A stretch of DNA of 64,000 nt. Origin: an uncultured Acidimicrobiia bacterium. GTDB lineage: Bacteria > Actinomycetota > Acidimicrobiia > Spongiisociales > ZC4RG35. Shown here in pieces: positions 1 through 64,000 of the stretch (the first letter of the stretch is position 1; every line of letters starts with the position of its first letter). The stretch is taken from assembly GCA_964195235.1 (NCBI GenBank), contig CAXMOW010000006.1, positions 4,477-68,476 of the forward strand, read 5' to 3'. The position numbers were made by a program, and so were the translations under genes. The notes beneath the pieces are model-generated. The model did not search any database. It saw only the letters and a list, made by a program, of their open reading frames with translations, and had not been told where the DNA came from.

Positions 1-29
1 AAAAATAGACAATAAAGGAGAAGAAATTC

Positions 30-1169
30 ATGAAGCGACTATTGGGAATTATCGTGGTGCTGGCCCTTGTGGTGGCCGCATGCGGTGGCTCGGAGACGGA
101 CGTTCAAGGATTGGCCGACGGCTGCGAGGTGGGCGAAACCGATGGCGACCTAAACCTGTACAACTGGACGGCGTATTTACCGACCGGGCTGGATGCGGAA
201 GATGCCGGTGTCGTCGACTTCATCGTTGAGTTCGAGGACCGTTATCCCGACGTCAACGTCGTGTATACGCAATACGACTCGAATGAGGCGATGCTGGCAC
301 AGGTCGACGCCGGAGCCTCATATGACCTTGTCGTTCCATCGGACTACATGGTCTCGATCATGAAAGGGTCCGACCTGTTGGTGAAGCTCAATCACGACGC
401 CATTCCCGGGATGGCCAACCTCGACCCGTCCTTTAGCGACCCAGGCTACGACGCGGGCAACGAGTACTCGGTTCCCTACCAGTGGGGGACCACGGGGATC
501 GGCTTCAACTATGACTACCTGGACGACAGCGAAGGAATGTCATGGGCTGTGATCTTCGAGCCGGATGAGAACGCGGAGTATCTGGGCAGGATTTCCTTCC
601 TGGACGACACTCGAGAAACCCTGGGCGCTGCCCTCAAGTATCTCGGCTACTCACTCAACACCACCAACCAGGACGAGCTCGACGAGGCATCCGCCCTGAT
701 CAAGGCGGCCAAGGACGACATCGCCGCCTTCGACTCGAGCAGCTATTGGACGCTGCTGACAAATGGTGACACCCATGTCGCCATGGGTTGGAACGGCGAC
801 TTCCTGGCAGAGTACGACGGTATCTCAACCGACGACTTCGACGCCTATGAGCAGTACGGGTATGCGATACCAACAGAGGGCGCGGCGGCCTGGGTTGACA
901 CGATGGCGATCCCGACCACGGCTGAACATCCGTGCACGGCACATGCGTTCATGGACATGGTGCTCGAGCCTTTCATGGGCGGCGAGTTGACCAACTACAA
1001 CTACTACGCAAGCCCGAACCTTGCAGCAGAAGAGTTCATCTATGAGGACATCCTCACCTGGGAAGCGGTCTATCCGTCTGAGGAGACGATGGCTTCGCTT
1101 GAGTTCTTCGAGGACTTAGGTGACTTCGAGATCAACTACGCAGACGCTTTCGCTGCGGCCAAGAGTTGA
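30..1169 (+). CDS. Spermidine/putrescine ABC transporter substrate-binding lipoprotein (PotD/PotF family)
   Basis: Lipobox VAAC; LNLYNW..Y, YDSNE, YDLVVPSDYMV, PYQWGTTGI, W.GD, P.EG...W.D motifs; SD AAGGAG upstream. Confidence 0.9.
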   Translation: MKRLLGIIVVLALVVAACGGSETDVQGLADGCEVGETDGDLNLYNWTAYLPTGLDAEDAGVVDFIVEFEDRYPDVNVVYTQYDSNEAMLAQVDAGASYDLVVPSDYMVSIMKGSDLLVKLNHDAIPGMANLDPSFSDPGYDAGNEYSVPYQWGTTGIGFNYDYLDDSEGMSWAVIFEPDENAEYLGRISFLDDTRETLGAALKYLGYSLNTTNQDELDEASALIKAAKDDIAAFDSSSYWTLLTNGDTHVAMGWNGDFLAEYDGISTDDFDAYEQYGYAIPTEGAAAWVDTMAIPTTAEHPCTAHAFMDMVLEPFMGGELTNYNYYASPNLAAEEFIYEDILTWEAVYPSEETMASLEFFEDLGDFEINYADAFAAAKS

Positions 1170-1203
1170 CGTCCTAAGGGACTCAAGTCCCGATCGATAG
1201 AAG

Positions 1204-1232
1204 GAAGGGGCCGGTCAACGACCGGCCCCTTC
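1204..1232. terminator. Perfect 13-bp stem hairpin between convergent genes (probable bidirectional terminator)
   Basis: GAAGGGGCCGGTC-AAC-GACCGGCCCCTTC between stops at 1169 and 1239. Confidence 0.8.
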
Positions 1233-1238
1233 TATTGG

Positions 1239-2441
1239 TCAGACTCTGTTCTCCGTCAGGTAGTGGCTAAGCCGACCGGCGGCGGCCTGGCCGGATTCGA
1301 TCGCACCGTCGATAGACCCGGATCCGAGGGTGTGCTCACCAGCAAAAACCAGCTTTCCGGTTTGTTCAAACACCTCGAGGAAGACTTCGTCACCGGGAGC
1401 CAAGGCGGAGTAGCAACCCTGCGACCACTCCTCCTTCCCCCAGTCGATGAACTCGGGTGCATCGATGAGGCCAACTTCCGGAAGTGCTGTGCCTATCTGA
1501 TCCGGCCAGTCGTTCCGTACTGCGGAGATGGCTGATTTCGTGCCCGCAAACGCAGTCACGGTTTTTCTCGCTGCCGCACTTTCGCCGGCGCCCGTCCAAC
1601 ACCACCAGGTGGCATCTCTATGCTGCAAGGCAACCAGCGGAGGCTCGACTTCCGTGGGCAAGGCGAGTTTCGCTGCTGTGCCCATGGTCAACTTTTTCAA
1701 TGAATCCAACATCACATCATTGAGAGGTGGTTCGAATCGAAGCCGAGAAATCAGAGGAAGTGGAACAGCGACAACAGCAGCTTCGGCTTCGAACAAGTGA
1801 CCACCGCTTGCAACGGACACGCCTGAGTCGATCGCAGTGATGCCTTCTATCGGATGTCCGAGACGTACGTCAATCAATCGATCTGCAATCGCCTCTGCAA
1901 GAGCTTGGTTGCCGCCTTCGACCCTCAAATAGGTCGTTTCACCGAGTCCAAAGTCGCCAACAACCTCAGAGACCCCGATCCGATTGGCAGCGACTCCCGC
2001 CGAGCCTTCTATCCGGTTTCTCAGCACCTTGAACGCATCTGATCCATCATCGACCCGTTCGAACAGATCGGCGGCAGTCATGGCGCCCTCTTCGTCGTCC
2101 GACAGGTCTGCGATTGCCTGGTTCACGAGCGACGCCACTCGGCGATGTTCTGCACCAGAGATCGGCCCCGACCCGGCGAGATCTCGTCTTGAAAAGTCGA
2201 CGCCGACCGCGCTCATCGGCACTCCAAGTTCTTCGGCGAGGTTGAGGGCGAAGAGTTGGTCGACACTGATCCACTCTCCACCCAGTTCAGCCAACTCACC
2301 GTTGGCCAGCGTCACAGAGTGAACACGACCGCCGACTCTTTCGCGGGCCTCGAAAACAGCAACCTCGTGACCGTCTTGATTCAATCGCAGGGCGGCCGTC
2401 AGACCGGCGAAACCCGCCCCCACAACAGCGATTTGCGCCAC
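1239..2441 (-). CDS. Flavin monoamine oxidase family protein
   Basis: IAVVGAGFAGL FAD motif, EARERVGGR, ELGGEW, C-terminal FAGEHT..GSIDGAIESG; start moved to GTG 2441 just after upstream stop. Confidence 0.88.
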   Translation of the reverse strand: MAQIAVVGAGFAGLTAALRLNQDGHEVAVFEARERVGGRVHSVTLANGELAELGGEWISVDQLFALNLAEELGVPMSAVGVDFSRRDLAGSGPISGAEHRRVASLVNQAIADLSDDEEGAMTAADLFERVDDGSDAFKVLRNRIEGSAGVAANRIGVSEVVGDFGLGETTYLRVEGGNQALAEAIADRLIDVRLGHPIEGITAIDSGVSVASGGHLFEAEAAVVAVPLPLISRLRFEPPLNDVMLDSLKKLTMGTAAKLALPTEVEPPLVALQHRDATWWCWTGAGESAAARKTVTAFAGTKSAISAVRNDWPDQIGTALPEVGLIDAPEFIDWGKEEWSQGCYSALAPGDEVFLEVFEQTGKLVFAGEHTLGSGSIDGAIESGQAAAGRLSHYLTENRV

Positions 2442-2445
2442 CTGT

Positions 2446-4047
2446 CTAGCTGCTCCTGGAGAGATCGCCGAGAATCTGGGTGGCAGCAAGTCTGCCCGGC
2501 CCGCCCATCACACACCCGCCGGGATGGGTACCGGAGCCGCATTGGTAGTACCCCGAGATAGGCGTCCGATATTGATTCCAACCCGGGGCTGGTCGGAAGA
2601 GAAACATCTGGGGTGCGAGAAATTCCCCTCCGTAGATGTTGCCTTCGGTCAAACCGGTCCTCCGTTCGATGTCGAGCGGGGTCACGACCTCACGATGCAA
2701 GACGAGATCGCCGAATCCGGGAAAGAACCTCTCGATTGTCGCTTGGACAACGTCCCCAAGGTTCTCTCGTTCCGTGTCCCAATCACTCCCCTTCAACTCA
2801 TATGGGGTGTACTGAACGAAGTTCGACATCACATGTTTGCCGGCAGGCGCCATGTCACGATCAATCGTTGATTGAACACACGAGTCGAGATACGGCTGTT
2901 GTGAGAACCATCCATATTTTGCATCATCGAAGGCCCGTTCCAGGTAGTCGATAGTGGGGCCCATGTTGATGAATCCCCGAAACGGATCCTCTCCGCGATC
3001 GGCCAACGCAGGAAAGTTGGGAAGACCGTCCAGGGCGAAATTCACCTTTGATGAAGTGCCTTGAAAACGCATCCTCTCAATGGAGTCGACTAGCTCAGTT
3101 GGAAGTTCCCTGGGTTCGACAAGCTGCAAGAACGTTCGTCGTGGATCAAGCGAGCTGACAACGACGTCGGCATCGATCTCCCTTCCATCTTTGAGGGCGA
3201 TTCCCGTCGTCTTGCCATTACTCGTGATCACATGGGACACATCCGTCCCTGTCGCAATCTCGGCACCAAACCCGGCAGCGGCCCTGGCAAGCACCTGAGT
3301 GAACCCCCCGGTGCCCCCCTTGTGAAAGGACCATGCTCCCTGATCCCCGTCATGCTCTCCGATGGACATGTAGAGCATGACAAGCCCGGATCCCTGTGAC
3401 CTCGGACCTACCTTCGATCCGATGATTCCGGCACTCGCGATTGCGGCTTTGAGGATCTCGCTTTCGAAATAGTCATCGAGAAAATCGGCCGCACTGCCGG
3501 TGAGAAGACGCATTCCGTTTTGGAGCACTCGCGGAGGCAGGCTCCGAACATGCTGGGCGAGGGCTGCCATCCGCAACAACTCCTCGGGGTCGGTACTTGT
3601 GACGTCGGGAGGGATGGCGTCAAGAAGCGGGCGAACCGCCTGAACCACCATCGCCACATCATGAGAAAACTGCTCAAAGGCGTCGGCGTCGTGTTTGGAA
3701 TGACGTCTGATTTCCGCGATATTCTGTTGTTCGTCCTGACCGAAGAGGAGATAGTCACCGTTCTCCATAGGAGTCAGATTTGATTCCATCAGGAGCGGCA
3801 TAAACCCGTACTTCACCAGTTCGAGCTCCTGGACAATCTGCGGTCGGAGTTGGCTGAGCGCATATGAGAAAGTGGTGAACTGAAAACCCGGGTACAGCTC
3901 CTCGGTGATCGCAGCGCCCCCCACGATTTCGTGTCGCTCGAGGATCAGTGTCCGCAGACCGGCCTTGGCAAGATATGCACCGTTGATCAGACCGTTGTGC
4001 CCACCACCGATGACGACGGCGTCGTATTCGCTTTGCTGTTTGCTCAT
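2446..4047 (-). CDS. Phytoene-dehydrogenase-like FAD-dependent oxidoreductase (COG1233)
   Basis: VIGGGHNGL..AYLAKAG, TPLDIER, GSGTHPGG.V.G.PG; start MSKQQ at 4047 after GAGGA. Confidence 0.85.
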   Translation of the reverse strand: MSKQQSEYDAVVIGGGHNGLINGAYLAKAGLRTLILERHEIVGGAAITEELYPGFQFTTFSYALSQLRPQIVQELELVKYGFMPLLMESNLTPMENGDYLLFGQDEQQNIAEIRRHSKHDADAFEQFSHDVAMVVQAVRPLLDAIPPDVTSTDPEELLRMAALAQHVRSLPPRVLQNGMRLLTGSAADFLDDYFESEILKAAIASAGIIGSKVGPRSQGSGLVMLYMSIGEHDGDQGAWSFHKGGTGGFTQVLARAAAGFGAEIATGTDVSHVITSNGKTTGIALKDGREIDADVVVSSLDPRRTFLQLVEPRELPTELVDSIERMRFQGTSSKVNFALDGLPNFPALADRGEDPFRGFINMGPTIDYLERAFDDAKYGWFSQQPYLDSCVQSTIDRDMAPAGKHVMSNFVQYTPYELKGSDWDTERENLGDVVQATIERFFPGFGDLVLHREVVTPLDIERRTGLTEGNIYGGEFLAPQMFLFRPAPGWNQYRTPISGYYQCGSGTHPGGCVMGGPGRLAATQILGDLSRSS

Positions 4048-4057
4048 ATCGAAATCC

Positions 4058-5251
4058 TCACGCAGTCCTGTGGGCTGGGTCATAGAACGGCATCTTGGTG
4101 ACTACAGCCTTGATGTAGTGGAGCACATGATCGATCGTTACCTCGAAGTCGACCTCACTTCCGAGAGCGGAGAACTCCGGTAGGACCTGGGCGATGGCGA
4201 TGTGACGTTGCGCCATCGGGGAGTACATGAAACTGGTGGCGAAACCGGCTCGCTTCTGCTCCTTGTCGAATAGGGGTATTTCTTCAGCAACTGGTGTGTG
4301 ATCCTTTGGCGGCACGTGACCAGCCTGCGAGTAGTGCTCGTCCCAATCCGCCCAGTCAATGGTCAAGCCGACAAGCCGCCTTCGACCACTCCCATCGAGG
4401 TCTCGCCGGATCGCCTCACGACCAATAAATGGACGCTGGGTTTTGCCGATGTCTTTGAACATCCACCGAAGCCCGAGTTCGCCAGGTGTTGAACTTGCAC
4501 CATCGGTCCACGCATATCGACTCGATCCGAAGTCAGCGCCAATCAACAGCAGTCCGGCTTCCAGTCGAGTCATAACTAGGGCCGTTTCCCCAAATGGCAT
4601 TAGCCCGTGGTCGACACCAATTTCGAACCGGCCGTCCCCGACGTCGAGTGCGTCTTCGGAGTCGACCCAAAGTTCGTAGCCGAGATCCCCGGTGAACCCA
4701 GTCCGGGAAACCGCGATCGGTGACCCGTTGAACTTCGTCTCAATCACATCGAAGGGTCGAAGCTCGGCGATTTCGGGGGCAATTGTCGAGAGGATGGCCT
4801 TGGACCGAGGCCCCTGAAGGGCCAGAGAAGCTAGATCTTCGGAAACGTCTTCGACTTCGACCGAGGCACGGCCAATGAGGTCCTGAAAGTATGCGGCGTT
4901 CGGCTCGGCAGCGGTGAGCATGAACTCACTTTCGGAGGTGCGAAAAAGCATTCCGTCTTCGATGACATAACCGTCGTCGTCGCACCAGATCGTGTACTGG
5001 GCTTTACCTGGCTTGCATGTCCGAACATCGCGTGCGAGAACACCGGCCAGGAAGGATTCCGCGTCTCTGCCGTGGATCCGGTATTTGTACAACGGCGATG
5101 TGTCATAAACACCAGCGGCAGTGCGGACGGCGAAGTACTCGAGTTTTTCCGAGAGGTGGTATTGCCTCGCCGACAGATAACCAGCCCAGTGGTCCCAAAG
5201 ACCGGTTCGATTCAAGACGTTGGTCCGGTCATAGAACGGTGTAGTTCGCAT
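4058..5251 (-). CDS. Aminomethyltransferase (GcvT/DmdA/LigM-like) folate-binding protein
   Basis: TTPFY, D.SPL.K..I.G.DA..FL, DG.VIEDG, LALQGP.S, SRTGFTGDLGYELW, RLEAG, PFYDP. Confidence 0.88.
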   Translation of the reverse strand: MRTTPFYDRTNVLNRTGLWDHWAGYLSARQYHLSEKLEYFAVRTAAGVYDTSPLYKYRIHGRDAESFLAGVLARDVRTCKPGKAQYTIWCDDDGYVIEDGMLFRTSESEFMLTAAEPNAAYFQDLIGRASVEVEDVSEDLASLALQGPRSKAILSTIAPEIAELRPFDVIETKFNGSPIAVSRTGFTGDLGYELWVDSEDALDVGDGRFEIGVDHGLMPFGETALVMTRLEAGLLLIGADFGSSRYAWTDGASSTPGELGLRWMFKDIGKTQRPFIGREAIRRDLDGSGRRRLVGLTIDWADWDEHYSQAGHVPPKDHTPVAEEIPLFDKEQKRAGFATSFMYSPMAQRHIAIAQVLPEFSALGSEVDFEVTIDHVLHYIKAVVTKMPFYDPAHRTA

Positions 5252-5288
5252 GTGATTCGGTCTCGGCAGGGAAGCGACACGCTATTCA

Positions 5289-5310
5289 CTATTGGACGTA
5301 CGCGCAATAG
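5289..5310. promoter_or_regulatory. Imperfect palindrome, probable operator of the adjacent TetR
   Basis: CTATTG-GA-CGTACG-CG-CAATAG (18/22 self-complementary) in the 75-bp divergent gap. Confidence 0.6.
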
Positions 5311-5326
5311 AGTTGTTACCAGTGAT

Positions 5327-5947
5327 ATGACGCGAATGGACCCAAACGTGAGACGACAGAAGATCGTCGAGGCTGCGCAGGCTGTGGCAACCCGAAAGGG
5401 CTTGTCGGCAACCACCGTGCGCGATGTGGCCGAGGAGATGGGGACCTCGAGTGGGTTGATCCACCACTACTTCGCGTCGATGGATCAACTACTAGCGGTC
5501 GTCTTCGACAAGGTGGCAGAGGCGGATCTGTCAGCGACCCGCAAGAGGATGGAAGTAGCCACGTCACCGACAGGGAGGCTCGCCGCATACTTCGCGGCTT
5601 GGGGTGACCCCGACAACGACGAAACCTTCCAATTCTGGCTTGACGCTTGGTCTGAAGCTGGACGAAACGATGCGGTTCGAGAAAGATCACGCGATCTCAA
5701 CATCGAATGGCAGGAACTGCTTTCAGAAGTGATTCGCCAGGGAATCGAGACCGGGGAGTTCAGCGACACCGAAGTTGATGCGGCGGCATGGAAAGCGCTC
5801 TCGCTTCTCGATGGACTGACCCTTCAGGTGGTTGCGCATCCGACGGTCATAGAGCGTGGAAAAGCGGTGAAGTGGGCGGCGAGTGGCATCGAGAATGATC
5901 TCGGACTCCCTCCAGGTGCCCTTGCCGACGCCATGCAGGATGCCTGA
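5327..5947 (+). CDS. TetR family regulator (BetI-like C-terminal domain)
   Basis: RRQKIVEAA..V..RKGL..TTVRDVA.E.GTSSGLIHHYF HTH; C-terminal LDGL; start at ATG 5327. Confidence 0.9.
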   Translation: MTRMDPNVRRQKIVEAAQAVATRKGLSATTVRDVAEEMGTSSGLIHHYFASMDQLLAVVFDKVAEADLSATRKRMEVATSPTGRLAAYFAAWGDPDNDETFQFWLDAWSEAGRNDAVRERSRDLNIEWQELLSEVIRQGIETGEFSDTEVDAAAWKALSLLDGLTLQVVAHPTVIERGKAVKWAASGIENDLGLPPGALADAMQDA

Positions 5948-5974
5948 TTTCCGCAGCTTGTGCTGATGCGAAAC

Positions 5975-6583
5975 TCATCCGGCTCGAATTGAAAGCGTGT
6001 CACCTGGCCCTATGTGGACAGGGTCCGGGCCGGGAATGCCCACGACATATCCGCGAACACCATTTCGTAGCTTCTCCCGCTCGGATTTGACCTCCCGAGC
6101 GCTGGCTGTCGGGCGGGATGTCACGAATCGAGTGAACTCGACACATGGTTCGAGGAATTCGGGCTTCGACATGTCAATCGTGCCATCGCTGGTTTGAAGA
6201 CGGAGTCCTCCGGAGATGTCTTCGAGTTTGATCATTTGATCAGTCGCCACGATCACGTTCTCTCCAGCGATCCCAAGCTGGGTCTGACCCCAAAGGGTTG
6301 ACATGTGGTCATAGTGAGTCGTGAACCCGAAAGACAAAGTGTCCTCCGCATGCCAGTACTGGGCGGCTGGGTGATGTCGATGGTGTCGATCGACAATCCA
6401 CGCTCCATCCGAGTGCCCGAAGACACCATCTGGAGTAAGTCTCAGGGTGTCGACCGGGACCAGCATGCTGGTTTCATAGCTGCCCCCTCCCGTCATCACT
6501 CCAGTCTGGATCTGGATGAGGACGACTTCCCCGATCTGTTTCCAATCTCCCAACCATTCAGCTCCTCGTTGCGGTCGCCGCAT
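5975..6583 (-). CDS. Hypothetical protein, MOSC-like fold
   Basis: GIAGENVIV, PC..F, RG and I.PGD motifs resemble MOSC; start uncertain. Confidence 0.5.
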   Translation of the reverse strand: MRRPQRGAEWLGDWKQIGEVVLIQIQTGVMTGGGSYETSMLVPVDTLRLTPDGVFGHSDGAWIVDRHHRHHPAAQYWHAEDTLSFGFTTHYDHMSTLWGQTQLGIAGENVIVATDQMIKLEDISGGLRLQTSDGTIDMSKPEFLEPCVEFTRFVTSRPTASAREVKSEREKLRNGVRGYVVGIPGPDPVHIGPGDTLSIRAG

Positions 6584-6635
6584 GGTACGACGAGTAGGAG
6601 GCCGCAGCTGACGCTCAGCATGCGACAATCTGTTG

Positions 6636-7028
6636 ATGCATCAACTGGTCCGTGAGTTGGTCGAACTCGCTCTTCCAATCGGGGACTGGGCGCTGTTTGG
6701 CAGTGGGCCCCTGCTGATGCGGGGATGGATTGATGAGGTCGGCGACATCGACATCATCTCGCGAGGTCGAGCATGGGAACAAGCTCAGACTCTTGGGACT
6801 CGTCTGGAACTCATCGACGGCCCTCTGATCTACGAGATCGGGGAAGGGATCACCGTCGGCAGCAGTTGGGCTTATGGCAATTTCTCGATCGATGACCTGA
6901 TCGATACCTCTGAGATCATCGACGGTATCCCATGTGTGCGGCTCAAATATGTGGTTGCCTTCAAGGAGATCGCCGATCGTCCCAAAGATCGGGACCATCT
7001 AGCCTCAATCAGCGCGTTGACCCTATGA
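6636..7028 (+). CDS. Small nucleotidyltransferase-fold hypothetical protein
   Basis: ALFGSGPL...G......DIDII and C-terminal K....RPKD; ATGA overlap with thrC. Confidence 0.55.
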   Translation: MHQLVRELVELALPIGDWALFGSGPLLMRGWIDEVGDIDIISRGRAWEQAQTLGTRLELIDGPLIYEIGEGITVGSSWAYGNFSIDDLIDTSEIIDGIPCVRLKYVVAFKEIADRPKDRDHLASISALTL

Positions 7029-8212
7029 GATACGTCTCAACCCGCGGGCAGGAGAAACGTCTGAACTTCACGGAAGCCCTGGTGGGCGGTTTGGCCTCAG
7101 ACGGAGGGCTTCTAGTTCCTGATTCACTCCCGACTCTTCCCCCAAGTTGGGCTAAATGGTCTTATCAGGAGGCGATGGCTGGCTCACTCGAGCTATTTGG
7201 TGCCCAGAACGTGGACGAACTGGTCGCCTCGGCAGCATCACGGTTCAACCACTCCGACATCGCACCGATTGTTGACGTGAGCGACCGGCTGGTGTTCGAG
7301 TTGTTCTGGGGACCGACGCTCTCTTTCAAGGATCACGCCCTGCAGATTGTGGCTCGATTGTTGGATCGTGAGGTCGAACGCGGGACGATTTTGGGAGCCA
7401 CCAGTGGCGATACGGGCTCGGCCGCCATTGAAGCCGTTAGGGGATCAGAGAGCCTCGACATCGTGATCCTCTTTCCTGAAGGGAGGGTTTCCGATTTCCA
7501 ACGCCGGCAGATGACCACAGTCTCCGACGCCAATGTGACGGTGGTCGCAGTCCGTGGCACCTTCGATGATTGCCAGGCTTTGGTGAAGGAAATGTTCGGC
7601 AAATATGACCTTCTCGCCATCAACTCGATCAACTGGGCCCGGATCGCCGCCCAGGTTGGCTACTACATTTTTGCCGGATCTCGAATCGGGGAGGCGTTTG
7701 ATCTCGTGGTACCCACCGGGAACTTTGGCAACGCTTATTCAGCGTGGACCGCCAAACAGATGGGTGTGCCCATTGAGACCATCACCATCGCCAACAATGC
7801 CAATCACGCTCTGGCAGACCGGATCACTGAAGGCACTCTGAGTCCCTCAGATGTGGTAGCCACTCTCGCCCCTTCGATGGATATCCAGATCCCATCAAAT
7901 CTCGAACGGTTCACCGGCAATCCCTCCACTGAGTTCGTCACTGGTTGGTCGACCGACGGTCAGATCATTGAGACCATCGCCGAAGTCCAAACAGACCATG
8001 GTTACGCGCTTGACCCTCACACCGCCACGGCTTGGCGCGCTGGATACCTCACAAAAACTGATAGGCCGCAACTGGTCGCTGCCACCGCCCATCCGGCGAA
8101 GTTCAGCACCGAAATCGCTCAGCCACACGGCTACCCAGATCTAGCGCTGCTTCCCGAGAGGGTTGTCACTATCGAGAACGATCCTTCAGACTTGGAGTCC
8201 CTGATCCGATGA
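7025..8212 (+). CDS. thrC: Threonine synthase
   Basis: MRYVSTRG, GLA.DGGL.VP, ELF.GPTLSFKD (PLP Lys), ATSGDTG, NSINWARI, VPTGNFGN, DPHTA, TAHPAKF. Confidence 0.95.
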   Translation: MRYVSTRGQEKRLNFTEALVGGLASDGGLLVPDSLPTLPPSWAKWSYQEAMAGSLELFGAQNVDELVASAASRFNHSDIAPIVDVSDRLVFELFWGPTLSFKDHALQIVARLLDREVERGTILGATSGDTGSAAIEAVRGSESLDIVILFPEGRVSDFQRRQMTTVSDANVTVVAVRGTFDDCQALVKEMFGKYDLLAINSINWARIAAQVGYYIFAGSRIGEAFDLVVPTGNFGNAYSAWTAKQMGVPIETITIANNANHALADRITEGTLSPSDVVATLAPSMDIQIPSNLERFTGNPSTEFVTGWSTDGQIIETIAEVQTDHGYALDPHTATAWRAGYLTKTDRPQLVAATAHPAKFSTEIAQPHGYPDLALLPERVVTIENDPSDLESLIR

Positions 8213-8375
8213 AGTTGGTAGTAGCTGCTTTGCGCACGAATGTGCATCGGCTACGATGACATCAGCTGCCAGGCCAAGGGACCTGCAGCGATCCACCCGC
8301 AACCGCCGATCGAGGCGCGTTCCAATTTCGTGCTGTTGCGAAGTTTCCCGATCCGTTTGAAACCCCCAACGGGGG

Positions 8376-9839
8376 ATGAGTACGAAGGATCCAATGACCA
8401 CACGAGCTCAACTCCAGAGCAAGTCAATCGATGAGCTGAGGCAGATCGCCGAAGTAGCGGAAGTCGACGCAGACGGTCTTCAGAAGTCAAAGCTGATCAC
8501 CGCTCTCATGGACTCCGGCAACGTCCCAGAGACGTCCGTCGAACCCGACGTTGACCTGCCCAGGGCAACACCGCGCACCGAAAGGCCTGAGCAAAGCAAT
8601 TCGTCCGGGGCGGGCAAGCCAGCAGGCAGCGACAGACCCCAGCGTGACGCGCAGCGTGATGGCCAGGGCAACCGCAACCGCAACCGTCGCCGTCGCGACG
8701 AAGAGCAGATCCCCGAGGGTGATCTAGAAGTGCGCGAAGGCATCATCGACATTCTCCCCGAGGGTTACGGCTTTCTCAGAGTCACCGGCTACAAGTCGGG
8801 CGAAAAAGACGTCTACGTGTCTGCCAACCAGGTGCGTAAATTCCGACTCCGCAAGGGAGATATCGTCTCGGGTCCGATTCGCCCGCCACGTTCCAAGGAG
8901 AAATTCCCGGCTGCCGTCCGCATCGAGAAGGTCAACGGCATGGACCCCGACGACGCGATGCAACGCCCCAAGTTTGAGAACCTCACCCCGTTGTTCCCCG
9001 ACGAACGGTTACGTCTCGAGGTCGAAGGCAAGTCCGACAACGCTTTGACTCGGATTATCGACTTGATCGCCCCCATCGGCAAAGGCCAGCGCGGACTGAT
9101 CGTTTCACCATCGAAAGCCGGCAAGACAACGGTCCTCCAGGAAATCGCCCAGTCGATCACGGACAACAATCCCGAGTGCTACCTCATGGTTGTTCTTGTC
9201 GATGAGCGCCCTGAAGAGGTCACTGACATGCAACGCTCGGTCAAGGGTGAAGTCATCTACTCGACATTCGACCGTCCCGCTGAGGAGCACACTCAGGTGT
9301 CAGAGCTGGCGGTAGAACGTGCGAAGCGGCTGGTGGAGATTGGTACCGACGTAGTAATCATTCTCGACTCGATCACCCGTCTTGCCCGTGCCCACAACTT
9401 GGCGACGCCGGCCTCGGGTCGGATTCTCTCTGGTGGCGTCGACTCTCAGGCGCTCTACCCGCCGAAGCGTTTCTTCGGTGCTGCACGGAACCTCGAAGAA
9501 GGTGGCTCACTGACCATCATTGCCACCGCCCTCATCGAGACCGGTTCCAAGATGGACGACGTCATTTTCGAAGAGTTCAAGGGCACCGGAAACATGGAGC
9601 TCCGTCTCGACCGCAAACTGGCCGACAAGCGCATCTATCCGGCCGTCGACATCGAAGCTTCGGGAACAAGGAAAGAGGAGTTGCTGTTCGATCGGGCAGA
9701 ACTGACTCAGGTCTGGAAGCTTCGTAGAGTGCTACTCGCGCTCGAGCCGGGCGCAGCCCTTGAGTTGCTGATTGACAGACTCAAGACAACCAAGTCCAAC
9801 GCTGAGTTCCTCGCCGAAGTGGCGAAGACCAGCGGTTGA
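8376..9839 (+). CDS. rho: Transcription termination factor Rho, with actinobacterial-type N-terminal insertion
   Basis: [55 protein letters not shown]; start 8376 or 8394. Confidence 0.98.
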
Positions 9840-9867
9840 CAACCACTTTCTTCAGAGGGAGACAGGC

Positions 9868-10149
9868 GTGAAGACCGAAATTCACCCAACTTACGACACC
9901 ACTTTTGTCACCTGCTCATGCGGGAACACGTTCGAGACTCGCACCACCAAACCTGGTGACATGCATATCGAGCTTTGCAACGAGTGCCACCCGTTCTTCA
10001 CGGGCAAGCAGAAGCTCGTCGACTCTGGTGGTCGGGTCGAACGCTTCCAGAGACGCTACGGCAAGGATACGTTCACCAAGGCCGGAAACGTGGCCAGTGA
10101 AGGCCCGTCACAGGATGGAACAGGGGCAGAGGCCGCTGACGCAGAGTGA
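9868..10149 (+). CDS. rpmE: 50S ribosomal protein L31 (Zn-binding form)
   Basis: VKTEIHPTY...V.CSCGN...C.ECHPFFTGKQK.VD.GGRVERF; GTG start after GAGGGAG. Confidence 0.97.
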   Translation: MKTEIHPTYDTTFVTCSCGNTFETRTTKPGDMHIELCNECHPFFTGKQKLVDSGGRVERFQRRYGKDTFTKAGNVASEGPSQDGTGAEAADAE

Positions 10150-11131
10150 CAATGAAAATTCCAACGTCATTCCCGACAGGGAAGGACGCATTGACCCGGC
10201 CAAGACGGTCGGAGGTCAGGCTGTCTTAGAAGGCGTCATGATGCGCGCTCCTGGCGCGTGGTCTGTTGCCGTCCGTGGTCCCGACGGAAAAATCGTGGGT
10301 CGGCGCGACCAACTTGCTCGTCTCAGCGAACGAAACCGGGGCGCCCGGATCCCCTTCATGAGAGGCATTTTTGTCTTGGGTGAGTCGTTGACGCTTGGCT
10401 TCAAGGCTCTCTCATGGTCGGCACAGAAGGCCACCGACGAAGAGGAGGAGCCTCTGAGCGGGGCACAGATCGGGTGGACGATGACGCTCGCATTTGTCTT
10501 CTTCGCTGGCGTCTTCATCTTGTTGCCGGCTTTCGCCGCCGGGTTTGTCGCAGGCGAGTCGGGCATATGGTTCAACGTCTTCGAGGGTTTCATTCGACTC
10601 GGGATGTTCGTTGGGTACATCTGGGCGATCGGCAGATCGAAGGAAATCGCTCGAGTTTTTGAATATCACGGTGCCGAGCACATGTCGATACATGCCTATG
10701 AGGCTGGGCAGCCGTTGAGTATCGATTCAGTGGCCCAATATCCGCCGGAACATCCTCGCTGTGGCACCAGCTTCCTCCTCATTGTGGTTCTCGGTTCGAT
10801 CATCTTCTTCAGCTTCTTTGGTGTGCCCGGCTTCATTTTTCTCCTGGTTTCCCGTCTGATTGGAATCCCGATCATCGCCGGTATGGCATATGAGCTGTTG
10901 AGGTGGTCAGGTACGCGCCCCGAGGGTCGGTTGGCCCATTGGCTGGCGTTGCCGGGGATTTGGCTCCAGAAGCTGACGACGTCAGTGCCCGATCAAGATC
11001 AGATCGAGGTGGCAATATCTAGCCTCGTGGTCGCACTGGACGAAGCGAATTACGACGAAGTAATCGCCCGCGGTGGAGTGCCTGAGAGCGCACTCGACGT
11101 TCGCCGTTCGGTCTTGGGCCAGGAGGCTTGA
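10115..11131 (+). CDS. DUF1385 family membrane protein
   Basis: GGQAVLEGVMMR, YHGAEH, HPRCGTSF, PG.WLQ.LTT..P; usual position between rpmE and prfA; start uncertain (ATG 10115 or ATT 10190). Confidence 0.9.
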   Translation: MEQGQRPLTQSDNENSNVIPDREGRIDPAKTVGGQAVLEGVMMRAPGAWSVAVRGPDGKIVGRRDQLARLSERNRGARIPFMRGIFVLGESLTLGFKALSWSAQKATDEEEEPLSGAQIGWTMTLAFVFFAGVFILLPAFAAGFVAGESGIWFNVFEGFIRLGMFVGYIWAIGRSKEIARVFEYHGAEHMSIHAYEAGQPLSIDSVAQYPPEHPRCGTSFLLIVVLGSIIFFSFFGVPGFIFLLVSRLIGIPIIAGMAYELLRWSGTRPEGRLAHWLALPGIWLQKLTTSVPDQDQIEVAISSLVVALDEANYDEVIARGGVPESALDVRRSVLGQEA

Positions 11132-12190
11132 GTGGACTCGGCATTCGAGGAACGTCTCAGCGAGATAGAGGCTGCGTTCGAAGAGGTCGAGTCCGCACTC
11201 GGTGATCCAGAGGTTCTCTCCGATCCGTCCCAACTCGCAGAGTTGGGCAAACGCCATTCGGACATGAAGGATGTCGTTGTTGACATTCGTCGATGGCGGG
11301 AAGCCAACGCAGATCTAACGGATGCGAAGGAGATGTCCGACGACCCCGACATGGTCACTATGGCTGTTGAACTCGACACTGAAATCGAGGCTCTCGAGGA
11401 TCGGATCAAAATTGCGTTGGTCCCCAAAGACCCCAACGACTCCAAAGACGTGATCATGGAGATCAGGTCGGCGGCGGGTGGCGATGAGGCTTCGATATGG
11501 GCTGGTGACCTACTTCGCATGTATGAGAAGTATGCCGAGCATCTCGGATTCAAGGTCGAGCCGATGGATGCGTCTCCCGCCGACACTGGCGGTTACGACA
11601 AAGTGACCGTTGCAGTCAAAGGCCGAGGCGCCTTTTCCAAACTCAAGTACGAGGGTGGTGTTCATCGGGTGCAGCGCGTCCCGAAGACCGAGTCCCAGGG
11701 AAGGATCCACACGTCGACTGCAACAGTTGCTGTTCTGCCCGAGGCCGAGGAAGTCGACATCGATATTGACCCCAACGAGGTCCGTGTCGACGTTTATCGC
11801 TCCACGGGCCCCGGGGGCCAGTCGGTAAATACCACAGATTCTGCGGTGAGGCTGACCCATGAGCCCACGGGGATAGTGGTGTCAATGCAGGACGAGAAGA
11901 GCCAGCTCCAGAACAAGGAGAAGGCGTGGCGTGTCTTGCGTGCCCGTCTGCTCCAGGTCAAGCAGGCAAAGGCCGAGGCCGAACTAGCCGGGGCCCGCCG
12001 CAGTCAGGTCGGTTCAGGCGGCAGGTCGGAGAAGATCCGGACTTACAACTACAAGGACAATCGAGTTACCGATCACCGGATCAGTCTCACCATCCGACGT
12101 CTCGACACAATTCTGGAAGGCGCCTTGGACGCGTTTGTTGTGGCGCTCGCCGCCGACGAGCAGGCTCACCGTCTCACCGAAGGCATCTGA
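11132..12190 (+). CDS. prfA: Peptide chain release factor 1
   Basis: E.GVHRVQRVPKT (PxT motif), GPGGQSVNTTDSAVR, RSEKIRTYN. Confidence 0.97.
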   Translation: MDSAFEERLSEIEAAFEEVESALGDPEVLSDPSQLAELGKRHSDMKDVVVDIRRWREANADLTDAKEMSDDPDMVTMAVELDTEIEALEDRIKIALVPKDPNDSKDVIMEIRSAAGGDEASIWAGDLLRMYEKYAEHLGFKVEPMDASPADTGGYDKVTVAVKGRGAFSKLKYEGGVHRVQRVPKTESQGRIHTSTATVAVLPEAEEVDIDIDPNEVRVDVYRSTGPGGQSVNTTDSAVRLTHEPTGIVVSMQDEKSQLQNKEKAWRVLRARLLQVKQAKAEAELAGARRSQVGSGGRSEKIRTYNYKDNRVTDHRISLTIRRLDTILEGALDAFVVALAADEQAHRLTEGI

Positions 12191-12197
12191 CCTCTGC

Positions 12198-12241
12198 GAA
12201 GACGAAGCGAAGCTGGCGAGAAGACGGAGCGAAGACGGCGA
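12198..12241. repeat. Two tandem 22-bp purine-rich repeats
   Basis: GAAGACGAAGCGAAGCTGGCGA / GAAGACGGAGCGAAGACGGCGA (19/22 identical) between convergent genes. Confidence 0.6.
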
Positions 12242-12259
12242 GCCGATTCGCGAAGGGGG

Positions 12260-12655
12260 CTACTCCTGGTCAGCTAATCCTGCGGAGAGTGAATAGATGA
12301 TGAGCACACCCAATGTGATGATCAGAATCGACCAGAATGGATGTCCGGGCAGGAAGAACATGTGTCCGACGATTACCAATGACGCCCATGCGATCCCGAC
12401 GAGCCGTGCCCACGTCTTCGCGCTGAGGATTCCGATGGCTGCCGCGATTTGAACTACGCCAAAAATCAGCAACAACCAGCCCCATGCCGTGGCGTCGACG
12501 TAGTAGAGCCCCTCGTTGGCCAGCACGAGGAACTCATCGTTGATCAGCAAGAGGAAGCCGTAGATCAGGTTCATCGTGCCCATGATTCCGGCCAATACAG
12601 CGGCAAACACGACAAGCCCGGGCTGGCTATAGGCCTTGAACGGGTCTTCAGTCAT
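12260..12655 (-). CDS. Small 4-TM membrane protein of unknown function
   Basis: Four hydrophobic segments, WGW, WAR..GI, P.WS motifs; SD AAGGAG. Confidence 0.8.
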   Translation of the reverse strand: MTEDPFKAYSQPGLVVFAAVLAGIMGTMNLIYGFLLLINDEFLVLANEGLYYVDATAWGWLLLIFGVVQIAAAIGILSAKTWARLVGIAWASLVIVGHMFFLPGHPFWSILIITLGVLIIYSLSAGLADQE

Positions 12656-12746
12656 TTCATCTCCTTAGGTAACTCGACGACAAGTTAGCGATGGGTTGAT
12701 GCCACCTTGTGACGATCACGACAGAAACTGTCACAATTGGGCGAAC

Positions 12747-13472
12747 ATGGAATCTCTCCCACCACATGAGCTGAGTCGGCTTGAGGCGATTTCCGGTCCC
12801 GATAACCCGCTTGCTGATCTCGTCCAGCGCCGGATCGATGGTGAGCCGCTCCAGTACATCGAAGGATCTGCCGCATTTGGACCGTTGAATTTGATGGTCG
12901 ACGAGCGTGTTCTCGTACCCCGTCCCGAAACGGAAGGTCTCCTAGACATGGCGACTCGGATGGTGCGGAACCCGTCGGTGGTCATCGACCTCTGCACTGG
13001 CTCGGGCGCCCTGGGTCTGGCGTTGAAACACAACTTCCCAGGAGCTTCCGTATTCGCAACAGAAATCTCACCGGAGGCGATGGAAGTAGCCGCAGTCAAC
13101 AAACATCGATCGGGCCTTGAGATTTACCTCGCTGAAGGTGATCTCTTCGACCCGTTGCCGGCGTCCCTCCTCGGCGAGGTCGATCTGATCGTTGCCAACC
13201 CGCCTTACGTGGCGTTGGCCGATCTATCGTCGTTGCCTCCTGATGTCCGACGCGAACCGCGGATTGCGTTGGTCTCGGGACCTACCGGCCTCGAGGTCAT
13301 CCAGCGGATTGGTGCGTCAGCCGCCGACTGGCTCCGACCCGGGGGAGTGGTGGTTTGCGAGATCGGTGAGCGTCAAGGTGTGTCAGCTACAAGCTCTTTC
13401 GTCGACCTACCCGCCGTAGTTCGCCAGGACTTGGCCGGCCGCGATCGGTACATAGTCGCAGTCAAGCCATGA
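12747..13472 (+). CDS. prmC: Release factor glutamine methyltransferase (short N-terminus)
   Basis: RR..GEPLQYI.G, VLVPRPETE, DLCTGSGA, NPPY, EP..AL..G..GL, QDLAGRDR. Confidence 0.93.
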   Translation: MESLPPHELSRLEAISGPDNPLADLVQRRIDGEPLQYIEGSAAFGPLNLMVDERVLVPRPETEGLLDMATRMVRNPSVVIDLCTGSGALGLALKHNFPGASVFATEISPEAMEVAAVNKHRSGLEIYLAEGDLFDPLPASLLGEVDLIVANPPYVALADLSSLPPDVRREPRIALVSGPTGLEVIQRIGASAADWLRPGGVVVCEIGERQGVSATSSFVDLPAVVRQDLAGRDRYIVAVKP

Positions 13473-14026
13473 TCGAAGCTGCAGTCGCAGCGATAAGAGA
13501 CGGACACGTGGTCGGGTTCCCCACCGACACCGTCTACGGGCTAGGGGTTGATCCTCTGAATAGCGTTGCCGTGGACCGTCTCTTCGAGATAAAGGGGCGC
13601 CCTGAGCACAAACCGCTCGGAGTGCTTGTTGCCTCGATCGATCAAGCAGTGCTCTTGGGCGAGATCGAAGGAGATGCCTACCGCCTCGCTACTCAGCACT
13701 GGCCAGGTGCTCTCACTCTGATTGTCACGCCGTTGGTGATACTTGCCGACTGGGTTGGAGACGCCCAGCGGATAACAATCGGAGTCCGTGTGCCTGATCA
13801 CCCTCTTGCCACGCGACTCCTCGAGGAGACCGGACCGCTCGCGGTCACGTCTGCCAATGTTTCAGGGGGACGAGAGGCTGTCAACGACGAGGACGCGAGA
13901 GTCGTGTTCGGTGATCGAGTGGCTGAGTATTTGCCTGGAGTCTGTTCTGGAGGCGAAGCTTCTACCGTGGTCGATGCCTCAGGTGCACGTCTCAGCATCC
14001 TGCGAGCGGGGCCGGTCGAGATCTAG
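13469..14026 (+). CDS. tsaC: L-threonylcarbamoyladenylate synthase (TsaC/YrdC family)
   Basis: FPTDTVYGL, KGRP..KPL, WPGALT, GVRVPDH, TSAN.SG, STVVD. Confidence 0.92.
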   Translation: MIEAAVAAIRDGHVVGFPTDTVYGLGVDPLNSVAVDRLFEIKGRPEHKPLGVLVASIDQAVLLGEIEGDAYRLATQHWPGALTLIVTPLVILADWVGDAQRITIGVRVPDHPLATRLLEETGPLAVTSANVSGGREAVNDEDARVVFGDRVAEYLPGVCSGGEASTVVDASGARLSILRAGPVEI

Positions 14027-14050
14027 CGATAGACGGGTACCCTCCCGCCG

Positions 14051-15322
14051 ATGATTTCCATGGACTCAATTGAACAGGTCGATCCCGCGATCGCAGGACT
14101 TATCCGGAAGGACCTCGAGCGTCAGAACACACACATCCATCTGATCGCATCTGAAAACTTCGCCTCGCCTGCCGTCATGGCCGCGTCCGGCTCCATCTTC
14201 ACCAACAAGTACGCCGAGGGGTATCCAGGCAGGCGCTACTACGAGGGCTGTCAAGTGGTGGACGAGATGGAACAACTCGCCATAGACAGGGCAAAGGAGT
14301 TGTTCGGGGCTGAGTTTGCCAACGTCCAGGCTCACTCGGGGGCTCAGGCGAACATGGGCGTTTACTTCTCTCTGATTGAGCCGGGTGACACTGTTCTCGG
14401 AATGCGTCTCGATCAGGGTGGTCATCTCACCCATGGGTCGCCAGTCAACTTCTCAGGGCTCTATTACAACTTCGTCTCTTATGGCGTGGCCCCCGACACC
14501 GAAGTCATCGACATGGAAGAAGTACGTCGGCTGGCGATCGAGCACAAACCGAAAATCGTCATCGCCGGCTACTCGGCGTACTCACGCACCCTGGATTACG
14601 AAGGTTTTCGAGCGGTCGCCGATGAGGTCGGGGCAATCTTCATGGTTGACGCAGCCCACTTCATCGGGCTAGTGGCCGGCAAGTCGCACCCGTCTCCGGT
14701 TCCCTACGCGGACATCGTCACCGGGACGACCCACAAGGCGCTGCGCGGTCCCCGCGGCGGTCTGATTCTGGGCAAAGAGGAGTATGGCGCTGCCATCAAC
14801 AAGGCGGTCTTTCCCAACACCCAGGGTGGTCCCATTGAGTCGCAGGTTGCAGCGAAGGCTGTCTGTTTCCACGAGGCGATGCAGTCATCGTTCCATGAGT
14901 ACACCGAGCAGATAGTGGCCAACGCGTCGGCGATGGCCGAGGCGATGGGGGCCGAGGGCGTTCGTATCGTCTCGGGTGGGACGGACAACCATCTGTTTCT
15001 CGTCGACCTGAGATCGGTCGACGAAGACCTGACCGGTAAGGAGGCTGCGAAGATGCTCGACGGCATCGGGATCACTTTGAATTTCAACACGATTCCCAAT
15101 GACCCGAGACCACCTTTCAGGGCCTCGGGGCTCCGGATTGGGGCACCGGCTATGACTACCCAGGGGATGGGGGAGGATCAGGCCTCCGAAGTCGGTTCGC
15201 TCATCTCCCGAGCGATTAAGGAACATGACAATGAAGAAGCACTCACGGACGTTCGAGGCCGGGTTTCAGAGTTGGCTGCCGAATTCTCGCCATATCCGCC
15301 TGACTTCTCCGGACACGTCTAG
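14051..15322 (+). CDS. glyA: Serine hydroxymethyltransferase
   Basis: [47 protein letters not shown]. Confidence 0.98.
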
Positions 15323-15327
15323 GGTCC

Positions 15328-15351
15328 GTGCGCCCCGAATGCGGGGCGTAC
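15328..15351 (+). terminator. GC-rich hairpin directly after glyA
   Basis: GTGCGCCCCG-AATG-CGGGGCGTAC; no U-tract. Confidence 0.5.
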
Positions 15352-15406
15352 CCCCCACCGAAGTGGGCGCTACTACCCGAGGTTTGCCAGGTTTGCTAGC
15401 GTCGAT

Positions 15407-15435
15407 TTGGTCAGAAAGGCCCCTCGAAATAGACT
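15407..15435 (+). promoter_or_regulatory. Putative housekeeping-sigma promoter of the atp operon
   Basis: TTGGTC-17 bp-TAGACT. Confidence 0.6.
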
Positions 15436-15453
15436 TTGTGAAGAACTTCACAA
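15436..15453. promoter_or_regulatory. Rex operator (ROP)
   Basis: TTGTGAA-GAAC-TTCACAA, exact match to the Rex consensus TTGTGAA-N4-TTCACAA. Confidence 0.85.
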
Positions 15454-15469
15454 GCGTGTAGATCTCCCT

Positions 15470-15706
15470 ATGAACGAACAAAATCCGAGTCCACGCGTGA
15501 CAACCGATCTGAACCACGGCTGGATCCAGGGCGGCAACCTGATCGGGTCGGTACTAGCGGGTTGGTTGCTCGGCTTTCTCCTCGACAGCTGGCTCAATAC
15601 GGAGCCATGGTTTGTGATCATCGGGATTCTTCTTGGCTCCTATTCGGGGTTCATGAGGTTGTGGCACTACTCGAAGATGATGGAAGACGATCCGCGTGAC
15701 CACTGA
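15470..15706 (+). CDS. AtpZ/AtpI family small membrane protein
   Basis: G.LLG.LLD.WL.T.PW..I.G.LLG motif; first gene of the atp operon. Confidence 0.85.
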   Translation: MNEQNPSPRVTTDLNHGWIQGGNLIGSVLAGWLLGFLLDSWLNTEPWFVIIGILLGSYSGFMRLWHYSKMMEDDPRDH

Positions 15707-16112
15707 TGATCAAACAATCGGCGTCGAGAGCGTCATGGCGCGACACACCGTCGCCCGTGCTATTTATGTTGCTCCGGTCCTCATCGTCGTTTTCGCCCTC
15801 ATCGGCGGTTGGCCGGCCGCATGGAGCTCGGCTCTGGGCGTGGTCGTAGTGGTTGCCAATTTTCTTCTCGCCGGAGCCCTGCTCTCGATTTCGGCAAGGA
15901 TCAGTCTTCAGGCTTATCATGCCGCCGCCTTGTTCGGCTTCTTCTTGAGGCTCCTTCTGTTCGTAGGTGCCGTCTACGTCATTTCGGAAACGGTTGATGT
16001 CGACAGGCTCGCTTTCGGCATCACAGCGGTTGTTTCATATCTTGCCCTGCTGGTGCTCGAAGCGGTGGCCGTGGCCAAAGGTAAGGAAAGGGAACTGACT
16101 TGGACCAAGTGA
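15696..16112 (+). CDS. atpI: ATP synthase subunit I-like protein
   Basis: Four TM segments directly upstream of atpB. Confidence 0.75.
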   Translation: MTTDDQTIGVESVMARHTVARAIYVAPVLIVVFALIGGWPAAWSSALGVVVVVANFLLAGALLSISARISLQAYHAAALFGFFLRLLLFVGAVYVISETVDVDRLAFGITAVVSYLALLVLEAVAVAKGKERELTWTK

Positions 16113-16915
16113 TCCTGGCGAGCGAATGCGATGTCGTCAACGAGGTGATATGCGCCCCGGATGACGTCAAAGAGCTATTCGAGTTCACCGAGCCGATCTT
16201 CAGCATTGGAGGCTTTGGCGTCACTAAGACGATCCTTCTCATCTTCCTGGCAGCGTTCATCGTTGTGGCCCTGCTTTTCTTCGGGCTACGTAAGAAGAGC
16301 ATGGTCCCCGGCAAGTTCGAAATTGTGATGGAATCGTCGGTCGAGTTCGTTCGTGATGGGGTCGGCCGTGACGTCATCGGCCCCGAAGGCGTCAAATACG
16401 TCCCCTACCTGCTGGCGTTATTCCTGTTCATTCTGGTCGGCAACCTCTTTGAGGTCACGCCCTTCATCAACTTCCCGATCACATCTCGGATGGCTATCCC
16501 GGCATTCCTTGCACTCGTCACTTATGTGATTTTTGTGCTTGTTGGCTTCAAGAAGAACGGTTTTCGATATCTGTTTGACACTGTCTGGCCGACGCATGTC
16601 CCGGTCGCTCTGCGTTGGCTGGTGGGGCTGATCGAGTTGGTCTCCATCTTCCTTCTTCGTCCGTTCACCCTCGCAGTCCGGCTCTTCGCCAACATGGTTG
16701 CCGGCCACCTGATGCTGACCTTGCTTCTCGGCTCGGCGTTCATCTTCCTCACCTCGTGGAGTGAGATCGGGCTCAAGGCGCTGGTGGGGGTGCCCTGGCT
16801 TGCACTTGGCCTGTTCATCTACGTCTTCGAAATTGTCGTCGCCGTTTTGCAGGCATACATCTTCACGCTGCTGTCGGCTGTTTACATCGAATCGTCAATT
16901 CACTTCGAGCACTAA
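16100..16915 (+). CDS. atpB: F0 subunit a
   Basis: RPFTLAVRLFANM.AGH, LQAYIF.LL..VYI; TTG start. Confidence 0.97.
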   Translation: MDQVILASECDVVNEVICAPDDVKELFEFTEPIFSIGGFGVTKTILLIFLAAFIVVALLFFGLRKKSMVPGKFEIVMESSVEFVRDGVGRDVIGPEGVKYVPYLLALFLFILVGNLFEVTPFINFPITSRMAIPAFLALVTYVIFVLVGFKKNGFRYLFDTVWPTHVPVALRWLVGLIELVSIFLLRPFTLAVRLFANMVAGHLMLTLLLGSAFIFLTSWSEIGLKALVGVPWLALGLFIYVFEIVVAVLQAYIFTLLSAVYIESSIHFEH

Positions 16916-17149
<234 letters not shown>

Positions 17150-17159
17150 GAGGCTGTAC

Positions 17160-17708
17160 ATGCAGTTTCTGACCGCAATGGTCCTCCTGGCGCAGGAGGA
17201 GGAGACGTCGAGCAACGTCGACTTGGTACTGCCTGAACCGGCAGAGCTGATCGCCGGCATCATCGCTTTTTCGATTGTCTTCTTCTTCGTGTGGAAGTGG
17301 GCCTGGCCGACGATCAACAAGACTCTCGAGCAGCGCCAAGCGGCAATGACAGGCAAAATGGAACAGGCAGAGGCTGCCAAAGTCGAGGCTGAGAGTTTGT
17401 TGTCCGACTACAAGAGGCAGCTTGCCGAGGCCAAGACCGAGGGAAACCGGATCATCGAAGACGCTCGAGTCACTGCCGAGCAGATGAAAACAGACATGCT
17501 GTCGAAAGCTGAGAGCGAGGCCGAAAACATCCGGGTCAAAGGCCGTGATGACGCCACATCCGAGAAGTCGCGCGCCCTGGCTGAGGCTCGATCTGAGGTC
17601 GGAGACATTTCGGTCGACCTGGCCGAGAAGATCGTCGGCGAGTCGCTCGACGCCGATGCACATCAGGCCCTCATCGACCGTTACCTCGCCGACTTGGAGC
17701 GGCTCTAG
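17160..17708 (+). CDS. atpF: F0 subunit b
   Basis: N-terminal TM, WP.I...LEQR, long coiled coil; operon position. Confidence 0.95.
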   Translation: MQFLTAMVLLAQEEETSSNVDLVLPEPAELIAGIIAFSIVFFFVWKWAWPTINKTLEQRQAAMTGKMEQAEAAKVEAESLLSDYKRQLAEAKTEGNRIIEDARVTAEQMKTDMLSKAESEAENIRVKGRDDATSEKSRALAEARSEVGDISVDLAEKIVGESLDADAHQALIDRYLADLERL

Positions 17709-17733
17709 AAGTGCCCCACCGAGGAATCCACCT

Positions 17734-18264
17734 ATGACAGGCCGTATCGACGGATACGCCAGTGGAATCTTCGAGCTTGCCAAGGCCGAAGACGAGCTGG
17801 AACGCGTCGAAACGGAGCTCTTCTCGTTCGCACAGGCGATCGACGGCTCGTCGGAGCTTCGCTCGACCCTGACCGATCCGCAGATGCCACTTGATAAGAA
17901 GCAAGCGATTATCGACGACCTTCTCGGTTCTCGGGCTTCTTCCTTGACGGTTGGGCTTGTCCAACTGATGGTGAGCCAGGGGCGAGCTTCAGAACTAGCA
18001 GCTGTTGCTCAAGCGGTTGTTGAAGCCGCCGCCGCCTCCCGTCACAAGGCCGTTGCGGAAGTCCGGTCCGCAGTCCCGCTCGACGACGCCACGGTCCAAC
18101 GGCTCGCTGCTGGCTTGAGCCGGGTGACCGGCAAGACCGTCGAAGTGAAAGTCATCGTCGACGATTCGATTATCGGTGGTATCAGTGCCCGAGTGGGTGA
18201 CACCGTGATCGATGGGTCACTGGCCCGCCGCGTCGATTCCCTCCGCCAGGCGATTAGTAGATAG
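17734..18264 (+). CDS. atpH: F1 subunit delta
   Basis: YA..IFE.A, A.V.SAVPL, VD.SIIGG...RVGD.VIDGS; ATG 17734 after GAGGA. Confidence 0.95.
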
Positions 18265-18272
18265 GAAGATTC

Positions 18273-19814
18273 ATGCCTGATTTGACCATCACAGCCGATC
18301 AGATCACCAACTCCCTTCGCACCCAGCTCGAGGGCTGGGAGCCGGAGGTCACAAAAGAAACGGTCGGGTATGTGAAATCGATCGCAGATGGTGTTGCCCG
18401 CGTCGAAGGCCTCCCGAGAGCGATGGCCTCAGAACTCCTCGAGTTCCCGGGAGGCCTCGTTGGCGTTGCCCTAAACATCGACGAAGACGACCTGGGTGTT
18501 GTCTTTCTTGGTGACTCCAACCACATCGAGGAGGGCACGCCCGTCAAGCAGACCGGCACTGTGCTGTCGGTTCCGGTGGGAGATGCCATGTTGGGCCGGG
18601 TTATCGACTCTCTGGGCAATCCGATCGACGGGAAGGGACCCATCGCGGCGACTGAGCGTCGTCTCCTCGAGACCCAGGCTCCATCAGTAGTTGAGAGACA
18701 ACCCGTGACCGAGCCGTTGCAGACTGGCATCAAGGCCATCGACTCGATGACCCCCATCGGTCGTGGCCAACGTCAGCTCATCATCGGCGACCGTCAGACC
18801 GGCAAGACAGCGCTGCTCGTCGACACGATCATCAATCAGAAGCAGTATTGGGGTACTGACAAGGCCGTCAAGTGCATATACGTCGCAATCGGGCAGAAGG
18901 CTTCCACGGTCGCTGAAGTCGTTGCGACCCTGGAGGAGCACGGCGCGATGGAGTACACGGTGGTGGTCAATGCGGCTGCCTCCGATGCACCAGCACTCCA
19001 GATGTACGCCCCATACGCCGGTTCGGCGATCGGCCAGCACTGGATGTACAAAGGGGAACACGCGTTGATCATGTTCGACGACCTCTCCAAACAAGCCGTT
19101 GCGTACCGAGAGATCTCGCTGTTGCTACGGCGTCCGCCAGGTCGTGAGGCCTATCCGGGTGATGTCTTCTACTTACACAGCCGTCTTCTGGAGCGCTGCG
19201 CGAAGTTGTCCGATGAGCTCGGTGGCGGTTCGATGACCGGGCTTCCTGTGATCGAGACGAAGGCGGACGACATCTCGGCGTACATTCCAACCAACGTCAT
19301 TTCAATCACGGACGGTCAGGTCTTCCTCAAGACCGATCTGTTCTTCCAGGGTGTTCGTCCTGCCGTCGATGCGGGAGTGTCGGTCTCCCGTGTTGGTGGT
19401 GCAGCTCAAATCAACGCGATGAAGAAGATCGCCGGGCCACTTCGTCTCAACCTGGCGCAGTTCCGCGAATTGGCGGCATTCGCCGAGTTCGGCTCGGAGC
19501 TCGACGCCGCATCGTTGGCCCAGTTGGAGCGTGGCCGCCGGGTTGTCGAGGTTCTCAAGCAGCCACAGTTCGACCCTGTCCCGGTTGAAGAGCAGGTGCT
19601 TGTTCTCTTTGCTGTCACCGAAGGTCATATGGACGACATTGAGGTGGCTGATGTAGGGCGCTTCGAGTACGAATTGCGTGAGTACTTCCGAGCCCGACAC
19701 ACGGCCGTCCTTGGGCACATCGCCGACTCTGGGAAGCTCCCCGAAGGGGACCAGATGGCTGAAGGTGTCGACGCATTCAAGGAAACCTTCCTGGCCATGG
19801 CGACGGTCGAGTAG
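18273..19814 (+). CDS. atpA: F1 subunit alpha
   Basis: [42 protein letters not shown]. Confidence 0.99.
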
Positions 19815-19819
19815 CCGGC

Positions 19820-19983
19820 AGTGCACCCCGTTGCGAACACGCCGACGATTCAACGGCTGAGGACACCCCTGGCGGCTTCCTCGTCCTCAACGCACCCAAA
19901 CGGGTGCGCCTTCGTCCTGCGTCTTTGCCAGCGAAGCCCTCAGCTCGCCGAATCGCGCGGCCATGTCCGCAACGGAGCGCACT
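19820..19983 (-). repeat. 164-bp palindromic (MITE-like/long hairpin) intergenic element
   Basis: About 45-bp imperfect terminal inverted repeats (AGTGCACCCCGTTGCGAACA... / ...TGTCCGCAACGGAGCGCACT), inner CTGGC/GCCAG stem and central CGCACCC-AAAC-GGGTGCG hairpin. Confidence 0.8.
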
Positions 19984-19985
19984 AG

Positions 19986-20864
19986 ATGGCAAGCGCCCAA
20001 CTTCGCGATACCCGACGCAGGATTGACAGCGTTGAGGCCACAAAGAAGATCACGCGCGCCATGGAGTTGATCGCGGCTAGCCGCATCCCGAGAGCGCAAG
20101 CTCGGGTGCAGGGTTCCAAGCCGTACACAGCGAAGTTGATCGAGGTCATCGAGAATGTCGGTGCAGCCGGAACATCTGATCACAAGCTGCTCGAACGGCG
20201 CGAGACGCAAACCATCGGGCTCTTGATCGTTTCGTCCGACAGGGGACTCGCCGGTGCTTATGCATCGAACATCATTCGAATGGCCGAGGCCCGGATCCAC
20301 GAGCTGGAGAGCGAAGGCAAAGACGTACTCGTGTATGCCGTAGGCAAGAAAGGCCAGGCCTATTTCCGGTATCGCGATTACCAGATCGAACAGGCTTATC
20401 TCGGTGTCACCGACACTCCGGGTTACGGGGATGCCCGTGCCGTTGCCAATCTGGTAATGGAGCATTACGCGGTGGGGCGCGTCGATGCAATTGAGGCCTT
20501 TTATACGAAGTTCGTCAGGGCGATGACGCAGACCCCTACTCATTTGGAGCTGCTGCCGATAACACCACCTGAGTTAGAAGAAGACGAGGAGGCGGCCTCA
20601 ATTTCTTATGGTTTTGAGCCCGACCCTGATGAGATCCTCAATCGTCTTCTACCCAGGTACGTGGAAGCGATCATTTTCAACATGCTTCTAGAAGCTTCAG
20701 CTTCAGAGCACAGTGCCCGTCGACGTGCGATGAAAGCGGCAACAGACAACGCCGAGGAGCTGATCAAGAACCTGACCGTTCAGGCCAACCGCGCGAGACA
20801 GGCAGAAATCACAACCGCCATCACCGAAATCGTCGGTGGAGCCGAAGCATTGGCAGACAGATGA
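19986..20864 (+). CDS. atpG: F1 subunit gamma
   Basis: RI.SV..TKKITRAMELIAA, DRGLAG, ASEH.ARR.AM..ATDNA, RQA.IT..I.EIVGGA. Confidence 0.98.
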   Translation: MASAQLRDTRRRIDSVEATKKITRAMELIAASRIPRAQARVQGSKPYTAKLIEVIENVGAAGTSDHKLLERRETQTIGLLIVSSDRGLAGAYASNIIRMAEARIHELESEGKDVLVYAVGKKGQAYFRYRDYQIEQAYLGVTDTPGYGDARAVANLVMEHYAVGRVDAIEAFYTKFVRAMTQTPTHLELLPITPPELEEDEEAASISYGFEPDPDEILNRLLPRYVEAIIFNMLLEASASEHSARRRAMKAATDNAEELIKNLTVQANRARQAEITTAITEIVGGAEALADR

Positions 20865-20874
20865 CAATCGTTAG

Positions 20875-22325
<1,451 letters not shown>

Positions 22326-22326
<1 letters not shown>

Positions 22327-22658
22327 TGGCCAAGACTTTCCAGGTCGACGTCGTCTCGCCAGAGGCGATCGTCTGGACTGGTGAGGCCGCGATTGTCATC
22401 GCTCGCACCCCCGAGGGTGAGTTGGGCATCATGGCCGACCACGAGCCCTTGATGGGTGCCCTCTCCACCGGGCCGGTTTCGATCGAGGCCGAGTCCGGTG
22501 AACGCACCACTATTGGTGTGCATGGGGGTTTCATCCAGGTGCTCAACAACCAGGTGACCCTGATCACCGACAGGGCCCAGGTCACCGAGGATCACGCTGC
22601 GGCCGCCGAAATCGCCACCCAACTCGCCTCCGAGGAGGCCGAGGCCGACGAAATCTAA
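22326..22658 (+). CDS. atpC: F1 subunit epsilon (short C-terminus)
   Basis: V.VVSPE..VW.G, GELGI...H.P, GGF..V..N.VT. Confidence 0.93.
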
Positions 22659-22677
22659 CCCGGCCCTTGGCTGTACC

Positions 22678-25600
22678 TCATGTGTCGAGCAACTCTTGGG
22701 CGGCAATCAGATCGGGCGTATCGAAGCCTTCGGTGAACGAGTCGTGGGCTTCCTGGAGACGTTTTCGCCACTTTTCACCATCGTCTCTAGTCAGACGTGT
22801 CAGCGCCCGCAGCTCGGTGGATCGCGTTTTGAAGGTTGTGGATACCTCAAGGGCATCGCTGAATGACTGAACTGCATCAATTGGCCGATCTGCCATCAAG
22901 TAGATGTCTCCCTGGGTAAGTAGGACCTCACCGAGGAGTCCCGTCGGTGGATCGGAAGAGAGCACGACAGCCTCGTCGATTGTCCGGATAGCGCGCTCAG
23001 TTTCTCCTGTCATTGCGGCAACGGGAGCCTGTAACTGAAGGAGAAGCGGCCAGAACACCGGGGGTGTGGGAAGCCTTTGATAGATCTCCATACCGTTTTC
23101 GATGGTGACCATGCCTTTAGCTGGGTCACCGGAGAGTGCGTCCGCGACTCCGAGCAAGACCATGGCCAATGCTCGCCAGATCTGATAGTCGTATTGATTG
23201 GCGAGAGCCAGCAGTTCCCCGGCGTATTGGGTGACAGATTCGGTGTCTTGACTCCCCAGCTTGAAGTAGGCAACGTGATAAAGGGCATACGCCTTTGAAT
23301 AGCTGTGCCCGAGCTCATCCGCGTCGCGTAGTGCTTGCTCGGCTTTGGCGGTCGCCCGTTCGGGGAATCCTTGAATTCCTAGCAACAAAGCCGATGTGGT
23401 CAATGACACGATTCCCGAATGGGGTCCTAGCCGAAATCGATTACTCCTCATCTCGGAGGGATCAAAGGCGTCAACCGCTTTGTCGATGTATTCGAGACCT
23501 TCTTCGATACCGCTTGTAAATGCGGTGGAGACTCCGTAGACCAGATTGGCGTCGACGGCCAGAGCGGGGTCGCCGTCATCTTCGGCAATTGCAAGAAGCT
23601 GCTCTCCAACCTCGAGGGCCTTCGGCATGTCGCCACGGAGGCTGTGGAATGTGGCGAGACTTCTCAGAACGGGGAAGAGCTGCTGACCGGCACCGGATGC
23701 CTCAGCATGTGACAGGGCCTCAGTGAATGCCAGCTCGGTCTCCTCGCTGTATCCACGGATCAGCATGCGGGCCCGAGCAAGGCTTGTCTCTAGGGCAATC
23801 TGCTCCCTGGTTCGTTCCATCGACTCGGGCTCGTCGGCCAAGATGTCGAGCAGATCTTCCGAGAGCCGGACGGCGCCTTGGTACCAACCCTCGGCGTCGT
23901 AAAGCATCCACATTGGATCAAACAACTGGTGGAGCCGATCTAGATGCTTCTCATCCCTCCAGTACGTCCAGGCGAGTTGCATGTTCTCCAGCTCAGCGAT
24001 CATTCGTTGTCTAGCCCCATCGCGGTCGGGTCCAGAAAAGCTGTCGGCCAGATCGGCGCCGACGTCTGCAAAATGCTCGGCGTGACGCTGTTTGGCAAGG
24101 CGGAGACGATCCAGATCATCATTGGACCGTTCGGTGGCGAAGGAGCGGATGGTTTCGAGCAAAGCGAAGCGAGAACCGCCCGACGATGACTCAGTCTTGC
24201 GAACGAGACTCTTATCGACCAGGGACGCCAGATCGTCTAACGCTTCGCTTCGCTCATCGATGAGTGCCGAGACCTCCTCGATGTCGTCCACCGTTGTGCC
24301 GGCGAAGACAGCAAGCAGCTGAAGAAGAGCCTTCTCAGAGTTCGTGAGCAGGTCGTAGCTCCACTCGATTGTGTCGCGGAGCGTCCTCTGACGAGTAGGC
24401 AGATCGTGGGCCCCACTCTTGAGAACGTCGAGTCGTTGATTGAGTCGTGTTGTGAGCTCCTCCAGAGAGAACATCCGCAGTCGGGCCGCGGCAAGCTCGA
24501 GAGCTAATGGCAGCCCGTCGAGTTGGATACAGATTGCCGCGACGATGTCGGCGTTGTCTTGATTGACATTGAATCCGGGAATGTTTTGCGCAGCTCTCTC
24601 CTCGAACAGCTGGACTGATTCTGAGTCGAGAACCTGCTCCAAGCCAACCCGACCGAACTCCATCCGGGGGACCGACAATGGGTCGATCGGGTAGAGCTGC
24701 TCACCACTCACCCGCAACGGCTCGCGGCTGGTGGCCAGAACACCGAGGTCCGGGCACATCTGTAGCAGCGCGTTAATACCGAGCCCTATCGCTTCGATCT
24801 GTTCCAGATTGTCCAAGACCAACAGAGTCGATCGGTCGACCAGAACGCGCTGCAGCGCCTCTAGCGCCGACTCATCCGCTGCAGAGTCGATCCCGACAAC
24901 TCGGGTCACGTTGGCGAAACTCTCGTCGGTATCGGTTTCAGTAGATAGGTCGACGAAGAAGACGCCACCTCTGAAACGATCGACCTGGTCTGCTGCTGCC
25001 TGCATCGCAAGTCGGGTCTTGCCGGTTCCACCGGGGCCCACCAGCGTGACGAGTCGCGCTGCGCCCTGATCGAGCAGATCTCGAACCTCGGCAAGTTCCC
25101 GGTCCCGTCCCAGGAAGGAGGATGTCAGCGTCGGGAGGTTGTTGGGCGTGACGTCGAGCGTCGCCAAGGGTGGGAACGTCCCATCCAAATGAGCATCCTG
25201 GACCTGATAAATGTGCTCAGGCTCGGACAGGTCTCGCAGGCGATGTTGGCCAAGGTCGCGGAGTTCGAGATCGGCTGGCAGAACGTTCCTCAGTCCCGCT
25301 GCCAACATGGCTGAAATGAGGGTTTGTCCGCCGTGACCAGCCGCCATGAGCCTGGCGGTCCGATTCACGGTGGGCCCGAAATAGTCGTCGCCGCGGAGCT
25401 GAGATTCGCCTTCGTGGAGCCCGATCCGCGCCTTGATATGCCCGATGTCACCCCAGGACTCGTCGGCCAGGGCTCGCTGAATGACAATCGACGCTTCGAG
25501 TGCGGGTGGGGCTGTATCAAAAACGGCCATCGCTCCGTCGCCGGTAGTTTTCACCAACGTTCCGCCACAGTCGTGAATGGCTTGCTCAACGATCGCGTCG

Positions 25601-25710
25601 TGCTTTTCGAGAGCGATGGGCATCTCCGTCGGAAACTTCTCCCATAATCTCGTGCTCGACTCGATGTCCGAGAACAGAAAGACGACGTGTTTGGTGACTT
25701 GCTCGACCAC
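22678..25710 (-). CDS. Class III adenylate cyclase - STAND NTPase - TPR-like repeat protein
   Basis: FSDIESST, VKTTGDG, DYFGPTVNRTARL; GPGGTGKT, LLVLDNLE, ATSRE, DGLPLALELAA; helical-repeat C-terminus with no LuxR HTH. Confidence 0.9.
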   Translation of the reverse strand: MVEQVTKHVVFLFSDIESSTRLWEKFPTEMPIALEKHDAIVEQAIHDCGGTLVKTTGDGAMAVFDTAPPALEASIVIQRALADESWGDIGHIKARIGLHEGESQLRGDDYFGPTVNRTARLMAAGHGGQTLISAMLAAGLRNVLPADLELRDLGQHRLRDLSEPEHIYQVQDAHLDGTFPPLATLDVTPNNLPTLTSSFLGRDRELAEVRDLLDQGAARLVTLVGPGGTGKTRLAMQAAADQVDRFRGGVFFVDLSTETDTDESFANVTRVVGIDSAADESALEALQRVLVDRSTLLVLDNLEQIEAIGLGINALLQMCPDLGVLATSREPLRVSGEQLYPIDPLSVPRMEFGRVGLEQVLDSESVQLFEERAAQNIPGFNVNQDNADIVAAICIQLDGLPLALELAAARLRMFSLEELTTRLNQRLDVLKSGAHDLPTRQRTLRDTIEWSYDLLTNSEKALLQLLAVFAGTTVDDIEEVSALIDERSEALDDLASLVDKSLVRKTESSSGGSRFALLETIRSFATERSNDDLDRLRLAKQRHAEHFADVGADLADSFSGPDRDGARQRMIAELENMQLAWTYWRDEKHLDRLHQLFDPMWMLYDAEGWYQGAVRLSEDLLDILADEPESMERTREQIALETSLARARMLIRGYSEETELAFTEALSHAEASGAGQQLFPVLRSLATFHSLRGDMPKALEVGEQLLAIAEDDGDPALAVDANLVYGVSTAFTSGIEEGLEYIDKAVDAFDPSEMRSNRFRLGPHSGIVSLTTSALLLGIQGFPERATAKAEQALRDADELGHSYSKAYALYHVAYFKLGSQDTESVTQYAGELLALANQYDYQIWRALAMVLLGVADALSGDPAKGMVTIENGMEIYQRLPTPPVFWPLLLQLQAPVAAMTGETERAIRTIDEAVVLSSDPPTGLLGEVLLTQGDIYLMADRPIDAVQSFSDALEVSTTFKTRSTELRALTRLTRDDGEKWRKRLQEAHDSFTEGFDTPDLIAAQELLDT

Positions 25711-25739
25711 GTGCTCGACCTTATCGCCCGTCCGCGAGC

Positions 25740-26183
25740 TCAGGGTTGGGATGCGAAGGCTGCGGCGAATTCCTCGACCGACCGGGGCAGACCGCTCCCG
25801 ATCGCTTTGGCGATGACAGAGAAGAACATCGATGCGAGCATTCCCTTGCTTTCGACAGTGAGTGTCGTTGTTATGCGGGTATTGGGCTCGTCCTCGGCGA
25901 GAATCACAGTGATCACCCCTGTGATTTCGGAGTTCTCGATGTTCCAGGCCATCAGACGGCCCTCTTTTCGGCCCGCCGAGGTCGCTTCTCCTCGATAAGG
26001 CTTGCCGGCCACCATCGAATCGAAGGAGAAACTCACAAGTTGCCCTTCTGAGTTGATGATCGGATCGACCACCTTGTCAATCCCTCCGATGGACTCCCAG
26101 GTCGGAGGTTGTTCTAGTGCCCCCCAGACATCGTCGATCGGGGCGAAGGCGACGGCGGTGTGGCTGAAAGTTTCACTGGGCAC
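25740..26183 (-). CDS. SRPBCC/START-like (CoxG/polyketide cyclase type) protein
   Basis: APIDDVW..L..P..W..I.G pattern, about 147 aa, C-terminal long helix. Confidence 0.65.
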   Translation of the reverse strand: MPSETFSHTAVAFAPIDDVWGALEQPPTWESIGGIDKVVDPIINSEGQLVSFSFDSMVAGKPYRGEATSAGRKEGRLMAWNIENSEITGVITVILAEDEPNTRITTTLTVESKGMLASMFFSVIAKAIGSGLPRSVEEFAAAFASQP

Positions 26184-26289
26184 CGCGGCAAGTTAACGAA
26201 TCCGCTCCGATAGTGCCCGGGTCCAAACGGATGATGACCTGGCTCAGTACGTCGACAACCCGTATTCTGGAGGCCGACCCCTTCAAACC

Positions 26290-27888
26290 ATGTTGATTGC
26301 ACGCGGCCTTCGTATCGAAGTTGGCACCCGGACTCTTCTCGACGGTGCCGCATTTAGCGTGCAATCAGGTGACCGTATTGGCCTCGTCGGCCGAAACGGC
26401 GCTGGGAAAACCACACTGATGCGAACCTTGATGGGCCACCTGGAAGCTGCCGCTGGCACCGTGTTGCGTTCCGGTCAGATCGGGTACTTCTCACAGGAGG
26501 CAGCTCTCCCCGACCTCGAACATCCCGATGCCACCGCTCTGGAACGCATCCTCATGGCGCGTGAAATCGGAGTGATGCAGCGTCGTATCGAGGACGCCCG
26601 CGCCCGACTCCACGACATCGATGGGGAGGAGCGAGACCGCGGTATCGCCCGATTCAGTCGTCTCTACGACGAATTCGAAGCCAAAGGTGGATTCGTCGCC
26701 GAGGCCGAAGCCAAGCGGATTGCGGCCAAAATCGGTATCGGCAACGACGAGCTTCATCAACCCGTGAAAACGATGTCCGGTGGCCAGAGACGTCGCGTCG
26801 AGTTGGCTCGACTCCTATTCGCCGAGACCGACGTGATGCTTCTCGATGAGCCGACCAACCACCTCGATCTCGACGCAAAGTCCTGGTTGATCGAGTACCT
26901 CAGCACCTACAAAGGCGGAATGTTGGTGGTCTCTCACGATCTGCCTCTGCTCGACGAGGCGATTACCACAGTTCTGGCCCTCGAGCATGGAGAGCTTGAG
27001 GCCTACCGGGGTAACTACAGCAACTACCTGGTCGAGAAGGACCTCCGCCAAGAGCGAAAGGAACGAACCAGGAAACACCAGGATGAGGCGATTGACCGGC
27101 TCGAGCACAATATCCGACGCTTCAAGGGGACTACCGAGAAGATGGCCAAGGTCGCCCGCGCCATGGAAACTCGCGTCGATCGGATGAAGCGTGAGTTGGT
27201 CGAAGTTCAGAAAGGCGGCAAGCGAGTCAAGGTCGCCTTCCCACAACCCAGCCCCTCCGGCCGAGTTCCCCTCGGTGCCGCGGGGATAGCCAAGGCCTTC
27301 GGTGACAATGTCGTCTTTGTCGACATCGAATTCGCAGTCGAGCGAGGGGAGCGAATGCTGCTTATCGGCCTCAATGGTGCGGGAAAGACGACTCTGCTCC
27401 GCATTCTCGCGGGAGTTGAGACCGCAGATCTAGGTGAGGTCTCGCTAGGGCACAACGCGTCCGTTGGGTACTACGCCCAAGAGCATGAGCAGATTCGCCC
27501 TGGTGTCAATGTTCTTGATCACATGCGGGAGGCGGCACGACTCCCGGACCAGACATTGAGGACCATGCTGGGGGCGTTCCTTCTCGGTGACAAGGTCGAA
27601 CAGCATGCGTCGACGCTTTCGGGTGGGGAGAAGACCAAGCTTGCCCTGGCGATGCTGGTTGCGTCCCGCCCTAACGTCCTTTTGCTCGACGAGCCGACCA
27701 ACAACCTCGACCCACAGGCGAAGGAGGCGTTGCTCGATGCTCTGACCATTTACGAGGGGACTGTGGTGATGGTCAGTCACGACACTGACTTTGTGGCTCA
27801 ACTGATGCCAGACCGTGCCGTACTCATGCCCGACGGTGAGATGCGTTTCTTCGACGAGGAGTTACTGGACCTGGTCGCTCTGGCCTGA
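26290..27888 (+). CDS. ABC-F family ATPase
   Basis: Two ABC domains (GRNGAGKT/MSGGQ/LLDEPTNHLD; GLNGAGKT/LSGGE/LLDEPTNNLD), no TM, helical linker. Confidence 0.93.
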   Translation: MLIARGLRIEVGTRTLLDGAAFSVQSGDRIGLVGRNGAGKTTLMRTLMGHLEAAAGTVLRSGQIGYFSQEAALPDLEHPDATALERILMAREIGVMQRRIEDARARLHDIDGEERDRGIARFSRLYDEFEAKGGFVAEAEAKRIAAKIGIGNDELHQPVKTMSGGQRRRVELARLLFAETDVMLLDEPTNHLDLDAKSWLIEYLSTYKGGMLVVSHDLPLLDEAITTVLALEHGELEAYRGNYSNYLVEKDLRQERKERTRKHQDEAIDRLEHNIRRFKGTTEKMAKVARAMETRVDRMKRELVEVQKGGKRVKVAFPQPSPSGRVPLGAAGIAKAFGDNVVFVDIEFAVERGERMLLIGLNGAGKTTLLRILAGVETADLGEVSLGHNASVGYYAQEHEQIRPGVNVLDHMREAARLPDQTLRTMLGAFLLGDKVEQHASTLSGGEKTKLALAMLVASRPNVLLLDEPTNNLDPQAKEALLDALTIYEGTVVMVSHDTDFVAQLMPDRAVLMPDGEMRFFDEELLDLVALA

Positions 27889-27926
27889 TACCCCGCAGCC
27901 AGGGTTATCTTTCGTGGCGAGCCGAT

Positions 27927-28910
27927 ATGTCCGGCCGCCAAACCAACCTCGCCCTCCTCGGCCTCACGGCCCTCGCCTTTGTCACCGGCTTTGGCGCCTT
28001 CTCCGTTGGCACCCAGACGGGTTGGGTCGTTGTTGTCGCGCATTCGACGATCGGTCTTGCCACCCTGCTGGTGGCACGCGCCAAGACGTCTGTGGCCCGA
28101 CGTGGATTGGCTCGGAATAGATCCGGCAAGGCACTCTCTATCTCCCTTGCGGTGACAGCCATCCTCACTGTTGCGACCGGTCTCTTACAGGTGAGTGGGC
28201 TCGCTCCCAATCTGGCCGTGGTGACGACGATGCAGGTCCACGTTGGTGCTGGAGTCACCCTCGTCGTCCTAACCGCGATTCACCTCTTTCAACGCCCTGT
28301 CCTTCCGAGAGTTGCTGATTTGAGTCGGCGAAATCTGATCCGATTCGGTGGCCTTCTCGGAGGGGCAGGACTGTTGTACGTGGGAATCGAAGCCGTATGG
28401 GGGGTGACATCAGCACCGGCGTCTTCTCGACGCTTCACCGGCTCACATCGGATCGAGGACATTGCAGATGTCCCAGCAACAGAGTGGCTCAACGACGCCG
28501 ACCCACAGTTGGATGACTCGCATCAGATAGCTCTGGCTGGATCGTTTATCAACGTCCCTGATCTCACCTCATTCGACGACAGCGAGACTGCGACTCTCGA
28601 TTGCACTGGTGGCTGGTACACGAAGCAGACATGGTCCGGTGCCCGCCTCGACCGATTCATCGATCCCAAGGCGGGGGAGAGCATTGTCGTCAGGTCGGTG
28701 ACTGGCTACTGGCGCAGGTTCCCGATTCGTGACGCCTCGTCTCTTCTGCTGGCCAGTCATGTCGATGGGCGTCGTCTTTCATCGGGACATGGAGCGCCGG
28801 TGCGACTGGTGGCACCGGGGCGTAGAGGCTTCTGGTGGGTCAAGTGGGTAGACACGATCGAAGTCGACGACCGACCGTCCTGGTGGCAGCCCCCACTTCC
28901 GATCGCCTAA
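27927..28910 (+). CDS. Membrane-bound molybdopterin oxidoreductase (sulfite oxidase family)
   Basis: Four N-terminal TMs, internal SRRNLI twin-Arg plus TM, LDCTGGW, W.G.RL, GHGAPVRLVAPGRRGFWWVKWV. Confidence 0.85.
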   Translation: MSGRQTNLALLGLTALAFVTGFGAFSVGTQTGWVVVVAHSTIGLATLLVARAKTSVARRGLARNRSGKALSISLAVTAILTVATGLLQVSGLAPNLAVVTTMQVHVGAGVTLVVLTAIHLFQRPVLPRVADLSRRNLIRFGGLLGGAGLLYVGIEAVWGVTSAPASSRRFTGSHRIEDIADVPATEWLNDADPQLDDSHQIALAGSFINVPDLTSFDDSETATLDCTGGWYTKQTWSGARLDRFIDPKAGESIVVRSVTGYWRRFPIRDASSLLLASHVDGRRLSSGHGAPVRLVAPGRRGFWWVKWVDTIEVDDRPSWWQPPLPIA

Positions 28911-28955
28911 GCCCGTTGTCATTGTTGGGATCGTTTCGATCCGTAATCTGGAGGC

Positions 28956-29202
28956 ATGCAGCCCATCGAGATTGCGAAGTGGAGTGAAGTGACCGACAGC
29001 GAGGCTCCCGGTCGACGAAGCGGCCCATCGGCTCAAGCGTCGATACTTCGAGGCATTGGCGGCGTTGATGCTTTTACTGGCCCCTGCGATGGGTTATTTC
29101 CACCTGAGTGAGTTCGACACCGGTGATCTGACCACCTCCGACTGTGAGATGGTGCACCTCACCGGCATCGGGTCCGGAGGAGTCAAACTGGGTGCATATT
29201 GA
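28956..29202 (+). pseudogene. Internally deleted relic of a Rieske/FMN-binding glutamate-synthase-related gene
   Basis: ATG 28956 gives MQPIEIAKWSEVTD; +1 frame 28999-29202 gives ARLPVDEAAHRLKRRYFEA...M..LA.A.G..HLSEF...DLTT....M.HLTGI..GGV*, resembling the two ends of that family from recall (not searched). Confidence 0.55.
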
Positions 29203-29220
29203 GGTCAAATAGAGTCGGAG

Positions 29221-29691
29221 ATGAGCATCACACTCCCCAAACGTAAGGGCAATAGCCCCAATGTCAGCCGTGGCATTCCGCACATACAGCTCGACCAAAC
29301 GTCGAGCAAGGCAGTGCTAACCCAGTTGACAGAATGGGCTTTCTCACAGCCACGGGTTGTGGAGCGCCCTAGTCGCGCCTCGCTTCCAGGCACACGTGCC
29401 CTCAATCTGGCACCTGAGTTCGAGCCGAACGGCGAGGCGATGATCGTGGGTCGCGAATTCGCTCACATCCACCCTATGACTTCAGGTAGCGGAAGTATGC
29501 ATATGAGGCTGCCGCCCAAAATGGCCAGCGATATTGTTGACGCTGGTTGGGGTGAGCGGCATCCGTTCGCTCTGGACGGGACGATGCCCAACATGGTGAT
29601 GGTTTATTCGCCACGCACCAAGGACGAACTCGAAGTGATAAAGGCCATAATTACTTCTGCCGTTGCGTTCGCATCGGCGAACGATGTTTAA
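29221..29691 (+). CDS. DUF5519/luciferase-like domain protein
   Basis: PH.QLDQ, REFAHIH...GS.H..LP, GWGE.HP, VYSPR...EL. Confidence 0.75.
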   Translation: MSITLPKRKGNSPNVSRGIPHIQLDQTSSKAVLTQLTEWAFSQPRVVERPSRASLPGTRALNLAPEFEPNGEAMIVGREFAHIHPMTSGSGSMHMRLPPKMASDIVDAGWGERHPFALDGTMPNMVMVYSPRTKDELEVIKAIITSAVAFASANDV

Positions 29692-30883
29692 GGAGTTTCG
29701 CAAACGGTTTTGGCGCCCTCCGCGGGCCCACGGAGAGGTCATCGAAGACCGCTCAGTCAGCTTTCTCGAACTCTTCTACGACCTCGTCTATGTCGTGGTC
29801 ATTGCGTCGGCCGCCGCCACACTCGCTCACGAGATCACGTGGCGCGCAGTGGGTGAATTCGTTGTCATCTTCAGTCTGATTTGGCTGGCTTGGACCAACG
29901 GAACATTTCTCCACGATCTTCACGGTCGGGAGGACATCCGGACCCGGGCCATCACCTTTGCTCAGATGCTTTTCCTTGTTTGGCTGGCCGTGTACATCGG
30001 TGATGCAGCTCACGCCGGAGGTCAGGGTTTCGCGCTGATCTACGCGGGATTCATCGGTCTTCTCATCTGGCCCTGGTATTCGGTACGCAGACTCGACGAC
30101 CCGATTTATGACTCTGTCACCGGCAGATACTTGAAGCTGATGGCAGCGACCATGATCGCCATGTTCGGCTCGGCTTGGCTGCAGGACGGATGGAGGGTGG
30201 TCGTCTGGGCTGTGCTCGTAGTGATTTGGCTCCTCGCGTACCTCTTCTTGACGCGGTCCGCTCTCGGTGTCGGGGACGAGGGGTTGGCTATCGGCGATTC
30301 GCTCGTGGAGAGATTCGGGTTGTTCATCATCATCGTCTTGGGGGAGGTGGTAGTCGGCGTTGTCGACGGGCTGCGAAATGCAGACCGTGAACCGCTGACA
30401 ATGGCGACCGGTCTTCTGGCTCTGGCAATCGGCTTCGGCCTGTGGTGGAACTATTTCGATCTGACGGGCAGACGCCACCCCAGAAACGACAGAAACGGGG
30501 CACCGATATGGATAGTCATCCACCTGCCACTCACCTTGTCGATAGCTGCTGCGGGGGCTGCGATGGTGGTCGTGGTTGAGCACGCCACGGACTCGCGTGT
30601 CCCATTGGAGGCATCATGGTTATTGGCCGCAGCCGTCAGTTTGGGTTTGCTGTCTCTATCGGTCCTCGTGCGGTCCCTTGCCGACTATGAGCTCTTGGCG
30701 GCGGTCTACGAACCCACCTCGCGTGTGATGATGGTGGCTGCGTTGGTGGTCTTGGTCATCGGCTCGATGCGTCCGCCCGCTCTTCTTCTGGTTTTCTTGT
30801 TGGCAGCGATCCAGGCAGCGGTCTGGGTATATGCCGTCACTCTCTGGCTACAAACTGAGGATGCGGCAACAACCATGGAGTAA
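29684..30883 (+). CDS. Low temperature requirement protein A family membrane protein
   Basis: FLELFYDLVYV, ERFGLF.IIVLGE, LWW.YFD, HLPL. Confidence 0.9.
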   Translation: MFKEFRKRFWRPPRAHGEVIEDRSVSFLELFYDLVYVVVIASAAATLAHEITWRAVGEFVVIFSLIWLAWTNGTFLHDLHGREDIRTRAITFAQMLFLVWLAVYIGDAAHAGGQGFALIYAGFIGLLIWPWYSVRRLDDPIYDSVTGRYLKLMAATMIAMFGSAWLQDGWRVVVWAVLVVIWLLAYLFLTRSALGVGDEGLAIGDSLVERFGLFIIIVLGEVVVGVVDGLRNADREPLTMATGLLALAIGFGLWWNYFDLTGRRHPRNDRNGAPIWIVIHLPLTLSIAAAGAAMVVVVEHATDSRVPLEASWLLAAAVSLGLLSLSVLVRSLADYELLAAVYEPTSRVMMVAALVVLVIGSMRPPALLLVFLLAAIQAAVWVYAVTLWLQTEDAATTME

Positions 30884-30947
30884 ATCGGGCATAGATGAGC
30901 GGATTCCGACCGGATACGGGCCGTACTACCTGAGGTATGTGGTGGAC

Positions 30948-30967
30948 AAACAAACGTTCGTTTGTTT
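30948..30967. promoter_or_regulatory. PaaR-type operator between TGGACA (-35) and TAGAAT (-10) of paaA
   Basis: Perfect AAACAAACG-TT-CGTTTGTTT; core fits CNAACGNNCGTTNG. Confidence 0.8.
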
Positions 30968-30979
30968 AGAATCGGATAC

Positions 30980-31912
30980 ATGACACCCGAGGAGCATTTT
31001 CAGGCGATCGTTGACGCCGAGGACAAGATCGAGCCAACCGACTGGATGCCGGAGGGCTATCGCAAAACCCTGATTCGCCAGATCGCCCAACATGCCCACT
31101 CCGAGGTGATTGGGATGCAACCAGAGAGCAACTGGATCACCCGTGCCCCCAGTCTTCATCGCAAAGCCATCCTCATCGCCAAGGTCCAGGACGAGGCCGG
31201 CCATGGGCTGTACCTCTACTCGGCCGCAGAGACTCTGGGTGTGAACCGCGATGAGATGCAGGAGTTGCTCCACCAAGGCAAACACAAGTACTCGTCCATC
31301 TTCAATTATCCGTCTCTGAGCTGGGCCGATATGGGCACGATCGGCTGGCTGGTCGACGGCGCTGCCATTACCAACCAGGTGATGCTCACAAGGTGCTCCT
31401 ACGGCCCCTACGCGAGGGCGATGGTCCGCATCTGCAAGGAGGAATCGTTTCATCAGCGCCAGGGTTATGAACTTCTGATCACCCTCTGTCAGGGCTCGGC
31501 AGAGCAGAAGGCGTTGGCTCAAGATTCGCTCAACCGCTGGTGGTGGCCGTCCCTGATGATGTTTGGCCCTCACGACTCCGAGTCACCCCACACCCAGCAG
31601 TCAATGGCATGGAAGATAAAGAGGGTTACCAACGACGACCTTCGCCAGCAGTTCGTCGACATGACTGTTCCGCAGGCCGAATACCTCGGTCTCGACATCC
31701 CCGACCCTGAGATTCAGTGGAACCCGGAGCGTGGCCATTATGACTTCGGTGAGATCGACTGGGACGAATTCTGGCGGGTAGTCAAAGGCAACGGTCCGAT
31801 GAACAGAGAGCGGGTTGCGCACAAGGTCAAGGCATGGGAGTCCGGTGCCTGGGTACGTGAGGCCGCAACGGCTCATGCAAAGAAGAACAAGAGAGCGAGG
31901 ACCGCAGCGTGA
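30980..31912 (+). CDS. paaA: Phenylacetyl-CoA epoxidase subunit A
   Basis: [43 protein letters not shown]; ATG 30980. Confidence 0.97.
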
Positions 31913-32253
31913 CATACGACGTACCGGTTGCCCCTGGCGAGTCGGCAGACATCGAAGAGTCGACCCAGCTAAACGCTGACGCCTGGCCGATGTGGGAAGT
32001 GTTTGTCAGAGCAAGAAGAGGGATCTCTCACGTACATATCGGGAGTCTCCACGCGCCAGATGACGTCACCGCACTCGAGAACGCCCGTGATGTGTATACG
32101 CGTCGCGGCGAGGGAGTGAGCGTCTGGGTCGTTCCCAGCACCGAAGTGTCGGCATTCGAGCCAGATGCGGCTGCCGAGTATGTGGAGGCGAATGACAAGG
32201 TATACAGACTCGCCACTCACTACGACATCCCAGAAGAAGTGGGGCAGATGTGA
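31909..32253 (+). CDS. paaB: Phenylacetyl-CoA epoxidase subunit B
   Basis: [38 protein letters not shown]. Confidence 0.95.
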
Positions 32254-32996
32254 CACTCGCGAGCAAGGCACCCCAAGGGACCCCAATACCCGACGCCGGC
32301 GACAGATTCACCATGCTGTTGGCCCACGCCGACGACAACATGGTCACTTCGCAGCGTATGGCAGAGTTGATCTCCAACGCTCCGGAGTTGGAGCTCGACA
32401 TCGCTGTCGGCAACACTTCTCTTGATCATCTTGGGGTAGCCCGGGCGCTTTACACACTCGCGGGGGAGGTCGAAGGTGAGGGACGTGGGGAGGATGAATT
32501 CGCCATGTTCAGAACCGAGCGGGAGTACACCAATCTCCTCCTTGTCGAGCAACCAAACGGTGATTTTGCCCAGACCGTTGTCCGACAGTTTCTCTTTGAC
32601 GCGTATCAGAAAGAGCTGTGGACCGAGCTGGCTGAGTCAAACAATGAGACGTTGGCCGGAATCGCGGCCCGCGCATTCAAAGAGAATTCGTATCACCTGC
32701 GTTTTTCCTCGGGATGGGTCATCCGTCTTGGCGACGGCACCGAGGAGTCACATCGGCGCAGCCAGATGGCCGTCTATGACCTCTGGCAGTACACGACTGA
32801 GCTGTTTGAGAACAACAACTACCGGTCGGCGTGGGATCAAGAAGTCGAATCGGTCCTGGCAGAGGCCACCCTCGACCTGCCGGACGACGGATATCAGCGG
32901 ACCGGAGGCCGAAGCGGTTTTCACACCGAACATCTCGGTTTCATGCTTGCCGAGATGCAATGGATGCAGCGCAGTTATCCGGACATGGAATGGTGA
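32250..32996 (+). CDS. paaC: Phenylacetyl-CoA epoxidase subunit C
   Basis: APELE.DIA..N, EQPNGDFA, RLGDGTEESH, G.HTEHLG..LAEMQ..QR. Confidence 0.95.
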   Translation: MTLASKAPQGTPIPDAGDRFTMLLAHADDNMVTSQRMAELISNAPELELDIAVGNTSLDHLGVARALYTLAGEVEGEGRGEDEFAMFRTEREYTNLLLVEQPNGDFAQTVVRQFLFDAYQKELWTELAESNNETLAGIAARAFKENSYHLRFSSGWVIRLGDGTEESHRRSQMAVYDLWQYTTELFENNNYRSAWDQEVESVLAEATLDLPDDGYQRTGGRSGFHTEHLGFMLAEMQWMQRSYPDMEW

Positions 32997-33457
32997 GCAC
33001 CACCACGCTCGAGGTGGCCGACGTTCGTGAGATTCTTTCTCAGGTAGTCGATCCCGAGATTCCCGTTCTCACGATCGAAGATCTGGGAGTTCTCCGGTCT
33101 GTCGAAGTCATCGATCCTCGAGTGATAGTCACGATCACTCCGACATACTCGGGCTGTCCTGCGATGCGTCAGATCGAAGACGATATTGGGTCGACACTCC
33201 ACAGACATGGCTTCGAACAGGTTGAAGTTCGCACGGTCCACTTTCCTGCTTGGACCACAAGCTGGATCACAGAAGACGGCCACCGCAAGTTGGCTGAGTT
33301 CGGGACTGCGCCTCCCACAGCCGAGAGTGAAGTGCTCTGCCCGCGGTGCGACGCGTCCGCACCGAAGATGATCGCCCGGTTTGGTTCGACTGCCTGCAAG
33401 GCACTAATGGTGTGCAGCTCTTGTGGAGAACCGTTCGACTACTTCAAGGAGTTCTAG
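32990..33457 (+). CDS. paaD: Phenylacetyl-CoA epoxidase subunit D (PaaD/PaaJ)
   Basis: DPEIPVLTI.DLG, TPTYSGCPA, CPRC, FGSTACKAL..C..C.EPFDYFK. Confidence 0.95.
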   Translation: MVSTTTLEVADVREILSQVVDPEIPVLTIEDLGVLRSVEVIDPRVIVTITPTYSGCPAMRQIEDDIGSTLHRHGFEQVEVRTVHFPAWTTSWITEDGHRKLAEFGTAPPTAESEVLCPRCDASAPKMIARFGSTACKALMVCSSCGEPFDYFKEF

Positions 33458-34530
33458 TGAGCGAATTGGTATTCCATGAGCTCCGTGTCACCGAAGTCAC
33501 CGAGCTCACTGACGATTCGGTGGCCATAACTCTCGATGTCCCTCCGGAACTCGCCGACACCTTTGAATACCTGCCAGGTCAGCATGTCACCGTCCGTTCG
33601 ATGATTGACGGCGAGGACGTTCGGCGTTCTTATTCGATCTGCGCCAGCGTCAACACTGGAAAGCTCAGAGTAGGAGTCAAGAGACTCCCCGGAGGCGCAT
33701 TCAGTACCTTCGCTACCGGTGAGCTGGGAGCCGGCGACACCCTTGAAGTCATGTCTCCGGTTGGCGAGTTCACGATTGATCTCGACATGACGAAGCCTCG
33801 CCGAGCGGTTGCTATTGCGGCCGGATCGGGGATAACTCCGGTGTTGTCGTTGATCTCTTCGTCTTTGGAGAGCGAACCCGAGTCCTCGTGGACACTGATT
33901 TACGGCAACCGGACCGGCAACAGCGTGATGTTCCTCGACGAATTGGAAGGTCTGAAAGACCGATTTCACGCTCGGTTTCAACTCTTTCACATTCTGAGCC
34001 GAGAGGGCTCCGATGTTCCCTTGCTTTCTGGTCGCATAGATCCGCAGAAGATCAACACGATCTATTCGAGACTTCTCGATGGCGAGCGAGTCGATAGTTG
34101 GTATCTGTGTGGCCCTTACGACATGGTGAAGATGGCTCAAGAAACACTTGGTTCCCTGGGCGTTGACGATTCGAAGATTCATGATGAGTTGTTCTTCGCG
34201 GGCCCTGTCGACATGTCAACGCTGCCACCAGAGCCACCGGTTGGTGAAGGGTCAGTTGACCTGACGGTGATCCTCGACGGACGGGCCGTTGACACGAGGA
34301 TGACTCCTGAAACCTCCATCCTCGACGCTGCGTTAAGAGTCCGCACCGAGTTGCCTTTCTCCTGCAAGGGAGGGATGTGCGCCACATGCAAAGGCCGCAT
34401 CGAAGAAGGCGAGGTCAAGATGGATAAGAACTATGCCCTGATCGATTCCGAGGTTGACGCCGGATACGTCCTCACCTGTCAGTCCCATCCGCTGACTGAC
34501 AAGGTGGTTGTGCGATACGACCACCGCTAA
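33457..34530 (+). CDS. paaE: Phenylacetyl-CoA epoxidase reductase subunit E
   Basis: RRSYSIC, AAGSGITP, LCGP, C-terminal 2Fe-2S CKGGMCATC...LTCQ. Confidence 0.95.
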   Translation: MSELVFHELRVTEVTELTDDSVAITLDVPPELADTFEYLPGQHVTVRSMIDGEDVRRSYSICASVNTGKLRVGVKRLPGGAFSTFATGELGAGDTLEVMSPVGEFTIDLDMTKPRRAVAIAAGSGITPVLSLISSSLESEPESSWTLIYGNRTGNSVMFLDELEGLKDRFHARFQLFHILSREGSDVPLLSGRIDPQKINTIYSRLLDGERVDSWYLCGPYDMVKMAQETLGSLGVDDSKIHDELFFAGPVDMSTLPPEPPVGEGSVDLTVILDGRAVDTRMTPETSILDAALRVRTELPFSCKGGMCATCKGRIEEGEVKMDKNYALIDSEVDAGYVLTCQSHPLTDKVVVRYDHR

Positions 34531-35105
34531 TGGTCACGACTCGCAATACCAGGGGAGATGTGGTGGCGGCTGCGGGTCGGCTCTTTGCGGAACGTGGTTA
34601 CCACGGCACCTCGATGCGCGATCTGGGCAAAGAGTTGGGACTCCTCGGCTCGTCTCTCTACTCCCATGTGGAGTCCAAACAGGACTTGCTTGTAGACGTC
34701 GTTGGAGAGGGAGCCAGGTTGTTCGAAGCCTCGGCTGCGATGGCAACCGAGCACGATGGATCGGCAGCAGAATTGCTCGCCGCGCTAATCCGCGGTCACG
34801 TTGAAGTTGTGCTCGACAACCGCGATATTGTCCGTACCTTTCTCAATGAGGCCCGAATGCTTGACAGCGAACATAGGGAACGTGTCATTGAAGCGAGAGA
34901 CCACTACGAAAAGGCTTTTCGAAGGGTGCTTCAGGCCGGAGCCGCCGACGGCTCGTTTCGACGCGAGGTCGATCCGAAGACCGACACCATCTTCGTCCTC
35001 TCGGTTCTGAACGCGGTTGAGCGTTGGTACGACCCTGTTGGTGAACTAGACCGTCCGGCGCTGGTATCCGCCATCACCGAGTTTGCGCTGCGAGGGCTTA
35101 CCTAG
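34530..35105 (+). CDS. TetR family regulator, PaaR-like
   Basis: LFAERGYHGTSMRD...LG....SLY.H..SK HTH; W..P.G C-terminal motif; last gene of the paa operon. Confidence 0.85.
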   Translation: MVTTRNTRGDVVAAAGRLFAERGYHGTSMRDLGKELGLLGSSLYSHVESKQDLLVDVVGEGARLFEASAAMATEHDGSAAELLAALIRGHVEVVLDNRDIVRTFLNEARMLDSEHRERVIEARDHYEKAFRRVLQAGAADGSFRREVDPKTDTIFVLSVLNAVERWYDPVGELDRPALVSAITEFALRGLT

Positions 35106-36033
35106 ACGACTGTCTCCTGGTTCTTGCCGCGTTTTGCTGGAGGCGACATGGGAATATCTAGCGTTCTCGTCAGCTGGTGAAGGCATTTCAAAGGACAAGA
35201 AGGACTGGTGGAAACTTGCAGCGGTTGCTGCCGTTGCCGTCGCATTGGCAGGTCTAGGGACCGTCATCGCTTCCAATCTCGCACCATCCTCAGCCTCACG
35301 CGGTTCGGAGACGGCTCAACCGAACACGACTACGGCGAAGCAGACGTTGACAACAATCGTCTCGGGCCCTGCGGCAACCACCTCCTCTTCTCTGTCATCG
35401 TCCACCACAATTGGGGGCGCGCCAGCATTCATTGAGCCATCCGACACCATTCTCGAGTTTGGTGACACCGACACGACACACGGCTTAGATCTGACCAACA
35501 CCGGCGAGACCCCAGCGTCGTGGACGATCCTCTCGGCGAACGCCAGTCTGACCGCCAGTCCATCGGCCGGTGAGATCGAGGCCGGTGAAGTTGAGTCGGT
35601 ATCGATTGTCCTCGATCGCCAGACACTGGATGAAGGTGAGTTGGACGCCACCCTGACTCTGACGTGGGACAACAGCGAGCAACAGATCTTTGTTCGCGGG
35701 GTCCACGCCGAGAACCCAATCATCATCGGTCCCACGGCGACACCGTCCATTGTCTTCTCCCAGGGCCTATCCACCTGCAGCCCCGCCAAGACCACGATCA
35801 CTGTTCGAGTCAAAGACACATCCGAGTTGGCAGGGGTGCTGGTTCGTTGGACGAGCGGCGGCGATGGCGGAACAGTGGAGGTCCTGATGACCGCAGTCGA
35901 CGAGGAGAATTATCAGGCGGTGATAGGACCGTTCACCACCATCGCTCCACCCGACGTCAAGATCGTGGCACGGGACATACACGACAACGCCGGAGGTGCT
36001 GCGGTCGCCTTAGTGGTTGCGCCATGTCCATGA
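35083..36033 (+). CDS. Membrane-anchored Ser/Thr-rich protein with Ig-like beta domains
   Basis: N-terminal TM, S/T linker, L.N.G....W...P..G.I..G motif; true start unresolved (possibly ATT 35185). Confidence 0.6.
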   Translation: MRCEGLPRRLSPGSCRVLLEATWEYLAFSSAGEGISKDKKDWWKLAAVAAVAVALAGLGTVIASNLAPSSASRGSETAQPNTTTAKQTLTTIVSGPAATTSSSLSSSTTIGGAPAFIEPSDTILEFGDTDTTHGLDLTNTGETPASWTILSANASLTASPSAGEIEAGEVESVSIVLDRQTLDEGELDATLTLTWDNSEQQIFVRGVHAENPIIIGPTATPSIVFSQGLSTCSPAKTTITVRVKDTSELAGVLVRWTSGGDGGTVEVLMTAVDEENYQAVIGPFTTIAPPDVKIVARDIHDNAGGAAVALVVAPCP

Positions 36034-36094
36034 TGCTTTGGTGGCCTTTCGCCGAGGTTTGTGATCGGCCGGTGGATCGGCCATCGTTCTTGCG

Positions 36095-37279
36095 ATGAGA
36101 ATCGTCCTCGCCTATTCAGGTGGCCTCGACACATCGGTGATCCTCGCTTGGCTCAATGAGGAGTACGACGCCGAGGTGATTGCATACACCGCCGACGTCG
36201 GTCAGGGTGTTGAAGTCGCCGAGGCTGAGGAAAAGGCTCTGGCCACCGGTGCCATGGCCGCTGTAGTGGATGATCTTCGTGAGCCATTCGTTGCTGAAGC
36301 TGTCTTTCCGGCAATCAGAGCCGCGGCCGTTTACGAGACCGAGTATCTGCTTGGGACGTCATTGGCGCGGCCGATCATCACCCAAGGGATGGTGGCGACC
36401 GCGCTCGAATACGGTGCTGACGCCGTGGCTCATGGCGCCACCGGCAAAGGAAATGACCAGGTTCGGTTCGAGCTCTCCACAGCTGCATTGGCCCCGGATC
36501 TGAGGACCATCGCCCCCTGGCGGGAGTGGGACATGAATGGCCGCTCCGATCTCGTCGCGTATGCCAAGGCGCGTGACATCCCAGTTCCGGTCACCAAAGA
36601 GTCCCCGTATTCGATGGACGCCAATCTCTTTCACATCTCTTATGAGGGCGGGGTTCTCGAGGATCCGTGGGTCGCGCCTCCTCCAGGAATGTTCCGATTG
36701 ACCTCCGATCCCGAGGCGGCTCCCGACGAACCTCAAGAGATAACCATCGGTTTCGAAGGAGGAACGCCAGTTTCCGTTGAGGGCGAGCGCCTGAGTCCAG
36801 TTGAGCTTTTGACTCAGCTCAACACGACCGCGGGTCGCCATGGCGTCGGCCGAATCGACATCGTTGAGAACCGCTTTGTTGGCATCAAGAGCCGGGGCGT
36901 TTACGAAACACCTGGTGGAACGGTTCTTCATGCAGCCCGACGAGCCATCGAGACATTGACGCTCGATAGAGAGGTACTTCACCTGCGGAACGATCTGGCC
37001 ACTCGGTATGCCCGGATCGTCTACAACGGATTCTGGTTCTCGCCGGAACGAGTGGCACTCCAGGAGACCATGGATTCCCTTCAGTCGTCCGTGACCGGAG
37101 AAGCACGTCTGGTCCTGTACAAAGGCTCGGTGCGGGTGGTGGGACGTCGCTCACCCAACACGCTCTACGACCCCGATATCGCCACCTTCGAGACCGACAA
37201 GGTCTATCGACAAGCTGACGCTGAGGGTTTCATCAACCTCAACGCCCTCCGGATCAGAGGGTTTGGTAGCGGATCGTGA
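36095..37279 (+). CDS. argG: Argininosuccinate synthase
   Basis: [41 protein letters not shown]. Confidence 0.98.
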
Positions 37280-38625
37280 CACTCTGGGGCGGTCGTTTTG
37301 AGGGGTCGATGTCAAAGGGAACCTGGGATTTCACCACTGACGAGAGTGATCGTCGTCTGCTGATCGTCGACATCATCGGATCGATTGCCCATGTCACCAT
37401 GCTCGGTGAGGTCGGGATCGTCATGACCGAGGATGCCGCCGCTCTCAAAGATGGTTTGAATCAGGTTCTGACTGAAGCAGAAAACGGGGAGTTCAAGTTC
37501 TTCGAGTCCGATGAAGATGTGCACTCTGCGGTGGAGCGCCGTCTGGGTGAGATCGTGGGCGACGTTGCTGGCAAACTCCACACCGGTCGATCTCGAAATG
37601 ATCAAATCGCCCTCGATCTGCGTATTTACCTGAGCCGAGCCGGACGGGCACGAGTCGAAGGGCTGCGTGGTCTGGCGTCGAAACTTGCCGACCTGGCAGA
37701 GGGACACATCGACACTGTGATCCCTAGCTACACCCATCTTCAGCAGGCCCAGCCAACAACTCTGGGCCACCATCTCCTGGCTTATGCATGGATGGCGTTG
37801 AGATCGATGGACCGTTTCGCCGATGCCCTGAAGCGAATTGAGATCTCTCCACTAGGCGCAGGTGCCGCCTCCGGTTCAACCCTTCCACTCGATCGGGAAA
37901 TGACCAGTAGGGAGCTCGGCTTTGCTGCCCCGATGGCTAATTCGCTGGACGCGGTCGGTACTCGAGACTTCGTCGCCGAATACGTCTTTTGTTGTGCTCA
38001 GGCCATGACAGAAATGTCACGACTAGCTGAGGAGATCATTCTGTGGGCAAGCAAGGAATTCGGCTGGGTTCGATTTGGTGACGATGTGTCGACGGGGTCG
38101 TCGGCCTTGCCCCAGAAGCGAAACCCCGATATCGCCGAGCTGATTCGAGGTCGAGCCGCCACATTGACGGGAGACCTTGCCGCGATTCTTGCGCTTCAGA
38201 AGGGCCTTCCCCTCGCCTACAACCGTGACCTCCAGGAAGATAAGCGAATCGTCTTTCACGCAGATGACACGCTGGCATCTGCGCTTCAGGCGATGATCGA
38301 GATGCTCGGCGGCATCGAGTTCGACCCACCACTTCCAGGTGCCGAGACGGTAAGTCTTGACCTCGCGGAGGCACTGGTGGCGCGTGGCGTGGCGTTCCGG
38401 GAGGCCCACACTGTTGTAGGCAGGCTTGTGGCTCACCTCGAGGAATCAGGCCGCGGTCTTGATGCCGCCACGATGGAAGACCTCGAGGCGATCGACTCCA
38501 GATTTGAGATCTCCGATCTCGGGCTGACTGACGTGAATGTGTCGATTGCCAATCGGGTCACATTGGGTTCAGGGAGTCCAGACTCGGTCCGGGACCAGAT
38601 CGAGCAAATACGCCGATTGACTTAG
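37276..38625 (+). CDS. argH: Argininosuccinate lyase
   Basis: [42 protein letters not shown]. Confidence 0.97.
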
Positions 38626-38634
38626 TGGTCCGAG

Positions 38635-39663
38635 CTACCCACCGTTGGACGAGGTGGCATTGACAGTCCATGTGCCGTGAGAGCGGATCAGCTGCTCGAT
38701 GTCGCCTTCACCGAGTTTCGACTTGGCGGCTTCGACTTGTGCCTGAACTTCGTGGTCATAGACGGCCCTCTCAACATTTCGAAAAACACCGAGAGGGGTT
38801 GGCCCATATGGGCCATGAGAGAGTCTGCTCAGGGCGAAAGCCGTCGAAGGATCCTGACGTGTCTCGTCATGTACGAGGATCGCTTTCGGATCGACCGAAG
38901 ACGAGTCGACGATCTGTGCCTCTCCGCCACGCATCACCACGGCTTTGGCCCCACTGTCAAAGACGATTGGCTTTCCGTGCTCGAGGTCTACACGATTGTG
39001 AACCCGCTCTTCTTTGCCTGTCAGCTGGATGAAGGCCTTGTCGTTGAACACATTGCAGTTCTGATATATCTCGATGAACGCCGAACCTTGGTGTTCGTAG
39101 GCGGCCCTGAGAATGGACTGAGTGTGGTTGCGATCCATGTCGAGCGTTCGGGCCACGAACGAAGCTTCAGAGCCGAGGGCGAGTGAAACAGGGTTGAACG
39201 GATAGTCGATCGAGCCGAAGGGCGACGACTTTGTTGTCTTACCCACCTCCGAGGTCGGAGAGTATTGGCCCTTCGTCAGACCATATATTTGGTTGTTGAA
39301 CAGGAGGATCTTGATGTTCACGTTGCGTCGGAGAGCGTGGATCAGGTGATTCCCACCGATGGACAGAGCATCGCCGTCACCTGTAACCACCCACACAGAA
39401 AGGTCGGGTCGGGTTGAGGCGATACCAGAGGCGATGGCCGGTGCCCGTCCGTGAATCGAATGCATGCCGAATGTATTCACGTAATAGGGGAATCGGGACG
39501 CACATCCAATGCCCGAGATAAAAACGAACTCCTCACGGGGACGTCCGAGTTCGGCCAGGAATCCCTGCACCGAGGCAAGGACGGTGTAGTCACCACATCC
39601 TGGACACCAACGCACCTCCTGGTCCGTCTGAAAGTCCTTACGGGTATACGAGGGCGTTGTCAC
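38635..39663 (-). CDS. korB: 2-oxoacid:ferredoxin oxidoreductase beta subunit
   Basis: WCPGCGD, SGIGC, HGRA, GDGDA.SIG.NH, YGLTKGQ.SPT; GTG 39663 overlapping the korA stop. Confidence 0.93.
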   Translation of the reverse strand: MTTPSYTRKDFQTDQEVRWCPGCGDYTVLASVQGFLAELGRPREEFVFISGIGCASRFPYYVNTFGMHSIHGRAPAIASGIASTRPDLSVWVVTGDGDALSIGGNHLIHALRRNVNIKILLFNNQIYGLTKGQYSPTSEVGKTTKSSPFGSIDYPFNPVSLALGSEASFVARTLDMDRNHTQSILRAAYEHQGSAFIEIYQNCNVFNDKAFIQLTGKEERVHNRVDLEHGKPIVFDSGAKAVVMRGGEAQIVDSSSVDPKAILVHDETRQDPSTAFALSRLSHGPYGPTPLGVFRNVERAVYDHEVQAQVEAAKSKLGEGDIEQLIRSHGTWTVNATSSNGG

Positions 39664-41531
39664 TTGATCATCTCCGCGATTTTGTCTTCGATGTCGGTCA
39701 CTCTGAAAGGCTCGCCAGATACCTGATTGAGTCCGGTCGCATCTATCAGGTATTCGGCCCTGATCACTTTGAGTAGTTGCCCGGTATTCATCTCGGGTAT
39801 CAGGAGCTTGTGATAAGAGTTCAAAACCTGCCCGAGGTTGTTCGGGAGCGGGTTGAGATGTCTGAGATGAGCCGATGCCACTTTGTGCCCCAACTGACGC
39901 ATGCGGTTGGCTGCGGCGCGAATCGATCCGTAGGTCGATCCCCATCCGAGAACCAGAACCGAGGCGTCCTCATCCCCAAAAACCTCTATGTCCGGCACGT
40001 CATTGGCAATGTTCGCCACTTTCCACGCCCGGGTGTCAGTCATCAGTTGATGGTTTCCCGGGTCATAGGAGACGTTTCCGGTAATGGCGTCCTTCTCGAG
40101 ACCACCAACACGGTGCTCGAGGCCTGGGGTTCCCGGGATCGCCCAAGGTCGGGCGAAGGTGTCCACGTCGCGCAGGTATGGCAGGAAGGTTCCGTCGGGA
40201 CCGTTGACATGCTTGGCGAATTCGACCTTGAACTCGGGTATCGCATCGATATCAGGGAGCAGCCAGGGCTCGGATCCGTTGGCGATGTAATTGTCACTGA
40301 GAACAATCACCGGCGTCATGTACTTGATGGCGATTCGTGCCGCCTCGATAGCCATTTCGAACGCCTCGGATGGTGTGGCTATGGCCAAGATCGGTAAGGG
40401 TGACTCACCGTGACGTCCGTATAAGGAAAAAAGCAGGTCGGACTGTTCCGGTTTCGTCGGCAAACCAGTTGAGGGGCCACCCCGCTGAACGTCGAGCACG
40501 ATCATGGGAAGTTCGAGCATGAACGCCAGGGAAATTGCTTCGCTCTTCAGAGCGATTCCAGGCCCGGACGACCCGGTGACGGCCAGGTTTCCTGCAAAGG
40601 CGGCGCCGATAGCGGCCCCTACCCCGGCGATCTCATCTTCGGCCTGAAACGTGCGGACACCGAAGTTCTTGTGTTGGGACAGCTCATGGAGGACATCCGA
40701 CGCCGGCGTTATCGGGTAGGTCCCATAGAAGAGCGGAATCCCAGCCTTCTGCGAAGCGGCGATGAGGCCCCATGCCAGCGCCGTGTTGCCATTGACGTTG
40801 GTATACGTGCCCGGTCGGAGCTCAGCCGGCTTGACTTCGAAGGTGTTCTTCGTCGCCTCGGTGGTAATCCCGAAGTTGTATCCGGCCTTGAACGCAGCTG
40901 TGTTGGCAGCGGCTACTTCGGGCAGTTTGGCAAACTTCTTCTCGACCCACTCGATGGTGGGTTCGGTCGGGCGGTGGAAAAGCCAAGCCATCAGACCCAA
41001 AGCGAAGAAGTTTTTGGAGCGGAGCACGTTTCTCCCGCTGACACCGCTGTCTTTGACGGCTATTTTGGTGAGGTCATCCATCGGGACTTCGATCACTCGG
41101 TAGCCCTCGAGGCTGTCGTCTTCGAGTGGGTTGTTCTCATAACCGGCCTTGGCGAGATTTCTCTCGTCAAAGGTGTCGGTGTTGATCACGAGGGTGCCAC
41201 CTTGGCGAAGGTCCTTGAGATTTGTCTGAAGGGCGGCGGGATTCATTGCCACCAGGCAGTCGGGAGAATCACCGGCAGTGAGAATGTCGAAGTCGGCGAT
41301 CTGAACCTGAAATGAGGAGACGCCGGGAAGAGTTCCTGCAGGTGCGCGAATCTCGGCTGGGAAGTTGGGGAGGGTCGCCAGGTCATTTCCAAAAAGAGCC
41401 GAGGCATCGGTGAACCGGTTTCCTGCAAGCTGCATGCCGTCGCCGGAGTCACCGGCGAAACGAACTACGAGTTTGTCGGCGACTTCAGTTGAGGTCGTCT
41501 CGGGCTCTGATGTGGCGATCTCGTCGGCCAC
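39660..41531 (-). CDS. korA: 2-oxoacid:ferredoxin oxidoreductase alpha subunit
   Basis: RFAGDSGDGMQL, YPITPAS, QAEDEIA, QRGGPSTGLPTK. Confidence 0.93.
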   Translation of the reverse strand: MADEIATSEPETTSTEVADKLVVRFAGDSGDGMQLAGNRFTDASALFGNDLATLPNFPAEIRAPAGTLPGVSSFQVQIADFDILTAGDSPDCLVAMNPAALQTNLKDLRQGGTLVINTDTFDERNLAKAGYENNPLEDDSLEGYRVIEVPMDDLTKIAVKDSGVSGRNVLRSKNFFALGLMAWLFHRPTEPTIEWVEKKFAKLPEVAAANTAAFKAGYNFGITTEATKNTFEVKPAELRPGTYTNVNGNTALAWGLIAASQKAGIPLFYGTYPITPASDVLHELSQHKNFGVRTFQAEDEIAGVGAAIGAAFAGNLAVTGSSGPGIALKSEAISLAFMLELPMIVLDVQRGGPSTGLPTKPEQSDLLFSLYGRHGESPLPILAIATPSEAFEMAIEAARIAIKYMTPVIVLSDNYIANGSEPWLLPDIDAIPEFKVEFAKHVNGPDGTFLPYLRDVDTFARPWAIPGTPGLEHRVGGLEKDAITGNVSYDPGNHQLMTDTRAWKVANIANDVPDIEVFGDEDASVLVLGWGSTYGSIRAAANRMRQLGHKVASAHLRHLNPLPNNLGQVLNSYHKLLIPEMNTGQLLKVIRAEYLIDATGLNQVSGEPFRVTDIEDKIAEMIK

Positions 41532-41569
41532 TGTTCACTTCCTTGTAGATGTAAATGCTCCATCCAAGT

Positions 41570-42880
41570 CTATCCAGCGTGGGGGGTAGGGGAACTCATG
41601 GGGGCGGGTATGAAACGTGTCAGATCTTCGGAATCGAGGTGTCGGCCGAGACCGATCAATGCGATCTCAGAGTCTTGTGGCCCGATGATCTGAAGAGACG
41701 CCGGGGGGTGACCGGAATCTGCCAATGGAAGGGCGATCGCTGGGTGAAGCGAGTGGTTGACGATCGCAGAGAAGTAGGAAAGTACTGCCCGGTAATGCCG
41801 ACCACCGATGAGATCATCGCCGATCAGCTTGCGACGAACCGGTACGGTCGGTGTGATCAAGAAATCAATAAGTCCAAAGACGTCTGAGAACCTCTCGCGA
41901 ATCGTCTGTTGCCACTTGCGTGCTGTCTCCACATCAGAGGCAGTGACCAGGTCAGCTGCGTCGAGGCGCTGTCTCACGTCAGGGCCGTATTCGCTTCCAG
42001 CCTGACGAAACTCGCGATGGACCTCCCTTACCTCCTCGGAGATCGCATTCCACAGTTGATCCGACGGGAGAACATCGGGCATCTCGATGGGGTGAATCAC
42101 GTGGCCAAGGGATCCAAGGGTGTCGATGGCATTCTGGAAATCGGAGGCGATGTCGTCGTCGGTTGGGGAGCGCTCGAACCAAGGCTCGGGCACGCCGAAA
42201 CGGAGATGTGTCTGTTCTGGTTCGGGCGCTGTGTCTCCTGACATCGCTCGATAAGAAGCCTCGATGTGGTCTATTGAGTCAGCCAGCGGCCCAACGGTGT
42301 CGATTGAAGGAACCAGCGGAAAGACACCTTCAAGAGAGATGCGTCCATGAGTTACTTTGAGTCCGTATGTGCCGCAAAGGGCAGCGGGGACCCTGACCGA
42401 CCCGCCCGTGTCGGTACCTAGCGCGATTGGAACGATTCCAGCGGCCACCGCCGCTGCGGATCCACCAGAGGACCCACCTGGTGAGGTTGTGGGATCCCAA
42501 GGGTTCTTCACGGCCCCCCAAAATGGGTTCTCAGATGAGAAACCAAAGGCGAACTCGTGGAGACCAGTCCGGCCGATAGCGACACCCCCCGCCTGTTCGA
42601 CTGCGCTGACACAGAGCGCTGACCGTTCCGGTGTCACCCGGTAGAAGGATGACCCATTTGTTGTGGTGCGGTTGGCCTGATCAATCAGGTCTTTGACTGC
42701 CACCGGTGACCCGGCGAGCGGCCCGATGTCGTGACCGTCCTCGATCCTCTGATCCAGAGCCGCTGCCCGCTCGAGTGCACCCTTATTGTCGATCGAAGTG
42801 AAGGCATTGAGGGCCTCTTGAGACGCTTGAGCAGCCTCTAAGGCATGTGCGACTCGCTCAACTGTGGTACGTCCGGACAC
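41570..42880 (-). CDS. Amidase signature family protein
   Basis: VAVKD, PGGSSGGSAAAVAAG, GTDTGGSVRVPA; start set to GTG 42880. Confidence 0.9.
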   Translation of the reverse strand: MSGRTTVERVAHALEAAQASQEALNAFTSIDNKGALERAAALDQRIEDGHDIGPLAGSPVAVKDLIDQANRTTTNGSSFYRVTPERSALCVSAVEQAGGVAIGRTGLHEFAFGFSSENPFWGAVKNPWDPTTSPGGSSGGSAAAVAAGIVPIALGTDTGGSVRVPAALCGTYGLKVTHGRISLEGVFPLVPSIDTVGPLADSIDHIEASYRAMSGDTAPEPEQTHLRFGVPEPWFERSPTDDDIASDFQNAIDTLGSLGHVIHPIEMPDVLPSDQLWNAISEEVREVHREFRQAGSEYGPDVRQRLDAADLVTASDVETARKWQQTIRERFSDVFGLIDFLITPTVPVRRKLIGDDLIGGRHYRAVLSYFSAIVNHSLHPAIALPLADSGHPPASLQIIGPQDSEIALIGLGRHLDSEDLTRFIPAPMSSPTPHAG

Positions 42881-42891
42881 GGCCCGGGACG

Positions 42892-43971
42892 CTACTCCTC
42901 GATCGTGAGGCCAAGGTGGGTTGGAACCAGTGACATCCACGATTTACCTGGTGGCACCAACATCACCTCGCCGTTGGCATCAAGGAGGGAGAACCACACT
43001 TCCTCACTCTCGCGCTCCCAAGTCCCCTCAATCACTAGACCGTCGGCGAACACAAAAGCCTTGCCCGAACCGGTGACCCGGGAACTCGGCAGAGAACTAC
43101 CAGACACCCCCGCTGGTGGGTGGGCGGTATACGACTCGGTAAAAAGAACGATGAGGATTGGAACGGAGACTCGCTGTTCCTTCCCATCGCTGTCGAGGTA
43201 GGTCCCATCTCTGCCGTACGCAGTCCGCAGCCACATCTTGGTCAACGGATCCCAATCCCAGACGACATCAGAGCTGTCAAGGTCGATGGTGACCGAGCTT
43301 GCCGTTTCGGCGAAATCAGAGAGGGGCCCGAATTCCCAGAATGGGCCAAGGGGTGGCGCATCGGAGTATCCGCGATCATCGGCTACGTCACGCAGAATGT
43401 TGGTGTCTACATAGAGGTTGTGTGGCGCATTCCGCTCCGGAATCCGGAAGGTTCCTTGCGACAGTTCCTTGATGAGGTTCACACCCTTGGATCGGATGAG
43501 ACTCTGCACCCACGCTTGGGCGCCTGAGATGACGAAGGTCGGTTCTTCGAAGCCGGCGAGAATGGCTGCATCCGTTGGCCGACCTGAGCGGTTGGGCCCC
43601 AGGTACTCGGAATCGGACTCGTGCCAGAAGGTCAAGAATCGCGTTATCCCCTCCACTCTCAGCTCCACCACCATGTCGGCCTCTTCGATGCCGGATTGGG
43701 GGTTCGCCCTGGGATGGTTGTCGATCTTGACAACCATCAGCCGGCGCTGAAGCAGCTCATCATCCTCTACGGGGAGACCGTTGACGAGCGACGTCGAAAA
43801 CGTCTCCGCCGTTGTGGTTGTGGTTGGCGGAATTGTCGTTGAGGTGGTTGTGGTGGAAGTTGTTGTCGGCTCGGAAGTAGATGTTGTGGTGTCGATCGGA
43901 TCAGCCGTACTGGCACTGCAGGCTGACAGGATCAATCCGAACGCGACCAACCAGGCAGTTGTGGTGCGCAT
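42892..43971 (-). CDS. DUF3048 family lipoprotein
   Basis: Lipobox LSAC, Thr-rich linker, VKIDN...A.PQSG...AD.V.E..VEG.TR, GP.RS.R, R.APHNLY. Confidence 0.85.
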   Translation of the reverse strand: MRTTTAWLVAFGLILSACSASTADPIDTTTSTSEPTTTSTTTTSTTIPPTTTTTAETFSTSLVNGLPVEDDELLQRRLMVVKIDNHPRANPQSGIEEADMVVELRVEGITRFLTFWHESDSEYLGPNRSGRPTDAAILAGFEEPTFVISGAQAWVQSLIRSKGVNLIKELSQGTFRIPERNAPHNLYVDTNILRDVADDRGYSDAPPLGPFWEFGPLSDFAETASSVTIDLDSSDVVWDWDPLTKMWLRTAYGRDGTYLDSDGKEQRVSVPILIVLFTESYTAHPPAGVSGSSLPSSRVTGSGKAFVFADGLVIEGTWERESEEVWFSLLDANGEVMLVPPGKSWMSLVPTHLGLTIEE

Positions 43972-44012
43972 GTCGGGACGATCTTAGAAAAAGCCGAGCG
44001 TTACTCCCGGTC

Positions 44013-44414
44013 TTACTCGATGAGTGTTCCGCCTGTGACCTGAAGATGAGGAAGGGCTGTTTCGGGTTGGTCGACCGAAACAGCGAACTCAATGCCATCT
44101 GAAGTGGCTCGCAGAACGTAGATGGCGTCGATGTTCACCCCAGCGTCGGCGAGCGATCGCGTGAGTCGCGCCAACTCACCTGGACGGTGAGGTAACACCG
44201 CCGTGAGCACTGTGTTTTCTACGTTCCTCAGCGCTGCTTCGCTCAACACCCGTCTCGTGGTGGCCGCATCGTCAACAATTAGGCGGACGGTGCCGTCGCC
44301 ATCGTGACCATAGGCTGTGAGAGCTTCGATGTTGACTCCGAAGGCGGCTAGAGCCTCGGTGAGCGAAGCAAGTCGTCCCGGCTGATTCTCCATCGCGACG
44401 ACGAACTCTGTCAT
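44013..44414 (-). CDS. Tandem ACT domain protein
   Basis: ENQPG.LA.L...LA..GVNI repeated as HRPG.LA.L...LA.AGVNI. Confidence 0.88.
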   Translation of the reverse strand: MTEFVVAMENQPGRLASLTEALAAFGVNIEALTAYGHDGDGTVRLIVDDAATTRRVLSEAALRNVENTVLTAVLPHRPGELARLTRSLADAGVNIDAIYVLRATSDGIEFAVSVDQPETALPHLQVTGGTLIE

Positions 44415-44427
44415 TACATGTTCGACT

Positions 44428-45378
44428 CTACGCATCGTTGATGGTCGCGCGCGCAAGAGTTGGGTCCGGGGGCTCCACTCGACCTCGCTCCATAAGGTAG
44501 GCGTGCCAGATGATGCGGGCAGCGATGGCTCGTATCGGCCGCCATGGCTCGCCGAGGATCTCGAGTTCGTCTTGTGTTGGAACCGAGTCCATCCCCAACA
44601 ACTCCTGGGCGCCAACCTGTAGAGCGCGATCTCCAACAGGCCACATATCTACGTGGCGAAGCGCCGACAGCAGGTATGCGTCGGCGGTCCAGAGGCCGAT
44701 TCCCTTCAGTTCAGTCAGGTGGGCCCTGGCCTGGGGAACCGACAGCTTGTCGAGACCATCGATGTCGAAGCTGCCATCGACTACGAGATCAGCAAGACCG
44801 AGGAGGTATTCCGTCTTTTGTCGAGTGACCCCAATTGAGCGCATGCCGTCCGACCCCAGCGCAGAAACTCGTCGGGGGGTCACCCCGCCGGTCGCCTCGT
44901 CGAGACGGCGGTACATTGCAGCGCCCGACTCCAACGACACTTGCTGCTCGAGGATCAGCAACACAAGGACGGGAAACCCTTGGCGTCGATGCCAAAACTT
45001 CGGGACCCCGTGACGATCGATGGCCGCGGCCAACGCCGTGTCCTCGGCGGCCAGCAGGTCACATCCCTCCCGAAACGTCGTTTCGTCGAGACGCTCGACT
45101 CTGGTCAAAACATGCTCGATTTCGATTGGACCCATTGTTCTCGAGTCGGAAAGTGTTGCCTCAGGATTGTCTGACAGAACCCACAGACGGTTCGATCCGA
45201 GAGCCGTTGGGGGCACAGCCACCCTTTTCACCATCCAGAAGTTCGCAAGCTCAGGGTGAGGAAAAACCACGACATCGCCAACCGACGGTTGGCGGGAGCC
45301 GGTTGCAACGATTTCTTCACCTGGAATCAGTGCTGGTCGCATCGAGTCCTCGGCTATGCGGAAGCGCTTCATCGTCAT
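44428..45378 (-). CDS. Fusion of NiSOD maturation protease (SodX, S26-like) and AlkA-type HhH-GPD DNA glycosylase
   Basis: aa 1-94: SM.P.L.PG, GDVVV..HP, VKR, V..DN, DSR..GP; remainder: ILEQQVS, G..RQK..Y, KGIG.WTA..YL, D.WP.GD, W.P.R..AA...W. Confidence 0.85.
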   Translation of the reverse strand: MTMKRFRIAEDSMRPALIPGEEIVATGSRQPSVGDVVVFPHPELANFWMVKRVAVPPTALGSNRLWVLSDNPEATLSDSRTMGPIEIEHVLTRVERLDETTFREGCDLLAAEDTALAAAIDRHGVPKFWHRRQGFPVLVLLILEQQVSLESGAAMYRRLDEATGGVTPRRVSALGSDGMRSIGVTRQKTEYLLGLADLVVDGSFDIDGLDKLSVPQARAHLTELKGIGLWTADAYLLSALRHVDMWPVGDRALQVGAQELLGMDSVPTQDELEILGEPWRPIRAIAARIIWHAYLMERGRVEPPDPTLARATINDA

Positions 45379-45428
45379 GGTGGGGTCATGAGTATGGTCC
45401 CGACACCGACCAGATAAGAAGGAGAACC

Positions 45429-45836
45429 ATGCGTCAGGTAACTATCGCTCACGCCCATTGCGATCTCTATTGCGGGGTCTACGACCCGGCACAGGCAAAG
45501 ATCGAGGCATTGTCCGTGTTGAAGATCGCCCAGAAGTATCAGGAGTCAGATGACGAGGTCTTCAGGGCTCGCGCTCTCGCATTGAAAGAGAAGCAAGCCG
45601 AAGAGGTGAAGCACCATCTGATGGTGCTCTGGGCCGACTTTTTCACGGCAGACCACCGAACCGAGTTTTCCAATCTCGATGGCCTCTTCTGGAGTGCCAT
45701 TCACCAGGCGGGCGAAGCCAAGAAGTCGGCAGATCCCGCCGAAGGTCAAAAATTGCTGGATCTAATAGATGAGATCAGCGATATCTTCTGGCAGACGGAG
45801 AAAGCCAAAGGCATGGGGGTCTACCCACCCGGCTAG
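45429..45836 (+). CDS. sodN: Nickel superoxide dismutase precursor
   Basis: Propeptide MRQVTIAHA then HCDLYCGVYDPAQA.IEA, VKHHL.VLW.D.F, IFW.T; SD AAGGAG. Confidence 0.93.
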   Translation: MRQVTIAHAHCDLYCGVYDPAQAKIEALSVLKIAQKYQESDDEVFRARALALKEKQAEEVKHHLMVLWADFFTADHRTEFSNLDGLFWSAIHQAGEAKKSADPAEGQKLLDLIDEISDIFWQTEKAKGMGVYPPG

Positions 45837-46054
45837 ATCGAGTCAATGTCTCCCGAGCCATCTGTTTCCCCGTTGGAAGACGAGCTGAACTTAGTTCGCG
45901 CCCAGTCGGCTACACGACCGGCCCAGACCAGGTCTTTCGAGAGGAGGGCTAGACCACCGATGATGGTGATTATTCCGGGCCCGGGCAGGACAAGCATGAA
46001 GACGCCGGCAATGATCAGGCCAAAACCTGCGGTAATTCGTCCGATGCGTGCCAT
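45833..46054 (-). CDS. PGPGW-type small membrane protein
   Basis: G..MLVLPGPG...I..GLA.L.....WA. Confidence 0.8.
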   Translation of the reverse strand: MARIGRITAGFGLIIAGVFMLVLPGPGIITIIGGLALLSKDLVWAGRVADWARTKFSSSSNGETDGSGDIDSI

Positions 46055-46133
46055 ACGGGGAAACCTATCTGACTCTGATTGACCTTGCGATGAGGGTTGT
46101 CCCCGGTTGGGCCCCGATTGGTTGGATAGCGTT

Positions 46134-47783
46134 TCAGTCGTCGTCGACGTCGTCTAGCGCGTCGTCCTCGAGTTTTGCGAAAACCGGCTCGATCTTCCCA
46201 AGAGATGTTCCGCCTACAACCTCCGGTGCCGACCAGCCCTCCACCTCAGAGCCGATGCCAAGCATCGTTCCAATGGTTGCTGCCGAAAAAGGGAGATAGG
46301 GGGAAAGGGCAACCCGAATTGCCGAAATCGCCTGGATGGCAGTCCAGAGGATGGTGCCGGCGCGGTCCTTGTCCTCTTTGAGAACGTTCCAAGGCTCGGT
46401 TGCATTGAGGTAGGCGTTGACCTCCGACGCGGCGTCCATGGAGGATCGCAGTCCCGCCCGAAGTTCGACCCGCTCAATATGAGCACCCACCGCCTCGAGG
46501 GTCACCGGTCCTAGATCCAGAATCAAACGATCTTCGTCGGTCAGGTCCCCCGGTTCTGGGACCAGATCATCGAAGTTGCGCGTGCTCATGGAAAGGACTC
46601 GATTAACCAGGTTCCCCCACGTCGCCACCAGCTCTTCGTTTATGCGTCGGATGATCTCTTCATCGCTCAGGTCGGTGTCGTTTTGCTCAGGGAGGTTGGC
46701 ACCGATCGCGTAGCGGAGGCCGTCGGGCTGGAGACGCTCGTTGTACCAGCCGATGGGGCGCCCGATTCCCTTTGACTTCGATGCTTTGGCACCTTTGAAG
46801 GTGATGTACTGATTGGCAGGAACGTCAGTCGGCAGGTTCAGCTCCCCATGTCCGATGAGCATTCCCGGCCAGATCACTGCGTGGAAAGGGATGTTGTCTT
46901 TTCCAACGAAGTAGTAGGACTCCGCATCCGGGTCTTTCCACCACTTCTGCCACTGATCGGGATCGTCGGTATTCGATGCCCATTCAACTGCCGCCGAGAG
47001 GTAGCCGATCACGGCATCGAACCAGACATAAATTCGCTTGCCAGGACCCAAGTCGTCGACGGGCACGTCGACACCCCACTCGATGTCACGGGTTATCGCC
47101 CGTTCGGGGACTTCATCGAGCATGCCAAGCGCCCAGTTCTTCACGTGTTTGCGCCACGATGTCTTGGTGTTCAGCCAGTCACGAACCTCTGGCGCCAGGG
47201 CTGGCAGGTCAAGGAAAAAGTGCTCCGTCTCCCGTCGCTCTGGTGAAGCGCCACTCAGTTTCGAACGCGGGTTGATCAGGTCGGTGGCATCGAGAGTGCG
47301 ACCACAGTTGTCACATTGATCTCCCCGGGCGTCCTCATATCCACAATGAGGGCAAGTCCCCTCGACGTAGCGGTCGGGTAAGAACCGCTCAGTCTCAGGG
47401 TCGTAGAACTGCTCGGAGGTCCGTTTGGTCAGATAGCCATGCTCGAGCAACTCAAGAAAGAACTGTTGGGTGACAGTGTGGTGATTGTCGGTCATGGTGG
47501 TGGTGAAGAGATCAAAGGAGATTCCGAGCGTCTCCCAGTAACCGAGGATCATCGGGTGGTATTTGTCGACGACTTCGCGCGGCGTGATACCCATCTCGTC
47601 GGCCTTGACGGTGATCGGCGTGCCATTGGCGTCAGAGCCGGACACCATCAGCACGTCGTTGCCAGCCGTTCGCTGGTATCGAGCGAAGATGTCAGACGGC
47701 AGGTAAGCACCCCCAAGGTGCCCGAGATGAAGCGGACCTTGCGCATAAGGCCAAGCAACGGCGACAAGGATGCGGCGACTCAT
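46134..47783 (-). CDS. metG: Methionine--tRNA ligase
   Basis: WPYA.GPLHLGH, CPHC/CDNC knuckle, YVWFDA, GKDNIPFH, KASKS; start ATG 47783. Confidence 0.96.
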   Translation of the reverse strand: MSRRILVAVAWPYAQGPLHLGHLGGAYLPSDIFARYQRTAGNDVLMVSGSDANGTPITVKADEMGITPREVVDKYHPMILGYWETLGISFDLFTTTMTDNHHTVTQQFFLELLEHGYLTKRTSEQFYDPETERFLPDRYVEGTCPHCGYEDARGDQCDNCGRTLDATDLINPRSKLSGASPERRETEHFFLDLPALAPEVRDWLNTKTSWRKHVKNWALGMLDEVPERAITRDIEWGVDVPVDDLGPGKRIYVWFDAVIGYLSAAVEWASNTDDPDQWQKWWKDPDAESYYFVGKDNIPFHAVIWPGMLIGHGELNLPTDVPANQYITFKGAKASKSKGIGRPIGWYNERLQPDGLRYAIGANLPEQNDTDLSDEEIIRRINEELVATWGNLVNRVLSMSTRNFDDLVPEPGDLTDEDRLILDLGPVTLEAVGAHIERVELRAGLRSSMDAASEVNAYLNATEPWNVLKEDKDRAGTILWTAIQAISAIRVALSPYLPFSAATIGTMLGIGSEVEGWSAPEVVGGTSLGKIEPVFAKLEDDALDDVDDD

Positions 47784-47827
47784 TGGCCGGGGAGGGTAAC
47801 GGGGCGCAGTAGCTGAGGTTTGCGAAT

Positions 47828-48730
47828 CTAGGGCGAGGTGGTGACCGCAGAGAGGTGCTGGGTCGCCCGCTCGGCAAGGATGACCCCAGTGAGGATTAGA
47901 ACGGCCCCACCGATAATGGCCAGTGTGATGGTCTCGCCCAAGAAGAGAACGGCAAAGGTCACGGCCACCACCGGCACCGAGTAGCCGGTCAGTGCAAGGC
48001 GCGATGCAGGGTTCATTCCGGCTGCCACCAGGAACGAAGCAAAGGCCAGTGTGGTCCCGATGGCGCCAACCCCAACGATTAGCAGCCAACTCGCACCGTC
48101 CACCGAAGCCACGTCAACGTCAAACAAGAGCGGTGTCACGACAAGGAGCACCACGGTGTTGACGGTGAATTGGGGGAGCACCAACTGGTCGCTGGGCACT
48201 TCTAGGGCGAACCTCCTGCTCAGGGCGCTGCCAACCCCTGCCAGTGCCACGCCGATGACCATCCAGCCAACCCCGCGCCACAGGTTTCCCACACCTTCGA
48301 CGGTCTCGCCACCAATCCCGACAAGGACCGCCGAACCGATCAGGGCGATCAGGAGACCAGGAAACGACCGTGCCTGAAACCTCTCACCTGGCACCACGAA
48401 ATGGGCGGCTCCGATAGTTGCCAGGGGAATCAGGGCAATCAATAGCCCACTGAGACTCACGGGAAGATCCTCTAATGCCAGAGTCATCAGGGTCATTGGA
48501 ATGGCCATTGCCACTATCCCAAGCACGAAACCTCTTTTCCACGACTCACGACTCGTGGTGCGGAAGCGACCGGTGACCGCTATCACCAAAAGCAGGGTGA
48601 TCATGGCGAACACCATCCGCAGCGGAACCAGTGTGAAAGTGTCCACCCCGCGAAGGATCGCGGCACGACTGAGAACGGCCGAAATACCCCACCCAAAGGT
48701 GGCGGCGACAAGCGGGGTCCATGGACTCAC
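47828..48730 (-). CDS. DMT/EamA family transporter
   Basis: Ten TMs in two repeats, PV.AV....FLGE motif. Confidence 0.88.
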   Translation of the reverse strand: MSPWTPLVAATFGWGISAVLSRAAILRGVDTFTLVPLRMVFAMITLLLVIAVTGRFRTTSRESWKRGFVLGIVAMAIPMTLMTLALEDLPVSLSGLLIALIPLATIGAAHFVVPGERFQARSFPGLLIALIGSAVLVGIGGETVEGVGNLWRGVGWMVIGVALAGVGSALSRRFALEVPSDQLVLPQFTVNTVVLLVVTPLLFDVDVASVDGASWLLIVGVGAIGTTLAFASFLVAAGMNPASRLALTGYSVPVVAVTFAVLFLGETITLAIIGGAVLILTGVILAERATQHLSAVTTSP

Positions 48731-48789
48731 GAACGATGCAAGCTAGCCACACTCAATGTACAAGGGGAACTTGCCGATAACGTAGGGGG

Positions 48790-49890
48790 ATGCGTTTTCG
48801 AACCTTCATTCTTATTACGGTGCTGGCTCTGATTGCAGCTGCTTGCGGTCCATCGACCGGCGGTTCCGATCCGTCGTCGACTGAAGGTCAGTCCGACGCG
48901 ATTACCACGACTACGGACTCTCCGGAAGCGGTGATTTCGGCTCCCGACGCGATGCTCCTTTCCTACAAGCTTGTTGCCGGCGAGACGTACACCTACGACG
49001 TGGGTATCGATCAGCGCATCCAGATGATGGCTGAAGGTGACTCTGCTGCTCTTGGTGACGAGGAGATCCCAGGTGAGGTTGCGATCAATCTCAGCGGTAC
49101 AACCACTTTCACCCATTCAGTGGCTGAAGGGCTTGAGCCGGGGACATTTGAGGTGACGATCAAGGGTGACTTCACCGACCTTGCCGTCACTGGGACAGTT
49201 GACGGTGAGCCGATTGAGGCCGATCTTCCTGACTTCGCCGAGATGGAGGCGATCGATATCACGATTGTGGTTGATGAGCAGGGCAACATCATTCCCCAGG
49301 ACGATGAGGTGGGCGACATCTTCGGAGGCGACTTGGGCGGACTCGGGAGCCTTGGCAACTTTGCCGGTAGCGGCATGACACCCGGCCAGTTTGTTGGCCC
49401 ACCACTCTCGGAAGAAGAAGTTACGGTCGGTGACACCTGGTCGGAGACAATCGAGCTTCCCGGTGTCATGACGGAAGACCCGGTTACGACCGAGATCAAC
49501 TCCGAGGTGGTTGGCACCGACACCGTTGATGGTCATGAGGTTTTGGTAATCGACACCGAGTCGGTGACTTCGATGATCGAGTTTGATCTAGCTCAGTTCT
49601 TGATCGGGTTCTTCACTGCATTCGTGCCTGAAGATGGCACCGCTGAGTCGGACGCGCTCGTTGAGGACTTGCGGTTCCTATTCACGATTGACGAGACGGT
49701 TTCCAACATGACCACCTGGTTCGATGCCGAGACCGGCTACGCCCGCATGGCAGAGCTGAGCTCGTCAACACATTTCGTGATGGACATCAACATGCCCGAC
49801 GACGAATCCGGTGAAATGATTGGGTTTGTGATGGACATGAGCATCGCTCAAGACATCACCTACCACCTCACCGATAACTCCGGGGCTTAG
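48790..49890 (+). CDS. Acidic lipoprotein of unknown function
   Basis: Lipobox AAAC, beta-rich, V.VGDTW motif. Confidence 0.7.
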   Translation: MRFRTFILITVLALIAAACGPSTGGSDPSSTEGQSDAITTTTDSPEAVISAPDAMLLSYKLVAGETYTYDVGIDQRIQMMAEGDSAALGDEEIPGEVAINLSGTTTFTHSVAEGLEPGTFEVTIKGDFTDLAVTGTVDGEPIEADLPDFAEMEAIDITIVVDEQGNIIPQDDEVGDIFGGDLGGLGSLGNFAGSGMTPGQFVGPPLSEEEVTVGDTWSETIELPGVMTEDPVTTEINSEVVGTDTVDGHEVLVIDTESVTSMIEFDLAQFLIGFFTAFVPEDGTAESDALVEDLRFLFTIDETVSNMTTWFDAETGYARMAELSSSTHFVMDINMPDDESGEMIGFVMDMSIAQDITYHLTDNSGA

Positions 49891-49922
49891 ACCACTAGCC
49901 CATTCGGCGTAACATTCAGCCG

Positions 49923-50876
49923 GTGACCCTCGCACCTGCACGCACATCGATCCTGCCGGACCGAATCTCCACGCCGACCCTGCGCACCTTTCTCCGGGCA
50001 GTCCCGTCTGTGGATGAGGTAGGTGTTGTAGAGCGGGTTGACGCTCTTTCAAAACGCTCGATCAAGAAGGATTCGAAGCGGGCCGCCCTTGATTTGATCA
50101 TTCGGATGATCGACCTGACCACGCTCGAGGGGAAAGACACGGCCGGGAAAGTGATCCAGATGTCGGCAAAAGGGATCCGTCCTGATCCGACTGATCCAAG
50201 TGTTCCGTCGGTGGCTGCGGTATGTGTATATCCGGCCATGGTCAAATACGCGGTCGGAGCAACCCTGGCATCAACGGTTCGTGTCGTCAGTGTTGCCACC
50301 TATTTTCCGTCCGGCATGGCCGACACAACCTTGAAGGTCGCCGAGACAAAGCAGGTTGTGGCAGAAGGCGCTGATGAAGTGGACATGGTGATCGACCGTG
50401 GTGCTTTCCTCAGTGGGGAGTATTTCAAAGTGTTCGACGAGATCCGACGGGTCAAAGAAGCATGTGGCGACACCCATCTCAAGGTGATTCTGGAAACCGG
50501 CGAGCTCGGAGGTCTCGACAATGTGCGACGTGCCTCGATGTTGGCGATGGGTGCCGGTGCAGATTTCATCAAGACTTCTACGGGGAAAATCCAGCCGGCG
50601 GCGACCCTTCCCGTCACACTTGTCATGCTGGAGGCTATCCGAGAGTTCCACGACTCCACCGGAGTCATGGTCGGTATGAAACCAGCCGGTGGTATTCGCA
50701 CGTCGAAGGACGCGATCAAGTACCTAGTGGTTCTCAACGAGACACTCGGCGAAGCCTGGATGTCGCCAGACTGGTTCAGGTTTGGCGCCTCATCGTTGCT
50801 CAATGACGTCCTCATGCAGATCCGTTGGCTAGAAACGGGTAGATACGCGTCGCCCGACTACTTCACCCAGGACTGA
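49923..50876 (+). CDS. deoC: Deoxyribose-phosphate aldolase
   Basis: DLTTLEG.DT, GADEVDMVI, LKVILETGEL, FIKTSTGK, KPAGGIR, RFGASSL. Confidence 0.96.
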   Translation: MTLAPARTSILPDRISTPTLRTFLRAVPSVDEVGVVERVDALSKRSIKKDSKRAALDLIIRMIDLTTLEGKDTAGKVIQMSAKGIRPDPTDPSVPSVAAVCVYPAMVKYAVGATLASTVRVVSVATYFPSGMADTTLKVAETKQVVAEGADEVDMVIDRGAFLSGEYFKVFDEIRRVKEACGDTHLKVILETGELGGLDNVRRASMLAMGAGADFIKTSTGKIQPAATLPVTLVMLEAIREFHDSTGVMVGMKPAGGIRTSKDAIKYLVVLNETLGEAWMSPDWFRFGASSLLNDVLMQIRWLETGRYASPDYFTQD

Positions 50877-50878
50877 AC

Positions 50879-52360
50879 GTGGCCATAGCCAAGATCCCAT
50901 CCACAACGCACGAGCCCCTTCTCTGGGAGTATGCAGAGTCACGCGAATCGACAGCCATCCTCGACCTTCGACCCAAATACGGGTTGTTCATTGATGGAAA
51001 GTTCCGGGCTCCGAAGTCCCGTAAGTATTTTCCGACAATCAATCCGGCGAACGAGGAACATGTGGCCGATGTGGCCGAAGCCGGTAAGGCCGATGTCGAC
51101 GCGGCAGTAACCGCGGCGCGCCGTGCCTATGTCGACACTTGGGGACCGATGCCCGGTGCGGAGCGAGCCAAACACATCTTCCGGCTGGCCCGGATGATTC
51201 AGGAGCGATCGCGCGAGTTGGCGGTCCTGGAGACCCTCGACGGTGGGAAGCCGATCAAAGAGGCCCGGGATGTAGACCTTCCCCTCGTAGCCGGCCATTT
51301 CTTCTACTACGCCGGATGGGCCGACAAGCTCGACTACGCCTTCGCGGGAGTTCGACCGCGGCCGCTTGGTGTGGCTGGCCAGATCATCCCGTGGAACTTC
51401 CCGATGATGATGCTCGCTTGGAAAGTCGCCCCGGCTCTCGCGACCGGGAACACGGTGGTCCTCAAGCCTGCTGAGACCACCCCGCTCACCGCGCTGATCT
51501 TCGCCGAAATTGCAGCTGAATCTGGACTTCCCCCTGGGGTGCTCAACGTGGTCACAGGTGCCGGAGGCACCGGTTCTCTTGTGGTGTCCCATCACGACAT
51601 CGACAAGGTGGCCTTCACAGGGTCCACCGCGGTCGGCAAGATCATTCAAAGGGAGTTGGCCGGCACTTCTAAGAAACTTACGCTGGAGCTTGGGGGCAAG
51701 GCGGCGCATGTCATCTTCGAAGATGCTCCTCTTGATCAAGCAGTCGAAGGCGTGATCAACGGGATTTTCTTCAACCAGGGTCATGTCTGTTGCGCGGGGA
51801 GCCGCCTCCTGGTCCAGGAGAACATTCACGATCGGTTTGTCGACAAGCTGAAGCGGCGGCTCTCGACCTTGCGGGTCGGCGACCCAATGGACAAGAACAC
51901 CGACATCGGAGCAATCAACAGTCGCGCCCAGTTGGAGAAGATCAATGAACTGGTTGACGTAGGGCTCGCCGAGGGCGCCGAGATGTTCCAACCCGATTGT
52001 GTCCTGCCTGATCGTGGCTTCTACTTCCGGCCGACACTGTTCACCGGTGTTGCCCAGTCCCATCGAATTGCCCAGGAGGAGATTTTCGGTCCCGTACTTT
52101 CGGTGCTCTCCTTCCGCACGCCGGACGAAGCAGTTGAGAAAGCCAACAACACTCCCTATGGATTGTCAGCGGGTGTGTGGACTTCCAAGGGCTCCCGGAT
52201 CCTTTGGATGGCGGATCGGCTGAAAGCCGGGGTCGTCTGGGCCAATACATACAACAAGTTCGACCCGACATCGCCGTTTGGCGGATACAAAGAGTCTGGC
52301 TTTGGACGCGAAGGTGGCCGCCACGGCTTGCTCTCCTACATGGACTGGGACGAGGGATGA
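50879..52360 (+). CDS. Aldehyde dehydrogenase (full length)
   Basis: IIPWNFP, KPAE.TP, FTGST..G, ELGGK, GHVCCAG, EEIFGPV, PFGGYKESG. Confidence 0.95.
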   Translation: MAIAKIPSTTHEPLLWEYAESRESTAILDLRPKYGLFIDGKFRAPKSRKYFPTINPANEEHVADVAEAGKADVDAAVTAARRAYVDTWGPMPGAERAKHIFRLARMIQERSRELAVLETLDGGKPIKEARDVDLPLVAGHFFYYAGWADKLDYAFAGVRPRPLGVAGQIIPWNFPMMMLAWKVAPALATGNTVVLKPAETTPLTALIFAEIAAESGLPPGVLNVVTGAGGTGSLVVSHHDIDKVAFTGSTAVGKIIQRELAGTSKKLTLELGGKAAHVIFEDAPLDQAVEGVINGIFFNQGHVCCAGSRLLVQENIHDRFVDKLKRRLSTLRVGDPMDKNTDIGAINSRAQLEKINELVDVGLAEGAEMFQPDCVLPDRGFYFRPTLFTGVAQSHRIAQEEIFGPVLSVLSFRTPDEAVEKANNTPYGLSAGVWTSKGSRILWMADRLKAGVVWANTYNKFDPTSPFGGYKESGFGREGGRHGLLSYMDWDEG

Positions 52361-53205
52361 GCCGGCTGCAGGTCAAGAAGACCTACAAGCTCTACGTCGG
52401 CGGCAAGTTCCCCCGGTCGGAGTCAGGAAGGTCTTATCCCGCGATGGGATCTGATGGTGAAATCCTTGCCCGGGTCTCTCAGGGCAGTCGGAAGGACCTG
52501 CGTGATGCGGTCAGAATTGCCCGGGGTGCACAATCCTCCTGGGCGGAACGCACTGGATACAACCGCGGGCAAATTCTGTATCGAATTGCCGAGACACTCG
52601 AGGACCGGTCCGGCAGTTTTGAAGAGCAGTTGGTCGACATCGGGCTAACGAGGGCAGCTGCTGGTGTCGAGGTGGCGGCATCGATCGACCGTATGGTTTG
52701 GTACGCCGGGTGGGCAGACAAGTTCGCACAGGTCTATGGCAACCCCAACCCGGTCGCCGGCCCCTTCTTCAACATTTCGTCTCCCGAAGCGACGGGCGTA
52801 GTTGGCGTAATCGCTCCAGAGTCGCCTTCGCTGCTCGGGTTGGTTTCGCGTCTTGCCCCTGTCCTAGTGCCTGGCAATACCGCCGTCGTGCTCGCCTCCA
52901 CCGATTCTCCGATGCCGGCGATCACCTTCACTGAGGTTCTCGACACCTCCGATGTTCCCGGTGGGGTGGTCAACGTTCTCACCGGATTCAAGGACGAGTT
53001 GATTCCCTTTCTTGCCGACCACATGGATGTCAATGCGATCGACGCTGGGGGAGCGACGCCGGACCAGGCGAAGAGAATCCAGGAAGGCGCTGTCCACAAC
53101 GTCAAACGTGTCGTGTTGCCATCAGACAACGGCCCGGCGCAAAGCCCTTATCGGATCGCCGCGTTTACCGAGACCAAAACCGTCTGGCACCCTAAGGGTC
53201 TGTAG
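52357..53205 (+). CDS. Truncated aldehyde-dehydrogenase-like partner protein
   Basis: KTYKLYVGGKFPRSESGR, YAGWADK, E.KTVWHP.G; lacks the catalytic Cys domain. Confidence 0.88.
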   Translation: MSRLQVKKTYKLYVGGKFPRSESGRSYPAMGSDGEILARVSQGSRKDLRDAVRIARGAQSSWAERTGYNRGQILYRIAETLEDRSGSFEEQLVDIGLTRAAAGVEVAASIDRMVWYAGWADKFAQVYGNPNPVAGPFFNISSPEATGVVGVIAPESPSLLGLVSRLAPVLVPGNTAVVLASTDSPMPAITFTEVLDTSDVPGGVVNVLTGFKDELIPFLADHMDVNAIDAGGATPDQAKRIQEGAVHNVKRVVLPSDNGPAQSPYRIAAFTETKTVWHPKGL

Positions 53206-53208
53206 GAG

Positions 53209-53760
53209 TTACTGCTCTTTCGGAGGAGTGTCCCAATCCTGGACGTCTTTGCCTTCTTCGCGGGCGAGGATATCGAGAGCGGCGGCTGCCCCCGCCCCTG
53301 CTGAGATGATCGCCTGACTCCGGGTTGGTCGGACGGAGCGGCCGACCACATAAACACGATCGACCGATGATCGGTTGTCCTGATCCACCACGATGGCGCC
53401 GTTGTCGTCAGTTTCGACATTGAGACTCATGGCAAGCTCGGGGTTCTTGCCTTCGGTCAGGATGAGATAGTCGCCGGTGGCGGCGCCTGACTCAGTCTGG
53501 ACGGTGAAGAGTCCGTTGATAACGGCCGAGGTGACCTCTTCTTCGATCAGGTTTGCGCCTGCGGCTGCCACTTGGCGTTTCGCAACCCTCTGAAAGTCGG
53601 TGCCGGCCATCTCAGGAATTCCGAGATAGTTGTGCAGGTACGCGTAGTTCATCGCTGTCTTGTCGGTACCAAACACTGAAACATCGTGCCCGTTTTTGGC
53701 GAGGAACAACGCAGCAGAGAGGCCGCCGGGCCCGTCACCAACAATCAACACACTTGCCAT
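53209..53760 (-). CDS. Short thioredoxin-reductase-like FAD-binding protein
   Basis: IVGDGPGGLSAAL, NYLG, Q..ISAG.GA.AA; only 183 aa. Confidence 0.75.
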   Translation of the reverse strand: MASVLIVGDGPGGLSAALFLAKNGHDVSVFGTDKTAMNYAYLHNYLGIPEMAGTDFQRVAKRQVAAAGANLIEEEVTSAVINGLFTVQTESGAATGDYLILTEGKNPELAMSLNVETDDNGAIVVDQDNRSSVDRVYVVGRSVRPTRSQAIISAGAGAAAALDILAREEGKDVQDWDTPPKEQ

Positions 53761-53837
53761 TCGATCTCCTTTGATTCAGGCCCTACAACTCAATCGCCCT
53801 CGAACATATGCCCACAAGAGCATCGTGGCCGCAACTT

Positions 53838-54143
53838 TTACTCGCGATGGATGATGCCTGCGATTGTCCAGGTGACGATCACCCAGCCGAACGCTATGAC
53901 CAAAAGGAATCCTTCGAAGCCGTAGTCGAGGCATGTCGGGTTGCCTGCGGCGCGGCACTGATCTTCCAGTCTCGCCGACCCCGCCGTAACGGCCGCCACG
54001 AAGACTCCAATGGCTGTAGCAGCAACGAAGAATTTGCGGACCGTCTGTCGGCGGCCTTTCCGCATCGCCACGACGAAGACCGGACTGCCTGAGATCACCA
54101 AGGCAGCTGTCGCCAGTAGCAGCGCAACAAAAAAGGTAGCCAC
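53838..54143 (-). CDS. Hypothetical 3-TM membrane protein
   Basis: Hydrophobic segments, C......C loop, SD GGAGG before GTG. Confidence 0.6.
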   Translation of the reverse strand: MATFFVALLLATAALVISGSPVFVVAMRKGRRQTVRKFFVAATAIGVFVAAVTAGSARLEDQCRAAGNPTCLDYGFEGFLLVIAFGWVIVTWTIAGIIHRE

Positions 54144-54169
54144 GAGTCCTCCATTCTCGCATCACTGTA

Positions 54170-55072
54170 TTGGGAGTGATGCACCAGGATGGGGGCGTGG
54201 ATGAGCGAAGAATGCCGATTGAAGGTCCTCTGGATCTAAGGAAAACTCTCCGACCTCTCCACGGGAAATTTGCCGATGACGGATGGTGGCTATCTGCTCG
54301 GACACCAGCCGGACCGGGCTCTATGCGTATCAGCAGAACTCGGGCTGACGTGATCGGAACGGCTTGGGGTGAAGGATCCGAGTGGTTGCTCAACCGGCTC
54401 GGTGGTATTTCGGGACTCGATGACGATCCATCGACGTTCAACCCGGACCACCAATTCATTGCGGAGCTTCATCGTCACAACATGGGTCTTCGCTTCGGAC
54501 GGACCGACCTTGTATTTGCCTCGCTGGTTGTAGCGATCTGTGCCCAGAAGGTCACCGGCAAGGAGGCCGGTCGGGCCATGCGGGGCCTAGGTCGCGCCTT
54601 TTCTCATTCGGCCCCAGGGCCCAACTCTCAGCTCCGACTGCCGCCCGATCCCCAACGCATGGCGGAAGCTCCGTATTGGGTCTACCACGAGCTACACCTG
54701 GAGAAGCGCCGCGCAGACGTTATTCGTCGGGTTGCGGCATCCGCAGAGAAGATTGATGCCCTCAGTGAGGAAACCCCTGCGGTCGCGGAAGGTGCCCTCC
54801 GAACTTTCCCTGGGATCGCCGCCTGGTCCATAGCGGAGACGCTGGCCAGCTCGCATGGCGACCCTGACCAGGTCTCCGTAGGGGACTTTCATCTGAAACA
54901 TATCGTCGTTCATCATCTGACAGGCAAGGACCGTGGGACCGACGAGGAGATGTTGGCGCTCTTGGAGCCGTTTCGCCCAAATCGAGGGAGGGTGGCTCGG
55001 CTACTCCATACCCTCGGTCATGAGCCCAAGTTCGGCCCACGGATGACGCCGCGCGACATCACCCGGATGTAG
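54170..55072 (+). CDS. HhH-GPD DNA glycosylase (actinobacterial 3-methyladenine glycosylase type)
   Basis: TP.GP, QKVTG.EA, PAPGP-like motif, PGI..WS.AE, GD.D.VSVGDFHL, MLALLEP....R.R; start may be GTG 54197. Confidence 0.85.
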   Translation: MGVMHQDGGVDERRMPIEGPLDLRKTLRPLHGKFADDGWWLSARTPAGPGSMRISRTRADVIGTAWGEGSEWLLNRLGGISGLDDDPSTFNPDHQFIAELHRHNMGLRFGRTDLVFASLVVAICAQKVTGKEAGRAMRGLGRAFSHSAPGPNSQLRLPPDPQRMAEAPYWVYHELHLEKRRADVIRRVAASAEKIDALSEETPAVAEGALRTFPGIAAWSIAETLASSHGDPDQVSVGDFHLKHIVVHHLTGKDRGTDEEMLALLEPFRPNRGRVARLLHTLGHEPKFGPRMTPRDITRM

Positions 55073-55089
55073 CGGGGACAGTGCCGAGG

Positions 55090-56037
55090 TTATCTCTCCA
55101 GCCAGGTCACGATCAGATCCCCCACCCATGCCGGCTCGCGCACATTCATGTGACGTGCGCCCTCTACTAATTCGAGAACGCTGTCAGATCCCGAATTCAG
55201 GAGTGCATTGTGGAAATCGAATGCGAAGCTGTCGTCGACGATTCCGTCCTGATCCCCGTACATGACGAGTGAGACCAGGTTGGTGTTCTGATCAGTGAGC
55301 CGCTGAGGATTGCCGGCCAGCCAAGCATCCGGAGCACCATTGGGGCTGGCCCCGAAGAAGGGGAGCATGAGCAGACCTAGTCGGTCCACGTCGTACGGCC
55401 CGGCGAGTCCAACCAGCTTGTCAGGAATCCCTGAGCCAGGGACCGCACACCCTCCCGCGTACTGGTCACCGGTGAGAGCCACCACCGCTGACAGATGGGC
55501 GCCCGCCGAGTGACCGATCACGGCGACCGTGCCATCGGACTCCGGGAGGGCACGCGCATGGTTCACAGCACAAGTTATGTCTTCGAGTGCATCTGGGAAT
55601 CCAGGGGAATCGTTCGACAGCTTGTATCTGGTGTTGACGGTGATGAAGCCGGCATTGGTCAAATGGTTTGCAAGACCACGCATGAGTCCAGGGTCGCCGG
55701 TAACCCAACCACCACCATGAACCAGAACCACAGCGGGAAACGGGCCGGCACCTTGGGGAATCTTTATTTCAGCGTCGATAGGCGGGAGCTCAACCAGTGT
55801 TGTGGTTGTTGGAGGAAGTGTGGTGGTTGTTGCAGGAAGTGTTGTTGTTGTGCTGGTGGTCGTTGTGCTGGTGGAACTTGTTGTCGTTGGGGCAGGCGTG
55901 GTCGATGATTTCGAGGACGCAGAATTCGTTGAAGTCGTGGTTGTCGGCTCACCAGCGCTGCTCGCAGCGCAAGCCGAGAGAACCAGCGATGCAACGACTA
56001 ATTGAGTAGCGAAGCCGCTGCGCTGTCTACGTGCCAT
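55090..56037 (-). CDS. Alpha/beta hydrolase lipoprotein (HSL-like)
   Basis: Lipobox LSAC, Thr-rich linker, HGGGW, GHSAG, G..D..V, G..H. Confidence 0.85.
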   Translation of the reverse strand: MARRQRSGFATQLVVASLVLSACAASSAGEPTTTTSTNSASSKSSTTPAPTTTSSTSTTTTSTTTTLPATTTTLPPTTTTLVELPPIDAEIKIPQGAGPFPAVVLVHGGGWVTGDPGLMRGLANHLTNAGFITVNTRYKLSNDSPGFPDALEDITCAVNHARALPESDGTVAVIGHSAGAHLSAVVALTGDQYAGGCAVPGSGIPDKLVGLAGPYDVDRLGLLMLPFFGASPNGAPDAWLAGNPQRLTDQNTNLVSLVMYGDQDGIVDDSFAFDFHNALLNSGSDSVLELVEGARHMNVREPAWVGDLIVTWLER

Positions 56038-56675
56038 TCGACCTGTGCGTCACCTTCCCCGACCCGACCGGCTGGTGTGACTCCAGCGAACGAGTCGCGC
56101 AAAGCCTCAGCTTTGTCGTTGCCGACGATGAGGAAGATGATGTGGTTTGCGACCCAGAGCAGGGAGTATGTCGCGGTGATTCGCGTCTCGTTGTGTTGGG
56201 GCACTTCGTTGGCGACGAACCAACGGTCACGTTCGTCGAGAGCCGCGGTTCCGGGAAAAAGGGAAGCCGTGTGGCCGTCGGGCCCCATTCCGAGGAGGAC
56301 AAGATCTGGCTCACGACCTGGATGAATCGATCTGATTTGTGTTTCGTAGGAAGTAGCAGACTCCTCTGGATCGTGTTTATTCCAGATCGGTCGATGAAAG
56401 GTTGCGGACACGTGATCCAGGAGTGTTTCGGCTGCTTGTCGACCGTTGGATCGGGCGTCGTTCAAGGGAACCCAACGTTCGTCGGACAGCCACGCATCGA
56501 CCTTGGACCAGTCCAGTGAGCTGTCGCGAAGGATCCGATATGTGGCAGCAGGAGTCGAACCTCCGGCGAGTCCAAGACTGAACCGCTCTGACTCGGTAGC
56601 TGCCACGAGTTTGGCGATCTGCTCGGCCACGGCCTCGGCGACCGTCGAAGCGTCTTTGTGTATCACCAGGTCCAT
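55998..56675 (-). CDS. pgl: 6-phosphogluconolactonase
   Basis: LAGGSTP, DERWVP.....SN, LLGMGPDGHTASLFPG. Confidence 0.95.
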   Translation of the reverse strand: MDLVIHKDASTVAEAVAEQIAKLVAATESERFSLGLAGGSTPAATYRILRDSSLDWSKVDAWLSDERWVPLNDARSNGRQAAETLLDHVSATFHRPIWNKHDPEESATSYETQIRSIHPGREPDLVLLGMGPDGHTASLFPGTAALDERDRWFVANEVPQHNETRITATYSLLWVANHIIFLIVGNDKAEALRDSFAGVTPAGRVGEGDAQVEWHVDSAAASLLN

Positions 56676-56711
56676 GACACGAACGGTAACGCCATGTCCT
56701 ACATTTGAGGC

Positions 56712-57374
56712 ATGCCCAACAATGTCATAGTCAATTGGGACGGCGGCGAAGTGAGTGGACGTCTAGAGGGAGACGGGTCAGACGGGATCCTTCTGGCTCA
56801 CGGTGCCGGAACAAATCAGGATCATCCACTGATGGTGATGCTTCGCGGCGGTCTCGCGGAGGCAGGTCACACCGTCATGAGCTTCAACTACCCCTACACC
56901 GAACGCGGATCGAAGTCACCAGACCGTGCTGAGAAACTGCTCGTCTGTCATCAAGCCGCTGCCGACTTTCTCCGACCAACCGTCGATCATCTCTACTTGG
57001 CCGGACGTTCGATGGGTGGCCGTATCGGCACCTATGTCGTCGCCGAGGGCGGGGAGGCTTCCGGTCTCATTCTGTATGCATATCCCTTGCATCCGTCTGG
57101 CAAACCGGAGAAGCTTCGTGTTGACCAATTCTCCCAAATCGCTGTCCCGATGCTCTTCTTCCAGGGAACCAGTGACGCGCTCTCCAGAATGGAGCTTTTC
57201 GAGGAGCACATCGCGACGCTCCCCAACACGACCGTCAAGATCCTCGAGGGCGCCACCCACGGGGCCAAAGGCGGAGGTTGGACCACGGAGACAATGGTCG
57301 AGCGTCTTGTAGCCGACACAACTACCTGGGTTGGTGCGATCTCGTCTGGCAGAAGCAGCCATAAGGGGCCATAA
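56712..57374 (+). CDS. Alpha/beta hydrolase family protein
   Basis: LAHGAG, GRSMGGR, YPLHP.GKPEKLR, QGT.D. Confidence 0.88.
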   Translation: MPNNVIVNWDGGEVSGRLEGDGSDGILLAHGAGTNQDHPLMVMLRGGLAEAGHTVMSFNYPYTERGSKSPDRAEKLLVCHQAAADFLRPTVDHLYLAGRSMGGRIGTYVVAEGGEASGLILYAYPLHPSGKPEKLRVDQFSQIAVPMLFFQGTSDALSRMELFEEHIATLPNTTVKILEGATHGAKGGGWTTETMVERLVADTTTWVGAISSGRSSHKGP

Positions 57375-57412
57375 TTGGGACCCACCCCCTTCGTTTCTCA
57401 AGGAGTCTTTTG

Positions 57413-58099
57413 ATGTCTGAAGTAAACCTGCTTGTCAAAGCAGGCAGAGCGCCCGGCTCACGTGAGTCGCGACGTATTCGCCTGCAGGGCAAGGTACCCG
57501 CCATCGTTTATGGCGAGGGCATCGCCATGCCCGTCCCAGTGGCTGTTGACGCCCGTGAGCTCCACGATGCACTTCACACCGAAGCGGGATCGAACGCAAT
57601 CATCAGCCTCGAGATCGAGGGTGGTGACACCTTGACCACTATGGCCCGGGTCATCGAGCGTCACCCTTTTCGCAGCGAATACCGGCATATTGACTTTGTC
57701 ACGGTTGACCTGACCCAGATCGTGATCGCCGAAGTCACCATCCAGTTCGAGGGCACTCCGGTGGGTGTTCGCGAGGGTGGCGTTTTCAGCCCTCGTCGCA
57801 CCACCGTCACTATCGAAGTGCTGCCCACCGAAATCCCGGCCTTTATCGAACTGGACGTTTCGGACGTTGAGCTGAACGGTTCGCTTCGGATCGAGGATCT
57901 TCCCGAGCTGGAAGGCGTCGTGTACACCGAAGATCCCGAGGCCGTCATCATGTCCGTGACAGTTCCCGCTGCTGAGGTCGAAGAAGAAGAGCCCGAGCTC
58001 ACCGAGGAGGAGCTTGCCGAGTTGGAGGAGCTTGAGGAGGGTGAGGCTGAAGAGGGTGCTGAAGCCGAGGACGAAGAAGAGACCGAAGACAGGGAGTAG
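57413..58099 (+). CDS. rplY: 50S ribosomal protein L25/Ctc with acidic tail
   Basis: SRR.R..GKVPAIVYG, HP......HIDF, G...GV..GG; Glu-rich C-terminus. Confidence 0.96.
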   Translation: MSEVNLLVKAGRAPGSRESRRIRLQGKVPAIVYGEGIAMPVPVAVDARELHDALHTEAGSNAIISLEIEGGDTLTTMARVIERHPFRSEYRHIDFVTVDLTQIVIAEVTIQFEGTPVGVREGGVFSPRRTTVTIEVLPTEIPAFIELDVSDVELNGSLRIEDLPELEGVVYTEDPEAVIMSVTVPAAEVEEEEPELTEEELAELEELEEGEAEEGAEAEDEEETEDRE

Positions 58100-58103
58100 T
58101 CCG

Positions 58104-58682
58104 GTGCGTGTCGTTGTCGGGCTCCGCAACCCGGGGTCTGACTACCAAGGCACCCGTCACAACATCGGGTTCGAGGTGGTTGAGCACGTCCTCGATCGCT
58201 TGGGAGAGTCTCTGGGCAAGAGTCCCTCGCGGGTGAGGGCGATGATTGCCCACACTGGTCTGAGTGAGGAGCACACTCTTTATCTCGCACCCACCACATT
58301 CATGAACGAATCGGGAGGTGCTGTGAGCGCAGGCCTCTCCTATTACAGGGTCAATACCGACGAGTTGCTTGTCATTCACGACGATATCGATCTTCCCTTT
58401 GGCCGACTCCGGGTTCAGGTGGCAGGTGGCAGCGGTGGTCACAACGGCATTCGATCGGTGGAGAAGTCGGTTGGGACCAAAGAGTTCTCCAGACTCAAGG
58501 TCGGTGTTGGGCGTCCGCCCGGTTCGATGGACCCAGCCGATTACGTGTTGCGCCCATTCACGAAAACGGAGCGTCAAGAGATGGACATCATCGTGGACGA
58601 CGCGGCAGACATCGTCGCACTCTGGTTGACCGACCGCGCCAAGGCTCAAGAGATGGCGGCCTTGAGAGGCAGGGATGGCTGA
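58104..58682 (+). CDS. pth: Peptidyl-tRNA hydrolase
   Basis: VVGL.NPG..Y..TRHNIGF, FMN.SG, HDDID, GGHNG, G.GRPP. Confidence 0.97.
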
Positions 58683-60159
58683 GTACGTCGGCGCACTGGA
58701 CCAGGGGACGACTTCTACCCGTTTCATGATCTTCGACAAAACAGGTTCGGTCGTTTCGATCGCCCAGGAGGAACACAGCCAGATCTTCCCGAAGCCCGGC
58801 TGGGTTGAGCATGATCCGGTCGAGATCCGGGTCAGAACTCAATCGGTGATCGAGGGAGCGCTCGATGACGGGGGGGTTGTGGCCTCCGACTTAGCCGCCG
58901 TCGGAATCACCAATCAACGCGAGACCACGGTGATCTGGGATCGGGAGACCGGTGATCCGGTGGCCAACGCCATTGTCTGGCAGGACGCCCGCACAGCTGA
59001 CCTGTGCGTGGAGTTGGGTGGGGATGAAGGCCCGGACCGGTTCCGGGCCCGCACTGGGTTGCCGTTAGCAACCTACTTCGCCGGCCCCAAAGCGAGGTGG
59101 CTACTCGATGAGCACGGTCTTTACGATCGGGCGGCTAGGGGGGAGCTCGCCATCGGGACAATGGACTCTTGGTCAGCATGGAATCTGACAGGTGGGGCAC
59201 ATCATGTGACTGATGTCACCAACGCCTCACGGACTCTCCTCATGGATCTAGTCACCACTTCATGGGACTCCGATCTCACAATGGAGATTGGGGTGCCCAC
59301 TCATGCTCTCCCGGACATCGTTCCTTCTATTGGCCACATCGCGAGCTGCACAGGCCCGCTGGACGGTGTTCCTCTTACGGCGATCATCGGAGATCAACAA
59401 GCGGCCCTCTTTGGCCAGGCCTGTTTTAAACCTGGAGAGGCCAAAAACACATACGGCACTGGCAACTTCATGTTGATGAACACCGGAACAGTCCCGGTAC
59501 CGTCGGAGGCGGGTCTTCTGACGACTGTCGCCTACAAGATCGAGGACGAGGCCACGATTTACGCCTTGGAGGGGTCGGTTGCCGTCTCCGGGTCGCTCGT
59601 ACAGTGGCTTCGCGACAATCTCGGTCTAATCGAGGAGTCCCACCAAGTCGAAGAACTTGCACGGTCGGTTGTCGACAACGGTGATGTCTACTTCGTTCCC
59701 GCGTTCTCCGGTCTTTTTGCTCCTCATTGGAGACCAGACGCCCGCGGGGTCATCGCCGGCCTCACTCGATTCGCCACCAAAGGTCACATCGCCAGGGCTG
59801 CGCTTGAATCGACGGCCTATCAAACCAAAGATGTCCTCGACGCGATGACATCCGACTCTGGTGTGTCCCTTGCAGAATTGAGAGTCGATGGTGGCATGAC
59901 GGGTAACGAACTGCTGATGCAGTTTCAGGCGGACCTCTTGGACGTCGATGTGGTGCGGCCGGTAATTGCCGAGACGACAGCCCTCGGTGCCGCCTTTGCA
60001 GCAGGCCTCGCTGTGGGGTTTTGGGAGAACCTTGATGAGATTCGGGCGCTGTGGGTCGAGTCTCGGCGTTGGAAGCCCGCGATGGATGACACAGAGCGGG
60101 AACGGTTGTGGACCCGTTGGCGGAAGGCGATCGACCGCAGTCTTGGTTGGGTGGAATAG
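58675..60159 (+). CDS. glpK: Glycerol kinase
   Basis: [49 protein letters not shown]. Confidence 0.97.
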
Positions 60160-60210
60160 CCAAACGTCATTGGGCGCTTATGATCCGAACGGTGTAGTCG
60201 AGGAGGCAAA

Positions 60211-60768
60211 ATCTCCGTCCCGCATGCGCTTGCGCTGTTTCGAATTGTCATGGTCTTGCCCATCATGGCGTTCACGCGCGCCGATCAGATCGAGAACCAT
60301 CTGGCTATCGCAGCCGCGTTGTTTGCGCTTGCGGCGTTTACCGATTTTCTCGACGGTTTCATTGCGCGGCGGACCACTGGCGGCACTGTTCTCGGGGCGT
60401 TTCTAGACACCACTGCCGACAAGATCCTGGTAACTGGGTCGCTGTTGGCCCTGGTTTCGGTAGGTCGAGTGTCGATCTGGCCTGCTGCCATCATCATCTT
60501 TCGGGAGTTCACGGTGATGGCGCTTAGAGGCGTTGTTGCGCAGCGCGGCGGTCTAATCCAACCGTCGACATGGGGCAAAATCAAGGCAGTCACTCAGTTC
60601 GTTGCTATTTTCCTCGCGTTCTTGCGTTTATCTGAGCCCTGGGGCCCTTGGTATCTCGACCAGTGGGCGATGTTGGTCGCGGTAATTGCAGCTGTCGGGT
60701 CGATGTGGGGGTACCTCACCGCATTCTGGGATGTCGTCAAGACCGAGCCAACCGAAGTTAAAACGTGA
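60211..60768 (+). CDS. pgsA: CDP-alcohol phosphatidyltransferase (PgsA-like)
   Basis: TD.LDG.IAR.......GAFLD..ADK, RE..V, WGK.K...Q; conserved P..L...R N-terminus lies upstream of the first ATG, implying a start at ATC 60211. Confidence 0.85.
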   Translation: MSVPHALALFRIVMVLPIMAFTRADQIENHLAIAAALFALAAFTDFLDGFIARRTTGGTVLGAFLDTTADKILVTGSLLALVSVGRVSIWPAAIIIFREFTVMALRGVVAQRGGLIQPSTWGKIKAVTQFVAIFLAFLRLSEPWGPWYLDQWAMLVAVIAAVGSMWGYLTAFWDVVKTEPTEVKT

Positions 60769-61721
60769 CCAACGGTCACGCCGTGACCGTTGCCGTAACT
60801 GGTGGCAGTGGAGTGGTAGGGGCGGCTGTTGTCAGACATCTCGTCGACGCCGGGCACCAGGTCAGGGCTCTCGCCCGATCCACCTCGTCCGGTGCTTCAG
60901 TTGCCGCGCTGGGTGCGACTCCGGTACCAGGCGATGTCCTCGACCCGACGAGTCTTGTCGAATTGGTGAGCGGCAGTTCCTGGGTATTCCACGTGGCGGG
61001 TGTCAACCAACTATGCGCGCGCGATCCAAAACGGATGTGGAACGTCAACGTCGAGGGGACCCGTCTTGTGGTCAACGCATGCCGCCGAGCTGGTGTAGAG
61101 CGAATGGTGCTCACCTCTTCCGCTGTGACGATCGGTGACCACGAACCGTTCCTGTCCGACTACGAGCGAACCAAAACCGAGGCGGAGAGGCTGGCCTTCT
61201 CAGAGGCACGTGGCCTCGAAGTGGTGGCTGTCAACCCTTCTTCTGTCCAAGGCCCGGGACGGGCTACAGGCACGGGGGCGCTGATTCTGAACGCCGCACG
61301 GGGCAAACTGCGGTACCTCGTCGACAGCACTATCTCGCTCGTCGACATCAACGACTGTGCCCGTGGCCACCTGCTTGCCGCGGTTCGAGGTCGGCCAGGG
61401 GAGCGTTACGTGCTCAGCGGTGCCACGATTGCGGTTTCAGAGGCTGTCGACTTGCTCAACGAGATCACAGGACGGTCGTTGAACCCGCGCTACCTGCCGC
61501 TTTGGCAGTTACGTACCCTTGGCGTGATCGGCGAGTTGGCGGCGAAGTTGTTGCGTCGAACACCGCCGATTTGTCGTGAGACGGTGAGGGTGATGACGCA
61601 AAACCACCGCTACGACGGCTCGAGGGCGACCGAAGATCTACGTCTCACATACACCCCGATCCGGCAAACGATCGAAGAAACCGTCGAGTGGTTCCGATTG
61701 GAGGGGTTGCTCGGAGTCTGA
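60765..61721 (+). CDS. NAD-dependent epimerase/dehydratase (HpnA/DFR-like)
   Basis: VTGGSGVVG, VFH.AG, NV.GT, TSS, YERTK, VD..D.ARGH, GERY. Confidence 0.88.
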   Translation: MTNGHAVTVAVTGGSGVVGAAVVRHLVDAGHQVRALARSTSSGASVAALGATPVPGDVLDPTSLVELVSGSSWVFHVAGVNQLCARDPKRMWNVNVEGTRLVVNACRRAGVERMVLTSSAVTIGDHEPFLSDYERTKTEAERLAFSEARGLEVVAVNPSSVQGPGRATGTGALILNAARGKLRYLVDSTISLVDINDCARGHLLAAVRGRPGERYVLSGATIAVSEAVDLLNEITGRSLNPRYLPLWQLRTLGVIGELAAKLLRRTPPICRETVRVMTQNHRYDGSRATEDLRLTYTPIRQTIEETVEWFRLEGLLGV

Positions 61722-61751
61722 GTATCTTTCCATCACCTACCCGGAGATCAC

Positions 61752-63686
61752 ATGGGCGACCACGCTCACTTTCACCCTGACGGCAAACCGGCTTCCCAAT
61801 TCACCAAGGCCTTTCAAGCTACTCAGAAGGAGTCACTTCCTTTCCACGATCGGAGAGACTTCGAAGAGCACCAAAGGGGTTTCATAGCTCGCCCTGAATA
61901 TGACCAGATCTTGACCGAGGCCGGGACCGTGGCTTGGGACATGGCGAGATATCGGTTTCTTCTCGAAGAAACCGAGTTCGACAGCATTCACCCGTCGTTG
62001 CAGCGGCAGGCCGTCCTCAATATGAACTACGGCTTGTACGAGGTCATGGAGGGCATCTATCAGGTACGCGGCTTCGACCTTGCCAACGTGACATTCATTC
62101 GGGGTGAAACTGGATGGATTGTCTTCGACACCGCGACCGCAGTCGAGACAGCCCAAGCCGCCCACCAGCTGATCAACGAGCATGTGGAGGATTTGCCGGT
62201 GAGTGCGGTTGTCCATTCTCACTCCCACGCCGACCACTTCGGTGGTGTGAAGGGTCTCGTCGACGAGTCCGATGTCCTGGCCGGCAAGATCCCCGTCATC
62301 GCCCCACACGGCTTCTTGGAGCATGCGGTCTCCGAGAACGTATACGCCGGAAACGCAATGAGCAGGAGGCTTTTCTTCCAATACGGCGTCCTCACTGCGG
62401 CCAACCCATTTGGCCATGTCGATCAGTCCATCGGCAAGAATGTCGGAGTCGGTGAGATCACACTCATACCACCTACGATGGTGATCACCGACGATGTCGA
62501 AGAACACGTCGTCGATGGTGTGCGGATGATCTTCCAGAACACTCCCGGCACCGAGGCTCCTGCCGAGATGAACACGTACTTCCCGGACAAGAAGGCATTT
62601 TGGGCCGCCGAGAACATCACAGCCACGATTCACAACATCTACACCTTGCGGGGCGCTCTGGTCCGGGACGCATTGCTGTGGTCGAAGAAGATCGGTGAGG
62701 CCCTCTATATGTTCGGTCATGAAGCTGAAGCGATGTTTTCGTCGCACAATTGGCCACGTTGGGGCAACGATCGAATCCAGGAGGTAATGAGAGCGCAGCG
62801 CGACGCCTACGCCCATCTCAACAACAGAGTGCTCCATCTTGCTAATCAGGGTGTGACGATCAACGAGATCCACAATGTCTACGAGCCGCCGCCGTCATTA
62901 AAGGAGCAATGGGCCGCTCATTCCTATCACGGTTCCGAGATGCACAACAGCAGAGCAATAATCAATCGGTATCTTGGGTATTGGGATGGCAACCCGACCA
63001 CACTGATCCCGCTGTCACCCCGCGATTCGGCGCCTCTTTACGTGGAGATGATGGGCGGCGCAAACCCGATTCTGGCAAAAGGCCGGGAGCTCTACGACGG
63101 CGGTTTGTATCGCGAAGCGCAGGAGATCGTCAACAAGCTGGTTTACGCCGAACCCGAAAATGTTGAGGCCAAGAATCTCTTGGCTGACATCTTTGAACAG
63201 CTCGGCTACCAGATGGAAAGTCCCAGTCTCCGCAACAGTTTCTTGTCGGCCGCCCTCGAGCTTCGGTCGGGTATTCCCGCTGGGGCATCACCAGACACCG
63301 GCTCAGCTGATGTTGTCGGCGCCCTAACCACCGAGATGTTCTTCGACTACCTCGCCATTCGGATGGACAGCACTTTGGTCGAGGGGGTCGAGTTCACGGC
63401 CAACATCATCCATCCCGACGTCGGGGAGAAGTATGTGGTGGAGCTGTCCAACTCCACGCTCACCACTCAGAAGGGGTTCGAGCTCCCGACCTCGGACATT
63501 TCGGTGACGGTCGATCGTGCCGAGTTCCGGAGGGTCATCCTCGGTGAGACGTCGTTGCCTGATTTGGCAGCCGAAGGCACGGCTCAGGTCGTGGGTGATC
63601 TTGGTCCTCTCAACGTAATGCTTAGTGCCCTGGTCGAGTTCGATCTCTTGTTTGAGATGATGCCGGGAACGGCGCAAAGGAAGTAG
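61752..63686 (+). CDS. Alkyl sulfatase (SdsA1/BDS1-like MBL with dimerisation and SCP2 domains)
   Basis: IYQVRGFDLAN, HSHADHFGG, TPGTEAPAEM, HNIYTLRGA.VRD, HNWP.WG, YHGS..HN; no signal peptide. Confidence 0.92.
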   Translation: MGDHAHFHPDGKPASQFTKAFQATQKESLPFHDRRDFEEHQRGFIARPEYDQILTEAGTVAWDMARYRFLLEETEFDSIHPSLQRQAVLNMNYGLYEVMEGIYQVRGFDLANVTFIRGETGWIVFDTATAVETAQAAHQLINEHVEDLPVSAVVHSHSHADHFGGVKGLVDESDVLAGKIPVIAPHGFLEHAVSENVYAGNAMSRRLFFQYGVLTAANPFGHVDQSIGKNVGVGEITLIPPTMVITDDVEEHVVDGVRMIFQNTPGTEAPAEMNTYFPDKKAFWAAENITATIHNIYTLRGALVRDALLWSKKIGEALYMFGHEAEAMFSSHNWPRWGNDRIQEVMRAQRDAYAHLNNRVLHLANQGVTINEIHNVYEPPPSLKEQWAAHSYHGSEMHNSRAIINRYLGYWDGNPTTLIPLSPRDSAPLYVEMMGGANPILAKGRELYDGGLYREAQEIVNKLVYAEPENVEAKNLLADIFEQLGYQMESPSLRNSFLSAALELRSGIPAGASPDTGSADVVGALTTEMFFDYLAIRMDSTLVEGVEFTANIIHPDVGEKYVVELSNSTLTTQKGFELPTSDISVTVDRAEFRRVILGETSLPDLAAEGTAQVVGDLGPLNVMLSALVEFDLLFEMMPGTAQRK

Positions 63687-63704
63687 CCGTCAGCCGGTAG
63701 CCTC

Positions 63705-64000
63705 GTGACCGCACCTCTCGCACCACTTCTTGCCGGTTGGCGCGCAGCGCCGTTGCCCGATCTCGACTCGGTCTGGGCGGTCTCGCCTGGAGGTAGGGCG
63801 TTTGCGATAGCGGGTGTATTCGAATCGGTTGGCCAGACCCTGCTTGTGGTGATACCTGGTGAGGCTGACGCCGAGGAGCTGGTCGATGACCTTCGGCTCT
63901 TCACAGAACACGTGGTCTTCGCCCCGGCATGGGAGACCTTGCCGTTTGAACATGTTTCTCCAAACACCGCCACGATGGCGCTGAGATCCGAGGCACGGCA
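63705..64000 (+). CDS. mfd: Transcription-repair coupling factor, 5' part (runs off window; absent from the ORF track)
   Basis: Translation from GTG 63705 gives LLVV.P....AE.L..DL..F...V...PAWETLPFE.VSP...TM..R. Confidence 0.85.
   Translation, partial: MTAPLAPLLAGWRAAPLPDLDSVWAVSPGGRAFAIAGVFESVGQTLLVVIPGEADAEELVDDLRLFTEHVVFAPAWETLPFEHVSPNTATMALRSEAR

Follow-up and report, generated by a model that had tools for sequence, protein, structure and literature searches.

A SodX-type peptidase domain joined to a Mag/AlkA-type DNA glycosylase domain, head-to-head with sodN, in one lineage of Acidimicrobiia

Results

The fused gene and its surroundings

The window analyzed here, a 64,000-nucleotide stretch of DNA from an uncultured Acidimicrobiia bacterium, carries on its minus strand a gene that encodes two domains in one chain, a SodX-type peptidase and, after it, a Mag/AlkA-type glycosylase. 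This gene faces sodN, which encodes the nickel superoxide dismutase (NiSOD), across a short intergenic region. The features of the locus are given below in order of coordinate.

44013..44414, minus strand: ACT-domain gene (Pfam ACT), starting 13 nt past the stop of the fused gene
44428..45378, minus strand: fused gene, SodX-type peptidase domain then Mag/AlkA-type glycosylase domain (ORF, translation, Pfam)
44431..45090, minus strand: short two-lobe HhH-GPD glycosylase domain of the Mag/AlkA2 kind, residues 97-316 (PDB matches, VIA-align)
44629-44631, minus strand: predicted catalytic Asp250 in WPVGDRALQ (aligned GD)
44680-44706, minus strand: HhH motif KGIGLWTAD, residues 225-233
45091..45378, minus strand: minimal S26 Ser/Lys peptidase domain without membrane anchor, residues 1-96 (TIGR02754, Pfam, fold)
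within the peptidase domain, minus strand: SDN box, residues 69-71, and DSR box, residues 78-80
45226-45228, minus strand: predicted general base Lys51 (S26 motif)
45343-45345, minus strand: predicted nucleophile Ser12 (S26 motif)
45379..45428: divergent intergenic region, 50 bp, between the starts of the fused gene and sodN
45390-45399: conserved box G.GTATGGTC, at least 90% conservation in 71 aligned intergenic regions
45419-45424, plus strand: Shine-Dalgarno sequence of sodN, AAGGAG
45429..45836, plus strand: sodN, 135 codons and a stop (Pfam Sod_Ni, E 1.7e-36)
45429-45455, plus strand: predicted SodN propeptide MRQVTIAHA, 9 residues
45456-45482, plus strand: predicted start of mature SodN, its His at 45456, with the hook HCDLYCGVY

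The open reading frame (ORF) comprises 316 codons free of internal stops and ends with the stop codon at 44428-44430. The ORF list and the translation thus bear out the uninterrupted frame claimed in the first-pass annotation, and every motif quoted there (AEDSMRP, WMVKRV, SDN, SDSRTMGP, ILEQQVS, KGIGLWTAD and WPVGD) is found in the translation. The presence of a two-domain gene also held, on the minus strand, although the range assigned to it (44428-45836) takes in two genes, the fused gene and sodN, and the domain boundary falls between residues 96 and 97 (nt 45090/45091) and not at 45097. The divergent orientation relative to sodN, at a distance of 50 bp, was described correctly; a gap of 50-51 bp is also the commonest length among 77 related loci.

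No Shine-Dalgarno sequence is visible upstream of the fused gene in the 50-bp intergenic region. The conserved G.GTATGGTC box corresponds to a -10-like TATGGT and, judged from its sequence, might serve as a promoter element. A consensus promoter and terminator scan returned one promoter-like and two terminator-like sites, a number about equal to that obtained with shuffled sequences, and placed no site within the intergenic region. Contigs from an RNA library (X11) cover 45421-45658 and 45684-45725, that is, sodN only, and such contigs are no gauge of transcription. On the other side of the fused gene, the ACT-domain gene is probably co-transcribed with it, as context outside the mechanism considered below. 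It directly follows the fused gene in 74 of 80 related loci, at 72-94% identity, and since the whole block (MetRS-sodN-fusion-ACT-DUF3048-amidase) is syntenic, this adjacency may mirror relatedness alone.

The join in related genomes and databases

The same fused frame is present in all 80 related loci, which come from species-level genomes and extend down to 50% identity. The architecture that had been described beside sodN therefore recurs elsewhere: in 79 of the 80, sodN and the fused gene lie head-to-head, and the one exception has no upstream DNA, so that the arrangement holds in 79 of 79 assessable loci. These loci bear directly on whether two genes might have been read as one through a missed stop or a frameshift introduced by assembly or sequencing. 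Such an error would find some encouragement in one relative (G276), in which the gene is split over two frames, the break falling within the glycosylase part, and in run X3, which shows an additional G following 44448, close to the 3′ end, at a depth below 5. However, the frame is continuous in 80 independent assemblies, and the junction is spanned without an indel by contigs from three other studies (runs X3, X5 and X6). The stop or frameshift at the junction that the first-pass annotation had named as a danger thus appears in none of the 80 loci or of the contigs that were checked across it, and we regard an artefact as refuted for practical purposes. Apparent internal stops in two further genomes (G033 and G134) proved to be the natural stop codons of those genes.

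A database search returned 1381 proteins matching at E<=0.001 among 8000 scored. Among the best 120 of these 1381 matches (296-356 aa), Pfam annotation assigns the two domains together to 109 and HhH-GPD alone to 11. From a representative library of 1.84 billion clusters at 50% identity we took the 150 best cluster representatives; the 17 longer ones were scanned with Pfam, and S26 together with HhH-GPD was found in P0123 only. In agreement with the statement that no described example was known, our literature searches did not find a paper on the SodX-glycosylase architecture. The join is real and conserved and seems to be undescribed. To call it the best novel-system candidate, as had been done, is nevertheless an overstatement: it is a lineage-restricted fusion of two known enzymes, which is present in public databases under automatic names.

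The N-terminal domain is a SodX-type S26 peptidase

The Pfam scan that had been proposed for this protein gave Peptidase_S26 and HhH-GPD, each over its cut-off. The S26 match on which the earlier reading of the N-terminus depended (PF10502) covers residues 3-54 with 33.9 bits against a cut-off of 22.9. The best NCBIfam match of the domain is TIGR02754, sod_Ni_protease, over residues 7-94 and approximately positions 2-89 of the 90 in the profile, with a score of 40.9 bits for the whole protein and 44.8 bits for the domain alone, both below the equivalog cut-off of 63.25, which is an annotation threshold. A stand-alone SodX orthologue from a sister genus, encoded beside sodN (L094), is 56% identical to the domain by tblastn and clears that cut-off (64.0 versus 63.25).

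The catalytic dyad of S26 peptidases consists of a serine and a lysine, which sit in the SM.P and (V/I)KR boxes. These two boxes and the (S/G)D..DSR box occur in all 79 full-length loci, a count that leaves out L073, where the locus ends with its contig. Among 32 sequences no variation is seen at residues S12, M13, P15, K51, R52, D70, D78, S79 and G83. Certain gene calls begin at Met13 and so lose the catalytic serine. Together with the Pfam and NCBIfam matches, these boxes support the SodX-type S26 assignment that had been made for the N-terminus.

The AlphaFold2 model of the fused protein has a pLDDT of 93.0 and a pTM of 0.88, and a model of the N-domain has a pLDDT of 91.9. The folds closest to this domain are those of the type I signal peptidases SpsB, SipA and LepB (TMq 0.74-0.78): SpsB (4wvh) matches with E 4.3e-4 and TMq 0.76, and the others are SipA (4n31) and LepB (1t7d/1b12). 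Lower values (TMq 0.5-0.6) were obtained for the S24 proteins LexA and UmuD, and a sequence search of the PDB with the N-domain gave a chance-level match to HetR alone (E 0.27). Since Ser12 is only 11 residues from the start, a transmembrane segment at the N-terminus is excluded.

S26 enzymes require small residues at positions -3 and -1 of the cleavage site. Of 77 loci, 76 encode a SodN propeptide with A-H-A at its end and one has A-Y-A there, so that A-x-A precedes His1 in all 77. This sequence pattern fits the small-residue rule for cleavage of the propeptide, and the protease domain presumably acts on SodN. The source genome, which is 86% complete, contains a single sodN and a single true signal peptidase I (153 bits), and neither a second SodX nor a further S26 gene was found in it; as had been supposed, no stand-alone SodX-type protease was found besides the fused gene.

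These observations weigh on the possibility that the S26 part is a dead appendage standing in place of the N-terminal domain of AlkA or OGG1, SodN being matured by other means. Its TIGR02754 score lies under the SodX cut-off, and AlkA and Ogg proteins align to the C-domain from chain residues ~77-100 onward, past an N-terminal domain of their own, as such a replacement would have it. Yet Ser12 and Lys51 are invariant, as are the two boxes SDN and DSR, the fold resembles that of active signal peptidases, the genome yielded no other SodX candidate, and sodN is adjacent in 79 of the 79 loci that have upstream DNA. We consider a dead protease very improbable.

The C-terminal domain is a short HhH-GPD glycosylase

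The HhH-GPD match (PF00730) covers residues 141-281 with 40.1 bits against a cut-off of 26.2. PDB sequence matches of the C-domain comprise 2h56 (E 9.6e-23), 2yg8 (E 5.2e-18) and E. coli AlkA (E 6.4e-6), as well as S. pombe Mag1 and Mag2, with the GD aligned; identity is 29% to 2h56, the B. halodurans 3-methyladenine glycosidase, and 19-20% to Mag2. In structural comparison with VIA-align the Z scores are 23.9-24.2 for Mag2, 22.8 for Mag1, 21.4 for D. radiodurans AlkA2 and 19.9 for 2h56 (residues ~96-300), and these superpositions have an rmsd of 1.6-3.1 over 197-202 residues. The Mag2 chains are the top structural matches (rmsd 1.6-1.8). The domain has the two-lobe helical fold of ~200 residues that characterizes the Mag/AlkA2 group, without an AlkA-type N-terminal domain; for that domain the fused protein gave no Pfam match at E<=1, and it reaches 27.6 bits with NF007641, the E. 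coli-type AlkA model, whose cut-off is 229. The glycosylase of the fused protein is therefore an AlkA-family-like enzyme and not an E. coli-type AlkA.

In the HhH motif and catalytic loop, G226, G228, W230, T231, P247 and D250 are invariant, and MWPVGDRALQ follows KGIGLWTAD. With the Pfam match and the fold, this upholds the description of the domain as an intact-looking HhH-GPD glycosylase. The catalytic sets of both halves (Ser/Lys and Asp) are invariant in 30-32 diverse sequences and intact in all 79 full-length loci, where six regular-expression misses are PVTDRA or GIGPWTSA variants in which Asp and HhH are still present. Averaged over 435 pairs, identity amounts to 56.3% in the N-domain and 62.2% in the C-domain, indicating that both halves are constrained.

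The conserved Asp is no proof of base excision, because the closest structure, Mag2, is described in the PDB as a "glycosylase homolog" on abasic DNA. The protease might therefore be SodX while the C-domain is a Mag2-like binder of DNA or abasic sites, or has some other non-catalytic role. Besides the Mag2 structures, whose protein sculpts DNA at abasic sites, the gene complement would suit such a role, for the genome holds three further alkylpurine glycosylase candidates, namely Tag (232 bits), an MPG-type enzyme (183 bits) and a weak HhH-GPD ORF. On the other hand, the nearest proteins by sequence are the B. halodurans glycosidase and D. radiodurans AlkA2, and not the more distant Mag2; ~55 further positions are invariant besides Asp250 and the HhH motif; and the stand-alone orthologues are ordinary glycosylase genes. 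We consider a non-excising domain unlikely, and given the other glycosylases the fused one may have a narrower or different role.

Distribution and history of the fusion

Among 301 sampled genomes of the class Acidimicrobiia the fusion is confined to the family of the window, where it occurs in 8 of the 16 sampled genera and is missing from the other 8. Three genomes of sister genera (G074, G186 and G262) have sodN, sodX and the glycosylase gene in this order, the last two overlapping by 4 nt (ATGA/GTGA), whereas in at least five genomes of the family sodX adjoins sodN and the glycosylase gene lies elsewhere. Stand-alone glycosylase orthologues in sister genera and neighboring families are ordinary genes encoding ~200-230 aa. 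Two genomes of other families, G062 (residues 31-300) and G216 (25-293), gave partial HMMER matches that reached into the N-domain, and these are not fusions: tblastn matched the glycosylase only (residues 123/124-277), and sodN is not nearby.

In a glycosylase tree of 60 rows, the fused proteins form one clade (support 100/99), which all of 200 bootstrap trees (100%) recover. Sister to this clade is the operon type (94/83), the separate forms fall outside, and other families lie beyond. The tree favors the order genes apart, operon, fusion but does not prove it, since an alternative topology is 1.52 lnL worse with a p-AU of 0.187. In the alignment, remnants of an insert of the operon-type SodX, GPGEMV and AGDTIV, are seen in some fused proteins. 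The single fused clade and the unfused states in relatives suggest that the genes probably first became neighbors and that a single fusion followed. Since sister genera use two separate genes, overlapping or distant, the join is not needed for either function.

Discussion

The most plausible account is that two independent enzymes share one chain as a bifunctional cytoplasmic protein, which we hold to be likely. Residues 1-96 would be the SodX of this lineage, using Ser12 and Lys51 to cut MRQVTIAHA from pro-SodN after Ala-His-Ala and thereby freeing His1, whose amino group and side chain would complete the nickel site. The remaining 220 residues would be an ordinary, vertically inherited, monofunctional DNA glycosylase of the Mag/AlkA type, in which Asp250 would be catalytic and Trp230 would occupy the position of the lysine found in glycosylase/lyases. 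Historically, the glycosylase gene would first have arrived right behind sodX with the 4-nt ATGA/GTGA overlap, and this overlap would then have become a continuous frame, once, in the ancestor of about half of the genera of the family. The halves would act independently, the join setting a 1:1 co-expression of two low-abundance enzymes that face a strongly translated sodN, and we infer that further coupling between them need not be assumed.

A different possibility is that the join is functional. As the first-pass annotation had suggested, the glycosylase might tether the protease to DNA or gate it, so that SodN maturation would occur on or near DNA or depend on damage; alternatively, it might offer SodN a docking surface. 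The association would have been gained in two steps and was retained, with the overlapping operon as sister of the fusion, and both halves are intact down to 50% identity across 80 species-level genomes. The model also has no inter-domain linker, strand 91-93 continuing directly into helix 99-112, and its confident domain placement (pTM 0.88) would fit a fixed interface at which a function could reside. However, 8 of the 16 sampled genera are unfused and at least five genomes have the two genes far apart, while retention of the fusion is by itself no sign of benefit because reversal needs both a new stop and a new start. We therefore consider a functional join unlikely, and slightly less likely still its specific form, in which the glycosylase domain anchors the SodX active site at DNA or senses damage and the fusion is the working unit.

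SodX has so far been treated as a stand-alone accessory of sodN, but across many species-level genomes of this lineage it exists solely as the leading part of a DNA-repair enzyme. Because the automatic names of the fused protein, 'S26 family signal peptidase' or 'DNA-3-methyladenine glycosylase II', each reflect one half, surveys of sodX may overlook the fused gene; one such survey tallied cyanobacteria that have sodN without sodX (PMC8346466). The three states found among close relatives (apart, overlapping operon and fusion) offer a natural series on whether the fusion brings a benefit or is a frozen overlap. If the halves were coupled, activation of an antioxidant enzyme would be tied to DNA repair. 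Were the fusion a working unit, NiSOD activation would take place at the nucleoid or keep pace with base damage, superoxide defense and base-excision repair would be physically linked, and the operon of the sister genera would represent an earlier non-covalent complex.

Comparison with known systems

With 2H56, AlkA2 (2YG8/2YG9) and Mag1 (3S6I) the fused glycosylase shares the two-lobe HhH-GPD fold that lacks an N-terminal domain of the AlkA type; the sequences align at the GIG.WTA(D/E) hairpin and at the catalytic GD loop, and Z is 19.9-22.8 over ~200 residues. These three proteins stand alone at ~205-235 aa, whereas the fused protein has an N-terminal protease. E. coli AlkA (1MPG/1DIZ) and OGG1-type enzymes share the catalytic core, but each has an extra N-terminal domain of another fold, and whole-chain superpositions on them give an rmsd of 11-14 Å. 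Ada-AlkA fusions occur in actinobacteria, and among the 150 best cluster representatives two other N-terminal fusions were found, one with STAS and one with GrpB before HhH-GPD, so the N-terminus of AlkA-family glycosylases accepts foreign domains. Unlike the fused S26 domain, none of these partners is a protease or related to superoxide dismutase.

The operon type of the sister genera (G074, G186 and G262) has orthologous genes in the same order beside sodN, with glycosylases 48-54% identical by tblastn to the C-domain of the fused protein. Its SodX, however, is a separate protein, encoded with the ATGA/GTGA overlap, that is longer (122-138 aa) by an insert of ~30 residues, and it passes the signal peptidase I model TIGR02227 (73-77 bits, cut-off 47) while failing TIGR02754.

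The closest counterpart of the N-domain is SodX itself, the NiSOD maturation peptidase (S. coelicolor SCO5255; TIGR02754), a small soluble S26 peptidase of the same Ser/Lys type, encoded beside sodN. SodX has been described as the cognate peptidase of SodN, the genes being adjacent with a conserved intergenic region (PMC3919588), and as the protease that cleaves the preprotein and so activates NiSOD (PMC8346466). In the present case it forms the first 96 of 316 residues rather than a free-standing protein and scores under the family cut-off. The substrate propeptide is only 9 residues long, and the Ni-hook has a Tyr where the model-peptide sequence has a Pro (PMC5722923).

The fused gene and its junction

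Features of the window discussed here
44428..45378, minus strand: fused gene, uninterrupted ORF of 316 codons
45429..45836, plus strand: sodN, a clear match to Pfam Sod_Ni (E 1.7e-36)
45456-45482, plus strand: nickel hook of SodN, without proline at position 5
44013-44414, minus strand: ACT-domain gene, beginning 13 nt past the fused gene
54170-55072, plus strand: weak HhH-GPD ORF, 300 aa, 22.6 bits (below cut-off), SVGD motif

The first-pass annotation had described an unbroken 316-codon frame divergent from sodN, and this frame was indeed seen at 44428..45378 on the minus strand, with all of the quoted motifs present in its translation and with the claimed 50 bp between its start codon and that of sodN. 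The Pfam scan it had proposed placed Peptidase_S26 on residues 3-54 (33.9 bits, cut-off 22.9) and HhH-GPD on residues 141-281 (40.1 bits, cut-off 26.2), both above cut-off. In the public collection the ORF is called from Met13 (P0003, 304 aa), which leaves out the catalytic Ser12; as relatives conserve residues 1-12, translation more probably begins at Met1 or Met3.

When the fused protein was used as a query against a collection of 5.8 billion proteins, 1381 matches at E<=0.001 were obtained among the 8000 scored; the best 120 of these were 296-356 aa long throughout, and their annotation gave both Pfam domains in 109 and HhH-GPD alone in 11. One-genome-per-species contigs yielded 190 stretches encoding a relative, and the frame was fused in all of the best 80 (identity 50-76%). 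By NCBI label these 80 loci were from Acidimicrobiia (59), Actinomycetota without class (7), Acidobacteriota (8), Actinomycetes (2) and Pseudomonadota (2), with two unlabelled; because a common gene block surrounds all 80, the discordant labels probably stem from mistakes in binning or naming. Furthermore, the domain junction was spanned by contigs from sequencing runs of three other studies (X3, 44783-45156; X5, 44999-45204; X6, 45051-45258), and none of these contained an indel there. Both the relatives and the contigs therefore bear out the continuity across the junction that the first-pass annotation had wanted checked.

Internal stops noted in the genomes G033 and G134 proved to be their natural stop codons, not interruptions. 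The near-complete relative L095 (G276:C1, 2600-3536) has the fused gene in two frames (residues 1-196 and 202-306), and the break, which is inside the glycosylase part, points to a pseudogene or else to an indel in the assembly. The X3 contig has one extra G after 44448, seven codons before the fused-gene stop, at a depth of 4.85, which is either a strain variant or an error.

Across 71 aligned sodN/fusion intergenic regions, the box G.GTATGGTC (45390-45399) is at least 90% conserved. It lies ~30 nt ahead of the sodN start codon and ~12 nt from the fused-gene start on the opposite strand; it reads as a -10-like TATGGT in the sodN direction, and could be a promoter element, shared or overlapping between the two genes, or a site for a regulator.

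Distribution and origin of the fusion

Among 301 genomes sampled across the Acidimicrobiia, the full-length single-frame fusion was confined to the window's family, where 22 of 35 further genomes carried it (21 of 34 without the unpublished G254) and it spanned 8 of the 16 sampled genera; G276, with the gene in two frames, is one additional fused genome. The remaining 12 genomes of the family comprise three of an operon type, five with the two genes apart, two with neither sodX nor sodN near the glycosylase gene, G174 (a match near a contig end) and G242 (a weak match only). In the operon type (G074, G186 and G262), sodN is followed by a separate, longer SodX (122-138 aa) and then by a separate glycosylase gene, the start of which shares 4 nt with the stop of SodX (ATGA, GTGA and GTGA, respectively). 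In G023, G070, G206, G234 and G258 a short SodX lies beside sodN and the glycosylase gene is elsewhere, 600 kb from that of SodX in G023, and in G086 and G288 neither sodX nor sodN was found within ~2.3 kb of the glycosylase gene. The best 150 of 1.84 billion cluster representatives included P0123 as the only full-length fused one, plus fragments; the others were glycosylases, mostly of ~200-270 aa, without an S26 domain. The ACT-domain gene is retained directly past the fusion in 74 of the best 80 loci at 72-94% identity, which exceeds that of the fused protein itself, and lies ~1-1.5 kb further downstream in operon-type relatives.

A maximum-likelihood tree of the glycosylase domain was built from 60 rows, including 40 of the 80 fused loci and omitting L098 for the great length of its branch, and L095 and L102 for short matches. 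The fused sequences formed one clade (support 100/99, in 200/200 bootstrap trees) with the operon type as its sister (94/83); the 'apart' sequences branched outside these, the node of the window's family had support of 99/95, and the other families followed in taxonomic order. The sequences argue firmly for a single origin of the fusion and for vertical inheritance of the glycosylase gene within the lineage. The order from genes apart through an overlapping operon to a fusion is favoured but not proven, since the support for the operon type as sister stands beside a rival topology, with that type outside, which trails by just 1.52 log-likelihood units (p-AU 0.187).

The protease half

The best NCBIfam family for the N-terminal part was TIGR02754 (nickel-SOD maturation protease), which matched residues 7-94 (profile positions 2-88 of 90) at 40.9 bits, below its cut-off of 63.25. 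We assign the domain as a predicted SodX not on this score but on synteny, the absence of an alternative, orthology and substrate. sodN is head-to-head with the fusion in 79 of the best 80 loci, the remaining locus having no upstream DNA. The source genome (2.0 Mb, 86% complete) encodes a single sodN and a single genuine signal peptidase I; apart from the latter and the fusion, no S26 gene was found in it. The stand-alone orthologue adjoining sodN in a sister genus scores 64.0 bits, above the SodX cut-off. The SodN propeptide has 9 residues; after two of the 79 sodN copies found had been set aside for alignments starting past residue 1, A-x-A stood before His1 in all of the remaining 77.

Residues S12, M13, P15, K51, R52, D70, D78, S79 and G83 are invariant in 32 sequences, and because Ser12 is only 11 residues from the start, the domain has no membrane anchor. 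Modelled alone (pLDDT 91.9), it comes closest among solved folds to SpsB, SipA and LepB, all type I signal peptidases (TMq 0.74-0.78), with LexA and UmuD ranking behind. The operon-type SodX (L087, 2643-3011; L090, 2104-2520; L091, 3024-3422) is likewise soluble but extended by an insert of ~30 residues, remnants of which are retained in some fused proteins. Although anchorless and encoded next to sodN, it fails the SodX model and passes that of NCBIfam for signal peptidase I (73-77 bits against a cut-off of 47).

The hooks of SodN in 77 fused-type loci read HCDLYCGVY (56), HCDLFCGVY (19), HCDLMCGVY (1) and HCDLYCGIY (1). Position 5 is Y or F in seven further loci of the window's family, HCDLMCGVY occurs in a neighbouring family (L100, L124, L136 and L139), and HCD[LG]PCGVY is found in all 27 sodN genes taken from a further six families of the class. 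The comparison drew on loci L001-L080, L087-L100 and L117-L146, all outside families f3-f7 of the window's order. The proline-bearing form agrees with the model-peptide sequence for NiSOD (PMC5722923).

The glycosylase half

Among solved structures, those nearest to the C-domain in sequence are the B. halodurans 3-methyladenine glycosidase (2h56, E 9.6e-23), D. radiodurans AlkA2 (2yg8, E 5.2e-18) and S. pombe Mag1 and Mag2; E. coli AlkA is more distant (E 6.4e-6). The HhH hairpin and GD loop align with those of these proteins, and Asp250 and the HhH glycines are invariant, six apparent regex misses having retained the Asp or the hairpin. The hairpin carries Trp230 at the position of the catalytic lysine in glycosylase/lyases, and the domain is thus labelled 'monofunctional'. 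Mean pairwise identity is 62.2% for the C-domain versus 56.3% for the N-domain, and in 348 of 435 pairs it is the C-domain that is better conserved.

Since the source genome also encodes Tag, an MPG-type enzyme and the weak HhH-GPD ORF at 54170..55072, the fused domain is predicted not to be the sole alkylpurine glycosylase. That ORF, located 9 kb from the fusion, gave no Pfam match at 1e-5 and no NCBIfam match, and may represent a second AlkA-like gene of divergent sequence. Stand-alone close relatives of the fused glycosylase sometimes have other N-terminal domains (STAS in one and GrpB in one; P0132 and P0177).

Two predicted activities in one polypeptide

We think it fairly probable that the fused gene encodes a bifunctional protein with independently acting halves. 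The SodX half would mature SodN, the C-domain would excise damaged bases, and the fusion would tie together the expression of two enzymes of low abundance, across from a sodN with a strong Shine-Dalgarno. A functional link between protease and glycosylase is plausible in general terms, as AlkA-family enzymes also remove some oxidation-derived lesions. Two features leave room for such coupling: the domains are joined without a linker, and the full-length model (pLDDT 93.0, pTM 0.88) predicts their relative placement with confidence. However, half of the genera in the family manage without the fusion, and the step from a 4-nt overlap to a single frame is easy to gain and hard to reverse, so that such a link is not required by the evidence and independent action remains our preferred reading.

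No paper on a SodX-glycosylase fusion was found in a full-text literature search (subscription journals and supplements being outside its reach), in keeping with the first-pass annotation, which knew of no described example. Public databases contain the S26 and HhH-GPD architecture under automatic names, and the ESM Atlas holds two clusters with both domains (200 and 57 members). The fusion is a real, conserved, lineage-restricted joining of two known enzyme families. Residues ~96-300 of the model superpose on Mag2 (Z 24.2), Mag1 (22.8), AlkA2 (21.4) and 2h56 (19.9), whereas the alignment of AlkA and OGG1 starts only at the end of their own N-terminal domains, indicating that the S26 domain occupies the site of their different extra domain.
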